A DNA stretch of 55,365 nt from Candidatus Faecimonas intestinavium (GTDB taxonomy: Bacteria; Bacillota_I; Bacilli_A; RF39; UBA660). Below are positions 1 through 55,365 of this stretch, piece by piece. The notes under the pieces are model-generated. The model had not been told where the DNA came from and searched no databases. It saw only the letters and a program-made list of their open reading frames with translations. The position numbers and the translations under genes were made by a program. Within the stretch, counting starts at the first letter, position 1. Each line of letters opens with the position of its first letter. The stretch lies in NCBI GenBank assembly GCA_018716045.1, contig DVKL01000005.1, positions 1 to 55,365 on the forward strand. The letters run 5' to 3'.

Positions 1-158
1 TTTTTTAAATCTTTTATCATATCAAAACAAGATAAATTGGCTTCTTTTTTCTTTTCTAGATAATAATTATATACTAATCTAGTACAACCAAATGTCTTAT
101 GAATTAATTCTATTTGACTAGTTGTAGGATACATACGAAAACGATAAGATTTATACAT
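1..158 (-). mobile_element. tnpB: IS200/IS605-family TnpB (RNA-guided nuclease) gene, 5' part only; runs off the window edge
   Basis: Manual translation MYKSYRFRMYPTTSQIELIHKTFGCTRLVYNYYLEKKKE matches the HTH_OrfB_IS605 N-terminus (K.Y.FR.YP...Q...I.KTFGC.R.VYN); AGGGGA RBS upstream; not in ORF track. Confidence 0.88.
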
Positions 159-179
159 AACAATCCCCCTATTGATTTA

Positions 180-208
180 AATGTATAATACATTTGTTCG
201 TCAGTCAA
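180..208 (-). promoter_or_regulatory. sigmaA-type promoter of tnpB with an overlapping LexA-box-like site
   Basis: TTGACT(208-203)-17 nt-TACATT(185-180); CGAACAAATGTATT at 200-187. Confidence 0.55.
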
Positions 209-264
209 CTGTTTTCTATTAAATTTTCAAATTTGTATTTTCGAAAAGAAAATTCCTTATAAAC

Positions 265-287
265 AAAAAAAGCACCATTGGTGCCTT
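265..287 (-). terminator. Intrinsic terminator after the 296..529 ORF
   Basis: GGCACC-AAT-GGTGCT stem followed by a T run on the minus strand. Confidence 0.7.
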
Positions 288-295
288 AACAAACT

Positions 296-529
296 TTATT
301 TATCTATATTTTGAAATAATTTTAGTAAAGTTTCCTTCTCAGTAGCATCTGTAACAATATCTAATTCGATTTCATTATCAACAAAACTTTCTTTGGCAAA
401 GAAAACTTCAAGTGGCTTAAAATTACTAACTAAATAATCATAAGTAGCTCCATTCCACTCTTTTTTAGCAAAACAAATATATTCTTTATTATCATCTAAC
501 AAAACTACTTCTCCAACTTGTACTTTCAT
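296..529 (-). CDS. Small acidic hypothetical protein (weak DUF1292-like resemblance)
   Basis: 77-aa ORF with AGGAG RBS, directly downstream of 544..2463, followed by a terminator. Confidence 0.65.
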   Translation of the reverse strand: MKVQVGEVVLLDDNKEYICFAKKEWNGATYDYLVSNFKPLEVFFAKESFVDNEIELDIVTDATEKETLLKLFQNIDK

Positions 530-543
530 ATTAAACTCCTTTT

Positions 544-2463
544 CTATCTTTGAACTCCCTGGGTTTGACCTTTTTCTTGGGAGTGGTTATTCAACATCTG
601 CTCTAATTCACTTCGACTATCAGTTTGCTCTTCTTTTTTTCTATTCAAAGCATAAGTAGCTCCAATACCAGCTGCTCCAACAAACCCTGCTGCCGCTAAA
701 CCTAAAAGATTAGGATCATCCGTCTTTACATCCTCGGTAGATAGTTCTGCTGAATCAATTTGATATGTTAATCCATCATCACCTACAACCTGACTACCAC
801 CATCAAGTAAATCGCCAGCACTATCTGTTAAAGAAATAGAAACTTGATTTCCCTCGGAATCTGTCATAGATACTTCTCCATTAAAATCATGTTCTATGCC
901 AGATATTAGTTCACCTTCAACCAGCTTTACTTCATCAACAACTTTTCTTTGTTGTTCTTCAATTCCTTTTTGAACAGCCTCTTTAACATTAACCCAACCA
1001 GCAATTCTTCCATCCTCTGTAACAGCATGTCCCATAACAGTCAATTCCTCTTTTGGTACACCTAATTGTTGGGCTGTTTGTTCTAACATTTCGGATAAAG
1101 GAACTCCTTTTTGATAGGTAACATTTTGAATTTTTCCACCATGTAAAACAGAAAAATACTCTACCTGATAATCACCCGTTGGACGTAATCCTTCTGGATT
1201 ACCAAATGTATCATGAATATCAGATACTCTATCACTCTCATGAAAGAAAGCTTGGCCTTGTCCCATATAAATTGTATCCCCTGTTTTTAACCCAGCCATT
1301 GTATCTTCAACCAGCTCATCAACAGACTTATAAGTAACTTGTTCTTCCATCTGATGAACAACATAATCTACAACATCCTGTTTTTCTGTTTTAGTAAAAT
1401 GACCAGCTATTCCCATCGCAGCAATAATAGCGGCAGAAACAAGAAGTGGAATAAAATTAAACCACCGTTTCTTCTTTACCTTTTTCGTTGTATTTTTCTT
1501 TACAGTTTCTGGCTCTTTTGTAGGAACCTTAGGTTCTGGGTTAGGTTGAGGTTGAGGAGGCACCGGAGCTGGCACTCTTACAACAGGTTCTGGAGTAACC
1601 GCTGGAATATGAGTATCCGCCGGAACTACAGCAACACCCGTATTATCAGGACCAACAGGCTTAATAACAGTCTCTCCAGGATTTACAGGAATAATAGAAG
1701 TTTCCTCTGGAACTATATGCTCCTTTCCACCAGGTAAATAAATAACCCTGGGTCCCGGTTTTTTATTCTCTTCACCAGGAAGTATAATCTTCGGTACTTC
1801 TTTAGGATCTTCACCAAAAATAACAACATTTTCTGGACCTCGATGAGTTTTTTCTGGAGGAAGTACAAGAGGAGGAACAACGGTTTCTTCTTTCTCCTTT
1901 TTCATATATACATAAGATTCCATAGCTTTTCTAAATTCTTCAACAGTAACATATTCACCAGTAGATAATTTAAAGCCATGATTACCAAGCATAAATAATC
2001 CGCCTTTTTTCCTATCCTTTCCAAGAGCATAAGACATCGTATCTTGATTAGTAACCTTCATAGATGGTCCTTGCAGATGTATTTGTGCTTCCTCTGCCAA
2101 TGCTTTTGCAATAGCATCACTCATCGTAGAAACATCCACACTTTTCCCTGTTTTTTTGCAAACTATTTTTCTCTTTTCCTGATGTTCACTTACATATTGA
2201 GAAACTGCTTCTTTTAATTCCTCTAAGCTAACATATTCTCCATTCGTTAAAGGAATTCCTTCTTTATTATGACCTAACATAATATTACCAGTTCTCATAG
2301 TATTACCGTTAGAATCAGTAACATTAACACTCTTATCTTGTCTGCCAGGTCCCATAGGAGAATCATTTAATTCCAATTTACTAATAGGTCCTAAAACAAC
2401 TTCTATTTGTTCCTCTGTATACCCTAATTTCTTTAATCTTTCATATTCATTTTCACCATTCAT
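544..2463 (-). CDS. Large orphan membrane protein: duplicated N-terminal domain, Pro-rich linker, two hydrophobic segments
   Basis: 644-aa ORF (likely start MNGENEY at 2463); repeat MLG...G..L..GEYV..EE...A...YV occurs twice; TM FIPLLVSAAIIAAMGIAG and a Gly-zipper TM near the C-terminus. Confidence 0.8.
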   Translation of the reverse strand: MNGENEYERLKKLGYTEEQIEVVLGPISKLELNDSPMGPGRQDKSVNVTDSNGNTMRTGNIMLGHNKEGIPLTNGEYVSLEELKEAVSQYVSEHQEKRKIVCKKTGKSVDVSTMSDAIAKALAEEAQIHLQGPSMKVTNQDTMSYALGKDRKKGGLFMLGNHGFKLSTGEYVTVEEFRKAMESYVYMKKEKEETVVPPLVLPPEKTHRGPENVVIFGEDPKEVPKIILPGEENKKPGPRVIYLPGGKEHIVPEETSIIPVNPGETVIKPVGPDNTGVAVVPADTHIPAVTPEPVVRVPAPVPPQPQPNPEPKVPTKEPETVKKNTTKKVKKKRWFNFIPLLVSAAIIAAMGIAGHFTKTEKQDVVDYVVHQMEEQVTYKSVDELVEDTMAGLKTGDTIYMGQGQAFFHESDRVSDIHDTFGNPEGLRPTGDYQVEYFSVLHGGKIQNVTYQKGVPLSEMLEQTAQQLGVPKEELTVMGHAVTEDGRIAGWVNVKEAVQKGIEEQQRKVVDEVKLVEGELISGIEHDFNGEVSMTDSEGNQVSISLTDSAGDLLDGGSQVVGDDGLTYQIDSAELSTEDVKTDDPNLLGLAAAGFVGAAGIGATYALNRKKEEQTDSRSELEQMLNNHSQEKGQTQGVQR

Positions 2464-2482
2464 AATCGACACCCACAACTTT

Positions 2483-3709
2483 CTACTTTCTTATCTTATG
2501 AATAAATTTCATTAAATAATAGTGCCAGGTAATAGGAAGTTCAAACTCACCAATTAACTCCTCAACAATACCATTAAAACCACGTTTAAATTCATAGATT
2601 CCATAATCTTTTGGATGTTCATTAATATTCGCTGGAATCCCATAGAAGTTATGCTTTTTAAATCCATGTTCTATGCCATACTGTATCATCATCCACTGCA
2701 ATAAATACTGAGAATTAAACTTCATAAACTCTTCATAATTACCACTAGATAAGTAAATAATCTCAGGTTGTATTATCATAAACATCGACCCAGATAAAGT
2801 AATAACATTCGTATTTTTCTCTGTCCTAATATCTTCTGCATCCTTAATTCTCTTCTCATAAGAAGCAATTTCATTCTCTAAGTTTTTCTTTTGACCTTCA
2901 TTATATTTTGCATTACTAAGCTTAGATAACTTATCTTCTGCTGACTTTTTATCTTCCTCCAATTTTTTCTGATACTTTACTAAATCTAACTCTGTAACAT
3001 AATACTTAACTTCACCTTTGTCATGAAAAAGTTCATACATCTTTTGATAATAATCTACACTACGAATAGAAAAATTCTTTCTCTCTCCTGTCTCCACCAT
3101 AATATTTTGAAATCGATCCAATTCATCATATCCTAATTCTTTCACAGTAATACCAATTTTTTCAGTCTTACGAATCGTATTTCTTGTATTAGGTTTCATC
3201 TCTTTTAATATTTGCTCGCAACTCTTTCCTTCCAAAGGTAAAGAAAACATCCAACCAACTTGTTCCATATCTGGAATACTTACTTTCTTAAATCCTAAAC
3301 TTTCTAAATGAGAAACAACAGTACTATGATTTACACCATCTTCTACTATATTACCATCAATATCTCTTTCCTTATATATAACATAGGGATCCATTCTAAA
3401 AATATATCCTTGATGTTTTTTTACAAATTCCTTTATTTCATCTAAAAAATAATGTAATAAATCTTCATTTTCATAATCAACAAGTACTCCTCTAGGAGAA
3501 TAAAATTCATATTTACCGAAATGACGTTTATGAGAAACAAGCATCGCTGCAGCAATTAATTTCTTTTTATCTTCTACTCCAACAAAGTAAACATCCCAAC
3601 CATTACTTTTTCGTAAACTACCAATTTCTGGTGCAGATAAAAATGTTTTTAATGGATGATTTTCCCAAAAAGCACGATATTTTTCTTCTGTAATTTCTAT
3701 AAATTGCAT
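2483..3709 (-). CDS. FemAB/MurMN-family peptidoglycan interpeptide-bridge aminoacyltransferase
   Basis: FYSPRG, FRMDPY...RDIDG, coiled-coil insert, NFYGI...YGIYEFKRGFNG...ELIGEF motifs. Confidence 0.9.
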   Translation of the reverse strand: MQFIEITEEKYRAFWENHPLKTFLSAPEIGSLRKSNGWDVYFVGVEDKKKLIAAAMLVSHKRHFGKYEFYSPRGVLVDYENEDLLHYFLDEIKEFVKKHQGYIFRMDPYVIYKERDIDGNIVEDGVNHSTVVSHLESLGFKKVSIPDMEQVGWMFSLPLEGKSCEQILKEMKPNTRNTIRKTEKIGITVKELGYDELDRFQNIMVETGERKNFSIRSVDYYQKMYELFHDKGEVKYYVTELDLVKYQKKLEEDKKSAEDKLSKLSNAKYNEGQKKNLENEIASYEKRIKDAEDIRTEKNTNVITLSGSMFMIIQPEIIYLSSGNYEEFMKFNSQYLLQWMMIQYGIEHGFKKHNFYGIPANINEHPKDYGIYEFKRGFNGIVEELIGEFELPITWHYYLMKFIHKIRK

Positions 3710-3761
3710 ACAATCACCTTCTTTATTAGTATATATGAAAAACTACTAATTATCAAATATC

Positions 3762-4484
3762 CTACTTACGAACAGAAAATAATTTCTTTCGTTTACCATA
3801 ATAAACGTCTTCTACTTTCCGATAAACCACTTTATCCTGATCAAGAATCGTAAGAATAAACATTAAAACAACAATAATAAGAATAACTATGACTAAAAAA
3901 AGGGCAAAACTGAATTTTTCTTGTCTCGGAAGTGTAGTATCTAAATAACTATTTGTTAAATAAGTATTAAAATTATCATTAGTAATAACAACTTCATTTT
4001 CTGCAGGTACAAAATTAGTAATATTTTGAATTGCTAACTGTTTCAACTCATCATCTATAACAACTGGATAACCATAAACTTTCACTGGTTCAGGAACTTC
4101 AGTCGTTCTCTCATAAGTATAATCTATAATATCTTTATATTTAGAGTAATCATCTTCATCGATTGCTACCAAATAAGTATGCCACTGTCCAGTATCTTCT
4201 TCCTCAATAACAAAGTGAATCTCTTTCTTTGAATTTTCATAATAAGCAAATTTTTCACTCATCTTAGAAATAGTAATATAGGTATAATCCTCTACACTCT
4301 CCGCTTCACTCCAAGGCAGAACTTTTTCTTTTTCGTGATACAACTGATAAATGCAAACAACTAATATTGTAATAACTATCAAATAAATAAGACAAATAAA
4401 TGTCTTAAAAACAAGTCTTTTTTCATGGTGTTTTTCATGAATCGGATGATTTGAATTTTTCTTAACATTAAATATCTTCGTCAT
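3762..4484 (-). CDS. Hypothetical membrane protein with two TM helices flanking an extracellular domain
   Basis: Long ORF; start MTKIF chosen from the RBS; N- and C-terminal hydrophobic helices. Confidence 0.75.
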   Translation of the reverse strand: MTKIFNVKKNSNHPIHEKHHEKRLVFKTFICLIYLIVITILVVCIYQLYHEKEKVLPWSEAESVEDYTYITISKMSEKFAYYENSKKEIHFVIEEEDTGQWHTYLVAIDEDDYSKYKDIIDYTYERTTEVPEPVKVYGYPVVIDDELKQLAIQNITNFVPAENEVVITNDNFNTYLTNSYLDTTLPRQEKFSFALFLVIVILIIVVLMFILTILDQDKVVYRKVEDVYYGKRKKLFSVRK

Positions 4485-4544
4485 ATACTTCCCTCTATTA
4501 TATAATAACATAAAAAAATAGAATTAAATAATAAAAAAGACTAT

Positions 4545-5096
4545 TTAAATAAATAAATAGTCTGGCTTTTGATAAGTCTCATTATAATCCTTATCTTTCA
4601 TATACTTATCTACAAGAACAACTTGTTCTGCTTCTAAACTTTTAGGAACATCAATAATACGTTGATTTCTAGATCCTCTAAAATAAATATCATAGCTTTT
4701 CTCTTCTTGAAGAAATTTTCCATCTACCAAAACATCCACTTGATCAAGTAAACGTCTCATCTTTGGATTAAGTAACATTTGTTCATAGGTAAATCCCGTA
4801 TAACACCACACATTAAGTCCCATCTCATGTGCGGCTTTACTAATTTCATAGCAAGCATCAGCTTGACAAACTGGATCTCCTCCAGAAAGAGTAATACCGT
4901 CTTGATTTTTAAGTTTTTTTAACTCATTGATTACATCTTCTACTTCAATCAAAGCACCACCATCAAAATCCCAAGTACTAGCATTATGACAACCAGGGCA
5001 ATGATGTGGACATCCTTGTGTCCAAACAACCGTTCTTACTCCTTCTCCATCCACAATAGAGTCAGGCTGCAAATAAGCAGCCAACCTGATTTTCAT
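4545..5096 (-). CDS. nrdG: Anaerobic RNR activating enzyme (radical SAM), copy 1
   Basis: DSIVDGEGVR, QGCPHHCPGCHN (CxxxCxxC), GITLSGGDP, FRGSRNQR. Confidence 0.95.
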   Translation of the reverse strand: MKIRLAAYLQPDSIVDGEGVRTVVWTQGCPHHCPGCHNASTWDFDGGALIEVEDVINELKKLKNQDGITLSGGDPVCQADACYEISKAAHEMGLNVWCYTGFTYEQMLLNPKMRRLLDQVDVLVDGKFLQEEKSYDIYFRGSRNQRIIDVPKSLEAEQVVLVDKYMKDKDYNETYQKPDYLFI

Positions 5097-5100
5097 TTTT

Positions 5101-5262
5101 TTACTTATCCTCTTTCATAATTTCTTTTAATCCAGTATGTTTTACACGATCTCTTTCTTCAGCACGTTTACCATTATTAAATCTAGAAACATCACCTGCT
5201 AAATAACCTGTAACTCGTCTAATTCTTTCAAATTTTTGTCCTTCACCAATAATTTTTTCCAT
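5101..5262 (-). CDS. Stand-alone class III RNR glycyl-radical domain (53 aa)
   Basis: Manual translation MEKIIGEGQKFERIRRVTGYLAGDVSRFNNGKRAEERDRVKHTGLKEIMKEDK; RVTGYL radical loop and FN.GK..E..DRVKH tail; AGAGGAG RBS; below the ORF-track cutoff. Confidence 0.92.
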   Translation of the reverse strand: MEKIIGEGQKFERIRRVTGYLAGDVSRFNNGKRAEERDRVKHTGLKEIMKEDK

Positions 5263-5301
5263 AATAATTCTCCTCTTTTCTTTATTTATTATATATATAA
5301 A

Positions 5302-7623
5302 CTATTCACAACAACCTGTATCGATAGATGTAATCTTTTCCATTGGAACCCCTTCAAATTCATGACGTCCACATTTAGGGCATACATCATTAATAACTCC
5401 AACATAACCGCATACTGGATCACGATCTACTGGATGATTAACTGCACCATAGCCAAGTCCAGCTTCTTTCATAGCACGTACAACACTTTCAAATGCTTCA
5501 ACATTAGAAGCAGTATCTCCATCTAATTCAACATAAGAAATATGTCCACCGTTAGTTAATTCATGATATGGAGCTTCTTTTGCTAATTTATCATGAATAC
5601 TAATATGATAATAAACTGGAACATGGAATGAATTTGTGTAGTATTCTCTATCAGTAACACCTTTAATCTTTCCGTAGATTGCTCTATCAATAGAAGTAAA
5701 TCTACCAGCCAAACCTTCTGCAGGAGTAGCAAGGCAAGTAAAGTTCAAGTTATATTTCTTAGAGTTTTCATCACAACGTTTACGCATAAACTCAATAATT
5801 TCTAACCCTAACTTTTGACTTTCTTCACTTTCACCATGATGTTTACCAGTAAGTGCTTTCAAACATTCAGCAAGACCAATAAATCCGGTTGATAAAGTTC
5901 CATGTTTCCAAACTTTTCTAAGACGATCCGTTGGTTTCAATTTTTCACCATTTGTCCAAACCCCTTGTCCAAGTAAGAATGGGAAATTATAATTATGTTT
6001 ACTGCATTGAACTTCAAAACGTTCAAGTAATTGATCTCTTACCATATCCATAATCTCCCCAAGTTCTTGATAAAATCCTTTCATATCTGCTTTATCTCTT
6101 TCTTTCAAAGCAATACCATATTTAATTCCAAGTCTTGGTAAATTAATAGTCGTAAATGATAAGTTTCCACGTCCTGTAACAACCTCATTATCTGGAGAAG
6201 TAACATCTCCAATAACTCTAGTACGACATCCCATATAAGCAATTTCTGTATTAAAGTCCCCTTCTTTATAATATTTCTTGTTAAAAGGAGCATCAATAAA
6301 TGCAAAGTTAGGGAAAAGTCTTTTTGCAGAAACTTTGCAAGCTAACTTAAACAAATCATAATTAGGATCTTCCTTATTATAATTAACTCCTTCTTTTACT
6401 TTGAAAATTGATACTGGGAAAATTGGTGTCTCACCCTTTCCAAGTCCACGATCTTCAGAAAGTAAGAAGTTTCTGATTACCATTCTTCCTTCTGGAGTAG
6501 TATCCGTTCCAAAGTTAACAGATGAAAATGGTACTTGTGCACCGGCTCTAGAATGCATTGTATTTAAATTATGAATAAACGCTTCCATTGCTTGTTGTGT
6601 TGCACGTTCAGTCTTTTGTAAAGCCTTCTCATAACTTTTTTCGAAAATTTCATGAATCCTGCTTGATCCTTTTTGATAATCACTAAAATCTTCTACGTTA
6701 AGTTCAATAGATTCTGATTTATCAATTTCACGAATAATTCTATCAATATTAATCACAGGAATAAATCCTTCTAAATCTAGAAAATCATAAATTGTTTGCT
6801 TAAACTGTTTTTTAAATGTCTTTAACACACCAGGTGCTAAATAATAATCAAGCGCCGGAATTGCTTGGCCTCCATGTTGATCATTTTGATTAGCTTGGAC
6901 TGCGATACAAGCTAAAGAAGCATAAGTTGAAATATCTTGAGGTGGTCGAATATATCCGTGACCAGTATCAAATCCATTTTTAAATAATTTTGATAAATCG
7001 ATTTGACAACAAGTAGTAGTTCCCATAGCTAAGAAATCCATATCATGAATATGAATAGTTCCATTATCATGTGCTTCTGCATATTCTTTTTTCATTAAAT
7101 AAGCTTTTGCAAACTCTTTAGAAACTGTTCCACCATACTGTAACATTGTTCCCATTGGGCTATTACCATCAATATTAGCATTTTCTCTTTTAGCATCTTC
7201 ATCATTAGCAGATTTTAATCCTAAATTTTCTAATGATTTTAAAAACTTATGTGTTTTATTATCTCCAAAGAAACTTTCTCTTGACTGATTTCTTCTTTCT
7301 CTATATTCAGAAAAAGATTTATAAACATCATCATAACCCTTACTAGAAAGTTCTCCTTCGATATAATCTTGAATTTCTTCTATTTTAAATTTTTTATTTT
7401 TTTCTTCTGCGTCTTTTTCAATTTTCTTTAAAACTGCTTGATAAACTTTTTGAATATCTTGAGAAGTATACTTTCTTTCCTTCTCATCTTCTTCAGTATC
7501 TACTTCAACACTATCAAACCCCTTTTTGATAGCCAAAGCAATTTTTGCTCCATCAAAAGGAACTTTTTTACCATTTCTCTTTACTACAATTAGTTCCTCT
7601 AAAACGTCAGTTACCTCTGCCAT
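5302..7623 (-). CDS. nrdD: Class III RNR catalytic subunit, copy 1, lacking the C-terminal glycyl-radical domain
   Basis: ATP cone (VKRNG..VPFD), ENAN, IHIHDMD, TTTCCQ, YMGCRT, RGNLSFTTINLPR, ATPAEG, YYTNSFH, DPVC/CPKC Zn site; ends DTGCCE with no RxxGY. Confidence 0.95.
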   Translation of the reverse strand: MAEVTDVLEELIVVKRNGKKVPFDGAKIALAIKKGFDSVEVDTEEDEKERKYTSQDIQKVYQAVLKKIEKDAEEKNKKFKIEEIQDYIEGELSSKGYDDVYKSFSEYRERRNQSRESFFGDNKTHKFLKSLENLGLKSANDEDAKRENANIDGNSPMGTMLQYGGTVSKEFAKAYLMKKEYAEAHDNGTIHIHDMDFLAMGTTTCCQIDLSKLFKNGFDTGHGYIRPPQDISTYASLACIAVQANQNDQHGGQAIPALDYYLAPGVLKTFKKQFKQTIYDFLDLEGFIPVINIDRIIREIDKSESIELNVEDFSDYQKGSSRIHEIFEKSYEKALQKTERATQQAMEAFIHNLNTMHSRAGAQVPFSSVNFGTDTTPEGRMVIRNFLLSEDRGLGKGETPIFPVSIFKVKEGVNYNKEDPNYDLFKLACKVSAKRLFPNFAFIDAPFNKKYYKEGDFNTEIAYMGCRTRVIGDVTSPDNEVVTGRGNLSFTTINLPRLGIKYGIALKERDKADMKGFYQELGEIMDMVRDQLLERFEVQCSKHNYNFPFLLGQGVWTNGEKLKPTDRLRKVWKHGTLSTGFIGLAECLKALTGKHHGESEESQKLGLEIIEFMRKRCDENSKKYNLNFTCLATPAEGLAGRFTSIDRAIYGKIKGVTDREYYTNSFHVPVYYHISIHDKLAKEAPYHELTNGGHISYVELDGDTASNVEAFESVVRAMKEAGLGYGAVNHPVDRDPVCGYVGVINDVCPKCGRHEFEGVPMEKITSIDTGCCE

Positions 7624-7656
7624 TTTTTACCTCCCACATCTTTCTTTCATAAGTCC

Positions 7657-7685
7657 ATTGTAAGTAACAAAAATTCAAAAATCAA
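7657..7685 (-). promoter_or_regulatory. sigmaA-type promoter of nrdD copy 1
   Basis: TTGATT-17 nt-TACAAT upstream of a GGGAGG RBS. Confidence 0.6.
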
Positions 7686-7859
7686 TAGACAAAAATTAGA
7701 AATTTTACCCTCTTTTTCTAAAACTATTGATATATATAGATTTCCTCAAAAAACTTTTTTTGTTCGATTTACGACAATTTACAAAAGGTAGACATTTTTC
7801 AAAATAAAGAAAAATCGTTTTTTTTATTTTTTGAATTTTTTCTGTATTTATATTTATAT

Positions 7860-7879
7860 TTTGTTGATTTTTCAACAAA
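7860..7879. promoter_or_regulatory. Palindromic operator-like site upstream of nrdD copy 1
   Basis: TTTGTTGA-TTTT-TCAACAAA; same geometry as the 11138-11161 palindrome. Confidence 0.45.
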
Positions 7880-7955
7880 TATTAAGGTTATAAAAAAGGC
7901 TTTTTACGTTTTTTAAAAAAATCACTTTTGCTACTTCTTTGATTTTTTGCAATTT

Positions 7956-8408
7956 TTAATCAGTAGACCCAAAGCCACCAAGACGCTCTCCAGATGCATT
8001 ATCATCATCGGTAATTAAAAATTTTTGGAAAATAAGTTGTCCAATAACATCACCCTTTTTTACCTCAATATCATGATCACTACAATTAAAATAAGCAAAG
8101 TAAAAATGACCATCATTATCAGGATTACCATAATAATCAGAATCAATCAATCCAACACTATTAGCCATCAAAAACCCTTTTTTAGGTCCACTACTGCGAT
8201 TAAGCAATAAATAGCATTCATCTTCTCCACAATAAGCTTTTAATCCAGTAGGAATTAACGTTGGCTTAATACCAGGATAATATTTTGGAATAACAACATC
8301 TTCAGCAGCCTCTATATCATACCCTGCTGAATGTTGTGTCTTTCTCACTGGAATATGTATATCCTTATCCTCATAACCTTTTACTATTTCAAAACCTCTT
8401 TGTCTCAT
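7956..8408 (-). CDS. dut: Trimeric dUTPase
   Basis: SAGYDI, PTGLKA, RSS, NSVGLIDSDYY, RLGGFGST motifs. Confidence 0.95.
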   Translation of the reverse strand: MRQRGFEIVKGYEDKDIHIPVRKTQHSAGYDIEAAEDVVIPKYYPGIKPTLIPTGLKAYCGEDECYLLLNRSSGPKKGFLMANSVGLIDSDYYGNPDNDGHFYFAYFNCSDHDIEVKKGDVIGQLIFQKFLITDDDNASGERLGGFGSTD

Positions 8409-8410
8409 AA

Positions 8411-8953
8411 TTAAACTTCTCCTTCTATCATTTTACTATTATCAATATATAACACCTTTTTATCTTCTTTTAAACTTCTAGGAACATCAATAATTTCTTG
8501 ATTACTACTTCCTACATAATGAATTTTCTCACTTACTAGCTTTAAGACAAATTTACCATCAAGTAATACATCAATATGATGAAGTATCATATTTAAATCT
8601 TTATCATTTTCTTTTTCTCTTAGTAATTCATCATAACGATACCCAGTATATAACCATATTGTTTTATTAGGAAATTTGTCTCTAATCTCAACGACTAGTT
8701 CAGCAACCTCTCTACGATTACCCAAAAATAATGGGTCTCCACCTGATAAAGTAATTCCACTACACCAATCATGTTCTAGCTCATCAAAAATTTCTTTTTT
8801 AGCAGCATCATCAAACACTAACCCATCATCAGGATTCCAAGTAATTGCATTCTGACAGCCAGGGCATTGGTGAGAACAACCACTTACCCATAAAACTACA
8901 CGAAGTCCTTCTCCATTAAGCATATCTGCCTTAGTAATATTATGATATCTCAT
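8411..8953 (-). CDS. nrdG: Anaerobic RNR activating enzyme, copy 2
   Basis: DMLNGEGLRVVLWVSGCSHQCPGCQN, SGGDPL, GSSNQ. Confidence 0.95.
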   Translation of the reverse strand: MRYHNITKADMLNGEGLRVVLWVSGCSHQCPGCQNAITWNPDDGLVFDDAAKKEIFDELEHDWCSGITLSGGDPLFLGNRREVAELVVEIRDKFPNKTIWLYTGYRYDELLREKENDKDLNMILHHIDVLLDGKFVLKLVSEKIHYVGSSNQEIIDVPRSLKEDKKVLYIDNSKMIEGEV

Positions 8954-11086
8954 CTACATAGACTTCCTTTCAGAAATTTCAGCCATCTTAGCATTATTAA
9001 GCATCGTATCGCCATGAACCCTAGAATAAGACAAATACCCATTCATACGCTCTATCTTAGTAAGATCTGTACTACCACACTTTGGACAAACATCCATATC
9101 TAGTTCTTCATGACCACAATGATTACAATAAGATAATGATAAATTAACTCCTTCATAAAATCCTTTAGCCATAGCACGTTCAATATAAGTAACCATTGCT
9201 TTTGTATTATAGCTTAAATTATATCGAACATACTGAATTCTTCCGCCTCTAAATAAATCCCAAAACCTATCTTCTAAATCTTGTTTTTCTATTCCAGTAA
9301 TATCTTCCCATACTCCACAGTGAAAACTATTAGAAACATATTCACGAGAACTAACCCCAGGAATTACACCATACTTTTTACGGAACTGTTTAACTTGCAA
9401 TCCACACAAATTCTCAGCAGGTGTTCCATAAATTGCATATAAAATATGATCTTCTTTTTTAAACTCTGTAGTCTTTTGATTAATATATTTCATAACATCA
9501 AGTGCAAACTGTCCATCCTCAACAATACTCTTACCATTATATAATACTTGCAATTCATTTAAAGCAGTAATTCCAAAAGATGCCGTAGCGGCCTTCATAA
9601 TAGGCTCAATTGCATCATCTGGTTTTAAATTACCTCCGTAAAACCCTCCTTGACAATAAGCAAGCGGATTAGTAGATGCTTTTCGTTTTGCAAGATAACG
9701 ATAAGTTCTAATATGAATCTTACGAATCATTTCCAAATAATAATCAAGCACTTCATAAAAGTCTTTTTGTTCTTCACGAGCTTTGGCTAAAATCATTGGT
9801 AAATGTAATGAAATGGCACCGATATTAAATCTACCAATGAATACAGGTTTATCATTTTTATCAGCTGGCTCCATCCCACCTTTTTCATACCAAGGTGATA
9901 AAAATGCTCGACACCCCATAGGTGAAACAATTCTACCATATTTTTTATACATCTCTGGGACATAACCTTCTCCACTTAAAGATAAGTAATCTGGATACAT
10001 CGTTTTTTCACTACATTTGATAGCTGTAAGAAAACTATCACGAAGAATCCCACCTTCTCCATGAACTTTCTTATCATATAAAAATACAAGTTTTGGAAAC
10101 AAAGTCGGTCTCTTAAAACCTTTTTTTCCTTGGCCTTCACGATGTACATTCAAGATTGTTTTAGCAATCATTACTGCAAATTGATCAGTATCAACACCAA
10201 AAGTAAATGTTACGAATGGATAATCACCTCTACTAGAGCTAACGGTATTTAATTTATATTCAATACCCTGATAACCCTGTTCACACTCACGAATAGTTTT
10301 CTTCCAAGCATACTTATCTGCTTCATCTTTAAACTTACTCCCTTTAATATCTAGATACTCTTTATAATACATATCATAACTCATCTTTGCATATTTCTTT
10401 AACACAGTATCTACTTCAGGTACAGTAAATCCTCCATACTGCATAGCAGTAGTATTAATAATAACATCCCCCATTACATTAAAAGCAGTCTGTAATGTTT
10501 TAGGTTCTGTATACCAAATGTTACTCATTTCAAATCCATCTTTTAAGACATTAGCCATATCAAATAAACAACAATTCATCGTATCCCTTCGATAAGCCAT
10601 ATCATGAATATAAATATAACCATCTTTACAAGCTTCTATTTCATTAGCCGTTAAAAAGAATTTTTTATAAAGTTCCTTATTTAAACTATTATAAATTAAA
10701 CACCTTTGTGTTGTTACTAAAGCGCTATCCATATTAGAACATTCTTTATCCCCAATATAAGTAATTGCTTGTGCTCTCTTATAAACCTTATCTAAAATAT
10801 GAACAATTTCTTTCTTATAGTCACGATACTCCCGATAACTTTTAGCGACTAAGGGATTAATATCTTCTAGTGCAATTTCACAGCAACTATGTAATTGTTC
10901 TACAGTAGGGTTACTAGTCTGCGTATTTAGTAACTCTAATACTCTAGAGACAATTTTTTCCAATGCCTCATCGGTTAAATCAACCATAACTCGCTCGGCA
11001 CTTGCGATAACAGCCTTTTTAACTCTCTCTGGGTCAAATTTCTCTAAATTACCATTTTTTTTAATTACCATAATCTCTTTTGCCAT
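8954..11086 (-). CDS. nrdD: Class III RNR catalytic subunit, copy 2, full length
   Basis: ATP-cone-like N-terminus, IYIHDM, MNCCL, PMGCR, YGTPAE, NSFH, CNHC/CPKC, glycyl-radical loop ERMNGYL. Confidence 0.95.
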   Translation of the reverse strand: MAKEIMVIKKNGNLEKFDPERVKKAVIASAERVMVDLTDEALEKIVSRVLELLNTQTSNPTVEQLHSCCEIALEDINPLVAKSYREYRDYKKEIVHILDKVYKRAQAITYIGDKECSNMDSALVTTQRCLIYNSLNKELYKKFFLTANEIEACKDGYIYIHDMAYRRDTMNCCLFDMANVLKDGFEMSNIWYTEPKTLQTAFNVMGDVIINTTAMQYGGFTVPEVDTVLKKYAKMSYDMYYKEYLDIKGSKFKDEADKYAWKKTIRECEQGYQGIEYKLNTVSSSRGDYPFVTFTFGVDTDQFAVMIAKTILNVHREGQGKKGFKRPTLFPKLVFLYDKKVHGEGGILRDSFLTAIKCSEKTMYPDYLSLSGEGYVPEMYKKYGRIVSPMGCRAFLSPWYEKGGMEPADKNDKPVFIGRFNIGAISLHLPMILAKAREEQKDFYEVLDYYLEMIRKIHIRTYRYLAKRKASTNPLAYCQGGFYGGNLKPDDAIEPIMKAATASFGITALNELQVLYNGKSIVEDGQFALDVMKYINQKTTEFKKEDHILYAIYGTPAENLCGLQVKQFRKKYGVIPGVSSREYVSNSFHCGVWEDITGIEKQDLEDRFWDLFRGGRIQYVRYNLSYNTKAMVTYIERAMAKGFYEGVNLSLSYCNHCGHEELDMDVCPKCGSTDLTKIERMNGYLSYSRVHGDTMLNNAKMAEISERKSM

Positions 11087-11137
11087 ACTTACCTCTCCTA
11101 TCCTATAAATTCCATTCTACTCTACAAAATAAAAAAG

Positions 11138-11161
11138 TTATTGTTGCATTTGCAACAATAA
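11138..11161. promoter_or_regulatory. Crp/Fnr-family operator between divergent nrdD2 and the regulator gene
   Basis: TTATTGTTGCA-TT-TGCAACAATAA (11-bp perfect arms); centred about -42 from the nrdD2 -10 TAGAAT (11119-11114); overlaps the -35 (TTGCAA 11150-11155) of the regulator's own promoter (TGtTAAAAT 11170-11178). Confidence 0.75.
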
Positions 11162-11201
11162 GAAAAATTTGTTAAAATAGACGAGAAAGAAGTGATAAAA
11201 A

Positions 11202-11828
11202 ATGTCTAAAACTCTTGATGAAACAAGACTTTTACAATTCAAAAAAAATTTGTCAAACTGTGTCAATGTCAAACGTAAAACATTTTACAACAAAGATTTA
11301 ATTTTAAGTTATTCTCCGATAAAAAAGAAAATAGGTTTCATCACTTATGGAAAAGCAAATATAGTAAAAACAGATAGTAATGGTAATACAACAATCATGA
11401 GAGATTTAAAACAGAATGATATTTTTTCCAACCTTTTTTTTCAAGATTCAGAAGATGAAATATATATCATTAGTAATGAAGAAACAGAAGTAATATTTAT
11501 TGACTACTACACGATTTTAAAAAACTGCAATCAAGGATGCCCTTTTCATCATAAGTTAGTTCTAACATTATTCGACTTATTAATACTAGATAACAAACAA
11601 CAAAATGAGAAAATAGAACTATTATCGAAACGTACAGTAGAAGAAAAAATATTATTTTTCTTAAAGCAAAGAATGAATGAAAACAATATTTTTAAAGTAA
11701 CTACATCTTATAAAGCTATCGCAGAATATTTATTTGTAGATAGAGCTAACCTAATGAGAGAATTAAAAAAGATGGAAGAAAAAGGATTAATAGAAAAAAA
11801 TGAAAAGATGATTAAAATTAATGTCTAA
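11202..11828 (+). CDS. Crp/Fnr-family transcriptional regulator (HcpR-like)
   Basis: cNMP-fold N-terminus (G.A.IVKTD.NGN), C...C..H motif, LSKRTVEEKIL, HTH IAEYLFVDRANLMRELKKMEEKGLI. Confidence 0.88.
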   Translation: MSKTLDETRLLQFKKNLSNCVNVKRKTFYNKDLILSYSPIKKKIGFITYGKANIVKTDSNGNTTIMRDLKQNDIFSNLFFQDSEDEIYIISNEETEVIFIDYYTILKNCNQGCPFHHKLVLTLFDLLILDNKQQNEKIELLSKRTVEEKILFFLKQRMNENNIFKVTTSYKAIAEYLFVDRANLMRELKKMEEKGLIEKNEKMIKINV

Positions 11829-12942
11829 TCATCTTTTCTTTTACTACTTTAGAAGAAGCATATTTTAAATGTTCTTGATATAGTGTTTCATAATAATAAG
11901 AATTAGATGTGCGAAATATATGATATAAATCAGGGTCTTGGTAAACTTCATCTTCTAAAAACAAATGATCTAAATCAACAACAACACACTCCCCTTTAGA
12001 TAATACAGTTTCGTTACATCCATGTAAACCACGACTTTCCATAGAAAGAGCCAAGGGCTGATAATAATAAAGATTATTATCCTTTAATAATCGACCAATA
12101 TTACTTTCTTTAGCATCCAACCAAATAATACCATACTGACGAAGTTTTTCATATAAAGAATAAACTTCTGATGTAGAAATATTCAAATCCATATCTACTT
12201 TCTCTTCTACTTCAATAGTACCACGAATAGATGAAATATCTTCTAAATTAACACGAATAAGAGGCTGCAAAAGATAAGGACAGTTAGGAACATGATAACA
12301 AAATCTTTTACCACCAACTTTAATAACTTTACTTCCTATCTCTATAACATCAGAATAAGCTCCCTGTGGAAGACATTTAATATCGGTATAACTTAACCCC
12401 TCTTCATTTAAAATATCGTCTGTTAAAAGACTGATAACAGAAAACAACTCCTTCAACTGTTCTTTTGTATAAATATAACTTAATTGTTTGCCTAATAAAT
12501 AAAAAATATATTCCTCTTTATTTGTTTCTAAAAAACTATCCAATTCTGGTTTATGACTATAATCAACAAAACTAGGCAAAGAAGCAAGAGTAAAAACACT
12601 TTCCCTAGGATATTTTTTTATTATTTCCATAAAATGTTCATTTATATACTTCTTTCTTTGAAATTTTTCAGGAAGATAATAAAAATTATGTCCTAAGTTA
12701 GATAATAAAAGAAAAGTATTATCCAAAATAAAAGAATACATATTATCATGTAAAGATAACTCTTCTAAAACAGGAACAATCATAAAACTATTACATTTGG
12801 ATAAAACTGTAGAAAAATTATTCTGAATGGCTTTACTTACTAGCTCAGTAGGACTTTGTTCATATAAAGAATGAAAAAAAGAAGGAGTAATATTATAATG
12901 TGAAAAAGCATCTTCAAGCTGACTAGAAATAGTATGATACAT
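11818..12942 (-). CDS. Orphan protein with a C-terminal protein-kinase-like domain
   Basis: GAYSDV..VIK, WLDAKESNIG (catalytic loop-like), VVVDLD (DFG-like); start MYHT after AGGAGG. Confidence 0.6.
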   Translation of the reverse strand: MYHTISSQLEDAFSHYNITPSFFHSLYEQSPTELVSKAIQNNFSTVLSKCNSFMIVPVLEELSLHDNMYSFILDNTFLLLSNLGHNFYYLPEKFQRKKYINEHFMEIIKKYPRESVFTLASLPSFVDYSHKPELDSFLETNKEEYIFYLLGKQLSYIYTKEQLKELFSVISLLTDDILNEEGLSYTDIKCLPQGAYSDVIEIGSKVIKVGGKRFCYHVPNCPYLLQPLIRVNLEDISSIRGTIEVEEKVDMDLNISTSEVYSLYEKLRQYGIIWLDAKESNIGRLLKDNNLYYYQPLALSMESRGLHGCNETVLSKGECVVVDLDHLFLEDEVYQDPDLYHIFRTSNSYYYETLYQEHLKYASSKVVKEKMIRH

Positions 12943-13006
12943 AAAACTCCTCCTAAAATTAATTTTTATCATACCATATTAAGCCTACGAAAACAATAAA
13001 AAAAGA

Positions 13007-15163
13007 TTAGCGAGGAAGTAAACTCAAACTAACCTTTCCTTTTTCTAAAGAAATATCATCAACATAACAGTCTACAATATCACCAACACTGACAACTTCA
13101 CTTGGATGTTTAATATATTTATCTGTAAGTTTAGAGATATGAGCAAGTCCATCATTATGAAGACCAATATCAATAAACACTCCAAAATCAACTACATTAC
13201 GAACAGTACCCTGTAATTTCATACCAACAGTTAAATCTTTAATATCTAAGATATCACTTCTAAGTAATGGTTGAGGCATTTCATCTCTAGGATCCAAGTT
13301 AGGCTTTTTCAACGATAAAATAACATCTTCTAAGGTATATTGATCAGTATTTAATTTTTCTTGATAGCTACTAACATCAATTTTATTCAATCTATCAATC
13401 AACTCACTACTACCAATATCATTAATAGTAAATCCCAAATCTTGAAGTAATGAAACCGCAACATTATAACTTTCAGGATGGATTGACGTTTTATCTAACG
13501 GATTTTTCCCATCAGGAATACGTAAGAATCCAATTGCCTGTTCATATGCTTTATCTGTAAGTAACTTTTTATCATGAATTTCTTCACGAGATAAAATTTT
13601 ACCAACCTTCTCACGGTATTCAATAATCTTTTGACATGCTTTCTTAGTAAGTCCAGATACATAACTAAGTAAGGAACTAGAAGCAGTATTAACATTAACT
13701 CCTACACTATTAACACACTTTTCAACAACAAAGTCTAAAGAACTAGAAAGCTTCTTTTGACTAACATCATGCTGATAAAGTCCTACACCTATTCCTTCTG
13801 GTGGGATTTTAACAAGTTCAGCAAGAGGATCTTGAAGCCTTCTACCAATACTTACAGCACTACGTTTTTCTATTGCTAAATCAGGAAACTCTTCTGCTGC
13901 AATAGGAGAAGCACTATAAATTGATGCACCTGCTTCTGATACAATTACATATTTACAATCTAACTTGTATTCTTTTATCATATCAGCACAGAACTTTTCA
14001 GATTCACGTGAAGCAGTACCATTACCAATCGCAATAATATCTACATGATAACGTTTAATAAGCTGTACAACAACTTCTTTTGACAAACGAATTCTATCTT
14101 CACTATTACTATTTAAAAATGGTTTAATAACCGTAGAATCCAAATATTTACCATTCTTATCAACAACAGCCAACTTACATCCATTTACAAAACCCGGATC
14201 AAAAGCAAGAACCACTTGTTCTTTCATTGGCGGTGTTAAAAGTAAAGCTTCTAAATTCTTACCAAAATTATCAATCGCAGCTTCTTCTCCTTTTTCTGAT
14301 AATTCTGTACGAATTTCTCTTTCAATCGATGGTGCAATCAATCTCTTATAAGAATCTTCAATTGCTTCTTTAATACTATCAACTACAAATGACTTTTCAT
14401 TTTTAATTAATTTTTTCTCTAAAAAGTCAAGAATTCCTTCTTTATCTACATCAATAGAAACAGTTAATACTTTCCCTTTTTCCCCACGATTTAACGCTAA
14501 AACACGATGAGGCTTAATCCATTTCACAGGTTCATTATAATCATAATACATTTCATATACCTTACCCTCATCTTCAGCATTCTTTTTCATCTTAGAAACA
14601 ATGATACCATTCTTATAAAAATAACTACGAATCCATTTACGATAACTAGCATTATCACTAATCCATTCAGCAATAATATACTTAGCTCCAGTAATAGCAT
14701 CTTCAACAGACTTTACCTTATCATTCACAAACTTACTAGCCATATCACCTAAACTGCCATTCGTAGGAAAACTCATCATCATTTTAGCAAGAGGCTCTAA
14801 TCCTAAAGCAATTGCTTCTGTAGCCTTTGTCTTTTTCTTTTCTTTATAAGGGCGATATAAATCTTCTACTTCAACTAATTTTGTACAATTCATAATAGAA
14901 TTTTTTAATTCGTCAGTAAGCATACCTTTTTCATCTATTAAACGAATAACGTCTTCTTTACGTTTTAATAAATTCACTTGATATTCATAAACTTCATTAA
15001 TAGAACGTATTGTCTCTTCATCTAATGCCCCTGTTGCTTCTTTTCTATAACGAGCAATAAAAGGAACAGTATTTCCTTCAGCTAACATAGATAAAACAAC
15101 TTCAACTTGTTTATCAGTAATATTTAAATTATTTGCTATTTCTTTAATAATAAATTCATTCAT
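13007..15163 (-). CDS. tex: Tex-family RNA-binding transcription accessory protein
   Basis: GNTVPFIARYRKEATG, EVEDLYRPYK, AIGNGTASRE, IGVGLYQHD, C-terminal S1 domain. Confidence 0.96.
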   Translation of the reverse strand: MNEFIIKEIANNLNITDKQVEVVLSMLAEGNTVPFIARYRKEATGALDEETIRSINEVYEYQVNLLKRKEDVIRLIDEKGMLTDELKNSIMNCTKLVEVEDLYRPYKEKKKTKATEAIALGLEPLAKMMMSFPTNGSLGDMASKFVNDKVKSVEDAITGAKYIIAEWISDNASYRKWIRSYFYKNGIIVSKMKKNAEDEGKVYEMYYDYNEPVKWIKPHRVLALNRGEKGKVLTVSIDVDKEGILDFLEKKLIKNEKSFVVDSIKEAIEDSYKRLIAPSIEREIRTELSEKGEEAAIDNFGKNLEALLLTPPMKEQVVLAFDPGFVNGCKLAVVDKNGKYLDSTVIKPFLNSNSEDRIRLSKEVVVQLIKRYHVDIIAIGNGTASRESEKFCADMIKEYKLDCKYVIVSEAGASIYSASPIAAEEFPDLAIEKRSAVSIGRRLQDPLAELVKIPPEGIGVGLYQHDVSQKKLSSSLDFVVEKCVNSVGVNVNTASSSLLSYVSGLTKKACQKIIEYREKVGKILSREEIHDKKLLTDKAYEQAIGFLRIPDGKNPLDKTSIHPESYNVAVSLLQDLGFTINDIGSSELIDRLNKIDVSSYQEKLNTDQYTLEDVILSLKKPNLDPRDEMPQPLLRSDILDIKDLTVGMKLQGTVRNVVDFGVFIDIGLHNDGLAHISKLTDKYIKHPSEVVSVGDIVDCYVDDISLEKGKVSLSLLPR

Positions 15164-15231
15164 CAAAATACCTCCATCTTGTATAGCATAATTATTTTAT
15201 CATAAAAAGCAAAAAAAAAGGAATAATATCC

Positions 15232-15504
15232 TTATAATTTTTTAGAACCAATAGACTTACCTTCTAAATCGATTCCTACATCTAGAAAAGAATCATCACC
15301 ACTTTGCGAAATACGATTTAAAATTTCACTAACTTTATCAACGGCTACTACATCATTCAAAATATCTTTCCCGAAAAACTCTCCTAAAAGAGAAGAGTCG
15401 GTATCAGGAATACTCAAAGAAGAAAATAAAGAACGATTATCCTCACCTCTTTCTTCAAAGTCTTGATTATCTAAAGTATCATCAGGTACATCTATAAAAT
15501 CCAT
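15232..15504 (-). CDS. Small acidic hypothetical protein
   Basis: ORF with AAGGAGG RBS before MDFIDV. Confidence 0.6.
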   Translation of the reverse strand: MDFIDVPDDTLDNQDFEERGEDNRSLFSSLSIPDTDSSLLGEFFGKDILNDVVAVDKVSEILNRISQSGDDSFLDVGIDLEGKSIGSKKL

Positions 15505-15566
15505 AAGCCAAACCTCCTTAAAAGTAAACATATAATATCAAAAAAAAGAAAATAATTCAAGAAAAA

Positions 15567-16232
15567 TTAATACCCATACCTTAAAATCTCAAATGTAGTA
15601 TTGTAAGAAACTTCATTCTTTAAAGCTTCTGCCGACGATCTATAAAGTAAATCAAACAAATGACTTTTACCAAAGCCAACGGCTCCACCACGATCTAATA
15701 CAATACCAACAAACTCAGATAATCTAGAACCCTTAACTCTTACAATAGTTCCGTACGGATAAGACCTGTCTCCTGCTAGAATACGAACATTTCCATATGT
15801 TGAATCAGAATAATAAATATTACCATTTCTAACATCAATACCACTAGCAAGGAATCCACTACACCCTACACAATCAGGTCCATACCCACTAAGACTCCCA
15901 ACTTGAGTCTCTAATACATCACTAATTGTCTCTTGTGGGGCGGAAGATACTTCTTCAGTAATAATATCCTCCTTCTCATCTTTTGCTGAATTTTCTCTAT
16001 CCACATCTTCTTCAACAACAACTTCTATTTCCTCATCTTCATCAGTTTTTTCTAGAGCCTTTGATTCCTTTTTATTTTCATCAAAAGAAAGCAAATCTGA
16101 ACTCTTAAGCTTTTTAACATCTAAATCAGTTGAGACTGATACTGGATTCATACTTTGTATCCCAACCAAAGTAATATAAACAACAATTCCTACTATCAAA
16201 ATAGAATTAAGAACATAACTTAAAATTTTCAT
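15567..16232 (-). CDS. Membrane-anchored 3D-domain (MltA/YocH-like) cell-wall hydrolase
   Basis: N-terminal TM, acidic linker, ASG...ILAGD..PYGT..VLDRGGA...FDL (three Asp); start MKIL after AAGGAG. Confidence 0.82.
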   Translation of the reverse strand: MKILSYVLNSILIVGIVVYITLVGIQSMNPVSVSTDLDVKKLKSSDLLSFDENKKESKALEKTDEDEEIEVVVEEDVDRENSAKDEKEDIITEEVSSAPQETISDVLETQVGSLSGYGPDCVGCSGFLASGIDVRNGNIYYSDSTYGNVRILAGDRSYPYGTIVRVKGSRLSEFVGIVLDRGGAVGFGKSHLFDLLYRSSAEALKNEVSYNTTFEILRYGY

Positions 16233-16254
16233 AAAAAAACTCCTTGTGAATATA

Positions 16255-16293
16255 AATATAGCATATTTACAAAGAGTTGACAATGGATTGACA
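16255..16293 (-). promoter_or_regulatory. Promoter with three 11-bp-period direct repeats (WalR/OmpR-family-like box)
   Basis: TGTCAA-N5-TGTCAA-N5-TGTAAA (16293-16266) overlapping TTGTCA-17-TATATT with an extended -10 TG. Confidence 0.6.
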
Positions 16294-16320
16294 AAAATTA
16301 CCAATTGTAAAGAGTGTAAA

Positions 16321-17217
16321 TCATCTTACTTCACAATCATAACCGCTCATTTCCATAACCCGTTTAATTTCCTTATATTCATCACCCTTTTTGGCATTTG
16401 GAGAAACCCCACCTGCCTCAGAAAAAGAAGTGGTAATATTCGCAGAGTCAAATCGTGCTAAATTAAAAAATTGAGTTTCTAACATTTCTTCATCAGACAA
16501 ATCACAATCCACAGTAACTCCAGAAATAGAGCTTGCTGTCTGCTGTAATTGCTGACATTGTACATTACGTTGATTCAAATAATCTGCTTCTCCTTGAATC
16601 AAAACTTTATGTTCTAAACTACCAATTTCCCCATTATCGAAGGAATAAGTTTCTGTATATTGATAACTATTCCCTAAATCATCACCATCCATAGTACAAA
16701 CCAAATCGCCTACAGTTACATCATCAATCACTTCTTCTGTATTATTAGCAAAAATCTTATCAAACAAATCTTCAGAATAAGGCAATACAAGAACAGTACC
16801 TAATAAAAGAATAAAAGAAATAATTAACAATATAGGCTTAGAAGATTTCGTATTAGAAGATGGAGAAGAACTAGACACAGAGTTATCAGTAACATTTTCA
16901 TTCTGTGGGTGTTTTAGAGAAGATTTAGGAGCGGACTGTTGCTTTATAGTATGGGGAGAAGCAACAAAAATAGAATCTGGAGAAATCCTAGGAGAATTAG
17001 CGGTAGTACCAACAACATTAGGTTTAGAAACAAAAGGTGATACTCTAGACTCACTAGATGCCTCATCAGGATGAACAGAATTAGATTGACTAACCGCACT
17101 CTCTACATTAGTTTCCATACCACTAGGGACTACAGGAACATCCACAGTAGAAGCATTTTGCATAGGCGTAGACGTAGATGGAGTCTCTAATAATTCAACC
17201 TCTTCATCTTTATTCAT
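16321..17217 (-). CDS. Membrane protein: Ser/Pro-rich N-terminus, TM, four-Cys extracellular domain (paralog of the next gene)
   Basis: C-terminal domain aligns with 17229..18686 (L.CTM, C..LQQ, V.C.LS, EAGG..PN, ME.S.Y.CE). Confidence 0.8.
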   Translation of the reverse strand: MNKDEEVELLETPSTSTPMQNASTVDVPVVPSGMETNVESAVSQSNSVHPDEASSESRVSPFVSKPNVVGTTANSPRISPDSIFVASPHTIKQQSAPKSSLKHPQNENVTDNSVSSSSPSSNTKSSKPILLIISFILLLGTVLVLPYSEDLFDKIFANNTEEVIDDVTVGDLVCTMDGDDLGNSYQYTETYSFDNGEIGSLEHKVLIQGEADYLNQRNVQCQQLQQTASSISGVTVDCDLSDEEMLETQFFNLARFDSANITTSFSEAGGVSPNAKKGDEYKEIKRVMEMSGYDCEVR

Positions 17218-17228
17218 AATACATCACC

Positions 17229-18686
17229 TCAGCTATGTCTCTCGCAAGTATAGTTACTTGCTTTCATTTCTTTTTCTATCTCATTAATATCTTGTCCATA
17301 TTCGTAATTAGGATAAGTTCCGCCGGCTTCCAAATAAGCAGTAGTAACCAAATCCGACTTTAAATCTTCATAATCTAATTTTTGAACGTTCTCATAAACA
17401 CCGTTAGATAAACTACAAGACACCTCTACTCCTTCTAGATTAGCTGTTTGTTGTTGTAATAAATCACAAGAAGACTTCATTCCAGAGAGTTCAATAGCAT
17501 CTAAATTCTGATCTCCTTTTGTAGTTGCCGAAAAAGTTAAACGATACATTTTACTATCTTTAAAATTAAAATCTGCTTCATAATAATAATCATATTTATC
17601 ATCGTTAGTATTCATAGTACAAGTAAGAGTACCCGTAGTAATTGCTGGAACGCCTTCTTGTTGTTTACTAGCCATATAATTAGAAACAAAAGAACTTATT
17701 TCTGGTAAAAAAGCAACCATCCATATTAACAAAGCAAAAAATATAAAAGTCATATAATACTTAAGATTGCTTTCTTTCTTAGTTTTCTTATCGGGGTTTG
17801 ATTTTGTATTATCAGCAACAGTAGATTTCGTATTTTGAGTTGTAGAAGATGAATTCGTAGTAACAGCTTGAGAAGGAACAGCCGACTTTTGCTGTGGAGC
17901 AACTACTTTAGGCTGCGATGGAACAGAAGTTGGTTGTGAAACCGCTTTAGGCTGTGGTATAGGTGCAGGTGAAACAGGCTGCACTACTTTCTGCTGTGGA
18001 ACAACTGTAGAAGATTCTTTTGATTCATTTTTCTTCTTTTTAGCATCAAGTCTAGCCTGTGCCTTTGCCTTTTTTGCTTCGATTCTTGCTTTTTTAGCAT
18101 CTTCTTTGGCTTTTCTAGCATTTTCTCGTGCTTCTATCTTTGCTCTTTTGGCTGCCTCTTTTGCCTCTTGTTTTGCTTTCTTCGCATCAATCCTAGCTTG
18201 AATCTTTGCTTTTTTGGCATCTTCCTTCGCCTTAATAGCAGCTTCTTTTGCTTGCTTTTTACGTTCTAACTCTAATCTTTCTTGTTCAGCTTTTGCCTTT
18301 GCTTCTTCTTCCAAACGTTTTTTCTCAGCAAGTTGTCTTTGCCTTTCTGCTTCTGCTTCAGCTTTTTTGCGTTCCGCTTCTTCCTTAGCAAGCTTTTCCC
18401 GTTTTAAAGCTTCCTCTTTTCTTCTTTTTACTTCGTCCATGATAGCTTTTTTCTTTTTTTCTTCTTCTTCTAACTTTTTCTTTGCTTTTTCAGCTGCAAT
18501 TTCTTGAGCATTACTCTTTTGAGACAATGCGGCTTCCCTAGCACGCTCCATTTGCTCAACCAAAGCAACTTGATCCCCACTAACAACCGCTAAGACATCT
18601 TCAGAAGAAATTAAATCCTTTTCTGGTGGTGTAGTAACATTTTCAACACTTGGAACAATATTTTCTGCCTGCTTTTTATCATTCAT
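17229..18686 (-). CDS. Membrane protein: Lys/Glu/Ala coiled coil, Pro/Gln linker, TM, four-Cys extracellular domain
   Basis: TolA-like low-complexity helix; C-terminal domain paralogous to 16321..17217. Confidence 0.8.
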   Translation of the reverse strand: MNDKKQAENIVPSVENVTTPPEKDLISSEDVLAVVSGDQVALVEQMERAREAALSQKSNAQEIAAEKAKKKLEEEEKKKKAIMDEVKRRKEEALKREKLAKEEAERKKAEAEAERQRQLAEKKRLEEEAKAKAEQERLELERKKQAKEAAIKAKEDAKKAKIQARIDAKKAKQEAKEAAKRAKIEARENARKAKEDAKKARIEAKKAKAQARLDAKKKKNESKESSTVVPQQKVVQPVSPAPIPQPKAVSQPTSVPSQPKVVAPQQKSAVPSQAVTTNSSSTTQNTKSTVADNTKSNPDKKTKKESNLKYYMTFIFFALLIWMVAFLPEISSFVSNYMASKQQEGVPAITTGTLTCTMNTNDDKYDYYYEADFNFKDSKMYRLTFSATTKGDQNLDAIELSGMKSSCDLLQQQTANLEGVEVSCSLSNGVYENVQKLDYEDLKSDLVTTAYLEAGGTYPNYEYGQDINEIEKEMKASNYTCERHS

Positions 18687-18703
18687 AGTATCACCCCTAT
18701 ATT

Positions 18704-19330
18704 CTATCTTAAACTATCTATTTGTACTTGAAAATCATCAGACCGAATAATATAACTACCAGAAGTAAGAATATCACACTGCTGACACATATCTTTTGTA
18801 GTTTTATCAATTCCCCCATCGACATTAATAACTGCTTTAGAATGATAAGAATCAAGTAAATTTCTAACTTCTATAATCTTATCTTCTGATTCAAAAATAA
18901 ATGACTGTCCACCCTTTCCAGGCTCAACACTCATAACTAAAATTAAATCCAATAAAGGCAAATATGGCACCAAATTCTTTACAGGCGTATTTGGTTTAAT
19001 AGCAAGACCACATTTAATCCCATAACTTTTAATAAGTTCTAGATTTTCTTCAATATTATCCATCGTTTCTACATGAAAAGTAATAAATTCTGTATTTAAT
19101 TCTGCATATAACGGAATATATTTCTTTGGATCTTCAACCATCAAATGAACATCCAACCTTTTATTTGTAAACTTATATATATTTTTCATCTCACTAAAAG
19201 GCATAGTTTTATTAGGAACAAATTTACCATCCATAACATCTACATGAATATAATCAACATCCGTCTCATTTAATCTCTTTAAATCCATTGGAATATTGGA
19301 ACTACTTAAAAACGATGCACTAATCTTCAT
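18704..19330 (-). CDS. rpe: Ribulose-phosphate 3-epimerase
   Basis: HVDVMDGKFVPN, DVHLMV, VMSVEPG.GGQ, VDGG; conserved position after rsgA. Confidence 0.95.
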   Translation of the reverse strand: MKISASFLSSSNIPMDLKRLNETDVDYIHVDVMDGKFVPNKTMPFSEMKNIYKFTNKRLDVHLMVEDPKKYIPLYAELNTEFITFHVETMDNIEENLELIKSYGIKCGLAIKPNTPVKNLVPYLPLLDLILVMSVEPGKGGQSFIFESEDKIIEVRNLLDSYHSKAVINVDGGIDKTTKDMCQQCDILTSGSYIIRSDDFQVQIDSLR

Positions 19331-20162
19331 AATGAATATCCCCTCCGATAAAATTTAAATAATTAAGATAGCGACTCTTCATTATATTATTATCTTCTAC
19401 TGCAACTTTTACCTTACATTCTCCCTCTTTAGTATGTAAACAGTCCTTAAATGGGCAAGGATAACGGCTAAATTCTATAAAAGCATCTCGAATATCCTCT
19501 TTAGAATAATTATGGAAATCTAAGGCTGAAAAACCAGGAGTATCCATAACTTTGCCACCAAAAAGCTCATATAAAGTAACAACCCTAGTAGTATGCTTAC
19601 CACGACCCAAAGCTAAAGATACATCCCCTGTCTCTAAATTCCAATCAGGCTTTAATCTATTTAGTAAAGTACTTTTCCCAGCTCCAGTTTGTCCAGTAAA
19701 AACACTTGTTTTATCTTTCAACAACTCTTTAATCTTATCAAGTTCTGTATTAAAAATTACTGTATAACCTATTTTTTGATAATAAAGTAGAATTGGTTGA
19801 ATCTTATCATAGTCATCCTCTGATACTAAATCCTTCTTAGTAATACAAATAATAGGGCGAACAGAATGCAATTCCATAAGAACAAGTAACTTATCAAGCA
19901 AATTTAAAGAAAAATCAGGAGAAACCAAACTAGTAATCAGAAAAGCCTGATCAATATTGCTAACTTTAGGTCTAGAAAATTCATTTTTTCTAGGTAATAC
20001 TTTCTCCACTAACAATTTCTCTTTATCAAACTCTACAAAATCTCCAACTAAAGGCAAGATTTTTTCTTTCCTAAAAACACCTCTACATTTGCAAGGATAT
20101 ATTTCAGTTCCTTCCTGCACAAAATGTAAATCACTATGAATTTTTACAATCTGTCCTCTCAT
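19320..20162 (-). CDS. rsgA: Ribosome small subunit-dependent GTPase A
   Basis: TKKD, GQTGAGKST, RGKHTT, DTPGF, C.F.DC.H..E..C Zn finger. Confidence 0.96.
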   Translation of the reverse strand: MRGQIVKIHSDLHFVQEGTEIYPCKCRGVFRKEKILPLVGDFVEFDKEKLLVEKVLPRKNEFSRPKVSNIDQAFLITSLVSPDFSLNLLDKLLVLMELHSVRPIICITKKDLVSEDDYDKIQPILLYYQKIGYTVIFNTELDKIKELLKDKTSVFTGQTGAGKSTLLNRLKPDWNLETGDVSLALGRGKHTTRVVTLYELFGGKVMDTPGFSALDFHNYSKEDIRDAFIEFSRYPCPFKDCLHTKEGECKVKVAVEDNNIMKSRYLNYLNFIGGDIHYED

Positions 20163-20171
20163 ATAGTCCCC

Positions 20172-21956
20172 CTATTCTGTATCGGTACCAGGTGTATCTG
20201 TAGCATCGTCATCACTATCATCTGGAGTCGTAGGTGTTGTAGGTTTCGTCTGCTCTACTGGTTTTCTAGCAATAGTTACTGTAAATGTTTGACCTTTTAC
20301 GATTGGACTACCTGCAGCCCTAGACTGATCAATAATCTTACCTTCTTCATAAGCAGTAGTATCTTGATATTCCACCTTAATAGTTAACCCATATTTATCA
20401 CAGAAAGCTTCAGCATCAGCTAAACTCCAACCTTCTCCCGCCATATCAGGGAAAGTATCTACAATATTTGGAATGTATAAAATAATAGAATCTCCTTCTT
20501 TTACTTCACTACCAGCTGCTAATGACTGACCAATAATTTCTTGTTCATCATACTCTCTATCACTAGCATCTACATCTCTTTTTTCAATACTGACATCTAA
20601 GCCATATTGAGTTTCCAAAATAGTCTGAACTTCGATATAATTCTGCCCAGTATAATCTTCAATTTCAAAAGTTTCTTCTCCTGTAGATTTATAAATAGTT
20701 ATTTTAGTACCTTGTTTTACACTTCTTCCTTTTTCAGGATCAGTTCGAACAACTCTTCCCTTTTTCACTTTAGAAGAAGCAACACTCTTAATATTAGTTC
20801 TTACTTCTAATCCTAAATCTTGAAGCTTCTTTTCACATTGACTAACTTTTAAGCCTTGACAATTTGGAATAGTAACATTTTCCGGTTCTGTAACAGCTGG
20901 AATAATAAAAGCTACTGTAATAATGCCAAGAACCAAAACACCAAAAATAATAGATAAAATAATAATAATTCTTTTACGTTTTTTATCACCACTATCTTCA
21001 ATTTTAGTAGCAATAGGTTCTTCGTCCTCATCATCACTATCTTTTTCTAAATCCTCTATCTTTTTCAAGTTTTTAGTAGAATCATTTTCATGTTCTGGAT
21101 AAGGATACTTATATGGAGGTTCATTAATACGATCATCATCAAGTGCAGTAAGTAAATCCTCGTGCATACTTCTAGCATCATCATATCTATTTTTAGGATT
21201 TTTTGCTGTGGCTTTTAAAATAATATTCTCTATACTCTGTGGAATAGAAGGATTATCTTCTTTTACACTAGGTAATGGATCTCTCATATGTTTTAAAGCA
21301 ATTTCAACTGCATTATCTCCTTTAAATGGTAAGCTACCCGTAAGAAGTTCATAAAAAATAATTCCCATAGAATAAATATCACTTTTAATAGTAGACCCTT
21401 TTCCACTAGCCTGCTCTGGAGGTAAATAATGAACAGATCCCATAACAGAATTAGTTTGTGTCAACTGTGTAGCATTTAATGCCATAGCAATACCAAAATC
21501 TGTTATTTTAATTTGCCCATCATCTTTAATCATAATATTTTGTGGTTTCAAATCACGATGAATAATATACGAATCATGTGCATGAGCCATACCATCTGTT
21601 AATTGCAACATAATGTCAATAGCTTCGGATAATGTGAGACTTCCTCGTTTTTTCAACAATTGTTTTAATGTTTTTCCCTCGACATACTCCATAACAATAT
21701 AATAAACGCCATCATCTTCACCAACATCATACATTTCTACAATATTAGGATGTGCAAGACTAGATGCAGACAATGCTTCGCGTTGAAAACGCCTAACAAA
21801 TTTCTCATCGCTAGATAAATCTCCACGTAAAATTTTTATTGCTACATTACGATCTAGTATTGTATCATAGCCAAGATAAACATTGGCCATACCACCTTCA
21901 CCAATAGAACGAATAATCTCATAACGATCATTTATCTTTTGCCCCTTTGTAATCAT
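20172..21956 (-). CDS. prkC: PASTA-domain Ser/Thr protein kinase
   Basis: GEGGMANV, HRDLKPQN, DFG, TM, three PASTA repeats. Confidence 0.96.
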   Translation of the reverse strand: MITKGQKINDRYEIIRSIGEGGMANVYLGYDTILDRNVAIKILRGDLSSDEKFVRRFQREALSASSLAHPNIVEMYDVGEDDGVYYIVMEYVEGKTLKQLLKKRGSLTLSEAIDIMLQLTDGMAHAHDSYIIHRDLKPQNIMIKDDGQIKITDFGIAMALNATQLTQTNSVMGSVHYLPPEQASGKGSTIKSDIYSMGIIFYELLTGSLPFKGDNAVEIALKHMRDPLPSVKEDNPSIPQSIENIILKATAKNPKNRYDDARSMHEDLLTALDDDRINEPPYKYPYPEHENDSTKNLKKIEDLEKDSDDEDEEPIATKIEDSGDKKRKRIIIILSIIFGVLVLGIITVAFIIPAVTEPENVTIPNCQGLKVSQCEKKLQDLGLEVRTNIKSVASSKVKKGRVVRTDPEKGRSVKQGTKITIYKSTGEETFEIEDYTGQNYIEVQTILETQYGLDVSIEKRDVDASDREYDEQEIIGQSLAAGSEVKEGDSIILYIPNIVDTFPDMAGEGWSLADAEAFCDKYGLTIKVEYQDTTAYEEGKIIDQSRAAGSPIVKGQTFTVTIARKPVEQTKPTTPTTPDDSDDDATDTPGTDTE

Positions 21957-22699
21957 TACTCGTCACCTTCTTCACTACGAATTAAATAAGCCACTGAAAT
22001 ATTATCGGTACCCCCACGATTATTTGCTTTTTGAATTAATCGAATTACTTTATCTTCAACATCTAAATCAGTAAGTAAGACTTTTTCTATTTGATCTTTA
22101 TCTAACATATTAGTAAGTCCATCACTAGAAAGAAGTATTTCAGTAATATCCATATCACAATCAAAAATATCAACTTCTACAGTCGTTGCCGCACCTAGTG
22201 CTTTCATTAATACATTCTTCTTAGGATGAACACTAGCTTCCTCTTTGGTAAGTTCTCCAGCACTAACTAATAAATTAACTAAAGTATGATCATAAGTAAC
22301 TTTATGAAGCTTGTCATCTTTCATAACAAAACCACTAGAATCACCTACATTACCAAACAGTAGATAATCTTTAGTAAGAATTGCAAGTACCAAAGTAGTA
22401 CCCATCCCCTTACTTTCTGGATGCGTTTTTTCATGCTGAAAAATCAATGTATTGATTTCACTAAACGCATCTCTAATCCAATTAACCGCATCCACCTTAC
22501 TCATATTCAAAAACGTCTCTTTAAAATATTTACCTAAATACCCTATTGCAATAGAACTGGCAACTTCACCTGCAGAATGTCCACCCATTCCATCAGCAAT
22601 AGCCATCAAATAATCATCATTTTGATTTTTTACAATAATAACGCTATCTTCGTTATGACTACGTACTTTTCCTGCATCTGTTAAATAAAAAGATTTCAT
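21956..22699 (-). CDS. prpC: PP2C-type Ser/Thr phosphatase
   Basis: R.HNED, ADGMGGH, MGTT, NVGDS, SDGL, GG.DNIS. Confidence 0.95.
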   Translation of the reverse strand: MKSFYLTDAGKVRSHNEDSVIIVKNQNDDYLMAIADGMGGHSAGEVASSIAIGYLGKYFKETFLNMSKVDAVNWIRDAFSEINTLIFQHEKTHPESKGMGTTLVLAILTKDYLLFGNVGDSSGFVMKDDKLHKVTYDHTLVNLLVSAGELTKEEASVHPKKNVLMKALGAATTVEVDIFDCDMDITEILLSSDGLTNMLDKDQIEKVLLTDLDVEDKVIRLIQKANNRGGTDNISVAYLIRSEEGDE

Positions 22700-23715
22700 A
22701 ACTCCTCCTTCTTACTTCTAAGCTGTCCACAAGCAGCACTAATTTTGCTACCAAATTCTCTTCGGATTGTAACATTAAGTCTATTCTTTTTAAGTATATC
22801 ATAAAACTTCATAATTTGAACAGTACTACTTCTCTTAAATTCTAAATTATTTGTTTCATTATAAGGAATCAAATTAACATAACAATTAAGATGCCCAACC
22901 AGTTTCACAAGTTCTTTAGCACACTTCTCTGTATCATTAATACCAGCAAGCATAATATATTCAAAAGTAAGACGACGATTTGTCTTTTTTAAATATATTT
23001 CTAAAGCAGATATCAACTCTTTCAAAGGATATGCCTTATTAATCGGCATAATTTGATTTCTTAACTCATCAGTAGGAGCATGAAGACTAATTGCCAAATT
23101 AATCTGAAGTGGAAAGTCACTAAACTCCAATACTTTAGGTACAATACCACAAGTAGAAACTGTAATATGACGAGCACCGATAGCTAACCCCTTAGAATGA
23201 TTAATAATCAAGAAAAAGTCTAACAAATTATCATAATTATCAAACGGTTCTCCAATTCCCATCACTACAACATGACTAACTCTAGCTCCCAAATCTTCTT
23301 CGATCATCAAAAGTTGAGTAACCATCTCCCAAGTCTCGAGATTACGAACCTTTTTTCTTCTACCAGACTCACAAAACCTACATCCCATATTGCAACCAAC
23401 TTGACTAGAAATACAAACACTATTCCCATAATCATGTCTCATTAAAACAGCTTCAATATGTTCATGATCTGAAAGTTCAAATAAATACTTACAAACATCA
23501 ACATCTCTCTCTACTTGAACAAGTTCTAGTTTAGAAAAAGAAAAATCTTTAGATAGTTGCTCCAACATCTCTTTTTTTATATCTGTAACTTCAGAAACTG
23601 AAGAAATTCTTTTTTCATACAACCAGGAAAATAACTGATCCGCATGAAATTTCTTAGAACCATGATTAACAAAATATTCTTCTAATTTCTCCCTTGTTAA
23701 ATTATATATATTCAT
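22696..23715 (-). CDS. rlmN: 23S rRNA/tRNA m2A methyltransferase (radical SAM)
   Basis: CISSQVGCNMGCRFC, MGIGEP, SLHAP, AACGQL. Confidence 0.96.
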   Translation of the reverse strand: MNIYNLTREKLEEYFVNHGSKKFHADQLFSWLYEKRISSVSEVTDIKKEMLEQLSKDFSFSKLELVQVERDVDVCKYLFELSDHEHIEAVLMRHDYGNSVCISSQVGCNMGCRFCESGRRKKVRNLETWEMVTQLLMIEEDLGARVSHVVVMGIGEPFDNYDNLLDFFLIINHSKGLAIGARHITVSTCGIVPKVLEFSDFPLQINLAISLHAPTDELRNQIMPINKAYPLKELISALEIYLKKTNRRLTFEYIMLAGINDTEKCAKELVKLVGHLNCYVNLIPYNETNNLEFKRSSTVQIMKFYDILKKNRLNVTIRREFGSKISAACGQLRSKKEEL

Positions 23716-23778
23716 CGTATCACTCCAATATCTATATTATACAACAAAAGATATGAAAAAACATCAGAAAAAAGAAAC

Positions 23779-24498
23779 CTATACTGGTTTCTCAAATTCT
23801 TTAATATCGCCAAAGTTAGAATAGGACGCCACAAAACGTAATTCACTACTAGCAAGACCTTTATACTTAGCATAACTATCTAAAGTATACTGAATTTCTA
23901 CTACCTCTCCATTTTCATTTTTCTTTAACTGTATAGAATTAACAGGATCGTCCAAATCAACTTCTAATCCATCTAATATTTTAACTAAAGTAGTAGAAGT
24001 TATTTGTAAATTGATAATCTCTTCTCCTGTTGCAAGCTCAGTTTTGGAAACATAAGTAGATGAACTAATCAAACTATCAATAGTAGAAACATCCGTAAGG
24101 GAAACTAAAGGATATGGTGCTTCACTCTTAATCCAAACACCGTTCTGATTTCTCATAAATAAATTTCCTTGTTGATAGTAACTAATAGTTCCATCACTAA
24201 ACAAAGAATTTTCTTCATAATGTTTACCAGAATAAGTAGTATTTAACTGATCGATAGAAAATTGATAACTAAAATTATAATTTCCTTCTTTAATGGATGA
24301 TAAATCATAAGAAAAATCTCCCAACTTTAAATCAGTACTACCAAGAACAGGACCCTGTCCTCCAATATGAGCAATCATAGCAAGCACAATAAAAAACACA
24401 AAATAGATACCAAAAAACAAAACAGCCTTACCTTTAGGAGTACGAATAAACTCTAAAACCTGTTCTTTATTTATTTTATTCTGATTCTTTTCGTCCAT
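23779..24498 (-). CDS. Hypothetical membrane-anchored beta-rich protein
   Basis: 239-aa ORF overlapping the fmt end; single N-terminal TM. Confidence 0.75.
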   Translation of the reverse strand: MDEKNQNKINKEQVLEFIRTPKGKAVLFFGIYFVFFIVLAMIAHIGGQGPVLGSTDLKLGDFSYDLSSIKEGNYNFSYQFSIDQLNTTYSGKHYEENSLFSDGTISYYQQGNLFMRNQNGVWIKSEAPYPLVSLTDVSTIDSLISSSTYVSKTELATGEEIINLQITSTTLVKILDGLEVDLDDPVNSIQLKKNENGEVVEIQYTLDSYAKYKGLASSELRFVASYSNFGDIKEFEKPV

Positions 24499-25432
24499 AA
24501 GCTACCTTCCCAATATAATCGTCTTTCTTAATACCATTAACAAAACTACTAGCAAGCATTCTCTTTTTTCCATTTGGTTTAATATCTATCAACACAAGCT
24601 CATAATCTTTAGTAGCAATACCAATACCGTCTTTATAAATATGTAAAACTTCTCCAGGTCTAGCATTACTAGTATCAATCTTTTCTATTCTCGCCATATA
24701 AACCTTAAATTCTCTCTCACAAATAGTACAAGAACTACCAGGAAAGGGATTAAGTCCACGAATTTGATTGAATAATTCCCTACTAGTTTTTGAGAAATCA
24801 AGATATTCCTCTTCCCTCTTGATATTATAAGCAAAGGTCACTTCGTCAGCATTCTGCTTAATTCGTTTTGCACTCCCATCAAAAATAGAAGGCAAGGTAG
24901 AAAGCAATAGCTCTTTACCCATAATTCTTAACCTGTCGTGCAAAGTTTCCATGGTATCAGAATCTAAAATCTTAGTTTCACGTTGAGAAATAATATCTCC
25001 ACTATCCATAGCCACATCCATATACATAATTGTAATACCAGTTTTATCATATCCATCTATAATTGCCTTATGAATTGGAGCACCACCTCGAAGCTTAGGC
25101 AACAAAGAAGCATGAACATTAATACAACCATACTTTGGATAATCTAACATCTCTTTAGGTATAATTTGGCCATAAGCGCAAGTAATAATAATATCTGGTT
25201 GAAGATTCAAAATATCTTCAAAATTATTACGAATTTTTTCAGGTTGAAAAACCAAAATATCATTTTCAAGAGCCACTTTTTTAACAGGAGAAAAAGAAAT
25301 TTCCTGCTTTCTTCCAACTTTACGATCTGGCTGAGTAACAACACCTACTACTTGATAGTTTTCAATTAGTCCTTCCAATACTGGAACACTAAAATCTGGA
25401 GTCCCCATAAAAACAACTCTTATATCTTTCAT
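24476..25432 (-). CDS. fmt: Methionyl-tRNA formyltransferase
   Basis: FMGTPDF, VVTQPDR, INVHASLLPKLRGGAPI, MDSGDII; start MKDI after AGAGGTG. Confidence 0.96.
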   Translation of the reverse strand: MKDIRVVFMGTPDFSVPVLEGLIENYQVVGVVTQPDRKVGRKQEISFSPVKKVALENDILVFQPEKIRNNFEDILNLQPDIIITCAYGQIIPKEMLDYPKYGCINVHASLLPKLRGGAPIHKAIIDGYDKTGITIMYMDVAMDSGDIISQRETKILDSDTMETLHDRLRIMGKELLLSTLPSIFDGSAKRIKQNADEVTFAYNIKREEEYLDFSKTSRELFNQIRGLNPFPGSSCTICEREFKVYMARIEKIDTSNARPGEVLHIYKDGIGIATKDYELVLIDIKPNGKKRMLASSFVNGIKKDDYIGKVAYGRKESE

Positions 25433-25442
25433 AACATCACCT

Positions 25443-26579
25443 CTACTGATATAGCATAATAATACTAGCAAGCACCCCTAACAAAATAAAAAGAGAACCC
25501 AGAAGTACCAAAAAAGATACTTTTCCATCTTCCGAATGTTGCTCTACACGAACCGTAGGCAGAACTATCTCTACTTTTGTAGTTTCTTTTTCTACAACAA
25601 ATTCTGAATAAGGAATAGTAATAAATTCTATATCCTCTTTAGGAATCGATTTATTCCAAGCTAAACTATCTATTTTATAATCCATAATTTGAGAAGCTAA
25701 TGAACTAATATCCGTTTCTTTATCAAGAAAAAATTCTTGCATTCCCTGTATCTTATCTTTAGAAAAATACTTTCTTTTAACCATCATAATAGTAGGTAAA
25801 GACTCATTTTGACGCAATAACTTCCACTCATCATTACACAATTTTTCGATTTGCCTACTATCTTCTTCATTTATTTCTTTCAACTTTAAAGTATGGTGCA
25901 ATTCTTTAAAACAACCAATGTAATCCCGCTTCGCATAACTATTAATTTCAGCTTTCTTAGAAGTTGGAGGACATAAAAATGAAGAAAAATAAATAGGACT
26001 ATAAGTAGCATAATAACAAGCCATAACAAAATCATCTGTAAAAGAGACATAATCATGTCTAAAATCTATATCCTTTAAAAAAGAAGAATATTTTTCTTGT
26101 AATTGTTCAAAACGAGAGTACAAATTACGATATTTTTGTGGGACAAAACCATTTTGCTTAATATCTTCAACATAAGAACTAGAAACCCCATGGTATAAAT
26201 AACCTTCTACAATATATTTTTGATAAATATACTCTAAAATTTCTTTCCGATATTCTTCTATCTTGTTCTTATATCCTAGCTTTTTAGCACAAAATTTAAC
26301 CAATATCTTACAAATTCCATCATGAATATCATGAAAATTATCTATTTTATACCACAACAAATCCAAATGATGAACAAAATCAGCTAAATATTCCTCTTCC
26401 CCAATAATAATTTGATACTTAATAAGCGCATCAAAAAGCAAAAAGAACGGTTGCTCTAGCCCAGAAAACTTCTCATAATTAATAGAATCTTTCTTCTTCT
26501 TATCATTATACCTAGGATTTTCTGAAACCTTCTCCAACAAATCTCTAACTTCCTTTCTTGAAAAAACAGAAGAAAACAT
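25443..26579 (-). CDS. Orphan with a putative ADP-ribosyltransferase/Tpt1-like fold and a C-terminal TM anchor
   Basis: YLYHGVS...IKQNGF.P, VSFTDD...A.YYA, IPKEDI pattern; hydrophobic C-terminus. Confidence 0.5.
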   Translation of the reverse strand: MFSSVFSRKEVRDLLEKVSENPRYNDKKKKDSINYEKFSGLEQPFFLLFDALIKYQIIIGEEEYLADFVHHLDLLWYKIDNFHDIHDGICKILVKFCAKKLGYKNKIEEYRKEILEYIYQKYIVEGYLYHGVSSSYVEDIKQNGFVPQKYRNLYSRFEQLQEKYSSFLKDIDFRHDYVSFTDDFVMACYYATYSPIYFSSFLCPPTSKKAEINSYAKRDYIGCFKELHHTLKLKEINEEDSRQIEKLCNDEWKLLRQNESLPTIMMVKRKYFSKDKIQGMQEFFLDKETDISSLASQIMDYKIDSLAWNKSIPKEDIEFITIPYSEFVVEKETTKVEIVLPTVRVEQHSEDGKVSFLVLLGSLFILLGVLASIIMLYQ

Positions 26580-26596
26580 CTACATCACACCCCTAA

Positions 26597-26824
26597 TTAA
26601 CGGAACCACATTACAAAATAATATCCAGCTCCTAATACAATAATAATAAATAAAATAATTAAAATAATACGAATTACCGGATTATTAATATCCCAATAAT
26701 CATCATAAGTTTTTTTACTATGATCCATCAAATTTTGAAATTCTTGACTATTCTTTTGATTAACACTGTTCTCATGATTCTCTTGTTGTATTTCGTTATC
26801 AGTTGGTAAAAATCGATTTGCCAT
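26597..26824 (-). CDS. Small protein with a C-terminal TM helix
   Basis: AGAGGTG RBS before MANRF; strongly hydrophobic C-terminal helix. Confidence 0.65.
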   Translation of the reverse strand: MANRFLPTDNEIQQENHENSVNQKNSQEFQNLMDHSKKTYDDYWDINNPVIRIILIILFIIIVLGAGYYFVMWFR

Positions 26825-26903
26825 AACCATCACCTCTATCATTAACATAAGAATAACATATTTTGACATGTTATGCTACTGAAATTTCTAACTAATATAG
26901 CAT

Positions 26904-27362
26904 TTATAACTGTTTATTTCGTTGATTAATAACATAAAAATCTTTAAAATCAGAAAATTTTACTTTAACCGCATCAATTGGCTTAATATCTTTATGACAT
27001 TTATATTGGATAGAATTACCATAATGCTCATAACTATCATCATAATCAAAAACATAAATATAACCATATAAATCATCTTGAACACGTACATTATTAAAAT
27101 CTATATTAACTTCACCAGTAACCTCCCCACCAATTTCAAAGCTCCAATCAAGGTCCCTACTTAATTCTTTAACCTTATCTTTAAATGCATAAGCAGACGC
27201 AATAATAAATGAAGACGTTAAAAAGACAGCAAAATCTTCATTTTCTAGATTAGAGTTAGAATCATGAGCTTGTCTTGGCACAATAACATCTACTGCTTTA
27301 GGACTTCCATGAAATAAAAACTTAGGTTTTTCTAAATTATTATTTAGATATTTTTCAAGCAT
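26904..27362 (-). CDS. Putative ADP-ribosyltransferase-fold protein (Arr-like H-Y-x clade)
   Basis: LFHGS...IVP, AVFLTS...A.AYA, GYIYV, QY......KP pattern. Confidence 0.55.
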   Translation of the reverse strand: MLEKYLNNNLEKPKFLFHGSPKAVDVIVPRQAHDSNSNLENEDFAVFLTSSFIIASAYAFKDKVKELSRDLDWSFEIGGEVTGEVNIDFNNVRVQDDLYGYIYVFDYDDSYEHYGNSIQYKCHKDIKPIDAVKVKFSDFKDFYVINQRNKQL

Positions 27363-27386
27363 TTTTTACCTTCTTTCACCAATGTA

Positions 27387-29549
27387 TTAAAAATGACTAG
27401 GATTAAAGTCTATATCCACTCTAAGTTTATGATTGCTTTTATAATGATTCTGAACCTTTATCAAAATATCATATAAAGCTTCTTCTCTTTTATATTTTAA
27501 AATAATACCATACCGGTAAATATTATTAACTTTAAATACTGCTAAGGTCGTTGGTCCAAGTATTGTAGTGTGGCCTAAATTACGTTCTAATGAACGCTTT
27601 ATTTTTAAAGCTTCTTGAAATAAATAATCAGCCTCTTTTCCACTAATTTTCAAATAACATAAGAAATAAAATGGTGGATATCCTAATCTCCTACGAATCT
27701 TCATTTCTTCTCTATAAAAACCTAAATAATCATGTTCTTTTACAAAAGAAATAGCATAATGATCTGGGTTAAATGTTTGAATATAAACTTTACCAGTCTT
27801 TTGACTTCTACCACTTCTACCAGCAACTTGTGAAAGTAGTGAATAAGTATTTTCACTACTACGAAAATCAGGAATATTTAGACTAGTATCTGCATTAATA
27901 ACACCAACTAAAGTAACATCACTAAAATCCAAGCCTTTCGCAACAATCTGTGTACCAAGTAAAATATCATACTCATGGTTACGGAATGCATCTATCATTT
28001 TTTTATGAGCTCCTTTTCTACTAGTGGTGTCAACATCCATTCTAAGCACCCTAGCATTAGGTAATAACCCATGAAGCTCTTCCTCTATTTTTTCTGTACC
28101 AACGCCTAAATCAGATAGTGCTTCTTCGTTACAATTAGGACACACTTTAGGAAGTGGTGTAGCATATCCACAATAATGACATCGTAACATCCGATTACTT
28201 TTATGATAAGTCAATGTAATATCACAATTAGGACACTTTATAGTCTCACTACAATTTTTACACGTAACAAAAGTAGAAAAACCACGGCGATTTAAAAATA
28301 GAATAGCCTGCTCCCCACGATCAATACAAGAAGAAAGCTCACCTAATAAACGGTTAGTAATATGAGATATTCCGTTCTTAGCCTCTTTATTCATATCAAT
28401 AATTTCTACATTTGGTAAACTTTTTCCATTTACTCTCTCCTTGAGTACAAGAAGTTGATAAACTCCTTTTTCTGCTCTAGCCATAGACTCTAAAGAAGGG
28501 GTAGCACTGCCCAATAAGACGGGGCAAGAATGATACTTTGCTCTCCAAATAGCAACATCTCTAGCATGATATCTAGGACTTTTATCTCCTTGCTTATAAG
28601 AATCACTATGTTCTTCATCCATAATAATAATCCCTATATTTTTTAGTGGTGCAAAAATAGCACTACGAGCACCAATAACAATGGACGCCTCCCCTCTAGC
28701 AATTCTTCGCCATTCGTCATATTTTTCACCTTCAGATAATGCCGAGTGTAAAGCAGCAATCTGATTCCCAAAACGATTAGAAAATTGTTCTACCATCTGA
28801 GGAGTCAGACTAATTTCTGGAACCAACATAATTGCTGTTTCTCCACGCTTTAAAACTTTTTCTATAATTTGCATATAAACTTCAGTTTTACCACTACCCG
28901 TTACACCAAAAAGTAAAAAAGGAACGTTTTGCTGGTTTTCCAAAACAGAATTAACCACTTTTTGTTGAGAAGGAGTTAAAACCTTTTTTTTATCTTTATT
29001 CACTTCATATTTTATTCGATAATCTTCCTTTTTAATCTCTGATAAAACTTTTTTCTCTATCAGAGTAGAAAGAGCAGAGCTAGAAATAGCTAACAGTTCT
29101 TTACGAGAAATAGTCTTTTTATCAGAAAACAACTTCAAAATCTTCTCTTGGGCAGATGAACTGGCCAAATAACTTTTATCTGTTAACTCATAAAATGTCT
29201 GATATTTTTTAGAAACTAAAACTCCTGCCTTAGCCTTCAAAGCTTTTGGTAACATCACTTGATAAGCACTAATCAATGTAGATAAGGTGGATTTCTGTAT
29301 CTGTTTTCCTAACAATAACAATTCATCATTTAATACGATGTCACGGTCAAGAATAGAATAAATCTCTTTTAAATCTCTATCACTATTATCTTTAATTTCT
29401 AATACAAAACCTTCTAAAGTTTGTCTACCGAAAGGTACTAAAACACGTATTCCAACTTTAATAGAACTTTCTAAATCATTGGGAACAATATAATCAAAAA
29501 TTTTATCTATATTTTGACTAGACAATTGTACTAAAACACCAACAACCAT
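27387..29549 (-). CDS. priA: Primosomal protein N'
   Basis: GVTGSGKTEVY, VPEISLTPQ, DEEH, two Cys clusters, QVAGRSGR. Confidence 0.97.
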   Translation of the reverse strand: MVVGVLVQLSSQNIDKIFDYIVPNDLESSIKVGIRVLVPFGRQTLEGFVLEIKDNSDRDLKEIYSILDRDIVLNDELLLLGKQIQKSTLSTLISAYQVMLPKALKAKAGVLVSKKYQTFYELTDKSYLASSSAQEKILKLFSDKKTISRKELLAISSSALSTLIEKKVLSEIKKEDYRIKYEVNKDKKKVLTPSQQKVVNSVLENQQNVPFLLFGVTGSGKTEVYMQIIEKVLKRGETAIMLVPEISLTPQMVEQFSNRFGNQIAALHSALSEGEKYDEWRRIARGEASIVIGARSAIFAPLKNIGIIIMDEEHSDSYKQGDKSPRYHARDVAIWRAKYHSCPVLLGSATPSLESMARAEKGVYQLLVLKERVNGKSLPNVEIIDMNKEAKNGISHITNRLLGELSSCIDRGEQAILFLNRRGFSTFVTCKNCSETIKCPNCDITLTYHKSNRMLRCHYCGYATPLPKVCPNCNEEALSDLGVGTEKIEEELHGLLPNARVLRMDVDTTSRKGAHKKMIDAFRNHEYDILLGTQIVAKGLDFSDVTLVGVINADTSLNIPDFRSSENTYSLLSQVAGRSGRSQKTGKVYIQTFNPDHYAISFVKEHDYLGFYREEMKIRRRLGYPPFYFLCYLKISGKEADYLFQEALKIKRSLERNLGHTTILGPTTLAVFKVNNIYRYGIILKYKREEALYDILIKVQNHYKSNHKLRVDIDFNPSHF

Positions 29550-29603
29550 GATATTACCTCCTTTTCTATATTATAGCACAAAATAAAAGGCCACTATGGT
29601 GAC

Positions 29604-29792
29604 CTAAATAATTTCTACATCGTCATTTTTCTTTTCATGAGAAATTTCATCAAATAAAACTTGAGGATCATCTACTAAATCCTTAATTGGACTATTGTTA
29701 TTTTTTACACTATTTTTCTCTTCAGAATATGCGATAAAAAACGCAATAAAAGCAATAACCAATAAACATATAATAATAATTACTGGATTCAT
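29604..29792 (-). CDS. Small membrane protein
   Basis: 62 aa, N-terminal TM, AGAGGGG RBS, GGTCAC/GTGGCC terminator at the 3' end. Confidence 0.65.
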   Translation of the reverse strand: MNPVIIIICLLVIAFIAFFIAYSEEKNSVKNNNSPIKDLVDDPQVLFDEISHEKKNDDVEII

Positions 29793-29808
29793 AGCATCCC
29801 CTCTTACT

Positions 29809-30861
29809 CTAGAACAATCTTAAAATATCATTAAATGTAATTACAATCATCAATAACATTAATAAAAATAAACCTATAGTATGAATCATATTTTCAGTTT
29901 CCGGTTTTACTGGAGAACCTTTGATTTTTTCAATAACAATAAATAAAATATGCCCTCCATCAAAAGCTGGTAGCGGAAGTAAATTAATAAACCCCACATT
30001 GATACTCAAGAAAGCAATTAAATAAATAATATTCATCGCTCCTGCAGAACTTTGATCACCAACTATAGAAAATATTCCAACTGGTCCGCTAAGTTGTGAA
30101 AGACTAATACCACCAGTAAATAGATACCCAACAGTAACTGCCATCTGTTTAAAAATAGAAATAGTTTTTTTACCAGTAAAAGATAATGCTGGAAGTATTC
30201 CTTTTTCTACTTCTTGTTGCATACCAATACCATATTGATATGTCGTCTCACCATCTACCTTTTTCTTTTTGGGCTGTACAGAATAAGTTTCAACTTTTTT
30301 ATTTTCTTTTTCTACTTTAATATCACTAGCCTCTTCAGGATTGGCAACTGCTAAATACAAACTAATATCATCAGTAGTAGAAATAGAATGACCATTAATC
30401 TCTAAAATACGATCTCCTGCTTCGATTCCAGAAGTGGCTGCTGCTGAATTCTTAAGAACAGAAGTAACGACAGGTTCCATGGAACTGCCTCCCCAAATAA
30501 GACCAATCAAAAAGAGTAATAAAATAGCACAAATAAAATTATTCCCCGCTCCAAAAAACATAATCAAGAATCTTTGCCATGGCTTTTTAGCTTGCAATCT
30601 TTTATTTTTAGGAACTTTCTTTAAATCATCATCTTCTACATCTTCTCCAGCCATCATACAAAATCCACCAATAGGAATAGCTCTTAAAGTATATTCAGTT
30701 TCCTTACCTTTTTTACACCATATCTTAGGTCCCATTCCTATAGCAAACTCATAAACATACACCCCATTAAGCTTTGCCATCATAAAATGACCAAACTCAT
30801 GAACAAAAACAATAATACCTAAAATTAAAACAAATAATATTAAAGTAATAATAAAATTCAT
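29809..30861 (-). CDS. rseP: RIP metalloprotease RseP/RasP
   Basis: HEFGH, PDZ domain, NLLPLPAFDGG. Confidence 0.95.
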   Translation of the reverse strand: MNFIITLILFVLILGIIVFVHEFGHFMMAKLNGVYVYEFAIGMGPKIWCKKGKETEYTLRAIPIGGFCMMAGEDVEDDDLKKVPKNKRLQAKKPWQRFLIMFFGAGNNFICAILLLFLIGLIWGGSSMEPVVTSVLKNSAAATSGIEAGDRILEINGHSISTTDDISLYLAVANPEEASDIKVEKENKKVETYSVQPKKKKVDGETTYQYGIGMQQEVEKGILPALSFTGKKTISIFKQMAVTVGYLFTGGISLSQLSGPVGIFSIVGDQSSAGAMNIIYLIAFLSINVGFINLLPLPAFDGGHILFIVIEKIKGSPVKPETENMIHTIGLFLLMLLMIVITFNDILRLF

Positions 30862-30872
30862 TGGTTGCCTCC

Positions 30873-31673
30873 TTATAGTACACTAGAAAAAATAATAAAA
30901 GCTAAAACAACAAAAATCAAACTATCGAATCTATCTAAAATACCCCCATGTTCTGGAATTAAATTAGAAAAATCTTTTTTATCATAATATCTCTTAATTG
31001 ATGAAAATACCAAATCGCCTAACTGTCCAACTAAAGATAAAATTATTGTTACAACAATAACAAAAGCCAAAGACATAGATGGATTAATAACAGTAATGTA
31101 AAATGCCGTTGCAACAAAGGTTCCAACAAAAACTCCACCAACTAAACCCTCAATTGTTTTCTTCGGAGATACAGTAGGACATAATTTATGTTTTCCAACA
31201 AGCATACCAGTAAACAATGCAAAAGTATCAGTAATTGTCGTAATAAGTAATAAGTAAATAATATACATAATATCATAATTACGGCAAATAATAAGTAAAT
31301 TAAAACTCAATCCAATAAACAATACAGAGCCTATCAAAAACAAAGCATCATTTAAATTATATTTCTTAAAGTCATGAATAAATACCATAGGAGATAAGAA
31401 TGCAAAAATCATAAATGCTACAACTCTATAATCCATAGTATAAATAAAATCAATAGATTTAAAATGGGATAGTGAAAAGAAAACTACCATAACATAAGCA
31501 AATACTTTCATTAAGAATGGAAATTCTTTTTTGCTCTCACGAATATGAATCAATTCATATAATCCCATAATAGCAAGTAAAGACATAAAAATAGCAAATA
31601 CTTTTCCACCAATAATTAATAACGGAACAAAAATAGCTATAATCAAAATAGCACTTAATATTCTTTTTTTCAT
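30873..31673 (-). CDS. cdsA: Phosphatidate cytidylyltransferase
   Basis: SPKKTIEG, GDLVFS.IKR...KKD.S.LIP.HGGILDRFDS. Confidence 0.95.
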   Translation of the reverse strand: MKKRILSAILIIAIFVPLLIIGGKVFAIFMSLLAIMGLYELIHIRESKKEFPFLMKVFAYVMVVFFSLSHFKSIDFIYTMDYRVVAFMIFAFLSPMVFIHDFKKYNLNDALFLIGSVLFIGLSFNLLIICRNYDIMYIIYLLLITTITDTFALFTGMLVGKHKLCPTVSPKKTIEGLVGGVFVGTFVATAFYITVINPSMSLAFVIVVTIILSLVGQLGDLVFSSIKRYYDKKDFSNLIPEHGGILDRFDSLIFVVLAFIIFSSVL

Positions 31674-32383
31674 GACGCATTACCTCCAAATCTACGATTT
31701 CTTTTATTAAATTCTACGATTGCATCCTTAAAATCATTCGTTGTAAAATCTGGAAAATAAGTTTTAGGAAAATAAAACTCCGCATAACTAGCTTGATATA
31801 ACATAAAGTTACTAAGTCTAAGCTCACCACTAGTACGAATAACATAATCTAACGGTGGTAAATTCTGATATAAATTATCATGCAAAGTATCCAATGTAAT
31901 ATCTTCAATGGCCAATTTACCATCAACAACTTGCTGGGCAATTTTTTTAGTCATATCTAACATTTCAGTCTGACCACCATAATTAAGACAAAAATTAACA
32001 ACTGCTTCTGTATTATTTTTAGACTCTTCAACAATTCTATCCATAGCATCTAATACTTTAGGTGGAAGAGGTTCCCGTCTTCCGGAAAAAACAACTCTAA
32101 TTCCATTCTTCATAAGATCCTGAAATTCATCTTTATAAAGTCTAACAAATAAATTCATTAAATAATCAACTTCTTTTTTTTCACGTTTAAAATTTTCTGT
32201 AGAAAAAACATAAAGAGATAAATATTTTAGTCCCATTTCTTTAGCATAAATACAAATTTCCTTTAAACGATGAAAACCAGCCTTATGACCTTCACTTCTA
32301 GACAGTCCCCTTTGTTGAGCCCATCTACCATTGCCATCAACAATAATTCCTACATGTGTAGGGATAATTAATTCTTCATTCAT
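31670..32383 (-). CDS. uppS: Undecaprenyl diphosphate synthase
   Basis: HVGII.DGNGRWA, FSTENFKR, IRTSGE.RLSNF. Confidence 0.96.
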   Translation of the reverse strand: MNEELIIPTHVGIIVDGNGRWAQQRGLSRSEGHKAGFHRLKEICIYAKEMGLKYLSLYVFSTENFKREKKEVDYLMNLFVRLYKDEFQDLMKNGIRVVFSGRREPLPPKVLDAMDRIVEESKNNTEAVVNFCLNYGGQTEMLDMTKKIAQQVVDGKLAIEDITLDTLHDNLYQNLPPLDYVIRTSGELRLSNFMLYQASYAEFYFPKTYFPDFTTNDFKDAIVEFNKRNRRFGGNAS

Positions 32384-32445
32384 TATTCTTCTACCTCAAA
32401 ATTATTATATAACAAGAAGAAAGAAAAAGAAAGCAAAAATGCTTT

Positions 32446-32694
32446 CTAAAACTTATCAATATCAATTTTTATATACTTGTTATCCTTCAAAGCACTGCTT
32501 GCTTGAACTAAGGTACGAATGGCATTAGCGCATCTTCCACCTTTACCAATAACACGTCCCATGTCATCCTCTGCAACAATAACTTGAATTAACATAACAT
32601 TATCTTCTTCGGTAGGAAATTCTTTTACACTAACAGCATCAACATCTACTACTAATGATTTAACAATTTCCTCTGTTAACTGAACTAAATCCAT
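32446..32694 (-). CDS. khpA: KH-domain RNA-binding protein
   Basis: DDMGRVIGKGGR.ANAIRT; follows rpsP. Confidence 0.92.
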   Translation of the reverse strand: MDLVQLTEEIVKSLVVDVDAVSVKEFPTEEDNVMLIQVIVAEDDMGRVIGKGGRCANAIRTLVQASSALKDNKYIKIDIDKF

Positions 32695-32696
32695 AA

Positions 32697-32972
32697 TTAC
32701 TTATCCTTCTTTTCTTTAGATTCAGTAAATTTCTTCATAATACCAGCTTTAGAAAATAAATTCTTAACTGTATCAGTAGGAACAGCTCCATTATTAAGCC
32801 ATTTTAAAGCTACTTCTTCATTGATATTAACTTTAGCTTCTCCAACAGGTGCATAAGTACCGATTAATTCGATATATTGACCATCTCTAGGACGTCTAGA
32901 GTCAGTAGCAACGATTCTATAAGTAGGTTTCTTTTTAGCACCCATTCTTGTTAATCTAATTTTAACTGCCAT
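32697..32972 (-). CDS. rpsP: 30S ribosomal protein S16
   Basis: [27 protein letters not shown]. Confidence 0.98.
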
Positions 32973-33002
32973 ATTATCCCTCCGTTTCTTAAATACAGAT
33001 AT

Positions 33003-33031
33003 AGTATAATAAAAAAAAAGACTGCTGTCAA
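33003..33031 (-). promoter_or_regulatory. sigmaA promoter of rpsP-khpA
   Basis: TTGACA-17 nt-TATACT. Confidence 0.8.
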
Positions 33032-33125
33032 CCTTTTTTTGATAACAGATAAAATTTTACTATAAATAATGAATAAAAATAAAAACAAAAACAATAAAAA
33101 ATAGCACTGAAAAGTGCTAAATAAA

Positions 33126-33656
33126 CTAAATTGGATTATCTTGAATAAAGTCATCACTTAACTCTTCATCAAGTGTATCATTCGAAGTTTCATCAACAAT
33201 TTCGTCCCATGGGTCTTCTTCCTCATTTGCTTCAATCTTTACCTTAACATCCCCAACTAATTCTATACCAAGTTCTTTTTCAATAGTATAGTGTATTTCA
33301 TGATTATTAATAGTAATATCAGAACAAGTAGGTTGCTTTAAACTCCTAACAATGATTTGTTCACCAGTAACATCTTCATCTCGATTACGCATATGTACCA
33401 TTTCACGATAAGTTTGCGTCTCTTTAATAACATCTGTCTTAGTATCACCATCATAAGAGTACCAAATATTAACATCATAACTACCAGAAATAATAATTTG
33501 ATCTCCTTGTTTTTCCCCATGGAAATTATGATTAATAACCCAACAACCTAAAATTGTAGATGCTTCTTCTTTTAGTGGTACAACATGATCTGTAGTAAAT
33601 AACTTTTTACCCTTACCGATAACCGCCTTTGTAACAATTTCTTTATAACTAGACAT
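33126..33656 (-). CDS. cotE: Outer spore coat morphogenetic protein CotE
   Basis: Y.EI.TKAV..KG.K, S.ILGCW.INH, G.YD.N.WYSY, acidic tail; synteny with miaB-ricA. Confidence 0.9.
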   Translation of the reverse strand: MSSYKEIVTKAVIGKGKKLFTTDHVVPLKEEASTILGCWVINHNFHGEKQGDQIIISGSYDVNIWYSYDGDTKTDVIKETQTYREMVHMRNRDEDVTGEQIIVRSLKQPTCSDITINNHEIHYTIEKELGIELVGDVKVKIEANEEEDPWDEIVDETSNDTLDEELSDDFIQDNPI

Positions 33657-33674
33657 ATCTACCCCTCCTAACTT

Positions 33675-33703
33675 AATGTATGCAAGAACTAATATATGTT
33701 TGA
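33675..33703 (-). promoter_or_regulatory. sigmaE-like (mother-cell) promoter of cotE
   Basis: TCAAACA-14 nt-CATACATT. Confidence 0.55.
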
Positions 33704-33755
33704 CTAATATTTTGTTTTTTAAAAAATTATGTTACACTATTACAGGAGGTAAAAT

Positions 33756-34391
33756 ATGGCATCAGCAGTAATTCATTTAGCAGTAGCAAAAGTACTAGAA
33801 CCTTATTTTGACATAAAAAATAGAAAAGACTACTATCTAGGCTCAATTGCTCCTGATATTGCAAAACAGATAGGAAGAACAAAACAAGAATCACATTTTC
33901 TATATAACGAGAAAGAAGATGTACCAAATATAAAAATGTTTACAGATAAATATCCCCTATTTTATAAAAAAGATTTTGATTTAGGGTATTATATACATTT
34001 ATTTACAGATAAATTATGGTTTGACAAATTTTTAAATACTTTAGTACAAAGTAATTCTATTCGTTTAATAGATGGAACGATTGTAAACATAGATCCGGAC
34101 GAATTATCAAAATTAATTTATTCAGACTATACCAATCTAAATGTTAAAGTAATAGAAGAATATAATATGGATTTATCACTTTTTTATGAAGAATTTGAAA
34201 AACCAGAAACTACAATCAATGAAGTTCCTATAGAAAAGTTAAATATATTAATAGACAAAATGGGAATTATAATTGAAAACTCTACAAATGAAAAAAATTA
34301 TATTTTTGATATATATTTAATAAAAGAATTTATTGAAACAACAAAAGAAAGAATATTAAAAGAAATAAAAGACTATGAACAAAATTCATAG
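33756..34391 (+). CDS. Zinc-dependent phospholipase C-like metal hydrolase
   Basis: IHLAVA, GSIAPD, SHF, GYYIHLFTD..W motifs. Confidence 0.75.
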   Translation: MASAVIHLAVAKVLEPYFDIKNRKDYYLGSIAPDIAKQIGRTKQESHFLYNEKEDVPNIKMFTDKYPLFYKKDFDLGYYIHLFTDKLWFDKFLNTLVQSNSIRLIDGTIVNIDPDELSKLIYSDYTNLNVKVIEEYNMDLSLFYEEFEKPETTINEVPIEKLNILIDKMGIIIENSTNEKNYIFDIYLIKEFIETTKERILKEIKDYEQNS

Positions 34392-34397
34392 TCTTTT
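34367..34397. terminator. Bidirectional terminator between convergent genes
   Basis: AAAAGACTATGAA-CAAAA-TTCATAGTCTTTT. Confidence 0.75.
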
Positions 34398-34716
34398 AAT
34401 TAAATAATTGATAAAAATAATCGTTTAAGTCATCTTCGACATAAGAAATCATCTGATTTACTTTTTCTAAATGTTCTATATAAGTAACATAAATCGGTAT
34501 TTCATACAATTTATTCTCTACTTCTTCTAATTTTTCTTTATCTTGATAGCCATTCTTAACATATTCTTTTTGAAGAGTTTTTAATGTATCAACCAACTGC
34601 ATTAGCTCTGCATTTTTTTTCATCTTTTCTTTTAACTTAATACACTCTTGATAATCTTCGCTTTCTTTAATAACAGTAATAACTTCTTCTAGCTTTTTAT
34701 TCAACAGCTTCACCAT
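34396..34716 (-). CDS. YlbF/YmcA (RicA-like) regulator
   Basis: Helical about 105-aa protein (IKES..Y, LQK..V, IP....Y......VN) directly after miaB, as in the Bacillus miaB-ricA-cotE order. Confidence 0.75.
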   Translation of the reverse strand: MVKLLNKKLEEVITVIKESEDYQECIKLKEKMKKNAELMQLVDTLKTLQKEYVKNGYQDKEKLEEVENKLYEIPIYVTYIEHLEKVNQMISYVEDDLNDYFYQLFN

Positions 34717-36112
34717 CCAAACTCCACGTTTTAGCATCATTTATCTTAACCATAACTAAATCTCCAGGAGTAAGTTCTTTTTCACTAGAAAAATTAATTA
34801 ATTTATTAGTATCACTATATCCATAATACATATGTTTCTTATCAGAAATACCTTCTACTAAAACTTCTACTTCACGACCTTCAAGTTTTTTATTATTTTC
34901 TAAAAAGTAATGATTAACTACTTCATTTAATCGTTGAAGACGTTCTTCTTTTTCTTTTTGAGAAACTGGGTCGGCTAATCTACAAGCAGGTGTTCCTTCT
35001 CTTTTAGAAAAGATAAAGGTAAAAGCATTATCATACTGGCATTCACGAACTAAATCTAAAGTCTCTAAGAAATCTTCTTCAGTCTCACCTGGAAAACCTA
35101 CAATAATATCTGTAGAAATAGTAACACCAGGAACTCTATCCTTAATTTTATGAAATAACTCTAAATAACTTTCTTTAGTATATCTACGTCCCATAAGTTT
35201 TAAAATACGACTAGAACCGCTTTGTACTGGCAAATGAACACTAGGCATAATATTAGGATATTTCGCAATAACATCAATCATCTCATCTGTAAAATCCCAT
35301 GGATGAGAAGTAGTAAAACGAATTCTAGGAATTCCCATATGTGCAACATCTTCTAATAAATTAGCCATAGTATAGTCATCATATAAATCTTTACCATAAG
35401 CATTAACATTTTGACCAAGTAAAGTTACTTCCTTATATCCATCATCTACTAATTTTTGGACTTCTGCTAAGACATCTTCTTTCAAACGGCTTCTCTCACG
35501 TCCTCTTGTATAAGGAACAATACAATAAGTACAGAATTTATTACAACCATAAATGATATTAACATATGCTTTATAATCGTTAACACGAAGTACAGGTAAT
35601 CCCTCAATCAAATCCCCTTCTCTAGAAAAAACCTCAATTTGTTGCTGATTCTCTTCAATTGCCTTATCTATAATTTCAGGTAATTGATACATATTATGAG
35701 TACCAAAAACAAAGTTAACCCATTTATAATCTTTAAGAATAGTCTCAACAACACTTGCTTCCTGTGCCATACAACCACATAATCCAACGATTAAATCTTT
35801 CTTCTCTTGCTTTAAATGTTTAAGTCTACCAAGCATTCCAAATGCTTTATTATGGGCATTTTCACGAATAGAACAAGTATTTAACAATACTAAATCAGCA
35901 TCCATATAATCATCGACTTTAGAAAATCCTAAAAAAGTAAGTAATGCTTCTATATTCTCACTATCATGCTCATTCATCTGACATCCATAAGTCTTTAAAT
36001 AAAATGTTTTTCCTTGATATTTATTTTTAACTTTATCATCTTCCTGAAATACCACTCTTTGGTACGGTCTAATATCTCTTTTTCTAGCCTCTTTATAATC
36101 AGGTAAATGCAT
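34697..36112 (-). CDS. miaB: tRNA ms2i6A37 methylthiotransferase
   Basis: TYGCQMNEHDSE, NTCSIRE, GCNKFCTYCIVP, HLPVQSG, TRAM domain. Confidence 0.97.
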   Translation of the reverse strand: MHLPDYKEARKRDIRPYQRVVFQEDDKVKNKYQGKTFYLKTYGCQMNEHDSENIEALLTFLGFSKVDDYMDADLVLLNTCSIRENAHNKAFGMLGRLKHLKQEKKDLIVGLCGCMAQEASVVETILKDYKWVNFVFGTHNMYQLPEIIDKAIEENQQQIEVFSREGDLIEGLPVLRVNDYKAYVNIIYGCNKFCTYCIVPYTRGRERSRLKEDVLAEVQKLVDDGYKEVTLLGQNVNAYGKDLYDDYTMANLLEDVAHMGIPRIRFTTSHPWDFTDEMIDVIAKYPNIMPSVHLPVQSGSSRILKLMGRRYTKESYLELFHKIKDRVPGVTISTDIIVGFPGETEEDFLETLDLVRECQYDNAFTFIFSKREGTPACRLADPVSQKEKEERLQRLNEVVNHYFLENNKKLEGREVEVLVEGISDKKHMYYGYSDTNKLINFSSEKELTPGDLVMVKINDAKTWSLDGEAVE

Positions 36113-36181
36113 AATACCACCTCACAAGTCACCAAAAATTATAACACAAAAATAAAAAACAAAAAAGAGGAAATATTCCTC

Positions 36182-36877
36182 TTATATCACACTTTCTCTT
36201 AATGAAGTATTAATCATTTGATCTAATAAAGAAAATTTACCTCTCATTAAATCATATTTAATAACTTCCATATTTTCGACAATTTTATCTAACAATTCAC
36301 TCATACTAGGAACCAAACCATCTTTTTTCTCTAAACTATCAACAATATTTTCTAAATTTGTTAATTTAGAGTACTTACCATAATAATTATTTTTAATACA
36401 CAATTGATATAATTGTTTAAATGACAATACATCAATATTATTAAACCGCTTTTCTTCTAATATTTTTAATGCTTGAAAAGCACTTTGATTATGAATAGCT
36501 AAATCTAAAACAGTCTCACCATTCTTATTCTTAATATTTAATAAATATCTTTTACTTTTAGTAAGATGTTCTAAAACCTTTAAAGCAGAAACTGATGTAT
36601 CTTTTACAAGTAAATGACCAATGGTATTTCCATCTAAATTTTGATGATTTAAATTCCAACTACGTTTACGAATAAACTTTAAAACCAAGTCATATTGTTT
36701 TGCTTTAAGTAAACGAGCAACAACGTCATTACCAGCAACATCTACTGTATTAATATCTACTTTGTTTTTAGAAATAAGTTCATCTACTAAATGATAGTAC
36801 CCTTCCTTAATTAATTCGAAAATCAGGGACGGTTCCTCTTCGCAAGCACGTAATGCTTGTTTCTCATCATAAAACAT
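36182..36877 (-). CDS. Ankyrin-repeat-like protein
   Basis: DINTVDVAGN, NLNHQNLDGNTIGHLL, NIKNKNGETVLDLA repeats; start MFYDE after AGAGGTG. Confidence 0.75.
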   Translation of the reverse strand: MFYDEKQALRACEEEPSLIFELIKEGYYHLVDELISKNKVDINTVDVAGNDVVARLLKAKQYDLVLKFIRKRSWNLNHQNLDGNTIGHLLVKDTSVSALKVLEHLTKSKRYLLNIKNKNGETVLDLAIHNQSAFQALKILEEKRFNNIDVLSFKQLYQLCIKNNYYGKYSKLTNLENIVDSLEKKDGLVPSMSELLDKIVENMEVIKYDLMRGKFSLLDQMINTSLRESVI

Positions 36878-36911
36878 GTATAACACCTCTCTGTTTATGT
36901 GACAGTTATAT

Positions 36912-36940
36912 ATTTTACCAGAAGAATCTATTTTTGTCAA
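36912..36940 (-). promoter_or_regulatory. Strong sigmaA promoter of the ankyrin gene
   Basis: TTGACA-17 nt-TAAAAT with an extended TG. Confidence 0.8.
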
Positions 36941-37047
36941 ATTATCATTCCTTTTCACCACACTATTAGTATGGAATAAAAGAAAAAAATTATGCGGATT
37001 TATTAGAAAGTGATATAATAAATTCAATTTAAGAAATGAGGAGTATT

Positions 37048-37968
37048 ATGAAAGAATATATAGACCTAGACGAAGTATTAAAATCTATCATTCAATATTC
37101 TAGCAATATAAGTGTTTTATATCAAAATGCAGCTACAGCCAAAATAAATGAAGAGGAAGAAGAATATCAAACACAACTAGACTATATTGCTTTAGCAGAA
37201 GAATACGAAGAAAAAGAATATCAAAAAATAGACTTTGAAAATAACCTAAATGAAAGATTATATAGAAGATTTTCCTATTTATTAAGACACAGTGATACCC
37301 CTCAAGAAATACACAACGTAATATATCAAAGATTTCAAAATCATATTAATGAACTATTAATTAGAAATCCTTTTTTATCAAGAAATCCATTTCTCTTAGA
37401 AAGAAAAGAAGAAAATGATGCATCAATTATATGGCAAGCAATGAGAGACTACTCTATCACAGCCCTATATTTTATGAATAAAGATATAAATATCATAAAA
37501 AATGAAGCCGTAAGACAAGATCTAATAGATTTTTACTATGAATTTATCTTTAAACAAAAAATATTAAATCAATATCTGAAAACCCCTCCCCAAGAAATAG
37601 AAATTACAGGAAGAAATCGCTGCCTAGTGTTTAGACAAAATGAAAAACAAGTAAATGAATGTTATAACGGAATAATTATGGAAGCATTAAATACAAGTAT
37701 ACCAATAATACTAAGCTATACAGATAATCTTATAATAAATTATCCCGATCAATTAGCAGAACACAGAATGCTTTTAAATCTATTAAAAGCGGCAATTGCA
37801 ATCGCAACAGATGAAGATAAAAAGGGAGTACGTATAAACTATCCAGAAATAGCAAAAGAAAAATCAAAAATTAGCATATACAAAATAAACAGTGCAATCG
37901 AAGAAGCAAATTTAACTGTTCAGGATAAAATAGCACAAAAAAAGAAGTCTATGGACAAGCCAAATTAG
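37048..37968 (+). CDS. Orphan helical hypothetical protein
   Basis: About 306-aa ORF with GAGGAG RBS, divergent from the ankyrin gene. Confidence 0.7.
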   Translation: MKEYIDLDEVLKSIIQYSSNISVLYQNAATAKINEEEEEYQTQLDYIALAEEYEEKEYQKIDFENNLNERLYRRFSYLLRHSDTPQEIHNVIYQRFQNHINELLIRNPFLSRNPFLLERKEENDASIIWQAMRDYSITALYFMNKDINIIKNEAVRQDLIDFYYEFIFKQKILNQYLKTPPQEIEITGRNRCLVFRQNEKQVNECYNGIIMEALNTSIPIILSYTDNLIINYPDQLAEHRMLLNLLKAAIAIATDEDKKGVRINYPEIAKEKSKISIYKINSAIEEANLTVQDKIAQKKKSMDKPN

Positions 37969-37977
37969 ACTTCTTTT
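37940..37977. terminator. Bidirectional terminator between convergent genes
   Basis: AAAAGAAGTCTA ... TAGACTTCTTTT arms. Confidence 0.6.
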
Positions 37978-37980
37978 GTT

Positions 37981-39186
37981 TTATTTTAATTTAGTACCAC
38001 AGTTAGTACAGAAATTACCCCCATTAGTAGGAGTACCACAATTAGGGCAGAAACTTGCTCCTTGAGTAGCTGGAGATTGTTGCTGTGGTTGTGATTGTTG
38101 TGGAGATACAGTTTGACCAGCAGCCACTGCACGAGCTTGATTTAATTGTTCTGCAGCTTGATTGGCATAAGGATCATATACTTGCGTATTACCAGGAGTA
38201 GCTTGTGGATTAACTGCATTAGTAGCTACGCCTCCCATCATACCACCAGAAGCCATATTCATCATACCAACACCTAAGAAACCATTCATAGCACCAGCTT
38301 CATTTTTAGCTGCATCTTGAACAGCATTTGCATAAGCACCAGTAAGTGTTCCTTGTTGCATAAATTGATTAGATGATAATTCATAATTATCAATTTTTTG
38401 ATTAGATTCATCATCTAATGTAACAGATTCAACAACAAATCCTACAATACTTAATCCTCTATCACGAATTGGTTGATCAAATACTTTTTCATCCATGACC
38501 TTTTTTATTTCATCAGTACTACTAGGTAACTCTAGTACTGGTGTTTTATGAAGAGAGTTTCCTAATTCATTTAAGACATTTTGGAAAGCCCCAATAACTT
38601 CTGAACGCATTTGTTCACATAATTCGTCTTTACGATACTCTTCAGCAGTACCAGCAATACGTGACATAAATACTGCCGGATCACTAATCTTAAAAGTATA
38701 CTTACCAAAGCATTTTACTTCTACACGAAGTGGACTCATAGAACCAGTCATCTGATTTGGAATTGGATGTGACCAATCTTGAAAAGGAATTGGTGCTGGT
38801 GTTCCAAACTTATTATCCATAATCTCTTTGGCATTAATATAAAATACTGCTTGTTCTTTAAAAGTTCCACCATTATAAGTGAATCTTCCCCACATTTCTT
38901 TAAATACTGCACCAAATTGGCCAGCAAAGAATGATGGAGATGTAGACTGATCAAAAGTAAAAATACCCTCTTCTGCAGTTGCATCTAAAATTTGTCCATT
39001 TTGAAATACTACTGCAATTTGTCCAGGAGCAACCTGAATAGCACTATCTTTAGAGATAACGCCATTAGGAGTAGATACTCTCTTCATCAAAATATCTTGT
39101 CCTAAATCATCACAACGAATATACTCTTTCCATTGATCATGTAATGTACTTCCAATTGCAGCTGCTGCTGCCTTAATTAAACCCAT
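37981..39186 (-). CDS. SPFH/band-7 domain protein with a C-terminal double zinc ribbon (YdjI-like)
   Basis: MGLIKA...L.DQWKE, KFGTPAP, FCPNCG..FCTNCG. Confidence 0.85.
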   Translation of the reverse strand: MGLIKAAAAAIGSTLHDQWKEYIRCDDLGQDILMKRVSTPNGVISKDSAIQVAPGQIAVVFQNGQILDATAEEGIFTFDQSTSPSFFAGQFGAVFKEMWGRFTYNGGTFKEQAVFYINAKEIMDNKFGTPAPIPFQDWSHPIPNQMTGSMSPLRVEVKCFGKYTFKISDPAVFMSRIAGTAEEYRKDELCEQMRSEVIGAFQNVLNELGNSLHKTPVLELPSSTDEIKKVMDEKVFDQPIRDRGLSIVGFVVESVTLDDESNQKIDNYELSSNQFMQQGTLTGAYANAVQDAAKNEAGAMNGFLGVGMMNMASGGMMGGVATNAVNPQATPGNTQVYDPYANQAAEQLNQARAVAAGQTVSPQQSQPQQQSPATQGASFCPNCGTPTNGGNFCTNCGTKLK

Positions 39187-39207
39187 AAAAATACCTCTCT
39201 TTCATTA

Positions 39208-40113
39208 TTAAAAACGATGTCCACCACCGCCATGGCTCCTACCACTACTTCCAGAATATCGAGAACTTCCTACTCCACCACTGCTGCTACCAGAAGACCT
39301 TGGAACAGCTATAGTATTAGTAGAAACTAATCGATCACTCACAGTCTTAATTTTTAAAGAATCTTTATCTAAGTACTCCCTAGATGAAGTAGCCACCCTA
39401 ACTAATTTATTTTTAGAAATTAAAATTCCTATAACGATAGCAGTAATTACAGAAGGAATACCAAAAACAATAAGCCAAGGAAACTTTCGATAAACCTCTC
39501 CCTCATTATTAATTGCATACTTGCTATCTTTATTACTAGGTAATCCCATTGTATCATAATTTTCAATGATTGTCACAAACTTTGTAATACCATTCAAATA
39601 ATTTTCATTACTAAAATCTTGATAAATTGCATCTAACGTCATATCAATACGATAATCACTATACATGGAAATTGCTTTACCAGTAGTTGACATATAAATC
39701 TCTCTTGTATCCATATCTACAAGAAACAAAACTCCACTATATTCTGAATCCGTACCAAAATCATTATAATCGTAAAAATCATCAGCATATTCCATAGCAC
39801 TAAACTTATTATTATCATTAATTGTAACAACTGCTAAATCTAAATTTGTTTTGTTAATAAATTTTTGTACACGATTATAAATTTGTTCTTCTTCAGAAGG
39901 AGTTAACAACTCTGCAAAATCATACACCTTTTCACTAGCATCAACTGCTGGAGTACCCAAAATATTATCCAAATTCTGACTAGTTACTGTAATATCCGGT
40001 GAAACTAGTAAATTATCTTCTGTCCTAGTAAAAGTATTTGTGCTAGCAGAAACTGGTATAATACAAAAACCAAATAAAATAACAATTAGGAGTAAATACT
40101 TAAACTTTTTCAT
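39208..40113 (-). CDS. TPM-domain membrane protein (YdjH-like)
   Basis: VYDFAELLT, YADDFYD, GVLFLVDM..RE, TM, Gly/Ser tail HGGGGHRF. Confidence 0.85.
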   Translation of the reverse strand: MKKFKYLLLIVILFGFCIIPVSASTNTFTRTEDNLLVSPDITVTSQNLDNILGTPAVDASEKVYDFAELLTPSEEEQIYNRVQKFINKTNLDLAVVTINDNNKFSAMEYADDFYDYNDFGTDSEYSGVLFLVDMDTREIYMSTTGKAISMYSDYRIDMTLDAIYQDFSNENYLNGITKFVTIIENYDTMGLPSNKDSKYAINNEGEVYRKFPWLIVFGIPSVITAIVIGILISKNKLVRVATSSREYLDKDSLKIKTVSDRLVSTNTIAVPRSSGSSSGGVGSSRYSGSSGRSHGGGGHRF

Positions 40114-41165
40114 ATAATACCTCCTAAATACAATAGGATACAAACAATAAAGCAAAGTAAGAAAATAAGAATGCCCCAAAGAACTGTTTCTTTAACACCA
40201 AGAGGTAATTCTCCAACTATCTTTCCTGTTTGACCATTCATAGCAAAAGTATACATTTTATCATGATACTTAATATTAACCATAAAAACAGGTAACAAAA
40301 TATAATTAGATTTTTCTTTCTTAATAGCAAGATTATGTTTAATTAATGTACTCTGTTGATGCCTAACCGTCTCTTGTAATAAAGAAATTGATGTTTTTTC
40401 TGTTCTAGTCTTAGCTCTAAGTTCAGCATCATCTTCTAAAACATCATATTTTTCAGATAAAAACCCAGATAAAAAAGCATGATTATAAGAGGTTAAATCT
40501 TTATATTCAAATGGTTCTAAAGAATCCATCAAATCATCTGGAAACCTAGAAGAACCATCAGCCAACACTTTATCATAGTGCATCGCACCATCACAAACAA
40601 CTGCAAAACGATCTGTCTTCGTATAACGATTTCTAAAATCACTCCATGTATGAATATCAGTTCCACTAAACTCTGCTGTTCCATGAACATCAAAATCATA
40701 AGCCCAAAAAGGAATGTAAACACCTGTAATTTTTTCTATATTTTTCTTACTTTTAAAAGATTTAGGAACTAACGGCTTATGTCTTACCAATTTTTCAAAA
40801 GCATTCATAGCATCTTCTTTAACTTTTTGAAAAGGAATAATAAAATCTGGAACTCTACTATCTTGAATTTTTTCTTTTAAAATAGCGGTATTACCACAAT
40901 AAACACAAAACGTTGCTGTTGTATTAGCATCAGCAATAATTTCAGCACCACAACTTTTACAACGATAAACATCTGCTTCTTCGACTTTTCTCTTCTTCTT
41001 TTCTGAAGATTTTTGATTTACTTCTTCACTACTGGCATTTTTATGTTGTTGCATTTCTTCTAATGTAAACTCACTACCACAATATTCACATACCCATTTC
41101 TGCTCTTTAGGAGAAAACTTAATTACCGCTCCACAAGAAGGACATTTATTATCTAATGCCTCCAT
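40110..41165 (-). CDS. Zinc-ribbon membrane protein (YdjG-like)
   Basis: CPSC/CEYC/CKSC/CVYC, GVYIPFW, NGQTGKIVGELP, C-terminal TM. Confidence 0.85.
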   Translation of the reverse strand: MEALDNKCPSCGAVIKFSPKEQKWVCEYCGSEFTLEEMQQHKNASSEEVNQKSSEKKKRKVEEADVYRCKSCGAEIIADANTTATFCVYCGNTAILKEKIQDSRVPDFIIPFQKVKEDAMNAFEKLVRHKPLVPKSFKSKKNIEKITGVYIPFWAYDFDVHGTAEFSGTDIHTWSDFRNRYTKTDRFAVVCDGAMHYDKVLADGSSRFPDDLMDSLEPFEYKDLTSYNHAFLSGFLSEKYDVLEDDAELRAKTRTEKTSISLLQETVRHQQSTLIKHNLAIKKEKSNYILLPVFMVNIKYHDKMYTFAMNGQTGKIVGELPLGVKETVLWGILIFLLCFIVCILLYLGGII

Positions 41166-41204
41166 GACACCACCTCTATCATATTAATAATATCATAAAT
41201 AAAA

Positions 41205-41903
41205 TTAATAAGAAACTAAATCATTACAATACCATACTCTTTTAACAATATCTTTTACATAAGTCCCACAATAACTACATCTATGATTCTTTAAATCAAT
41301 CATAATTGCTCCACAATTAGGACAAGAAACTTCAAAAACTTTATCTTTTTTAGAAACAATAGAACTATCCAATATATAGATATATTCAATACGAAAGCGA
41401 TCCTGTACTTTTTTCTTTAATTTTCCATCTACAGATAATAAATATTCTAGACTACTACCAAAAGTAATTGTCGAAACCTTTTGATTATTCTCATATTTAC
41501 TAACTACAGTCTTATGAAACCGTATTTTTTTAAAACTAATATTATGACTTCCATACTCTTTCAATACTTTATCTATTGATACCTTAATTTTGTCATTCAT
41601 AATATCTTTAGTATTCTTATTTTCTATTGCCTGTAAATATAATAAAATATTTTTCTCACACTCTCTTTTTAATTCATTAAGATTAAGTTCTGGAAAATCC
41701 TCTTTAATTTTATCTAAATATAATGAATCCAGATTAGATAAAGATTTAGGAATCTCTTCATCTTCTACCCTAGCATGTTTTACAATGGAAGAAATACTAG
41801 AAACACCTAAAATTTTCTTTAATTTATGTAATAACACAAGTCCTAATACAATAACAACTAAGATTAATACTAAAATAATAATTAAAGATATACTAAAAAA
41901 CAT
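41205..41903 (-). CDS. Membrane-anchored Tim44-like protein with a C-terminal zinc ribbon
   Basis: N-terminal TM, I..DFP, CPNCGA...CSYCG. Confidence 0.65.
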   Translation of the reverse strand: MFFSISLIIILVLILVVIVLGLVLLHKLKKILGVSSISSIVKHARVEDEEIPKSLSNLDSLYLDKIKEDFPELNLNELKRECEKNILLYLQAIENKNTKDIMNDKIKVSIDKVLKEYGSHNISFKKIRFHKTVVSKYENNQKVSTITFGSSLEYLLSVDGKLKKKVQDRFRIEYIYILDSSIVSKKDKVFEVSCPNCGAIMIDLKNHRCSYCGTYVKDIVKRVWYCNDLVSY

Positions 41904-41952
41904 ATAATCACCTTAAATAAATTTTATCATTAAAACATAAAAAAAAAGAAGA

Positions 41953-42096
41953 TTATTCATCTTCTAATCTTTGTAAAGTAGACTCTTTATCTACAACTTC
42001 AATCAGTAATTTTCCCTCTTTTGAATTACTATCAATATGTATATTTTTCATAGCAGACTCATGTCCAACTACTTCACATCTTTTATCTTCTTCCAT
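41953..42096 (-). CDS. Small hypothetical protein (47 aa)
   Basis: MEEDKRCEVVGHESAMKNIHIDSNSKEGKLLIEVVDKESTLQRLEDE; GGTGA RBS; GAAGAT/ATCTTC+T7 terminator over the stop; not in ORF track. Confidence 0.55.
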   Translation of the reverse strand: MEEDKRCEVVGHESAMKNIHIDSNSKEGKLLIEVVDKESTLQRLEDE

Positions 42097-42122
42097 TCTA
42101 TCACCATTAAATAATATATCCA

Positions 42123-42152
42123 AAGAAAAAAGAAATATGTAACATATTTCTT
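42123..42152 (-). terminator. Terminator after serS
   Basis: AAGAAATATGT-A-ACATATTTCTT inverted repeat with a T tract on the minus strand. Confidence 0.65.
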
Positions 42153-42153
42153 A

Positions 42154-43437
42154 TTAAGCTATTTTAATTACTTCTTTACCACCCATATAAGGTTGTAATG
42201 GTTTAGGAATTTTTATACTTCCATCTTCTTGATAATTATTTTCAATGAAAGCAATAAGTCCACGAGGAGTTGCAACAACAGTATTATTTAAGGTATGCAA
42301 GAAATAAGTACCTTTTTCTCCTTTTTTACGAATACCAAGACGTCTAGCTTGAGCATCTCCTAAGTTAGAACAACTTCCAACTTCAAAATATTTCTTTTGT
42401 CTAGGACTCCAAGCTTCAATATCGCAAGATTTAACTTTTAAATCAGCTAAATCCCCACTACAACATTCAAGTTGTCTTACTGGGATATCCAAACTTCTAA
42501 AGAAATCTACTGTTAACTTCCACATCTTCTCATACCAATCCATAGATTCTTCAGGTTCACAAATAACAATCATCTCTTGCTTCTCAAATTGATGAACACG
42601 ATAAAGCCCTCTCTCTTCTAATCCATGAGAACCACCTTCTTTACGGAAACAAGGAGAATAACTTGTCATATGAATAGGAAGTTCACTATCTTTAATTATC
42701 TGATCTTTAAACTTACCAATCATAGAATGTTCTGAAGTTCCAATTAAATATAAATCTTCTCCTTCAATCTTATACATCATAGCTTCCATCTCAGGGAATG
42801 ACATAACACCAGTAACAACATCACTATGAATCATAAACGGTGGAATTGCATAAGTAAATCCAGCATCTATCATAAAGTCTCTAGCATAAGCAAGCATTGC
42901 TTCATGAAGACGAGCAATATCCCCAAGTAAATAATAAAATCCTTGTCCACTAGTTCTACCAGCCGCATCTTTATCCATACCATGAAGTCTTTCAATAATA
43001 TCAGCATGATATGGTATTTCATACTCTGGTACAACAGGATCTCCAAATTTTTGTACTTCTACATTTTCACTATCATCTTTACCAATAGGTACAGTTGGAT
43101 CCATAATTTGTGGAATTACCATCATACGATCTTTTATTTCACGAGAAAGTTCTTCTTGTTCTTTCTCTAAGGCACTAATTTCATCAGCAGTTTTCGCAAT
43201 ATCTGCTTTAATCTTTTCAGCCTCGTCTCTTTTACCTTCCTTCATTAACTTTCCAATTTCGCCACTCATACGATTCTTATCAGCTTTTAATCCATCAGCT
43301 TTAACTTGTACTTCACGTACTCTCTTATCCATTTCATAAACTTCATCTACCAAAGGAAGTTTTTCATCTTGAAACTTTTTCTTAATATTTTCCTTTACTA
43401 AATCCTTATTTTCTCTAATTAATTTAATATCTATCAT
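42154..43437 (-). CDS. serS: Serine--tRNA ligase
   Basis: Coiled-coil arm, LIGTSE, CFRKEGG, RVHQFEKQE, EVGSCSN, HTLN. Confidence 0.97.
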   Translation of the reverse strand: MIDIKLIRENKDLVKENIKKKFQDEKLPLVDEVYEMDKRVREVQVKADGLKADKNRMSGEIGKLMKEGKRDEAEKIKADIAKTADEISALEKEQEELSREIKDRMMVIPQIMDPTVPIGKDDSENVEVQKFGDPVVPEYEIPYHADIIERLHGMDKDAAGRTSGQGFYYLLGDIARLHEAMLAYARDFMIDAGFTYAIPPFMIHSDVVTGVMSFPEMEAMMYKIEGEDLYLIGTSEHSMIGKFKDQIIKDSELPIHMTSYSPCFRKEGGSHGLEERGLYRVHQFEKQEMIVICEPEESMDWYEKMWKLTVDFFRSLDIPVRQLECCSGDLADLKVKSCDIEAWSPRQKKYFEVGSCSNLGDAQARRLGIRKKGEKGTYFLHTLNNTVVATPRGLIAFIENNYQEDGSIKIPKPLQPYMGGKEVIKIA

Positions 43438-43439
43438 AT

Positions 43440-44393
43440 TTATACCTCTTTTCTAAATAATTGATTATAACTATTTTCATATAATACTTTATTAATCTCT
43501 TCTGTACTTAAATATTTTTCTAGTAATTCCTTGATTTCATTATAAACATTTGCATATCTAAATACTTGAATATCTTCACCAGACTCAAGCAAAACAGTAT
43601 CTGATTTAAACAAAACAAGATCAAACTTCATATCATCAGTAGATACTCCAACAGCATCAATTCCAAGTAAATCTTTAACATGTAAAATATGTTTTACATA
43701 GGAGTCTTTTAACTCTTCTAAATTCTCACTCGAGGAGACAAATGGCCCATAAGAAACAAGACCTACAACAGGATTCAATTCCTTAAGAGATAACAATTGT
43801 TCATCTGTTAAATTTCTTGGATGAGAATACAAATCATAACAATTAGAATGACTGACAATAACTCTAACATCTCTACCTTTAGCTTTTTCTTCCTTCAATA
43901 AAGAAACTGTATCAGAAAAAGTATTTAAATTCATATGAGATAAATCAATACTAATACCAAGCTCAATAGCTTTTCTTAAGAAGTCCTTACCATCTTCACT
44001 AAGTCCATTACTACTACGATTACCAGAACCATACTTATTCTTATTATTCCAGACAAGTAAAACATTACGAAGACCTAATTGAGAAAGTTCCTCTAATTGA
44101 GAAAGATTGTCAATATAATCACAGCCTTCTATACTATAAACAACATCTAACTCTGGAAAATATTTACGAAATAAAGTTGTTGCAATACGAAACATTTCTA
44201 CTACATCAATCGGTTCATACAACTCACCTAATTCTTCTTTCATTTCTTCTTCATTCATAAAATAAAGATTAGCAACTACTCCTCGAACCCCGTTATTTTG
44301 ATAATACTTCTGAATAGTTTCTATATAACTAAAATCATTCTTTTTATAACAATAATATAAAATGGACAATAAGTCATAATGCAAATCAATCAT
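43440..44393 (-). CDS. M19-family (membrane dipeptidase-like) metallopeptidase
   Basis: IDLHYD, SIEG, IDLSH, VSHSN, HPRNLTD, GIDAVGVSTD; start MIDL after AGGAG. Confidence 0.85.
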   Translation of the reverse strand: MIDLHYDLLSILYYCYKKNDFSYIETIQKYYQNNGVRGVVANLYFMNEEEMKEELGELYEPIDVVEMFRIATTLFRKYFPELDVVYSIEGCDYIDNLSQLEELSQLGLRNVLLVWNNKNKYGSGNRSSNGLSEDGKDFLRKAIELGISIDLSHMNLNTFSDTVSLLKEEKAKGRDVRVIVSHSNCYDLYSHPRNLTDEQLLSLKELNPVVGLVSYGPFVSSSENLEELKDSYVKHILHVKDLLGIDAVGVSTDDMKFDLVLFKSDTVLLESGEDIQVFRYANVYNEIKELLEKYLSTEEINKVLYENSYNQLFRKEV

Positions 44394-44399
44394 AAAATC

Positions 44400-44600
44400 A
44401 TCTCCTAAAAACAAAAAAAGAATAGTACAAGGAGTGCAACATAGGCACGGTACCATCCTTTTCTTTAACTCAAAGTATAACGGACTTCTCCGGAAATAAT
44501 TCATCTATAGAGTAGATAAATAAGCCTTTAATATCGTTTTCACCAACCACGATTTCTCTACAATTAAAGATTCTTATTATTAGTTCTAATCACCGATTTG
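44400..44600 (-). ncRNA. T-box riboswitch leader (probably Ser) of the dipeptidase-serS operon
   Basis: AGAGA and GGTGAAA stem I motifs, CCGTTA F-box, T-box AAGGATGGTACCGTG (44460-44446) with antiterminator pairing GTGC/GCAC and AAGGA/TCCTT. Confidence 0.85.
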
Positions 44601-44605
44601 TTAAT

Positions 44606-44634
44606 AGTATATTACTTTTTTTTGATTTTATCAA
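44606..44634 (-). promoter_or_regulatory. sigmaA promoter of the T-box leader
   Basis: TTGATA-17 nt-TATACT. Confidence 0.75.
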
Positions 44635-44648
44635 CCATTTTAATAGAA

Positions 44649-45137
44649 TTAAGTTGTAATTAATACTTTTTCTAGTCGGAGTGCTTCCTCCTGATACTTC
44701 TTAACAAAATAGCAACGCTTCTCTTCATCTAATCTATTTAAACGTTCTAAATTCAAATGATCCATAATATCAGCATATTTAACCTTCACTGCATCTAGAT
44801 TATTAGTCTCAATAATTTCAGTAATCCAATCATGATAGCTCTTCTTTCTAGTTTTATCTTTCGTTACAATTCTAACGATTTCAACAATATCATTAGAAAA
44901 ACCTAAAGCTCGCAAGTCATCCAGTGTAAAATCAGAAATATCTTCAACAATATCATGAAGCAACCCTGCAATTCTAGTATTAGCAGAATCCAACATTTTA
45001 CTAACACAAATTAAATGATCAATATAAGGTACTCCAGCCTTATCTTTTTTATCACGAAATAAATAAGAAACCAGTTGATAAGCCCTATCATAATCATCAC
45101 TAATCTTTTTAAATTTTAAAACTTCACTAGCTATCAT
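44649..45137 (-). CDS. Stand-alone HD-domain protein (RelA/SpoT hydrolase-like)
   Basis: DKAG.PYI.HL..V, AGLLHDIVED, VK.AD..D.L. Confidence 0.8.
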   Translation of the reverse strand: MIASEVLKFKKISDDYDRAYQLVSYLFRDKKDKAGVPYIDHLICVSKMLDSANTRIAGLLHDIVEDISDFTLDDLRALGFSNDIVEIVRIVTKDKTRKKSYHDWITEIIETNNLDAVKVKYADIMDHLNLERLNRLDEEKRCYFVKKYQEEALRLEKVLITT

Positions 45138-45172
45138 AATACACCTACTCACTAAAATATAATAATCTAATC

Positions 45173-46294
45173 TTACTTTCTACAGATAATTGCCCCTTCT
45201 GGAAGAGAAATCTCATCAGGACTCATATTATTATCACGAGAAGAAAAAACATGTTCTCCATCAGTAAGATTATAAGATACAACTATTTTATCTCTTGAAC
45301 TCTGAATATAAAAATAACCAGAAATTTTCTTTCCATTTAAAGAAGAACGAATAGGAATAGGATAACTTTGAATATCAGAAAGGTTAGCAACAGAAACATA
45401 ATATTCTCCTTCTGGAGAAGAAAAATCATTATCACCACAAGAATAAATACCATCGTAAACATCTTGTTTTACTGTATCAGCAACTCTTTCTATATCTTTT
45501 ATAACAAAATAATTAGCTACATCACGAGAAATAGGTAGTTGAGTAAAGCCTAAAAATAATAGAAAGATAGCAATAGAGCAAATAAACGCAGGAATTTTAG
45601 TATTTCTTTTCTTCCCCTTTTCCATATACTTTTTATATTTTTTTCCAGGACCATTGTAAATAGCCCTATCACTAAAAGCAATCACTGGTAACATAATAAA
45701 TGGAAAAAATAAAGTAAGCCATCCACTTTTTCCAAAAACCTTTCCTGTTTTATAAGTAGCATAAAGAGCATAAACAAATCCAACAATAGGAATCAAAGTA
45801 ATTAAAAATAGCCACCCATTGCCAAGGACAATATCAAAATACGCATACTGACCATAGAAAGGAAGAAACGAAGCAAACGCAGAATACCCTCCTTTCATAT
45901 AAATAGATATATTAGTTAAAATAACAAAAACCCAAATAAAAAATAGGAAACACAACCCAAAAACCATATTAAAAGAATATGGAAAAGCAAAATAATAAAT
46001 AGCGCCTAAGCAAAGAGTAAAAATAAAAAGTAGCCCTACCATAACTCTAGTATCCACATATGTAGTTTTTTTATCAGCAACAGGAACATCTGCATAAACT
46101 TTACCCGCAATTTCTATTGTTCGAGCTGGTCCATTAGCTGCTTTTTGATATTCTTCATTTGCTTGCTCAAATTCCTGCGCGGTAATATAGTTTCTCATTT
46201 TTTGGTTATCAGGATGTTCATAATTTAGAGCACCACATTTCATACAATAACGCTGTTTAGGATTCAACTCAGCACCACAACGAGGACAAACCAT
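45173..46294 (-). CDS. Membrane protein with an N-terminal zinc ribbon and a DUF5684-like TM domain
   Basis: CPRC..CMKC; LPFY, GW..LI..IPIVG, FGKS, LP.IAFS motifs. Confidence 0.7.
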   Translation of the reverse strand: MVCPRCGAELNPKQRYCMKCGALNYEHPDNQKMRNYITAQEFEQANEEYQKAANGPARTIEIAGKVYADVPVADKKTTYVDTRVMVGLLFIFTLCLGAIYYFAFPYSFNMVFGLCFLFFIWVFVILTNISIYMKGGYSAFASFLPFYGQYAYFDIVLGNGWLFLITLIPIVGFVYALYATYKTGKVFGKSGWLTLFFPFIMLPVIAFSDRAIYNGPGKKYKKYMEKGKKRNTKIPAFICSIAIFLLFLGFTQLPISRDVANYFVIKDIERVADTVKQDVYDGIYSCGDNDFSSPEGEYYVSVANLSDIQSYPIPIRSSLNGKKISGYFYIQSSRDKIVVSYNLTDGEHVFSSRDNNMSPDEISLPEGAIICRK

Positions 46295-46350
46295 AGAACC
46301 AACCTCCTATCATTATTAAGTTTACCATGACAACTTCAAAAAAAAAAGAC

Positions 46351-46611
46351 CTATTTGGTCTCGATTATTAATTTAATAGCAGTACGCTCTTCTCCATCAA
46401 TTGCAATATCTTGAAAAGCAGGAATGCATACTAAATTCTTCCCAGAAGGAGCAACAAATCCTCTAGCAATTGCTACCGCTTTAATCGCTTGATTTAATGC
46501 ACCGGCTCCAACAGCCTGAATTTCTGCAGACCCTTTTTCACGAAATACATTAGCAAGAGCACCTGCTACACTATTTGGATTAGACTTACTACTGACTTTT
46601 AATGTTTCCAT
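46351..46611 (-). CDS. spoVS: Stage V sporulation protein S
   Basis: LKVSSKSNPNSVAGA, QAVGAGALNQAIKAVAIARGFVAP. Confidence 0.96.
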   Translation of the reverse strand: METLKVSSKSNPNSVAGALANVFREKGSAEIQAVGAGALNQAIKAVAIARGFVAPSGKNLVCIPAFQDIAIDGEERTAIKLIIETK

Positions 46612-46670
46612 AGATATTAATTCCTCTCTTTCTATACATTAATATATGAATGAGAAGAAAAAATATGATA

Positions 46671-47579
46671 TCATTTTATTTTTTCCAAAGCCTCTTTAAT
46701 AACATCTATACTATGTTGTAATTGTAAAGACTCTTCCTCAGTTAAATCAACAAAAACACGCCCCTTGGCACCTCTTTTATTAACAATAGTAGGAAGCCCG
46801 ATAAACACATCATTTTCTTTATCGTAAGTAGATACAGTAATGATTCTATTTTCATCACCTAAAATAGCATTCGTAATAGATACCAAGCACATTCCAATAC
46901 CATAATAGGTTGCTCCTTTCCGCTCAATAATTTTATAAGCTGCATTCTTCACTTCATCAGCAATCTCCTGTTTTTCCTCTACAGACAAAAATTTTCCAAC
47001 ATTTTGTAATCCAACAGTCGCATTACTCCAAGGAACAAATTCGCTATCGCCATGTTCACCAATGACATAAGCATGAATATTTTTAGGGCCAATACCAAGT
47101 TTGTCACCAATCAAATAACGAAGTCTAGAAGTATCTAAACTAGTACCACTTCCTAGCACTCGATGATAATCAAATCCAGAATATTTCCAGGTAAGATAAG
47201 TCATAACATCCAAAGGATTGGTTGCTACCAGAAAGATTCCTTTAAATCCACTTTTTACAACATCACCAACAATAGATTTAAAGATTTTACTATTCTTATA
47301 AATTAAATCCATCCGAGACTCACCCTTATTTTGATTAGCTCCAGCAGCAATCACAACAATTTTAGCATCACTACAATCTGTGTAATCGCCACAACGAATA
47401 TCTATTTTCGATGGTGCAAAAGCTAAACAATGATTTAAATCCATTGCTTCTCCTAAAGCTCTATCTTTATTCAAATCAATTAAAATCAACTCATTAACAT
47501 TAGTACGCTGATTTAATAATGCATAAGCATAACTCATACCAACATTTCCACATCCAACAATAACTACTTTATTATGCAT
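46671..47579 (-). CDS. ldh: L-lactate dehydrogenase
   Basis: VGCGNVG, AGANQ..GESR.DL, ATNPLD, GT.LDT.R, GEHGDS, KGATYYGI. Confidence 0.95.
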   Translation of the reverse strand: MHNKVVIVGCGNVGMSYAYALLNQRTNVNELILIDLNKDRALGEAMDLNHCLAFAPSKIDIRCGDYTDCSDAKIVVIAAGANQNKGESRMDLIYKNSKIFKSIVGDVVKSGFKGIFLVATNPLDVMTYLTWKYSGFDYHRVLGSGTSLDTSRLRYLIGDKLGIGPKNIHAYVIGEHGDSEFVPWSNATVGLQNVGKFLSVEEKQEIADEVKNAAYKIIERKGATYYGIGMCLVSITNAILGDENRIITVSTYDKENDVFIGLPTIVNKRGAKGRVFVDLTEEESLQLQHSIDVIKEALEKIK

Positions 47580-47634
47580 CTAATCCCTCCTATGATTAGT
47601 ATAACACTAAAAAAGAAAAAAATAGATATAATAT

Positions 47635-48651
47635 CTATTTTATATATTTCATAAGTTCCTCAGTAATAACTTCATACCCTTCATCACTAATATGTAAACC
47701 ATCCTTAGAATAATCCTCAAACAATCTATCTTTATCACTTTCAGGATCAAGTAATAAATCATACATATCAATAAAAGTAATATCATTTTTCTTACAATAA
47801 TCTTCTAAACTTGCGTTGATAGATTGAATCTCTTTATTAGTTCTATCCTGTGCTCCACTACTTCCCTCATCAACAGGATAAATAGCCTCTAAATAAAGTT
47901 TAGCATAAGGACGATTTTCATGAATATCTTCCAATATTTTCTTAATATTATTTACAATTACATCTTCTTCTACTTTAGACTGAATATCATTCGTTCCGAT
48001 AAGTAAAAAAACTTTAGATGGATTATATTGATAAACTCGATTATTCAAATCATTTAATAAATCTTTCGTTTTATTTCCACTAATTCCACTATTAACAACA
48101 GGTAAATCATTATAATATTCATCTAAATCATATTGCTCCGTAATAGAATCTCCTAAAAACAAATAATTATCATCCATTACAACAACTTCTTCCTTTTTAG
48201 TAATGACTTTCGTTTTCTCAGGTTTCATTAAAAGGAAAACACAAGTACCTAATAAAGCTAAAATACAAAGAATTGCCACAAAACGTTCAACACGAATCTT
48301 AGAATGATGTTTCTTTTCTCTTTTTTGTTGTTGGACTTTTCCCTTTTCATAAGACTGAGTTAGTTCATCAACAATCTGATCCTTTTTCTTTCTTTTATTT
48401 TCAACAAAACTAGTATCAATCTCGTCAGAAAATTTCATTTCGTCAAAATCAAACACTTGTTGCTTCGTAATATTAAAATCCATATTATCTTCTGAATTTT
48501 TTTGATAATTTTCATTTCTATGCTTATTATTATTTTTATAATTACTATAATTCTTTTTACTAGAGCCCTTATAATTCTTATTATATCTAGAACTACGTCT
48601 CTTATAATTATTGTTGTTATTATTAGAATTATGACGATTATCGTTATCCAT
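47635..48651 (-). CDS. Membrane-anchored SGNH/GDSL hydrolase with an Asn/Lys-rich N-terminal tail
   Basis: FLGDSIT, NSGISG, IGTND, DGLH; TM before the catalytic domain. Confidence 0.88.
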   Translation of the reverse strand: MDNDNRHNSNNNNNNYKRRSSRYNKNYKGSSKKNYSNYKNNNKHRNENYQKNSEDNMDFNITKQQVFDFDEMKFSDEIDTSFVENKRKKKDQIVDELTQSYEKGKVQQQKREKKHHSKIRVERFVAILCILALLGTCVFLLMKPEKTKVITKKEEVVVMDDNYLFLGDSITEQYDLDEYYNDLPVVNSGISGNKTKDLLNDLNNRVYQYNPSKVFLLIGTNDIQSKVEEDVIVNNIKKILEDIHENRPYAKLYLEAIYPVDEGSSGAQDRTNKEIQSINASLEDYCKKNDITFIDMYDLLLDPESDKDRLFEDYSKDGLHISDEGYEVITEELMKYIK

Positions 48652-48741
48652 AAGATTCCTCCCAATGATAAAGAAAAAGGTAATACTTACCTTTTAAACT
48701 ACAAAACGATTATACATCATAAGAAATAAAATAGTCAATTT

Positions 48742-49926
48742 TTATTCAAAAGAAAACGTAAAATTTCCAGAAACTAAATCACTAATACTTTTACCTAAAA
48801 GTTGTAAAAAAGAAAGTTGGGATATAGATTCTGAAGATGTAAGTGGTACTGTAGCCACCTGCTTATCCTTATCTTTAACAATAACACTTCCAAGAACATC
48901 ACCTTTTTTTACTGGTAAATTAAATTTTTTTATCTTAACAGAATAAGTATAATTCTTTTTAGAATTAGACTTTTCAGTTAACACACCAATATCAGAAACA
49001 GGCACAAAAGAGATACTACTCTTCGTTGCTTTATCCAAAGGAAGAGTTTTAAGAACTTCATCCTTTGACTTAATCAAATCCATTTGATAATGATTAAAAC
49101 CATAATCTAACAAACTCATTACTTCTTGATTTCGAACATTACTATTTTCTTCTCCTAAAACAATTGCAATAAAGCGAAGATTATTCTTTTTAGCAGTAGC
49201 AGCCAAACAATATTTAGCAGCATCTGTATGCCCCGTTTTTAATCCATCAGCGCCTTCGTAAAAACGTACTAATTTATTAGTGTTAACTAGCCAAAATTTA
49301 TTAGCTGTATCTTCTCTTAAATAGTCTTCATAAACAGAAGAAAATTCCAAAATTTCTGGATAATTAACTACTAATTCTCGAGCAATCATCGCCATATCAT
49401 ATGCACTAGAATAATGTCCCTCTTCATCAAGACCAGTACAGTTTTTAAAAACAGTATGTTTTAGTCCTAGTTCTTTTACTTTTTGATTCATCTCTTTAAC
49501 AAAAGCTTCCTCACTACCAGCTAACACCTCAGCCATTTGGACTGTTGCATCATTAGCACTAGCCATAGAAATCCCTTTAAACAAATCTCGAATACTGATT
49601 TTTTCTCCTACACTTAAATATATCTGAGATCCACCCATCTCACTAGCATTCTGACTAACAGTAACCACATCATCCCACGAAATCTTCTTCTCTCGTATAG
49701 CATCCAAAATTAATATCTGTGCGACCATCTTAGTCATAGACGCTACCGCAACTTCTTTATCAGGTTCTTTAGAAAAAACAATCTTACCACTACTCGCCTC
49801 CATTAAAACGCCACTGATAGCTCCAGGAATCAATTCAGTTTCCACACTCTCTTCTGCCGAAACCGGAATAATAAATAAACTACTAAGAACAAAAGAAAGT
49901 GAAAATATAAACACTAAATATTTCAT
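48742..49926 (-). CDS. dacF: S11 D-Ala-D-Ala carboxypeptidase, DacF-like
   Basis: SMTK, SAN, KTG; FWLVNTNKLVRFY segment typical of sporulation DacF. Confidence 0.8.
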   Translation of the reverse strand: MKYLVFIFSLSFVLSSLFIIPVSAEESVETELIPGAISGVLMEASSGKIVFSKEPDKEVAVASMTKMVAQILILDAIREKKISWDDVVTVSQNASEMGGSQIYLSVGEKISIRDLFKGISMASANDATVQMAEVLAGSEEAFVKEMNQKVKELGLKHTVFKNCTGLDEEGHYSSAYDMAMIARELVVNYPEILEFSSVYEDYLREDTANKFWLVNTNKLVRFYEGADGLKTGHTDAAKYCLAATAKKNNLRFIAIVLGEENSNVRNQEVMSLLDYGFNHYQMDLIKSKDEVLKTLPLDKATKSSISFVPVSDIGVLTEKSNSKKNYTYSVKIKKFNLPVKKGDVLGSVIVKDKDKQVATVPLTSSESISQLSFLQLLGKSISDLVSGNFTFSFE

Positions 49927-50012
49927 ATATACCTCCATTATTTTCTATGTAAAGTTAAAAAAAAATATACATAAATATAAAAAAGAATGGTATGATGAAA
50001 ATAGGTGATAAG

Positions 50013-50876
50013 ATGAAAAAAAGAAAAATCAAAAAAGGCCCTAAAATAGTTTTGATTTTACTGATTGTTTTCTTAGCTATAGGTGGTCTAATCATAAATC
50101 AAAAGAACCAAGAAACAGAAGAAAAACCAAAAAAGCAAACAAAAGAAGAACAAAAAATAGAAAAATTAAAATCTATTCCATATTATAAAAAAGAATATCA
50201 AAAGCGATATTTAGAATACCAAAAAGAAAATCCTAACTTATCAGTGGAAAACATAGTAACTTATGTAAACATAGGAATAGATAAACCATATTACACAAAT
50301 ACTAAAAAAGCAGAAAACCTTAATACAAATTTAATATTAGTAAATAAATACAACTATTTAACAGAAGATTACATACCAGAAAATTTAGAACCAATCGACA
50401 TAGCATATGCCAGAAGTGGTATGCAATTAGTTAGAGAAGCAAAAGAAGCATTCGAAACACTTTCAGAAGACGCTAAAAAAGAAGGAATGAATATTATTGC
50501 TATGTCTAGTTATAGAAGTTATGACTACCAAGTGAATCTATACGATAATTATGTAGCAACTGACGGAAAAGAAGCTGCAGATACATATTCTGCTAGAGCA
50601 GGATATTCAGAACATCAAACTGGATTAGCAGTAGATGTCTATAATAAGGTTTTGCCTTACACATCTTTTGAAGAAACTGAAGAATTTAATTGGATGCAAG
50701 AAAATGCCTATAAATATGGATTCATTTTAAGATTTCCAAAAGATAAAGTAAATATCACAGGTTATCAATATGAATCATGGCATTATCGTTATGTAGGTAA
50801 AGAAGCTGCAAAATATATTCACAATCATGATTTAACACTAGAAGAATACTACGTAAAAAAGGTTGAGAAAAATTAA
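50013..50876 (+). CDS. M15B (VanY/LdcB-family) carboxypeptidase
   Basis: LVNK, SSYRSY..Q, SARAGYSEHQTGLA.D, YESWHYRYVG; N-terminal TM. Confidence 0.9.
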   Translation: MKKRKIKKGPKIVLILLIVFLAIGGLIINQKNQETEEKPKKQTKEEQKIEKLKSIPYYKKEYQKRYLEYQKENPNLSVENIVTYVNIGIDKPYYTNTKKAENLNTNLILVNKYNYLTEDYIPENLEPIDIAYARSGMQLVREAKEAFETLSEDAKKEGMNIIAMSSYRSYDYQVNLYDNYVATDGKEAADTYSARAGYSEHQTGLAVDVYNKVLPYTSFEETEEFNWMQENAYKYGFILRFPKDKVNITGYQYESWHYRYVGKEAAKYIHNHDLTLEEYYVKKVEKN

Positions 50877-51463
50877 TTCTCAACCTTTTTTTCATCAAAT
50901 TTTTTCTTAAAAAACAAATACAAATAATAAAAACAACTGACAACAAACCAAAATAAGACAATCAAATTACTAACCTGAACTAGTGTCAAAATTTGATTAT
51001 TTTGATATAAAGCAACTGTATCAGCAAAATCTATCTTACTATAAACAGCCAGTACAATAAACATTGAAAAAAGCAAAAAAACAATAATACTACAACAATA
51101 ATTAAATACTTTTTTCATTGGTTTCATTTTCTTACTAAACATAGTAATGAAACACACTGAGACCATAAAAAGAAAAATAAAGAAATAAACAATAGTAGAA
51201 GGAAAATAATAATAATCCATAATTTTCATAATAAAAGAATCAAGACAGGTAATAGCATAAGAAGAAAAAACAAAACAAAATACAATTATACCAATAACCA
51301 AAAAAATAGATAAAATAATAGGAACAAGTTTATTTTTAATCTTAACATTAAATACTAACAATAAAAATAATAGAAGGAAGAATAAAACTATCTCAATAGA
51401 CATAAAAGATGAAAATAATAATTGAAATATTATTTTCATCTTATCAAAAAGTCCTAAATCCAT
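50873..51463 (-). CDS. Polytopic membrane protein, third gene of the adhesin-sortase operon
   Basis: About 5 TM helices; AGGAGG RBS immediately after the sortase stop. Confidence 0.7.
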   Translation of the reverse strand: MDLGLFDKMKIIFQLLFSSFMSIEIVLFFLLLFLLLVFNVKIKNKLVPIILSIFLVIGIIVFCFVFSSYAITCLDSFIMKIMDYYYFPSTIVYFFIFLFMVSVCFITMFSKKMKPMKKVFNYCCSIIVFLLFSMFIVLAVYSKIDFADTVALYQNNQILTLVQVSNLIVLFWFVVSCFYYLYLFFKKKFDEKKVEN

Positions 51464-51478
51464 AGCCCACACCTCCTA

Positions 51479-52153
51479 TTATACTAATTCTGCAATATAA
51501 ATAGTTTGTGTAGTATCATCATTTTTAGTGCATGTAATCAGTGTCAAAGTTGTCTTATTATAATTTCTATAAATAGCAACTTTTCCTGTTTTAGGAACCG
51601 TATATATATTCACAATATTATATCTATATCTTTGTCCTTGATATGTAATATAAGCAGAATCACCAACATTTAATCGATATAGATATGCAAAAAACGAAAT
51701 ATAAGCATCTCCAGAATGTGCCATTAACATCAAATTACCATTAGAAATATCAGGCATGGTAGATCCAGCAACAACAGACACGTTATATTCGATACTATTA
51801 TACTTAGAATCAGTATTATAAAAACCTCTTTTTAATCCTATTTTGGGGATTTCAAGTACCCCAACATATTTACTATAATCAATCTCTTTAACAGATTGCT
51901 GATAAACAGTACCATCAGATACATTATCAGCAACAGGGACATCTATTTCCTCTTCTTCATCACTTGGTAAGTTCAATCCAGCAATGGCAATTTTCATATT
52001 AGAAAACACTTGCTCTTTCAAAAAAGCCAAATGATTATAAGAAAGAACAAAAAGACCTATAAATACAAGGAAAGAGCCGATTAATAATAACTGACTCTTT
52101 CGCAACCACTTTCTTTTTTTATTGTTGTTTTTGTCTTGGTTTGGCATTTGCAT
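51479..52153 (-). CDS. Sortase (atypical: Gln at the usual catalytic Arg position)
   Basis: N-terminal TM, GVLEIPKIGL, NLMLMAHSG, TLTLITC, then TQTIYIA. Confidence 0.88.
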   Translation of the reverse strand: MQMPNQDKNNNKKRKWLRKSQLLLIGSFLVFIGLFVLSYNHLAFLKEQVFSNMKIAIAGLNLPSDEEEEIDVPVADNVSDGTVYQQSVKEIDYSKYVGVLEIPKIGLKRGFYNTDSKYNSIEYNVSVVAGSTMPDISNGNLMLMAHSGDAYISFFAYLYRLNVGDSAYITYQGQRYRYNIVNIYTVPKTGKVAIYRNYNKTTLTLITCTKNDDTTQTIYIAELV

Positions 52154-53330
52154 AAATAATACCTACTCCGCATAACAATACGACAAGACCAATAAAGTAA
52201 ACTGATTGTGCAATACTCATACTAGTATCAGGTACTTCAGGAGTATAGTTAATAGGAATATCAAGATCATCAAAAGCTTTAACGTCAGTAGTAAATACAG
52301 TACTTACAGTTTGAGCTCCATCGGCTTTATAATAATAACCATCATATCCTCTAAAAGTTCCTTCAGCATGAAGCAAAACACTTTTATTTTCTTCTGTTAC
52401 AGACTCAACAGGAATTCTTACATAAAACTTAGTAACATTATCATAATTTTCAATCTCTTGACCATTCTCATCAATTAGAATTGTTCCATCTGGAGCAGAT
52501 TGAATTTCAACTTTCAACGAATCAGAAACAAAGTTATTAGGATCACTATTAGTAATAGTAACTAAAGAAGTCTGATAATATTTTTCATCTTCTGTAATTG
52601 ACATCTCTTGATTAGCAAGACTAATATCAATTGTTCCATTTGCAGTAACATTAGATTGTCTAGCATTAGCTACAATTGGAGCAATATAAGTATCATAGAA
52701 AGTTGCTTGACTAGTAGCACCAGCACCACAACCATCTACACGACACCCAACAACTTCATCATCCCATGAAAGACTAACAGCTGTCTTAATATTTTCTATA
52801 TTAGCAACATTTCCAGAACCAGTAGCATTATTAGCTGCACCTGTTTCATATAAATATTGCCAAATAGTAGCTTGTGTAATCCAAGTTTGAACTTCATCTG
52901 GAAATTCTGTTCCCTTAGAATCTTTAAACTTTACATGTGGAAAAGTATGAGCCATTACATATAATAATCCTTGATCTGTAATTTGCTCTTTCTTACTCAT
53001 AGTAATTCCACCACGATAATTAATATCACGCTCTAAACAGAAAATTGGAATTCCATTACTTGTAGAATACATAAACACAGGGAATCCAGTATTACTATTA
53101 ATTTGAGTACCAGCGGGAGCAGTAGTAAAACTATCACCCAATCCTGTATCTTCGGGAATCTCAGTAACTGCCGCATAAGAAACATTAGTAACTCCTATTA
53201 ATAAAAATGAAAAGAAAGATACTAATACCATAAATACTGATAATTTTTTTGATAACTGCGATTTAAAAACTTGTTGAAATGTAGACTGATTTTTTTTGTT
53301 TTGGTTATTTTCCATATATATCTTCTCCAT
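52119..53330 (-). CDS. Cys-Gln thioester-domain (TED) surface protein with a sortase sorting signal
   Basis: Signal peptide, IFCLE, TQATIW (TQxA.W), GAQT, VPDTS + TM + basic tail. Confidence 0.82.
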   Translation of the reverse strand: MEKIYMENNQNKKNQSTFQQVFKSQLSKKLSVFMVLVSFFSFLLIGVTNVSYAAVTEIPEDTGLGDSFTTAPAGTQINSNTGFPVFMYSTSNGIPIFCLERDINYRGGITMSKKEQITDQGLLYVMAHTFPHVKFKDSKGTEFPDEVQTWITQATIWQYLYETGAANNATGSGNVANIENIKTAVSLSWDDEVVGCRVDGCGAGATSQATFYDTYIAPIVANARQSNVTANGTIDISLANQEMSITEDEKYYQTSLVTITNSDPNNFVSDSLKVEIQSAPDGTILIDENGQEIENYDNVTKFYVRIPVESVTEENKSVLLHAEGTFRGYDGYYYKADGAQTVSTVFTTDVKAFDDLDIPINYTPEVPDTSMSIAQSVYFIGLVVLLCGVGIIYANAKPRQKQQ

Positions 53331-53389
53331 AATACACCACCTTTATAAATATAATTATAACATAGTTTTTTATTTTTCAATATGTTTTT

Positions 53390-54616
53390 TCATCTTATTA
53401 CAAAAATATCTTCAAAATCTTGTAAACGAGGAGCTTTCCTATAGTAGACTTTCGCCAAAGGTTCTCCTTTTTTTACTTTATCACCACCTTGTTTCAATAA
53501 TTCTATACCAACATCATAATAAATAGAATCCTCTTTAGAAATACGTCCAGCTCCCAAAGAAACAGATAGCTCTCCCACTTTAATAGCAGAAATACTTTCG
53601 ATAATACCAGCTTTATTAGCTTTAATTTCTTTATACTTTTTACTAACAGATAATCCATTTAAATTCCCATGCTGGGCTTTTACCAAATCTAAAAACTTTT
53701 GATAAGCAGCACCGGAATGAATGGCCTGTAATACCATATCCTGAGCATCCTGTGGTAAAACCCCTTTAGCCATACATACAAGCTCAGCCGATAAATCGAT
53801 ACACAACTTAGTTAAATTATTGCCTACCTCTTCCCCTTTTAAAATACGAATAGCTTCCATAACTTCCAAACTATTACCGATACAAAAACCAAGCGGAGTA
53901 TTCATATCACTAATCATAGTATGTACTTCTTTTTGATAAACTTTACCTATTTTTTTAACTAAAGAAGAAAGTTCCTGAGCATCTTCCTTAGTTTGCAACA
54001 AAGCTCCATTACCAACCTTAATATCAATTAAAATTTTATCAGCACCACCAGCAATTTTCTTACTCATAATACTAGTGGCAATCAAAGGAACTGAAGAAAC
54101 AGTAGCAGTAACATCTCGTAAAGCATAAATTTTCTTATCCATAGGTGCTAAACTAGCAGTTTGACCTGTAATAACAATTCCAATATTCTGAATTTGTTGA
54201 ATTACCTCTTCGTCAGACAAATCCACATGATATCCAGGAATACTCTCTAATTTATCAATCGTACCTCCTGTATATCCAAGCCCACGACCACTCATTTTCA
54301 AAATTGGAATACCAAGACTAGCTACAATAGGAGCAATAACCAAAGTGGTTTTATCACCTATTCCTCCTGTAGAATGTTTATCAACAACAACACCAGGAAT
54401 AAAGCTTAAATCTAATGTATCCCCACTATCAATAAATATCTTTGTCAAAGAAAATATTTCCTCTTCACTCATCCCATTAATACAAATAGCCATAAGCAAA
54501 CTGGACATTTGATAATCCTTAACAGTACCATCTAAATAACCATTGAAAAAAACATCTAATTCATGATAACTCAATTCTTGACCTAATCTTTTTTTATTTA
54601 TAATATCAGTAATCAT
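53390..54616 (-). CDS. pdp: Pyrimidine-nucleoside/thymidine phosphorylase
   Basis: DKHSTGGIGDK, KMSGRGLG.TGGTIDKLESI, YALRDVTATV, SIMSKKIA. Confidence 0.95.
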   Translation of the reverse strand: MITDIINKKRLGQELSYHELDVFFNGYLDGTVKDYQMSSLLMAICINGMSEEEIFSLTKIFIDSGDTLDLSFIPGVVVDKHSTGGIGDKTTLVIAPIVASLGIPILKMSGRGLGYTGGTIDKLESIPGYHVDLSDEEVIQQIQNIGIVITGQTASLAPMDKKIYALRDVTATVSSVPLIATSIMSKKIAGGADKILIDIKVGNGALLQTKEDAQELSSLVKKIGKVYQKEVHTMISDMNTPLGFCIGNSLEVMEAIRILKGEEVGNNLTKLCIDLSAELVCMAKGVLPQDAQDMVLQAIHSGAAYQKFLDLVKAQHGNLNGLSVSKKYKEIKANKAGIIESISAIKVGELSVSLGAGRISKEDSIYYDVGIELLKQGGDKVKKGEPLAKVYYRKAPRLQDFEDIFVIR

Positions 54617-55020
54617 ACTATCTCCTTTCGAAACACATCTGTCTCACGAATCTGAAACCCCAAGTTATGATATAAATGATGCGCAGCAACTCTCTTTGGA
54701 TTAGAAGTTAATTCTAAATATGCAACTCCTGTTTCCTTACAAAGAGAGAATACTTTTTCAAACATTTTAGTAGCAATATGCTGATTACGAAAATTAGGAT
54801 GAGTACAAACATAATTAACATAAAAATAGTTAACTCCTCGAATTCCATCTATCAAACGGTTCAAAACAAGATACCCAACCACTTTGTCATCCACAACAGC
54901 AATAAGTTCTATATCTTGATCAGCTACCTTTCCAACCTTTTTTAACTGAAATGATAAATTTAAAAGTTCATTAAGCGAATCCAAATACTTATCATCATAA
55001 TTTATAATATCCATAAACAT
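54613..55020 (-). CDS. GNAT-family acetyltransferase
   Basis: VCTHPNFRNQHIAT, LTSNPKR.AA..LY..LGF. Confidence 0.88.
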   Translation of the reverse strand: MFMDIINYDDKYLDSLNELLNLSFQLKKVGKVADQDIELIAVVDDKVVGYLVLNRLIDGIRGVNYFYVNYVCTHPNFRNQHIATKMFEKVFSLCKETGVAYLELTSNPKRVAAHHLYHNLGFQIRETDVFRKEIV

Positions 55021-55078
55021 CCCACCCTAGTATTATTATCATATCAAAAAAAAAACACTAATTCTAGTGTTTTTAAAA

Positions 55079-55365
55079 TTATCTCTTTTTCTCTAAAACT
55101 TTAATACATCGATCTGGCATATTAGGTACAGGATAAGCATGCATACGATAAGTATCAGCAATACGAAACACATCATCACCCAAATACTCATTAGAACTAT
55201 TACCATACATAACCTTATAAACTTTATCCATAATATCCCAATCATCTAAGTGAATACAATTAAAAAAATCATCTAAAGTAACACGATTATTAGTGCCTGG
55301 ATAAAATTGACCTACTTTAGTTAAATCCATATGGAATGTTGTTAAAAAATATAGATGAATTAAAC
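55079..55365 (-). CDS. Hypothetical protein, 3' part (5'-truncated by the window edge)
   Basis: Reading frame stays open upstream of the track's Met (LIHLYFLTTFH-MDLTK) to the window end; no RBS before 55330. Confidence 0.65.
   Translation of the reverse strand, partial: LIHLYFLTTFHMDLTKVGQFYPGTNNRVTLDDFFNCIHLDDWDIMDKVYKVMYGNSSNEYLGDDVFRIADTYRMHAYPVPNMPDRCIKVLEKKR

What the first reader, a model, noticed from the sequence alone, without database searches (positions are those of the whole stretch)
4545..7623. Split class III ribonucleotide reductase: glycyl-radical domain encoded as a separate 53-aa protein
Seen: NrdD1 (5302-7623) has the ATP cone, active-site Cys (YMGCRT) and Zn site but stops before the glycyl-radical loop. 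That loop and the conserved NrdD tail (FERIRRVTGYLAG...FNNGKRAEERDRVKH) are in an unannotated ORF 5101-5262 with its own AGAGGAG RBS, between nrdD and nrdG. The big subunit keeps a degenerate copy of the junction (EGVPMEKI versus EGQKFERI). Established: NrdG installs the radical on this Gly; O2 cleaves glycyl-radical enzymes there; pyruvate formate-lyase is repaired by the autonomous spare part YfiD/GrcA. Inference: an RNR whose O2-labile part is a cheap, replaceable subunit, so oxygen destroys about 50 aa rather than about 800. Short NrdD-like ORFs probably exist in other Firmicute annotations, but I know of no characterised in-trans RNR radical subunit.
Basis: partly seen in the sequence, partly recalled or inferred. 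Interest (0 to 1): 0.88.

Follow-up and report, generated by a model that had tools for sequence, protein, structure and literature searches.

The report
Two-piece anaerobic ribonucleotide reductase
This gut bacterium makes its oxygen-sensitive DNA-precursor enzyme in two pieces, with the short stretch that carries the radical encoded as its own 53-residue protein, an arrangement that is conserved in many gut anaerobes and that I did not find described in print.

Summary
On the minus strand lie nrdD-large (7623-5302, 773 aa), a TAG stop, a 39-nt spacer with AGAGGAG, a 53-aa ORF (5262-5101) and nrdG (5096-4545). nrdD-large has the ATP-cone, the barrel and the MGCRT Cys loop but no Gly loop. The small ORF carries the RRVTGYL glycyl-radical loop and the NrdD tail.

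It is not an assembly error, a read-through or a decaying gene.
- The split recurs in 20 of 21 genomes of the genus and in 24 of 61 genera sampled in the family.
- The two ORFs lie in different relative frames from species to species. Each small ORF has its own SD and ATG.
- dN/dS is about 0.10.
- In 17 of those 61 genomes the split enzyme is the only RNR homologue detected.

The same architecture occurs in Oscillospirales, Desulfovibrionaceae (Bilophila wadsworthia) and Succinivibrionaceae. Some of these genomes hold up to five extra unlinked copies of the small gene.

A co-fold supports docking (0.77 against 0.00 for controls). RNA-library contigs span the three genes.

Best reading: an obligate two-subunit class III RNR. 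That the small subunit is an exchangeable, oxygen-consumable part is plausible but untested. My literature searches found no description of it.

The parts
5302..7623 (-). nrdD-large: catalytic subunit of a class III RNR, 773 aa, ending in TAG. It has no glycyl-radical loop.
   Evidence: ORF. NRDD 1-533/562, PRK07111 3-715/746, 1009.7 bits; 4.1e-175 to Prevotella copri NrdD 8P23.
7288..7590 (-). ATP-cone (residues 12-112 of nrdD-large)
   Evidence: PF03477, 49.1 bits, cut-off 25.8.
6226..6228 (-). Codon of Cys466 in YMGCRT, the presumed thiyl-radical Cys on the finger loop
   Evidence: aligned with MGCRT of the P. copri enzyme. M464, G465 and C466 are invariant in 24 split orthologues; residues 465-467 touch the small chain in the co-fold.
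5371..5412 (-). Cys cluster of the ribbon (C738 ... C748-P-K-C751), kept on the large subunit
   Evidence: C738, C748 and C751 are invariant; aligned with the CxxC...CPKCG region of 8P23, with Asp735 in place of the first Cys.
5305..5355 (-). Tail of the large subunit: a degenerate second copy of the junction (EGVPMEKIT) followed by SIDTGCCE with a Cys-Cys pair
   Evidence: both this tail and the small ORF's FERIRRVT align to the same P. copri segment; the tail is conserved; residues 755-762 and 764 touch the small chain.
5263..5301 (-). Intercistronic spacer with the Shine-Dalgarno sequence AGAGGAG at 5270-5276
   Evidence: the spacer is 32-44 nt in 20 species, with GAGGAG-like SD kept and length differences that are not multiples of three.
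5101..5262 (-). Small subunit, 53 aa plus stop: glycyl-radical loop (RRVTGYL; Gly19 codon at 5206-5208) and the conserved NrdD C-terminal tail
   Evidence: 19 invariant columns in 24 orthologues, including R15, R16, T18, G19, Y20 and L21; dN/dS 0.098.
4545..5096 (-). nrdG, radical-SAM activase, 183 aa, starting 4 nt after the small ORF's stop
   Evidence: TIGR02491 157.3 bits; Fer4_12 and Radical_SAM domains.
4417..7626 (-). Extent of one contig from an RNA library that covers all three genes without a gap
   Evidence: run X15, record 9. Contigs of four runs from four studies stop at 7621-7648.

Best explanation
This is a working class III (anaerobic) ribonucleotide reductase built from two polypeptides instead of one.

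The 773-aa NrdD-large carries the ATP-cone, the barrel with the catalytic Cys loop (Cys466) and the Cys-rich ribbon. The 53-aa protein carries the glycine (Gly19 in RRVTGYL) on which NrdG, encoded directly downstream, installs the radical with S-adenosylmethionine.

The three genes are read as one operon, and each cistron has its own ribosome-binding site. The small protein docks into the barrel where the C-terminus of a fused NrdD sits. This puts Gly19 next to Cys466 so that the radical can pass to the substrate site. The M-G-C motif suggests formate as reductant (recalled, not tested).

What is shown: the gene architecture, its conservation, purifying selection, and its being the only RNR homologue detected in many relatives.

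What is inferred: assembly, activation of the free or docked peptide by NrdG, and catalysis.

The split most likely arose by duplication of the 3' end of a fused nrdD, because the large subunit still keeps a degenerate copy of the junction. I think it more likely than not that the small subunit can exchange, so that an oxygen-cleaved peptide is replaced without remaking the large subunit. That step is inference only.
For: 1. Clean division of the family profile between the two ORFs.

2. Conservation.
- The peptide lies in a short frame of 56-70 aa in 20 of 21 genomes of the genus (G000 included) and in 3 other genera. It is fused in 5 more distant genomes.
- 24 of 61 family genomes (about one per genus) have the split. 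23 were fetched and all show the order large then small. nrdG lies directly downstream in 21 of 23.

3. Not recoding.
- The small ORF is in a different frame from the large one in 11 of 23 loci. Several of the 12 same-frame loci have 2-3 stops between the ORFs.
- In the family loci the gap between the two ORFs runs from 21 nt down to an overlap of 17 nt. Each small ORF has an SD and a start codon.

4. Selection.
- dN/dS is 0.098 for the small ORF (20 species, 190 pairs) against 0.097 for the adjoining end of the large gene.
- Catalytic residues C205, N370, M464 and C466 are invariant in 24 split large subunits.

5. Necessity. In 17 of 61 family genomes (81-96% complete) the split pair is the only PF13597 match and there is no PF02867 match.

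6. Docking. The co-fold scored 0.77 (runs 0.63, 0.77, 0.77) against a best control of 0.00. That mark was reached by 58 of 80 solved complexes and 2 of 110 mismatched pairs. The runs agree in at least 80% of contacts and partner pLDDT is at least 71. The interface includes residues 465-467.

7. Expression hint. Contigs from RNA libraries of four studies cover the operon, and one spans all three genes.

8. Breadth. 60 of the 80 best GTDB loci have a small ORF next to a truncated nrdD. These include Succinivibrio dextrinosolvens DSM 3072, Acutalibacter caecimuris and Scatolibacter rhodanostii. Bilophila wadsworthia has the same pairing at a separately fetched locus (L170).

9. For exchangeability.
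- Bilophila wadsworthia has 1 large gene and 6 small ones. Desulfovibrio falkowii has 1 and 4, a Succinatimonas MAG 1 and 3, and two relatives of the window's organism 1 and 2.
- The solved P. copri enzyme shows the radical domain to be mobile and disordered with dATP (passages of PMC11226230).
Against: - No protein, radical or activity was measured.
- The co-fold pass may come from the model's memory of fused NrdD structures, as the tool warns.
- RNA-library contigs cannot prove transcription, a single transcript or translation of the small ORF.
- This genome also has a complete fused nrdD2-nrdG2 next door (8411-11086). Here the split enzyme is therefore not demonstrably needed.
- I found only one small gene in G000.
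- The 'only RNR' argument rests on two Pfam searches of incomplete genomes of about 1 Mb. Such organisms might also salvage deoxynucleosides.
- One genome of the genus (G014, 92% complete) shows no NrdD at all.
- In 2 of 23 family loci no nrdG was found downstream.
- Fused and split forms are interleaved in the trees. The split has therefore been reversed or re-invented, which also fits a nearly neutral trait.
Confidence: 0.85

Rival explanations
1. The split is functional but selectively neutral. A duplication of the 3' end followed by decay of the resident copy locked in a two-gene enzyme (constructive neutral evolution). The small subunit stays bound for the life of the complex and brings no repair or economy benefit.
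For: The large subunit keeps a vestigial copy of the junction, as expected from duplication and decay. Fused and split orthologues are interleaved, with at least 3 changes of state forced by well-supported branches, and again in the FastTree of 104 rows. This suggests easy switching between two states that both work. The window's genome has only one small gene.
Against: Extra unlinked small genes stand against a single large gene in five genomes examined. A sizeable family of free-standing NrdD-type radical-loop proteins occurs in genomes with a fused NrdD. Both are hard to explain without some use for surplus radical loops. The split is kept across several phyla of gut anaerobes.
Confidence: 0.35
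2. One fused protein is made after all, by stop-codon read-through, frameshifting, ribosome hopping or protein splicing across the gap.
For: In this window the two ORFs are in the same frame with one TAG between them. They are in the same frame in 12 of 23 loci.
Against: 11 of 23 loci have the ORFs in different frames. Several same-frame loci have 2-3 stops of different kinds between them. In the family loci the gap between the ORFs runs from 21 nt to an overlap of 17 nt. An SD and a start codon are conserved before every small ORF. The flanking pieces (about 10-45 and 5-25 residues) are far too short for a split intein. Pfam finds no intein domain.
Confidence: 0.03
3. The split copy is a broken, inactive paralogue, and the neighbouring fused nrdD2-nrdG2 does the work in this organism.
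For: A complete fused NrdD2 (710 aa, NRDD positions 1-560 of 562) with its own NrdG2 lies directly upstream.
Against: dN/dS is about 0.10 on both pieces. Catalytic residues are invariant. The split pair is the only RNR homologue detected in 17 of 61 family genomes. RNA-library contigs cover it.
Confidence: 0.04
4. The stop is a sequencing or assembly artefact.
For: None beyond the prior chance of a single-base error.
Against: The same architecture recurs in 20 of 21 genomes of the genus and in dozens of independent assemblies. Contigs of three RNA-library runs (X14, X15, X17) bridge the junction, with no listed indel between 4400 and 7621.
Confidence: 0.01

Closest known systems
Canonical single-chain class III RNR NrdD with NrdG (Prevotella copri 8P23, phage T4 1H78, E. 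coli)
   Same: Same family and domain order: ATP-cone, barrel, MGCRT Cys loop, Cys ribbon, RxxGY loop, conserved tail and an adjacent activase. E = 4.1e-175 to 8P23. Fused orthologues 64-68% identical occur in the same bacterial family.
   Different: The last ~35 conserved residues, with the radical glycine, are a separate gene product. The large chain ends in a degenerate junction copy plus an often Cys-rich tail that the fused orthologues examined lack.
GrcA/YfiD of E. coli and Y06I of phage T4: autonomous glycyl-radical 'spare parts' for pyruvate formate-lyase
   Same: A small stand-alone protein carries the RVxGY radical loop of a glycyl-radical enzyme and is presumably activated by that enzyme's activase. 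It fills the place of the enzyme's C-terminus. Source: passages of PMC8683613 and PMC13450708.
   Different: GrcA is a homologue of the PFL C-terminus. This peptide matches NRDD only. GrcA backs up an enzyme that has its own glycine. Here the large subunit has none, so the peptide is obligatory. GrcA is about 127 aa (recalled); this peptide is 53 aa. [quoted passage not shown]
Split class II RNR NrdJa/NrdJb (Pseudomonas aeruginosa; also Thermus phage phiYS40)
   Same: An RNR catalytic chain is encoded as two consecutive ORFs that must assemble. The C-terminal piece carries Cys-rich or ribbon elements. Source: passages of PMC9669993 and PMC3653736, and the search listing of PMC4520616.
   Different: A different class (B12-dependent, no glycyl radical). 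The split point is different, and the second piece is a large folded domain rather than a ~50-aa radical carrier.
Phage nrdD genes interrupted by group I introns or homing-endonuclease genes (T4 and relatives)
   Same: nrdD coding sequence in pieces. Passages of PMC3653736 report 6 split nrdD among 128 phage genomes.
   Different: Those are interrupted by mobile elements and mostly restored by splicing. Here there is no intron, intein or endonuclease, only a 2-44-nt spacer (or a short overlap) with a ribosome-binding site.
Free-standing NrdD-type radical-loop proteins of 87-111 aa found here (an example is named by NCBI 'anaerobic ribonucleoside-triphosphate reductase', Tannockella kyphosi)
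   Same: The same NrdD-type loop and tail (FERIRRITGYLVGT.DRFN..K..E..RVKH) as a small separate protein.
   Different: They have an extra ~50-residue N-terminal domain. They lie away from nrdD. In 10 of 11 cases they occur in genomes that also show a long-frame (fused) NrdD match. They look like true spares rather than obligatory subunits. Pfam and NCBIfam have no family of their own for them.

Membership tests
Class III ribonucleotide reductase (NrdD) | NRDD catalytic domain matched above the curated cut-off | tested here: met
   PF13597 634 bits (cut-off 26.2). PRK07111 1009.7 bits (cut-off 764).
Class III ribonucleotide reductase (NrdD) | Catalytic Cys on the finger loop, plus the second Cys and the Asn of the active site | tested here: met
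   MGCRT, TCCQ and FSSVNFGTD align with the P. copri enzyme. C205, N370 and C466 are invariant in 24 orthologues. The roles of these residues are recalled from the T4 and E. coli literature.
Class III ribonucleotide reductase (NrdD) | C-terminal glycyl-radical loop (RxxGY) on the same polypeptide | tested here: not met
   the large protein stops at profile position 533 of 562 and has no GY loop. The loop is on the separate 53-aa protein (profile positions 531-562). The feature is met only in trans.
Class III ribonucleotide reductase (NrdD) | Four-Cys metal site before the radical loop | tested here: inconclusive
   three Cys (738, 748, 751) are invariant. Asp735 stands where the first Cys of P. 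copri NrdD lies. Fused relatives share this.
Class III ribonucleotide reductase (NrdD) | Dedicated radical-SAM activase NrdG encoded alongside | tested here: met
   TIGR02491 157.3 bits (cut-off 126.1); downstream in 21 of 23 family loci.
Class III ribonucleotide reductase (NrdD) | Glycyl radical formed and NTPs reduced under anoxia | not testable with these tools
   Needs EPR and an activity assay.
GrcA/YfiD autonomous glycyl-radical cofactor | Homology to the C-terminus of pyruvate formate-lyase (Gly_radical domain) | tested here: not met
   the 53-aa protein matches only NRDD/NrdD models. No PFL or GrcA model appears at E <= 0.01.
GrcA/YfiD autonomous glycyl-radical cofactor | Backs up a host enzyme that has its own radical glycine | tested here: not met
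   NrdD-large has no Gly loop. The neighbouring fused NrdD2 belongs to another subfamily. The large subunit of the split enzyme shares only about 25-30% identity with fused NrdDs of other subfamilies in the same bacterial family. I did not align NrdD2 itself.
GrcA/YfiD autonomous glycyl-radical cofactor | Restores activity to an oxygen-cleaved enzyme | not testable with these tools
   Needs biochemistry.
Split intein / trans-spliced protein | Intein N- and C-fragments flanking the break | tested here: not met
   no intein domain; the flanking extensions are 10-45 and 5-25 residues, too short.

The most novel reading that the evidence does not exclude
The radical-bearing piece of the anaerobic RNR has become a consumable, exchangeable subunit. 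NrdG charges free 50-60-residue peptides. These dock into a long-lived catalytic subunit and are swapped out after oxygen cleaves them or when dATP loosens the radical domain.

The split enzyme, the extra unlinked small genes (up to five beside the operon copy in Bilophila wadsworthia) and the free-standing N-domain plus radical-loop proteins in genomes with a fused NrdD would then be three stages of one spare-part system for DNA-precursor synthesis. This would extend the GrcA principle from formate lyases to ribonucleotide reductase in gut anaerobes that meet oxygen episodically.
Probability: 0.35. Interest if true: 0.9.

Novelty: new variant of a known kind. Interest (0 to 1): 0.8.

Why it matters
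Class III RNR is the only route to DNA precursors in many strict anaerobes, and oxygen destroys it by cutting the chain at the radical glycine.

A natural enzyme in which that glycine sits on a separate ~50-residue protein makes several questions directly testable:
- Can the activase charge a free peptide?
- Does the radical loop have to leave the barrel to be activated?
- Can an oxygen-damaged reductase be repaired by swapping a part, as GrcA does for pyruvate formate-lyase?

Reviews up to 2026 state that spare parts are known only for formate lyases.

The split form is common in gut bacteria. These include cultured species such as Bilophila wadsworthia, Succinivibrio dextrinosolvens and Acutalibacter, so experiments are feasible.

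It also matters for annotation. The small ORFs have no family model of their own, and truncated nrdD genes could be mistaken for pseudogenes.

Tried and rejected
Read-through of the single in-frame TAG was considered because the two ORFs share a frame in this window. I rejected it after comparing 23 loci.

A split intein was rejected on the size of the flanks and the absence of a domain.

I suspected an NrdR box in the palindrome-like CTATATATATCAATAG upstream of nrdD-large. No NrdR gene was found in the genome, and I did not pursue it.

The careful ML tree did not finish within the time limit, so only the quick IQ-TREE tree was obtained. The larger tree is FastTree only. In one search twelve distant paralogue loci (L057-L068) were mislabelled by my regular expression, and I dropped them. 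Split or fused labels rest on motif searches, not on inspection of every locus.

Whether the split arose once with later re-fusions, arose several times, or spread by recombination of the 3' module remains open.

The second protein-collection search was limited to the poorly conserved N-terminal 55 residues of a free-standing protein. It found only that protein and one other, so it says nothing about the size of that family. The profile search does.

The phage collection gave 7 weak matches. Six are short unannotated records and one is a full-length phage NrdD. This gives no information about phage-borne small subunits.

Of 12 regions fetched, my motif search recovered a radical-loop ORF in 9. 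L162, L163 and L169 gave none and I did not look further. The tenth row of alignment A3 is L151.

In one search my motif found no ORF in L176, so only 3 of the 4 Desulfovibrio falkowii small ORFs were read.

In one search some bins had no cover in some runs (7676-7900 in X14, X17 and X18; 4985-5218 in X18).

Supplementary files of papers were closed and not requested.

Literature searches for a described split or in-trans class III RNR found none: with passages read. Subscription-only papers are not covered.

Full report
WHAT IS THERE. On the minus strand the window holds these features:
- a 773-aa ORF (7623-5302) that ends in TAG;
- 39 nt of A+T-rich spacer with AGAGGAG seven bases before an ATG;
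- a 53-aa ORF (5262-5101);
- four bases later, a 183-aa ORF (5096-4545).

Pfam and NCBIfam divide one family between the first two. The large protein has an ATP-cone and NRDD positions 1-533 of 562 (PRK07111 positions 3-715 of 746). The small one has NRDD positions 531-562 (PRK07111 710-744), which is the RRVTGYL radical loop and the conserved tail. The third ORF is NrdG.

The large protein keeps the MGCRT Cys loop and the other active-site residues. These align with the solved Prevotella copri enzyme (E = 4.1e-175).

The peptide is the loop and tail only. The Cys ribbon that is usually counted as part of the radical domain stays on the large chain.

NOT AN ARTEFACT AND NOT READ-THROUGH. In this window the two ORFs share a frame with one TAG between them, so I took read-through seriously.
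- The peptide lies in a short frame (56-70 aa) in 20 of 21 genomes of the genus and in three other genera. It is part of a 614-796-aa frame in five more distant genomes.
- Across 23 such loci the small ORF is in the same frame as the large one in 12 and in another frame in 11. Several same-frame loci have two or three stops between the ORFs.
- Within the genus the spacer is 32-44 nt, with length differences that are not multiples of three. A GAGGAG-like site and an ATG are always kept.
- In other genera the gap between the two ORFs runs from 21 nt down to an overlap of 17 nt.

These are two cistrons.

CONSERVATION, SELECTION, NECESSITY.
- In 61 genomes of the family (about one per genus), 24 have the split. 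I fetched the other 23. All have the order large then small, and nrdG follows directly in 21.
- Nine fused orthologues 62-69% identical to the large subunit occur in other genera of the same family.
- Among 20 species of the genus, dN/dS is 0.098 for codons 1-47 of the small ORF and 0.097 for the last 176 codons of the large gene (190 pairs, not independent).
- In 24 small proteins 19 columns are invariant, including R15, R16, T18, G19, Y20 and L21.
- In 24 large proteins C205, N370, M464 and C466 are invariant.
- In 17 of the 61 genomes (81-96% complete) the split pair is the only match to the NRDD model. Only 1 of 61 genomes matches the class I/II model PF02867, and it is not one of the 17.

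Points against: these are incomplete small genomes. One genome of the genus (G014, 92% complete) shows no NrdD at all. The window's own genome also has a complete fused nrdD2-nrdG2-dut block directly upstream (8408-11086).

WIDER DISTRIBUTION.
- The protein collection holds 1732 homologues of 29-93 aa. Some must be fragments at contig ends, but many sit on long contigs.
- Of the 80 best loci in one-genome-per-species GTDB contigs, 60 have a small ORF next to a truncated nrdD. In 47 of these nrdG lies within 1 kb. A further 7 have a small ORF with no nrdD in 2.3 kb upstream, 6 have too little upstream sequence, and 7 are fused.
- This set is biased, because it was drawn with the split peptides as query.
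- The record titles place the nearest ones among uncultured gut Bacilli, 'Tenericutes', Mycoplasmatota and Candidatus Onthousia.
- Others are Oscillospirales (Acutalibacter caecimuris, Scatolibacter rhodanostii), Desulfovibrionaceae (Bilophila wadsworthia ATCC 49260, Mailhella, Desulfovibrio) and Succinivibrionaceae (Succinivibrio dextrinosolvens DSM 3072, Succinatimonas, Anaerobiospirillum).
- In an even sample of 400 genomes of the phylum as the tool defines it, split-type frames were seen only in the window's family: 4 of 16 genomes plus the window's own.

THE JUNCTION.
- Fused orthologues read CPGCGRTE.DGV.FERIRRITGYL.
- Split ones read CP.CGR...EG[VIL]..E[KR][IL]... then a stop on the large chain, and M...GEGV.FERIRRITGYL on the small one.
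- Both the large chain's EGVPMEKIT and the small chain's FERIRRVT align with the same segment of the P. copri enzyme.

The junction is thus present twice. This points to a duplication of the 3' end followed by decay of the resident copy, rather than a simple stop-and-start insertion.

The large chain's tail is often Cys-rich. In 38 of 60 pairs there are two or more Cys in the last 12 residues of the large chain (33) or the small chain (11). In one genus the large chain lacks the pair and the small one ends in PCGCCK. I have no explanation for this tail.

TREES.
- In the quick ML tree of 38 large or fused sequences, 20 split forms make one clade (support 98).
- Four others lie beside fused forms. 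L031 pairs with L052 (support 100) and L049 with L069 (support 99).
- Well-supported branches force at least three changes of state. The careful search did not finish.
- A FastTree of 104 rows shows the same interleaving, also among Clostridia.

Since all split forms share the duplicated junction, I favour one origin with re-fusions, or exchange of the 3' module, over repeated invention. This is not settled.

ASSEMBLY AND EXPRESSION.
- A co-fold of residues 140-773 of the large chain with the small chain (alignments of 24 rows each) scored 0.77 (runs 0.63, 0.77, 0.77). The best of three controls scored 0.00.
- That mark was reached by 58 of 80 solved complexes and 2 of 110 mismatched pairs. 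The runs agree in at least 80% of contacts, and partner pLDDT is at least 71.
- The interface includes residues 465-467 of the Cys loop, barrel strands 670-677 and 697-701, and the tail 755-764.
- As the tool warns, halves of a protein whose fused form is solved can pass from memory. The result shows likeness, not binding.
- 19 public runs from 11 studies hold the stretch, and 6 of them are RNA libraries.
- Contigs of four RNA libraries from four studies cover the operon. One (X15) runs from 4417 to 7626 across all three genes. X14, X15 and X17 bridge the junction. The contigs of all four stop at 7621-7648, just before the nrdD start. No indel is listed between 4400 and 7621.
- Contigs cannot prove transcription or a single transcript.

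SURPLUS RADICAL LOOPS ELSEWHERE. Five genomes whose small ORF had no neighbouring nrdD were searched whole.
- Bilophila wadsworthia has one truncated nrdD with an adjacent small ORF and five more unlinked small ORFs.
- Desulfovibrio falkowii has one and four.
- A Succinatimonas MAG has one and three.
- Two relatives of the window's organism have one and two.

Separately, 11 genomes of the Bacilli sample carry an ORF in a frame of 92-123 aa that matches the peptide profile, away from nrdD. Ten of the 11 also show a long-frame (fused) NrdD match in the same search. In the 9 that I could read, the protein is a ~50-residue N-terminal domain plus the NrdD-type loop and tail.

A profile of ten such proteins finds 2612 cluster representatives at E <= 0.001. 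All of the best 150 are 52-236 aa long. Neither Pfam nor NCBIfam has a model for them beyond NrdD itself. NCBI names one 'anaerobic ribonucleoside-triphosphate reductase'.

MECHANISM. I commit to an obligate heteromeric class III RNR (confidence 0.85). NrdG makes the radical on Gly19 of the small protein. That protein occupies the slot of the missing C-terminus, so that the radical reaches Cys466.

Why it is split is less sure.
- oxygen cleaves these enzymes at the radical glycine (established; passages);
- the radical domain of the P. copri enzyme becomes disordered with dATP and behaves as a rigid mobile body;
- the surplus small genes described above.

A neutral duplication-and-decay origin with a permanently bound subunit explains the vestigial junction and the easy reversals equally well. 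I put the consumable reading at about 0.35-0.4.

WHAT IS KNOWN.
- Split class II RNR (NrdJa/NrdJb) is characterised.
- Phage nrdD genes interrupted by introns or endonuclease genes are catalogued.
- GrcA/YfiD and T4 Y06I are the only validated spare parts, both for pyruvate formate-lyase. Their authors speculate that others may exist.

Seven full-text searches found no description of a class III RNR with its radical loop in trans. The library lacks most subscription papers, and supplements were closed, so an earlier mention cannot be excluded.

VERDICT. This is a real, conserved and apparently undescribed subunit architecture of a well-known enzyme. It is a new variant of a known kind, of high interest to the RNR and glycyl-radical fields, and directly testable.

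Noticed in passing
window 7956-11086 (minus strand): A second, complete class III RNR operon lies directly upstream of the split one. It holds a fused nrdD2 (8954-11086, 710 aa, with its own RMNGYLSY loop), nrdG2 (8411-8953) and a dUTPase (7956-8408). The organism therefore has two anaerobic reductases of different subfamilies in tandem.
   Followed up: partly
L158-L161, L164-L168, L151 (for example L158:3064-3324, minus strand): A family of free-standing proteins of 87-111 aa: a ~50-residue N-terminal domain (V.V.NG..E.E...Y...DG.FVD..Y) plus an NrdD-type radical loop and tail. They are encoded away from nrdD, in genomes that mostly also show a fused NrdD match. They are candidate true spare parts for class III RNR. 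All of the best 150 cluster representatives found with the profile are short, and neither Pfam nor NCBIfam has a model of its own for them.
   Followed up: partly
L170-L174 and L123 (Bilophila wadsworthia); L175, L177, L178; L179, L180; L181; L182: Several unlinked paralogues of the small radical-loop gene stand against a single truncated nrdD. Bilophila wadsworthia has six small ORFs in all, three of them near-identical (MELIDHMPVT...). Desulfovibrio falkowii has four, Succinatimonas three, and two relatives of the window's organism two each. I did not check whether the extra copies sit on mobile elements.
   Followed up: partly
window 5305-5328 and the tails in L029-L051, L078-L157: There is a Cys-rich C-terminal tail (CCE, C.C, CC.K) on the large subunit of many split enzymes. 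In 38 of 60 pairs there are two or more Cys in the last 12 residues of the large or the small chain. In one genus the pair has moved to the end of the small protein (PCGCCK). The fused orthologues examined lack it. Its function is unknown: a metal ligand or a redox pair are guesses.
   Followed up: partly
L031/L052, L049/L069 and the trees: Split and fused orthologues are interleaved in the trees, with sister pairs at 99-100 support. The state has changed at least three times, or the 3' module has been exchanged by recombination.
   Followed up: partly
window 5410-5421 (Asp735 to Cys738): In this NrdD subfamily, fused members included, an invariant Asp stands where the first Cys of the four-Cys metal site lies in the P. 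copri enzyme.
   Followed up: no
window 11202-11828 (plus strand): A 208-aa protein with a weak Crp-like helix-turn-helix match (just below the Pfam cut-off) is encoded divergently from nrdD2. It may be an FNR-type regulator of the anaerobic reductase genes. No NrdR gene was found in the genome.
   Followed up: no
window 7725-7745 (minus strand): A palindrome-like CTATATATATCAATAG lies about 110 nt upstream of the nrdD-large start, in a 330-nt intergenic region. RNA-library contigs of three of four runs have no cover there.
   Followed up: no
G014 (same genus, 92% complete): No match to either the class III or the class I/II RNR model was found in this genome. This is either an assembly gap or an organism that depends on salvage.
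   Followed up: no
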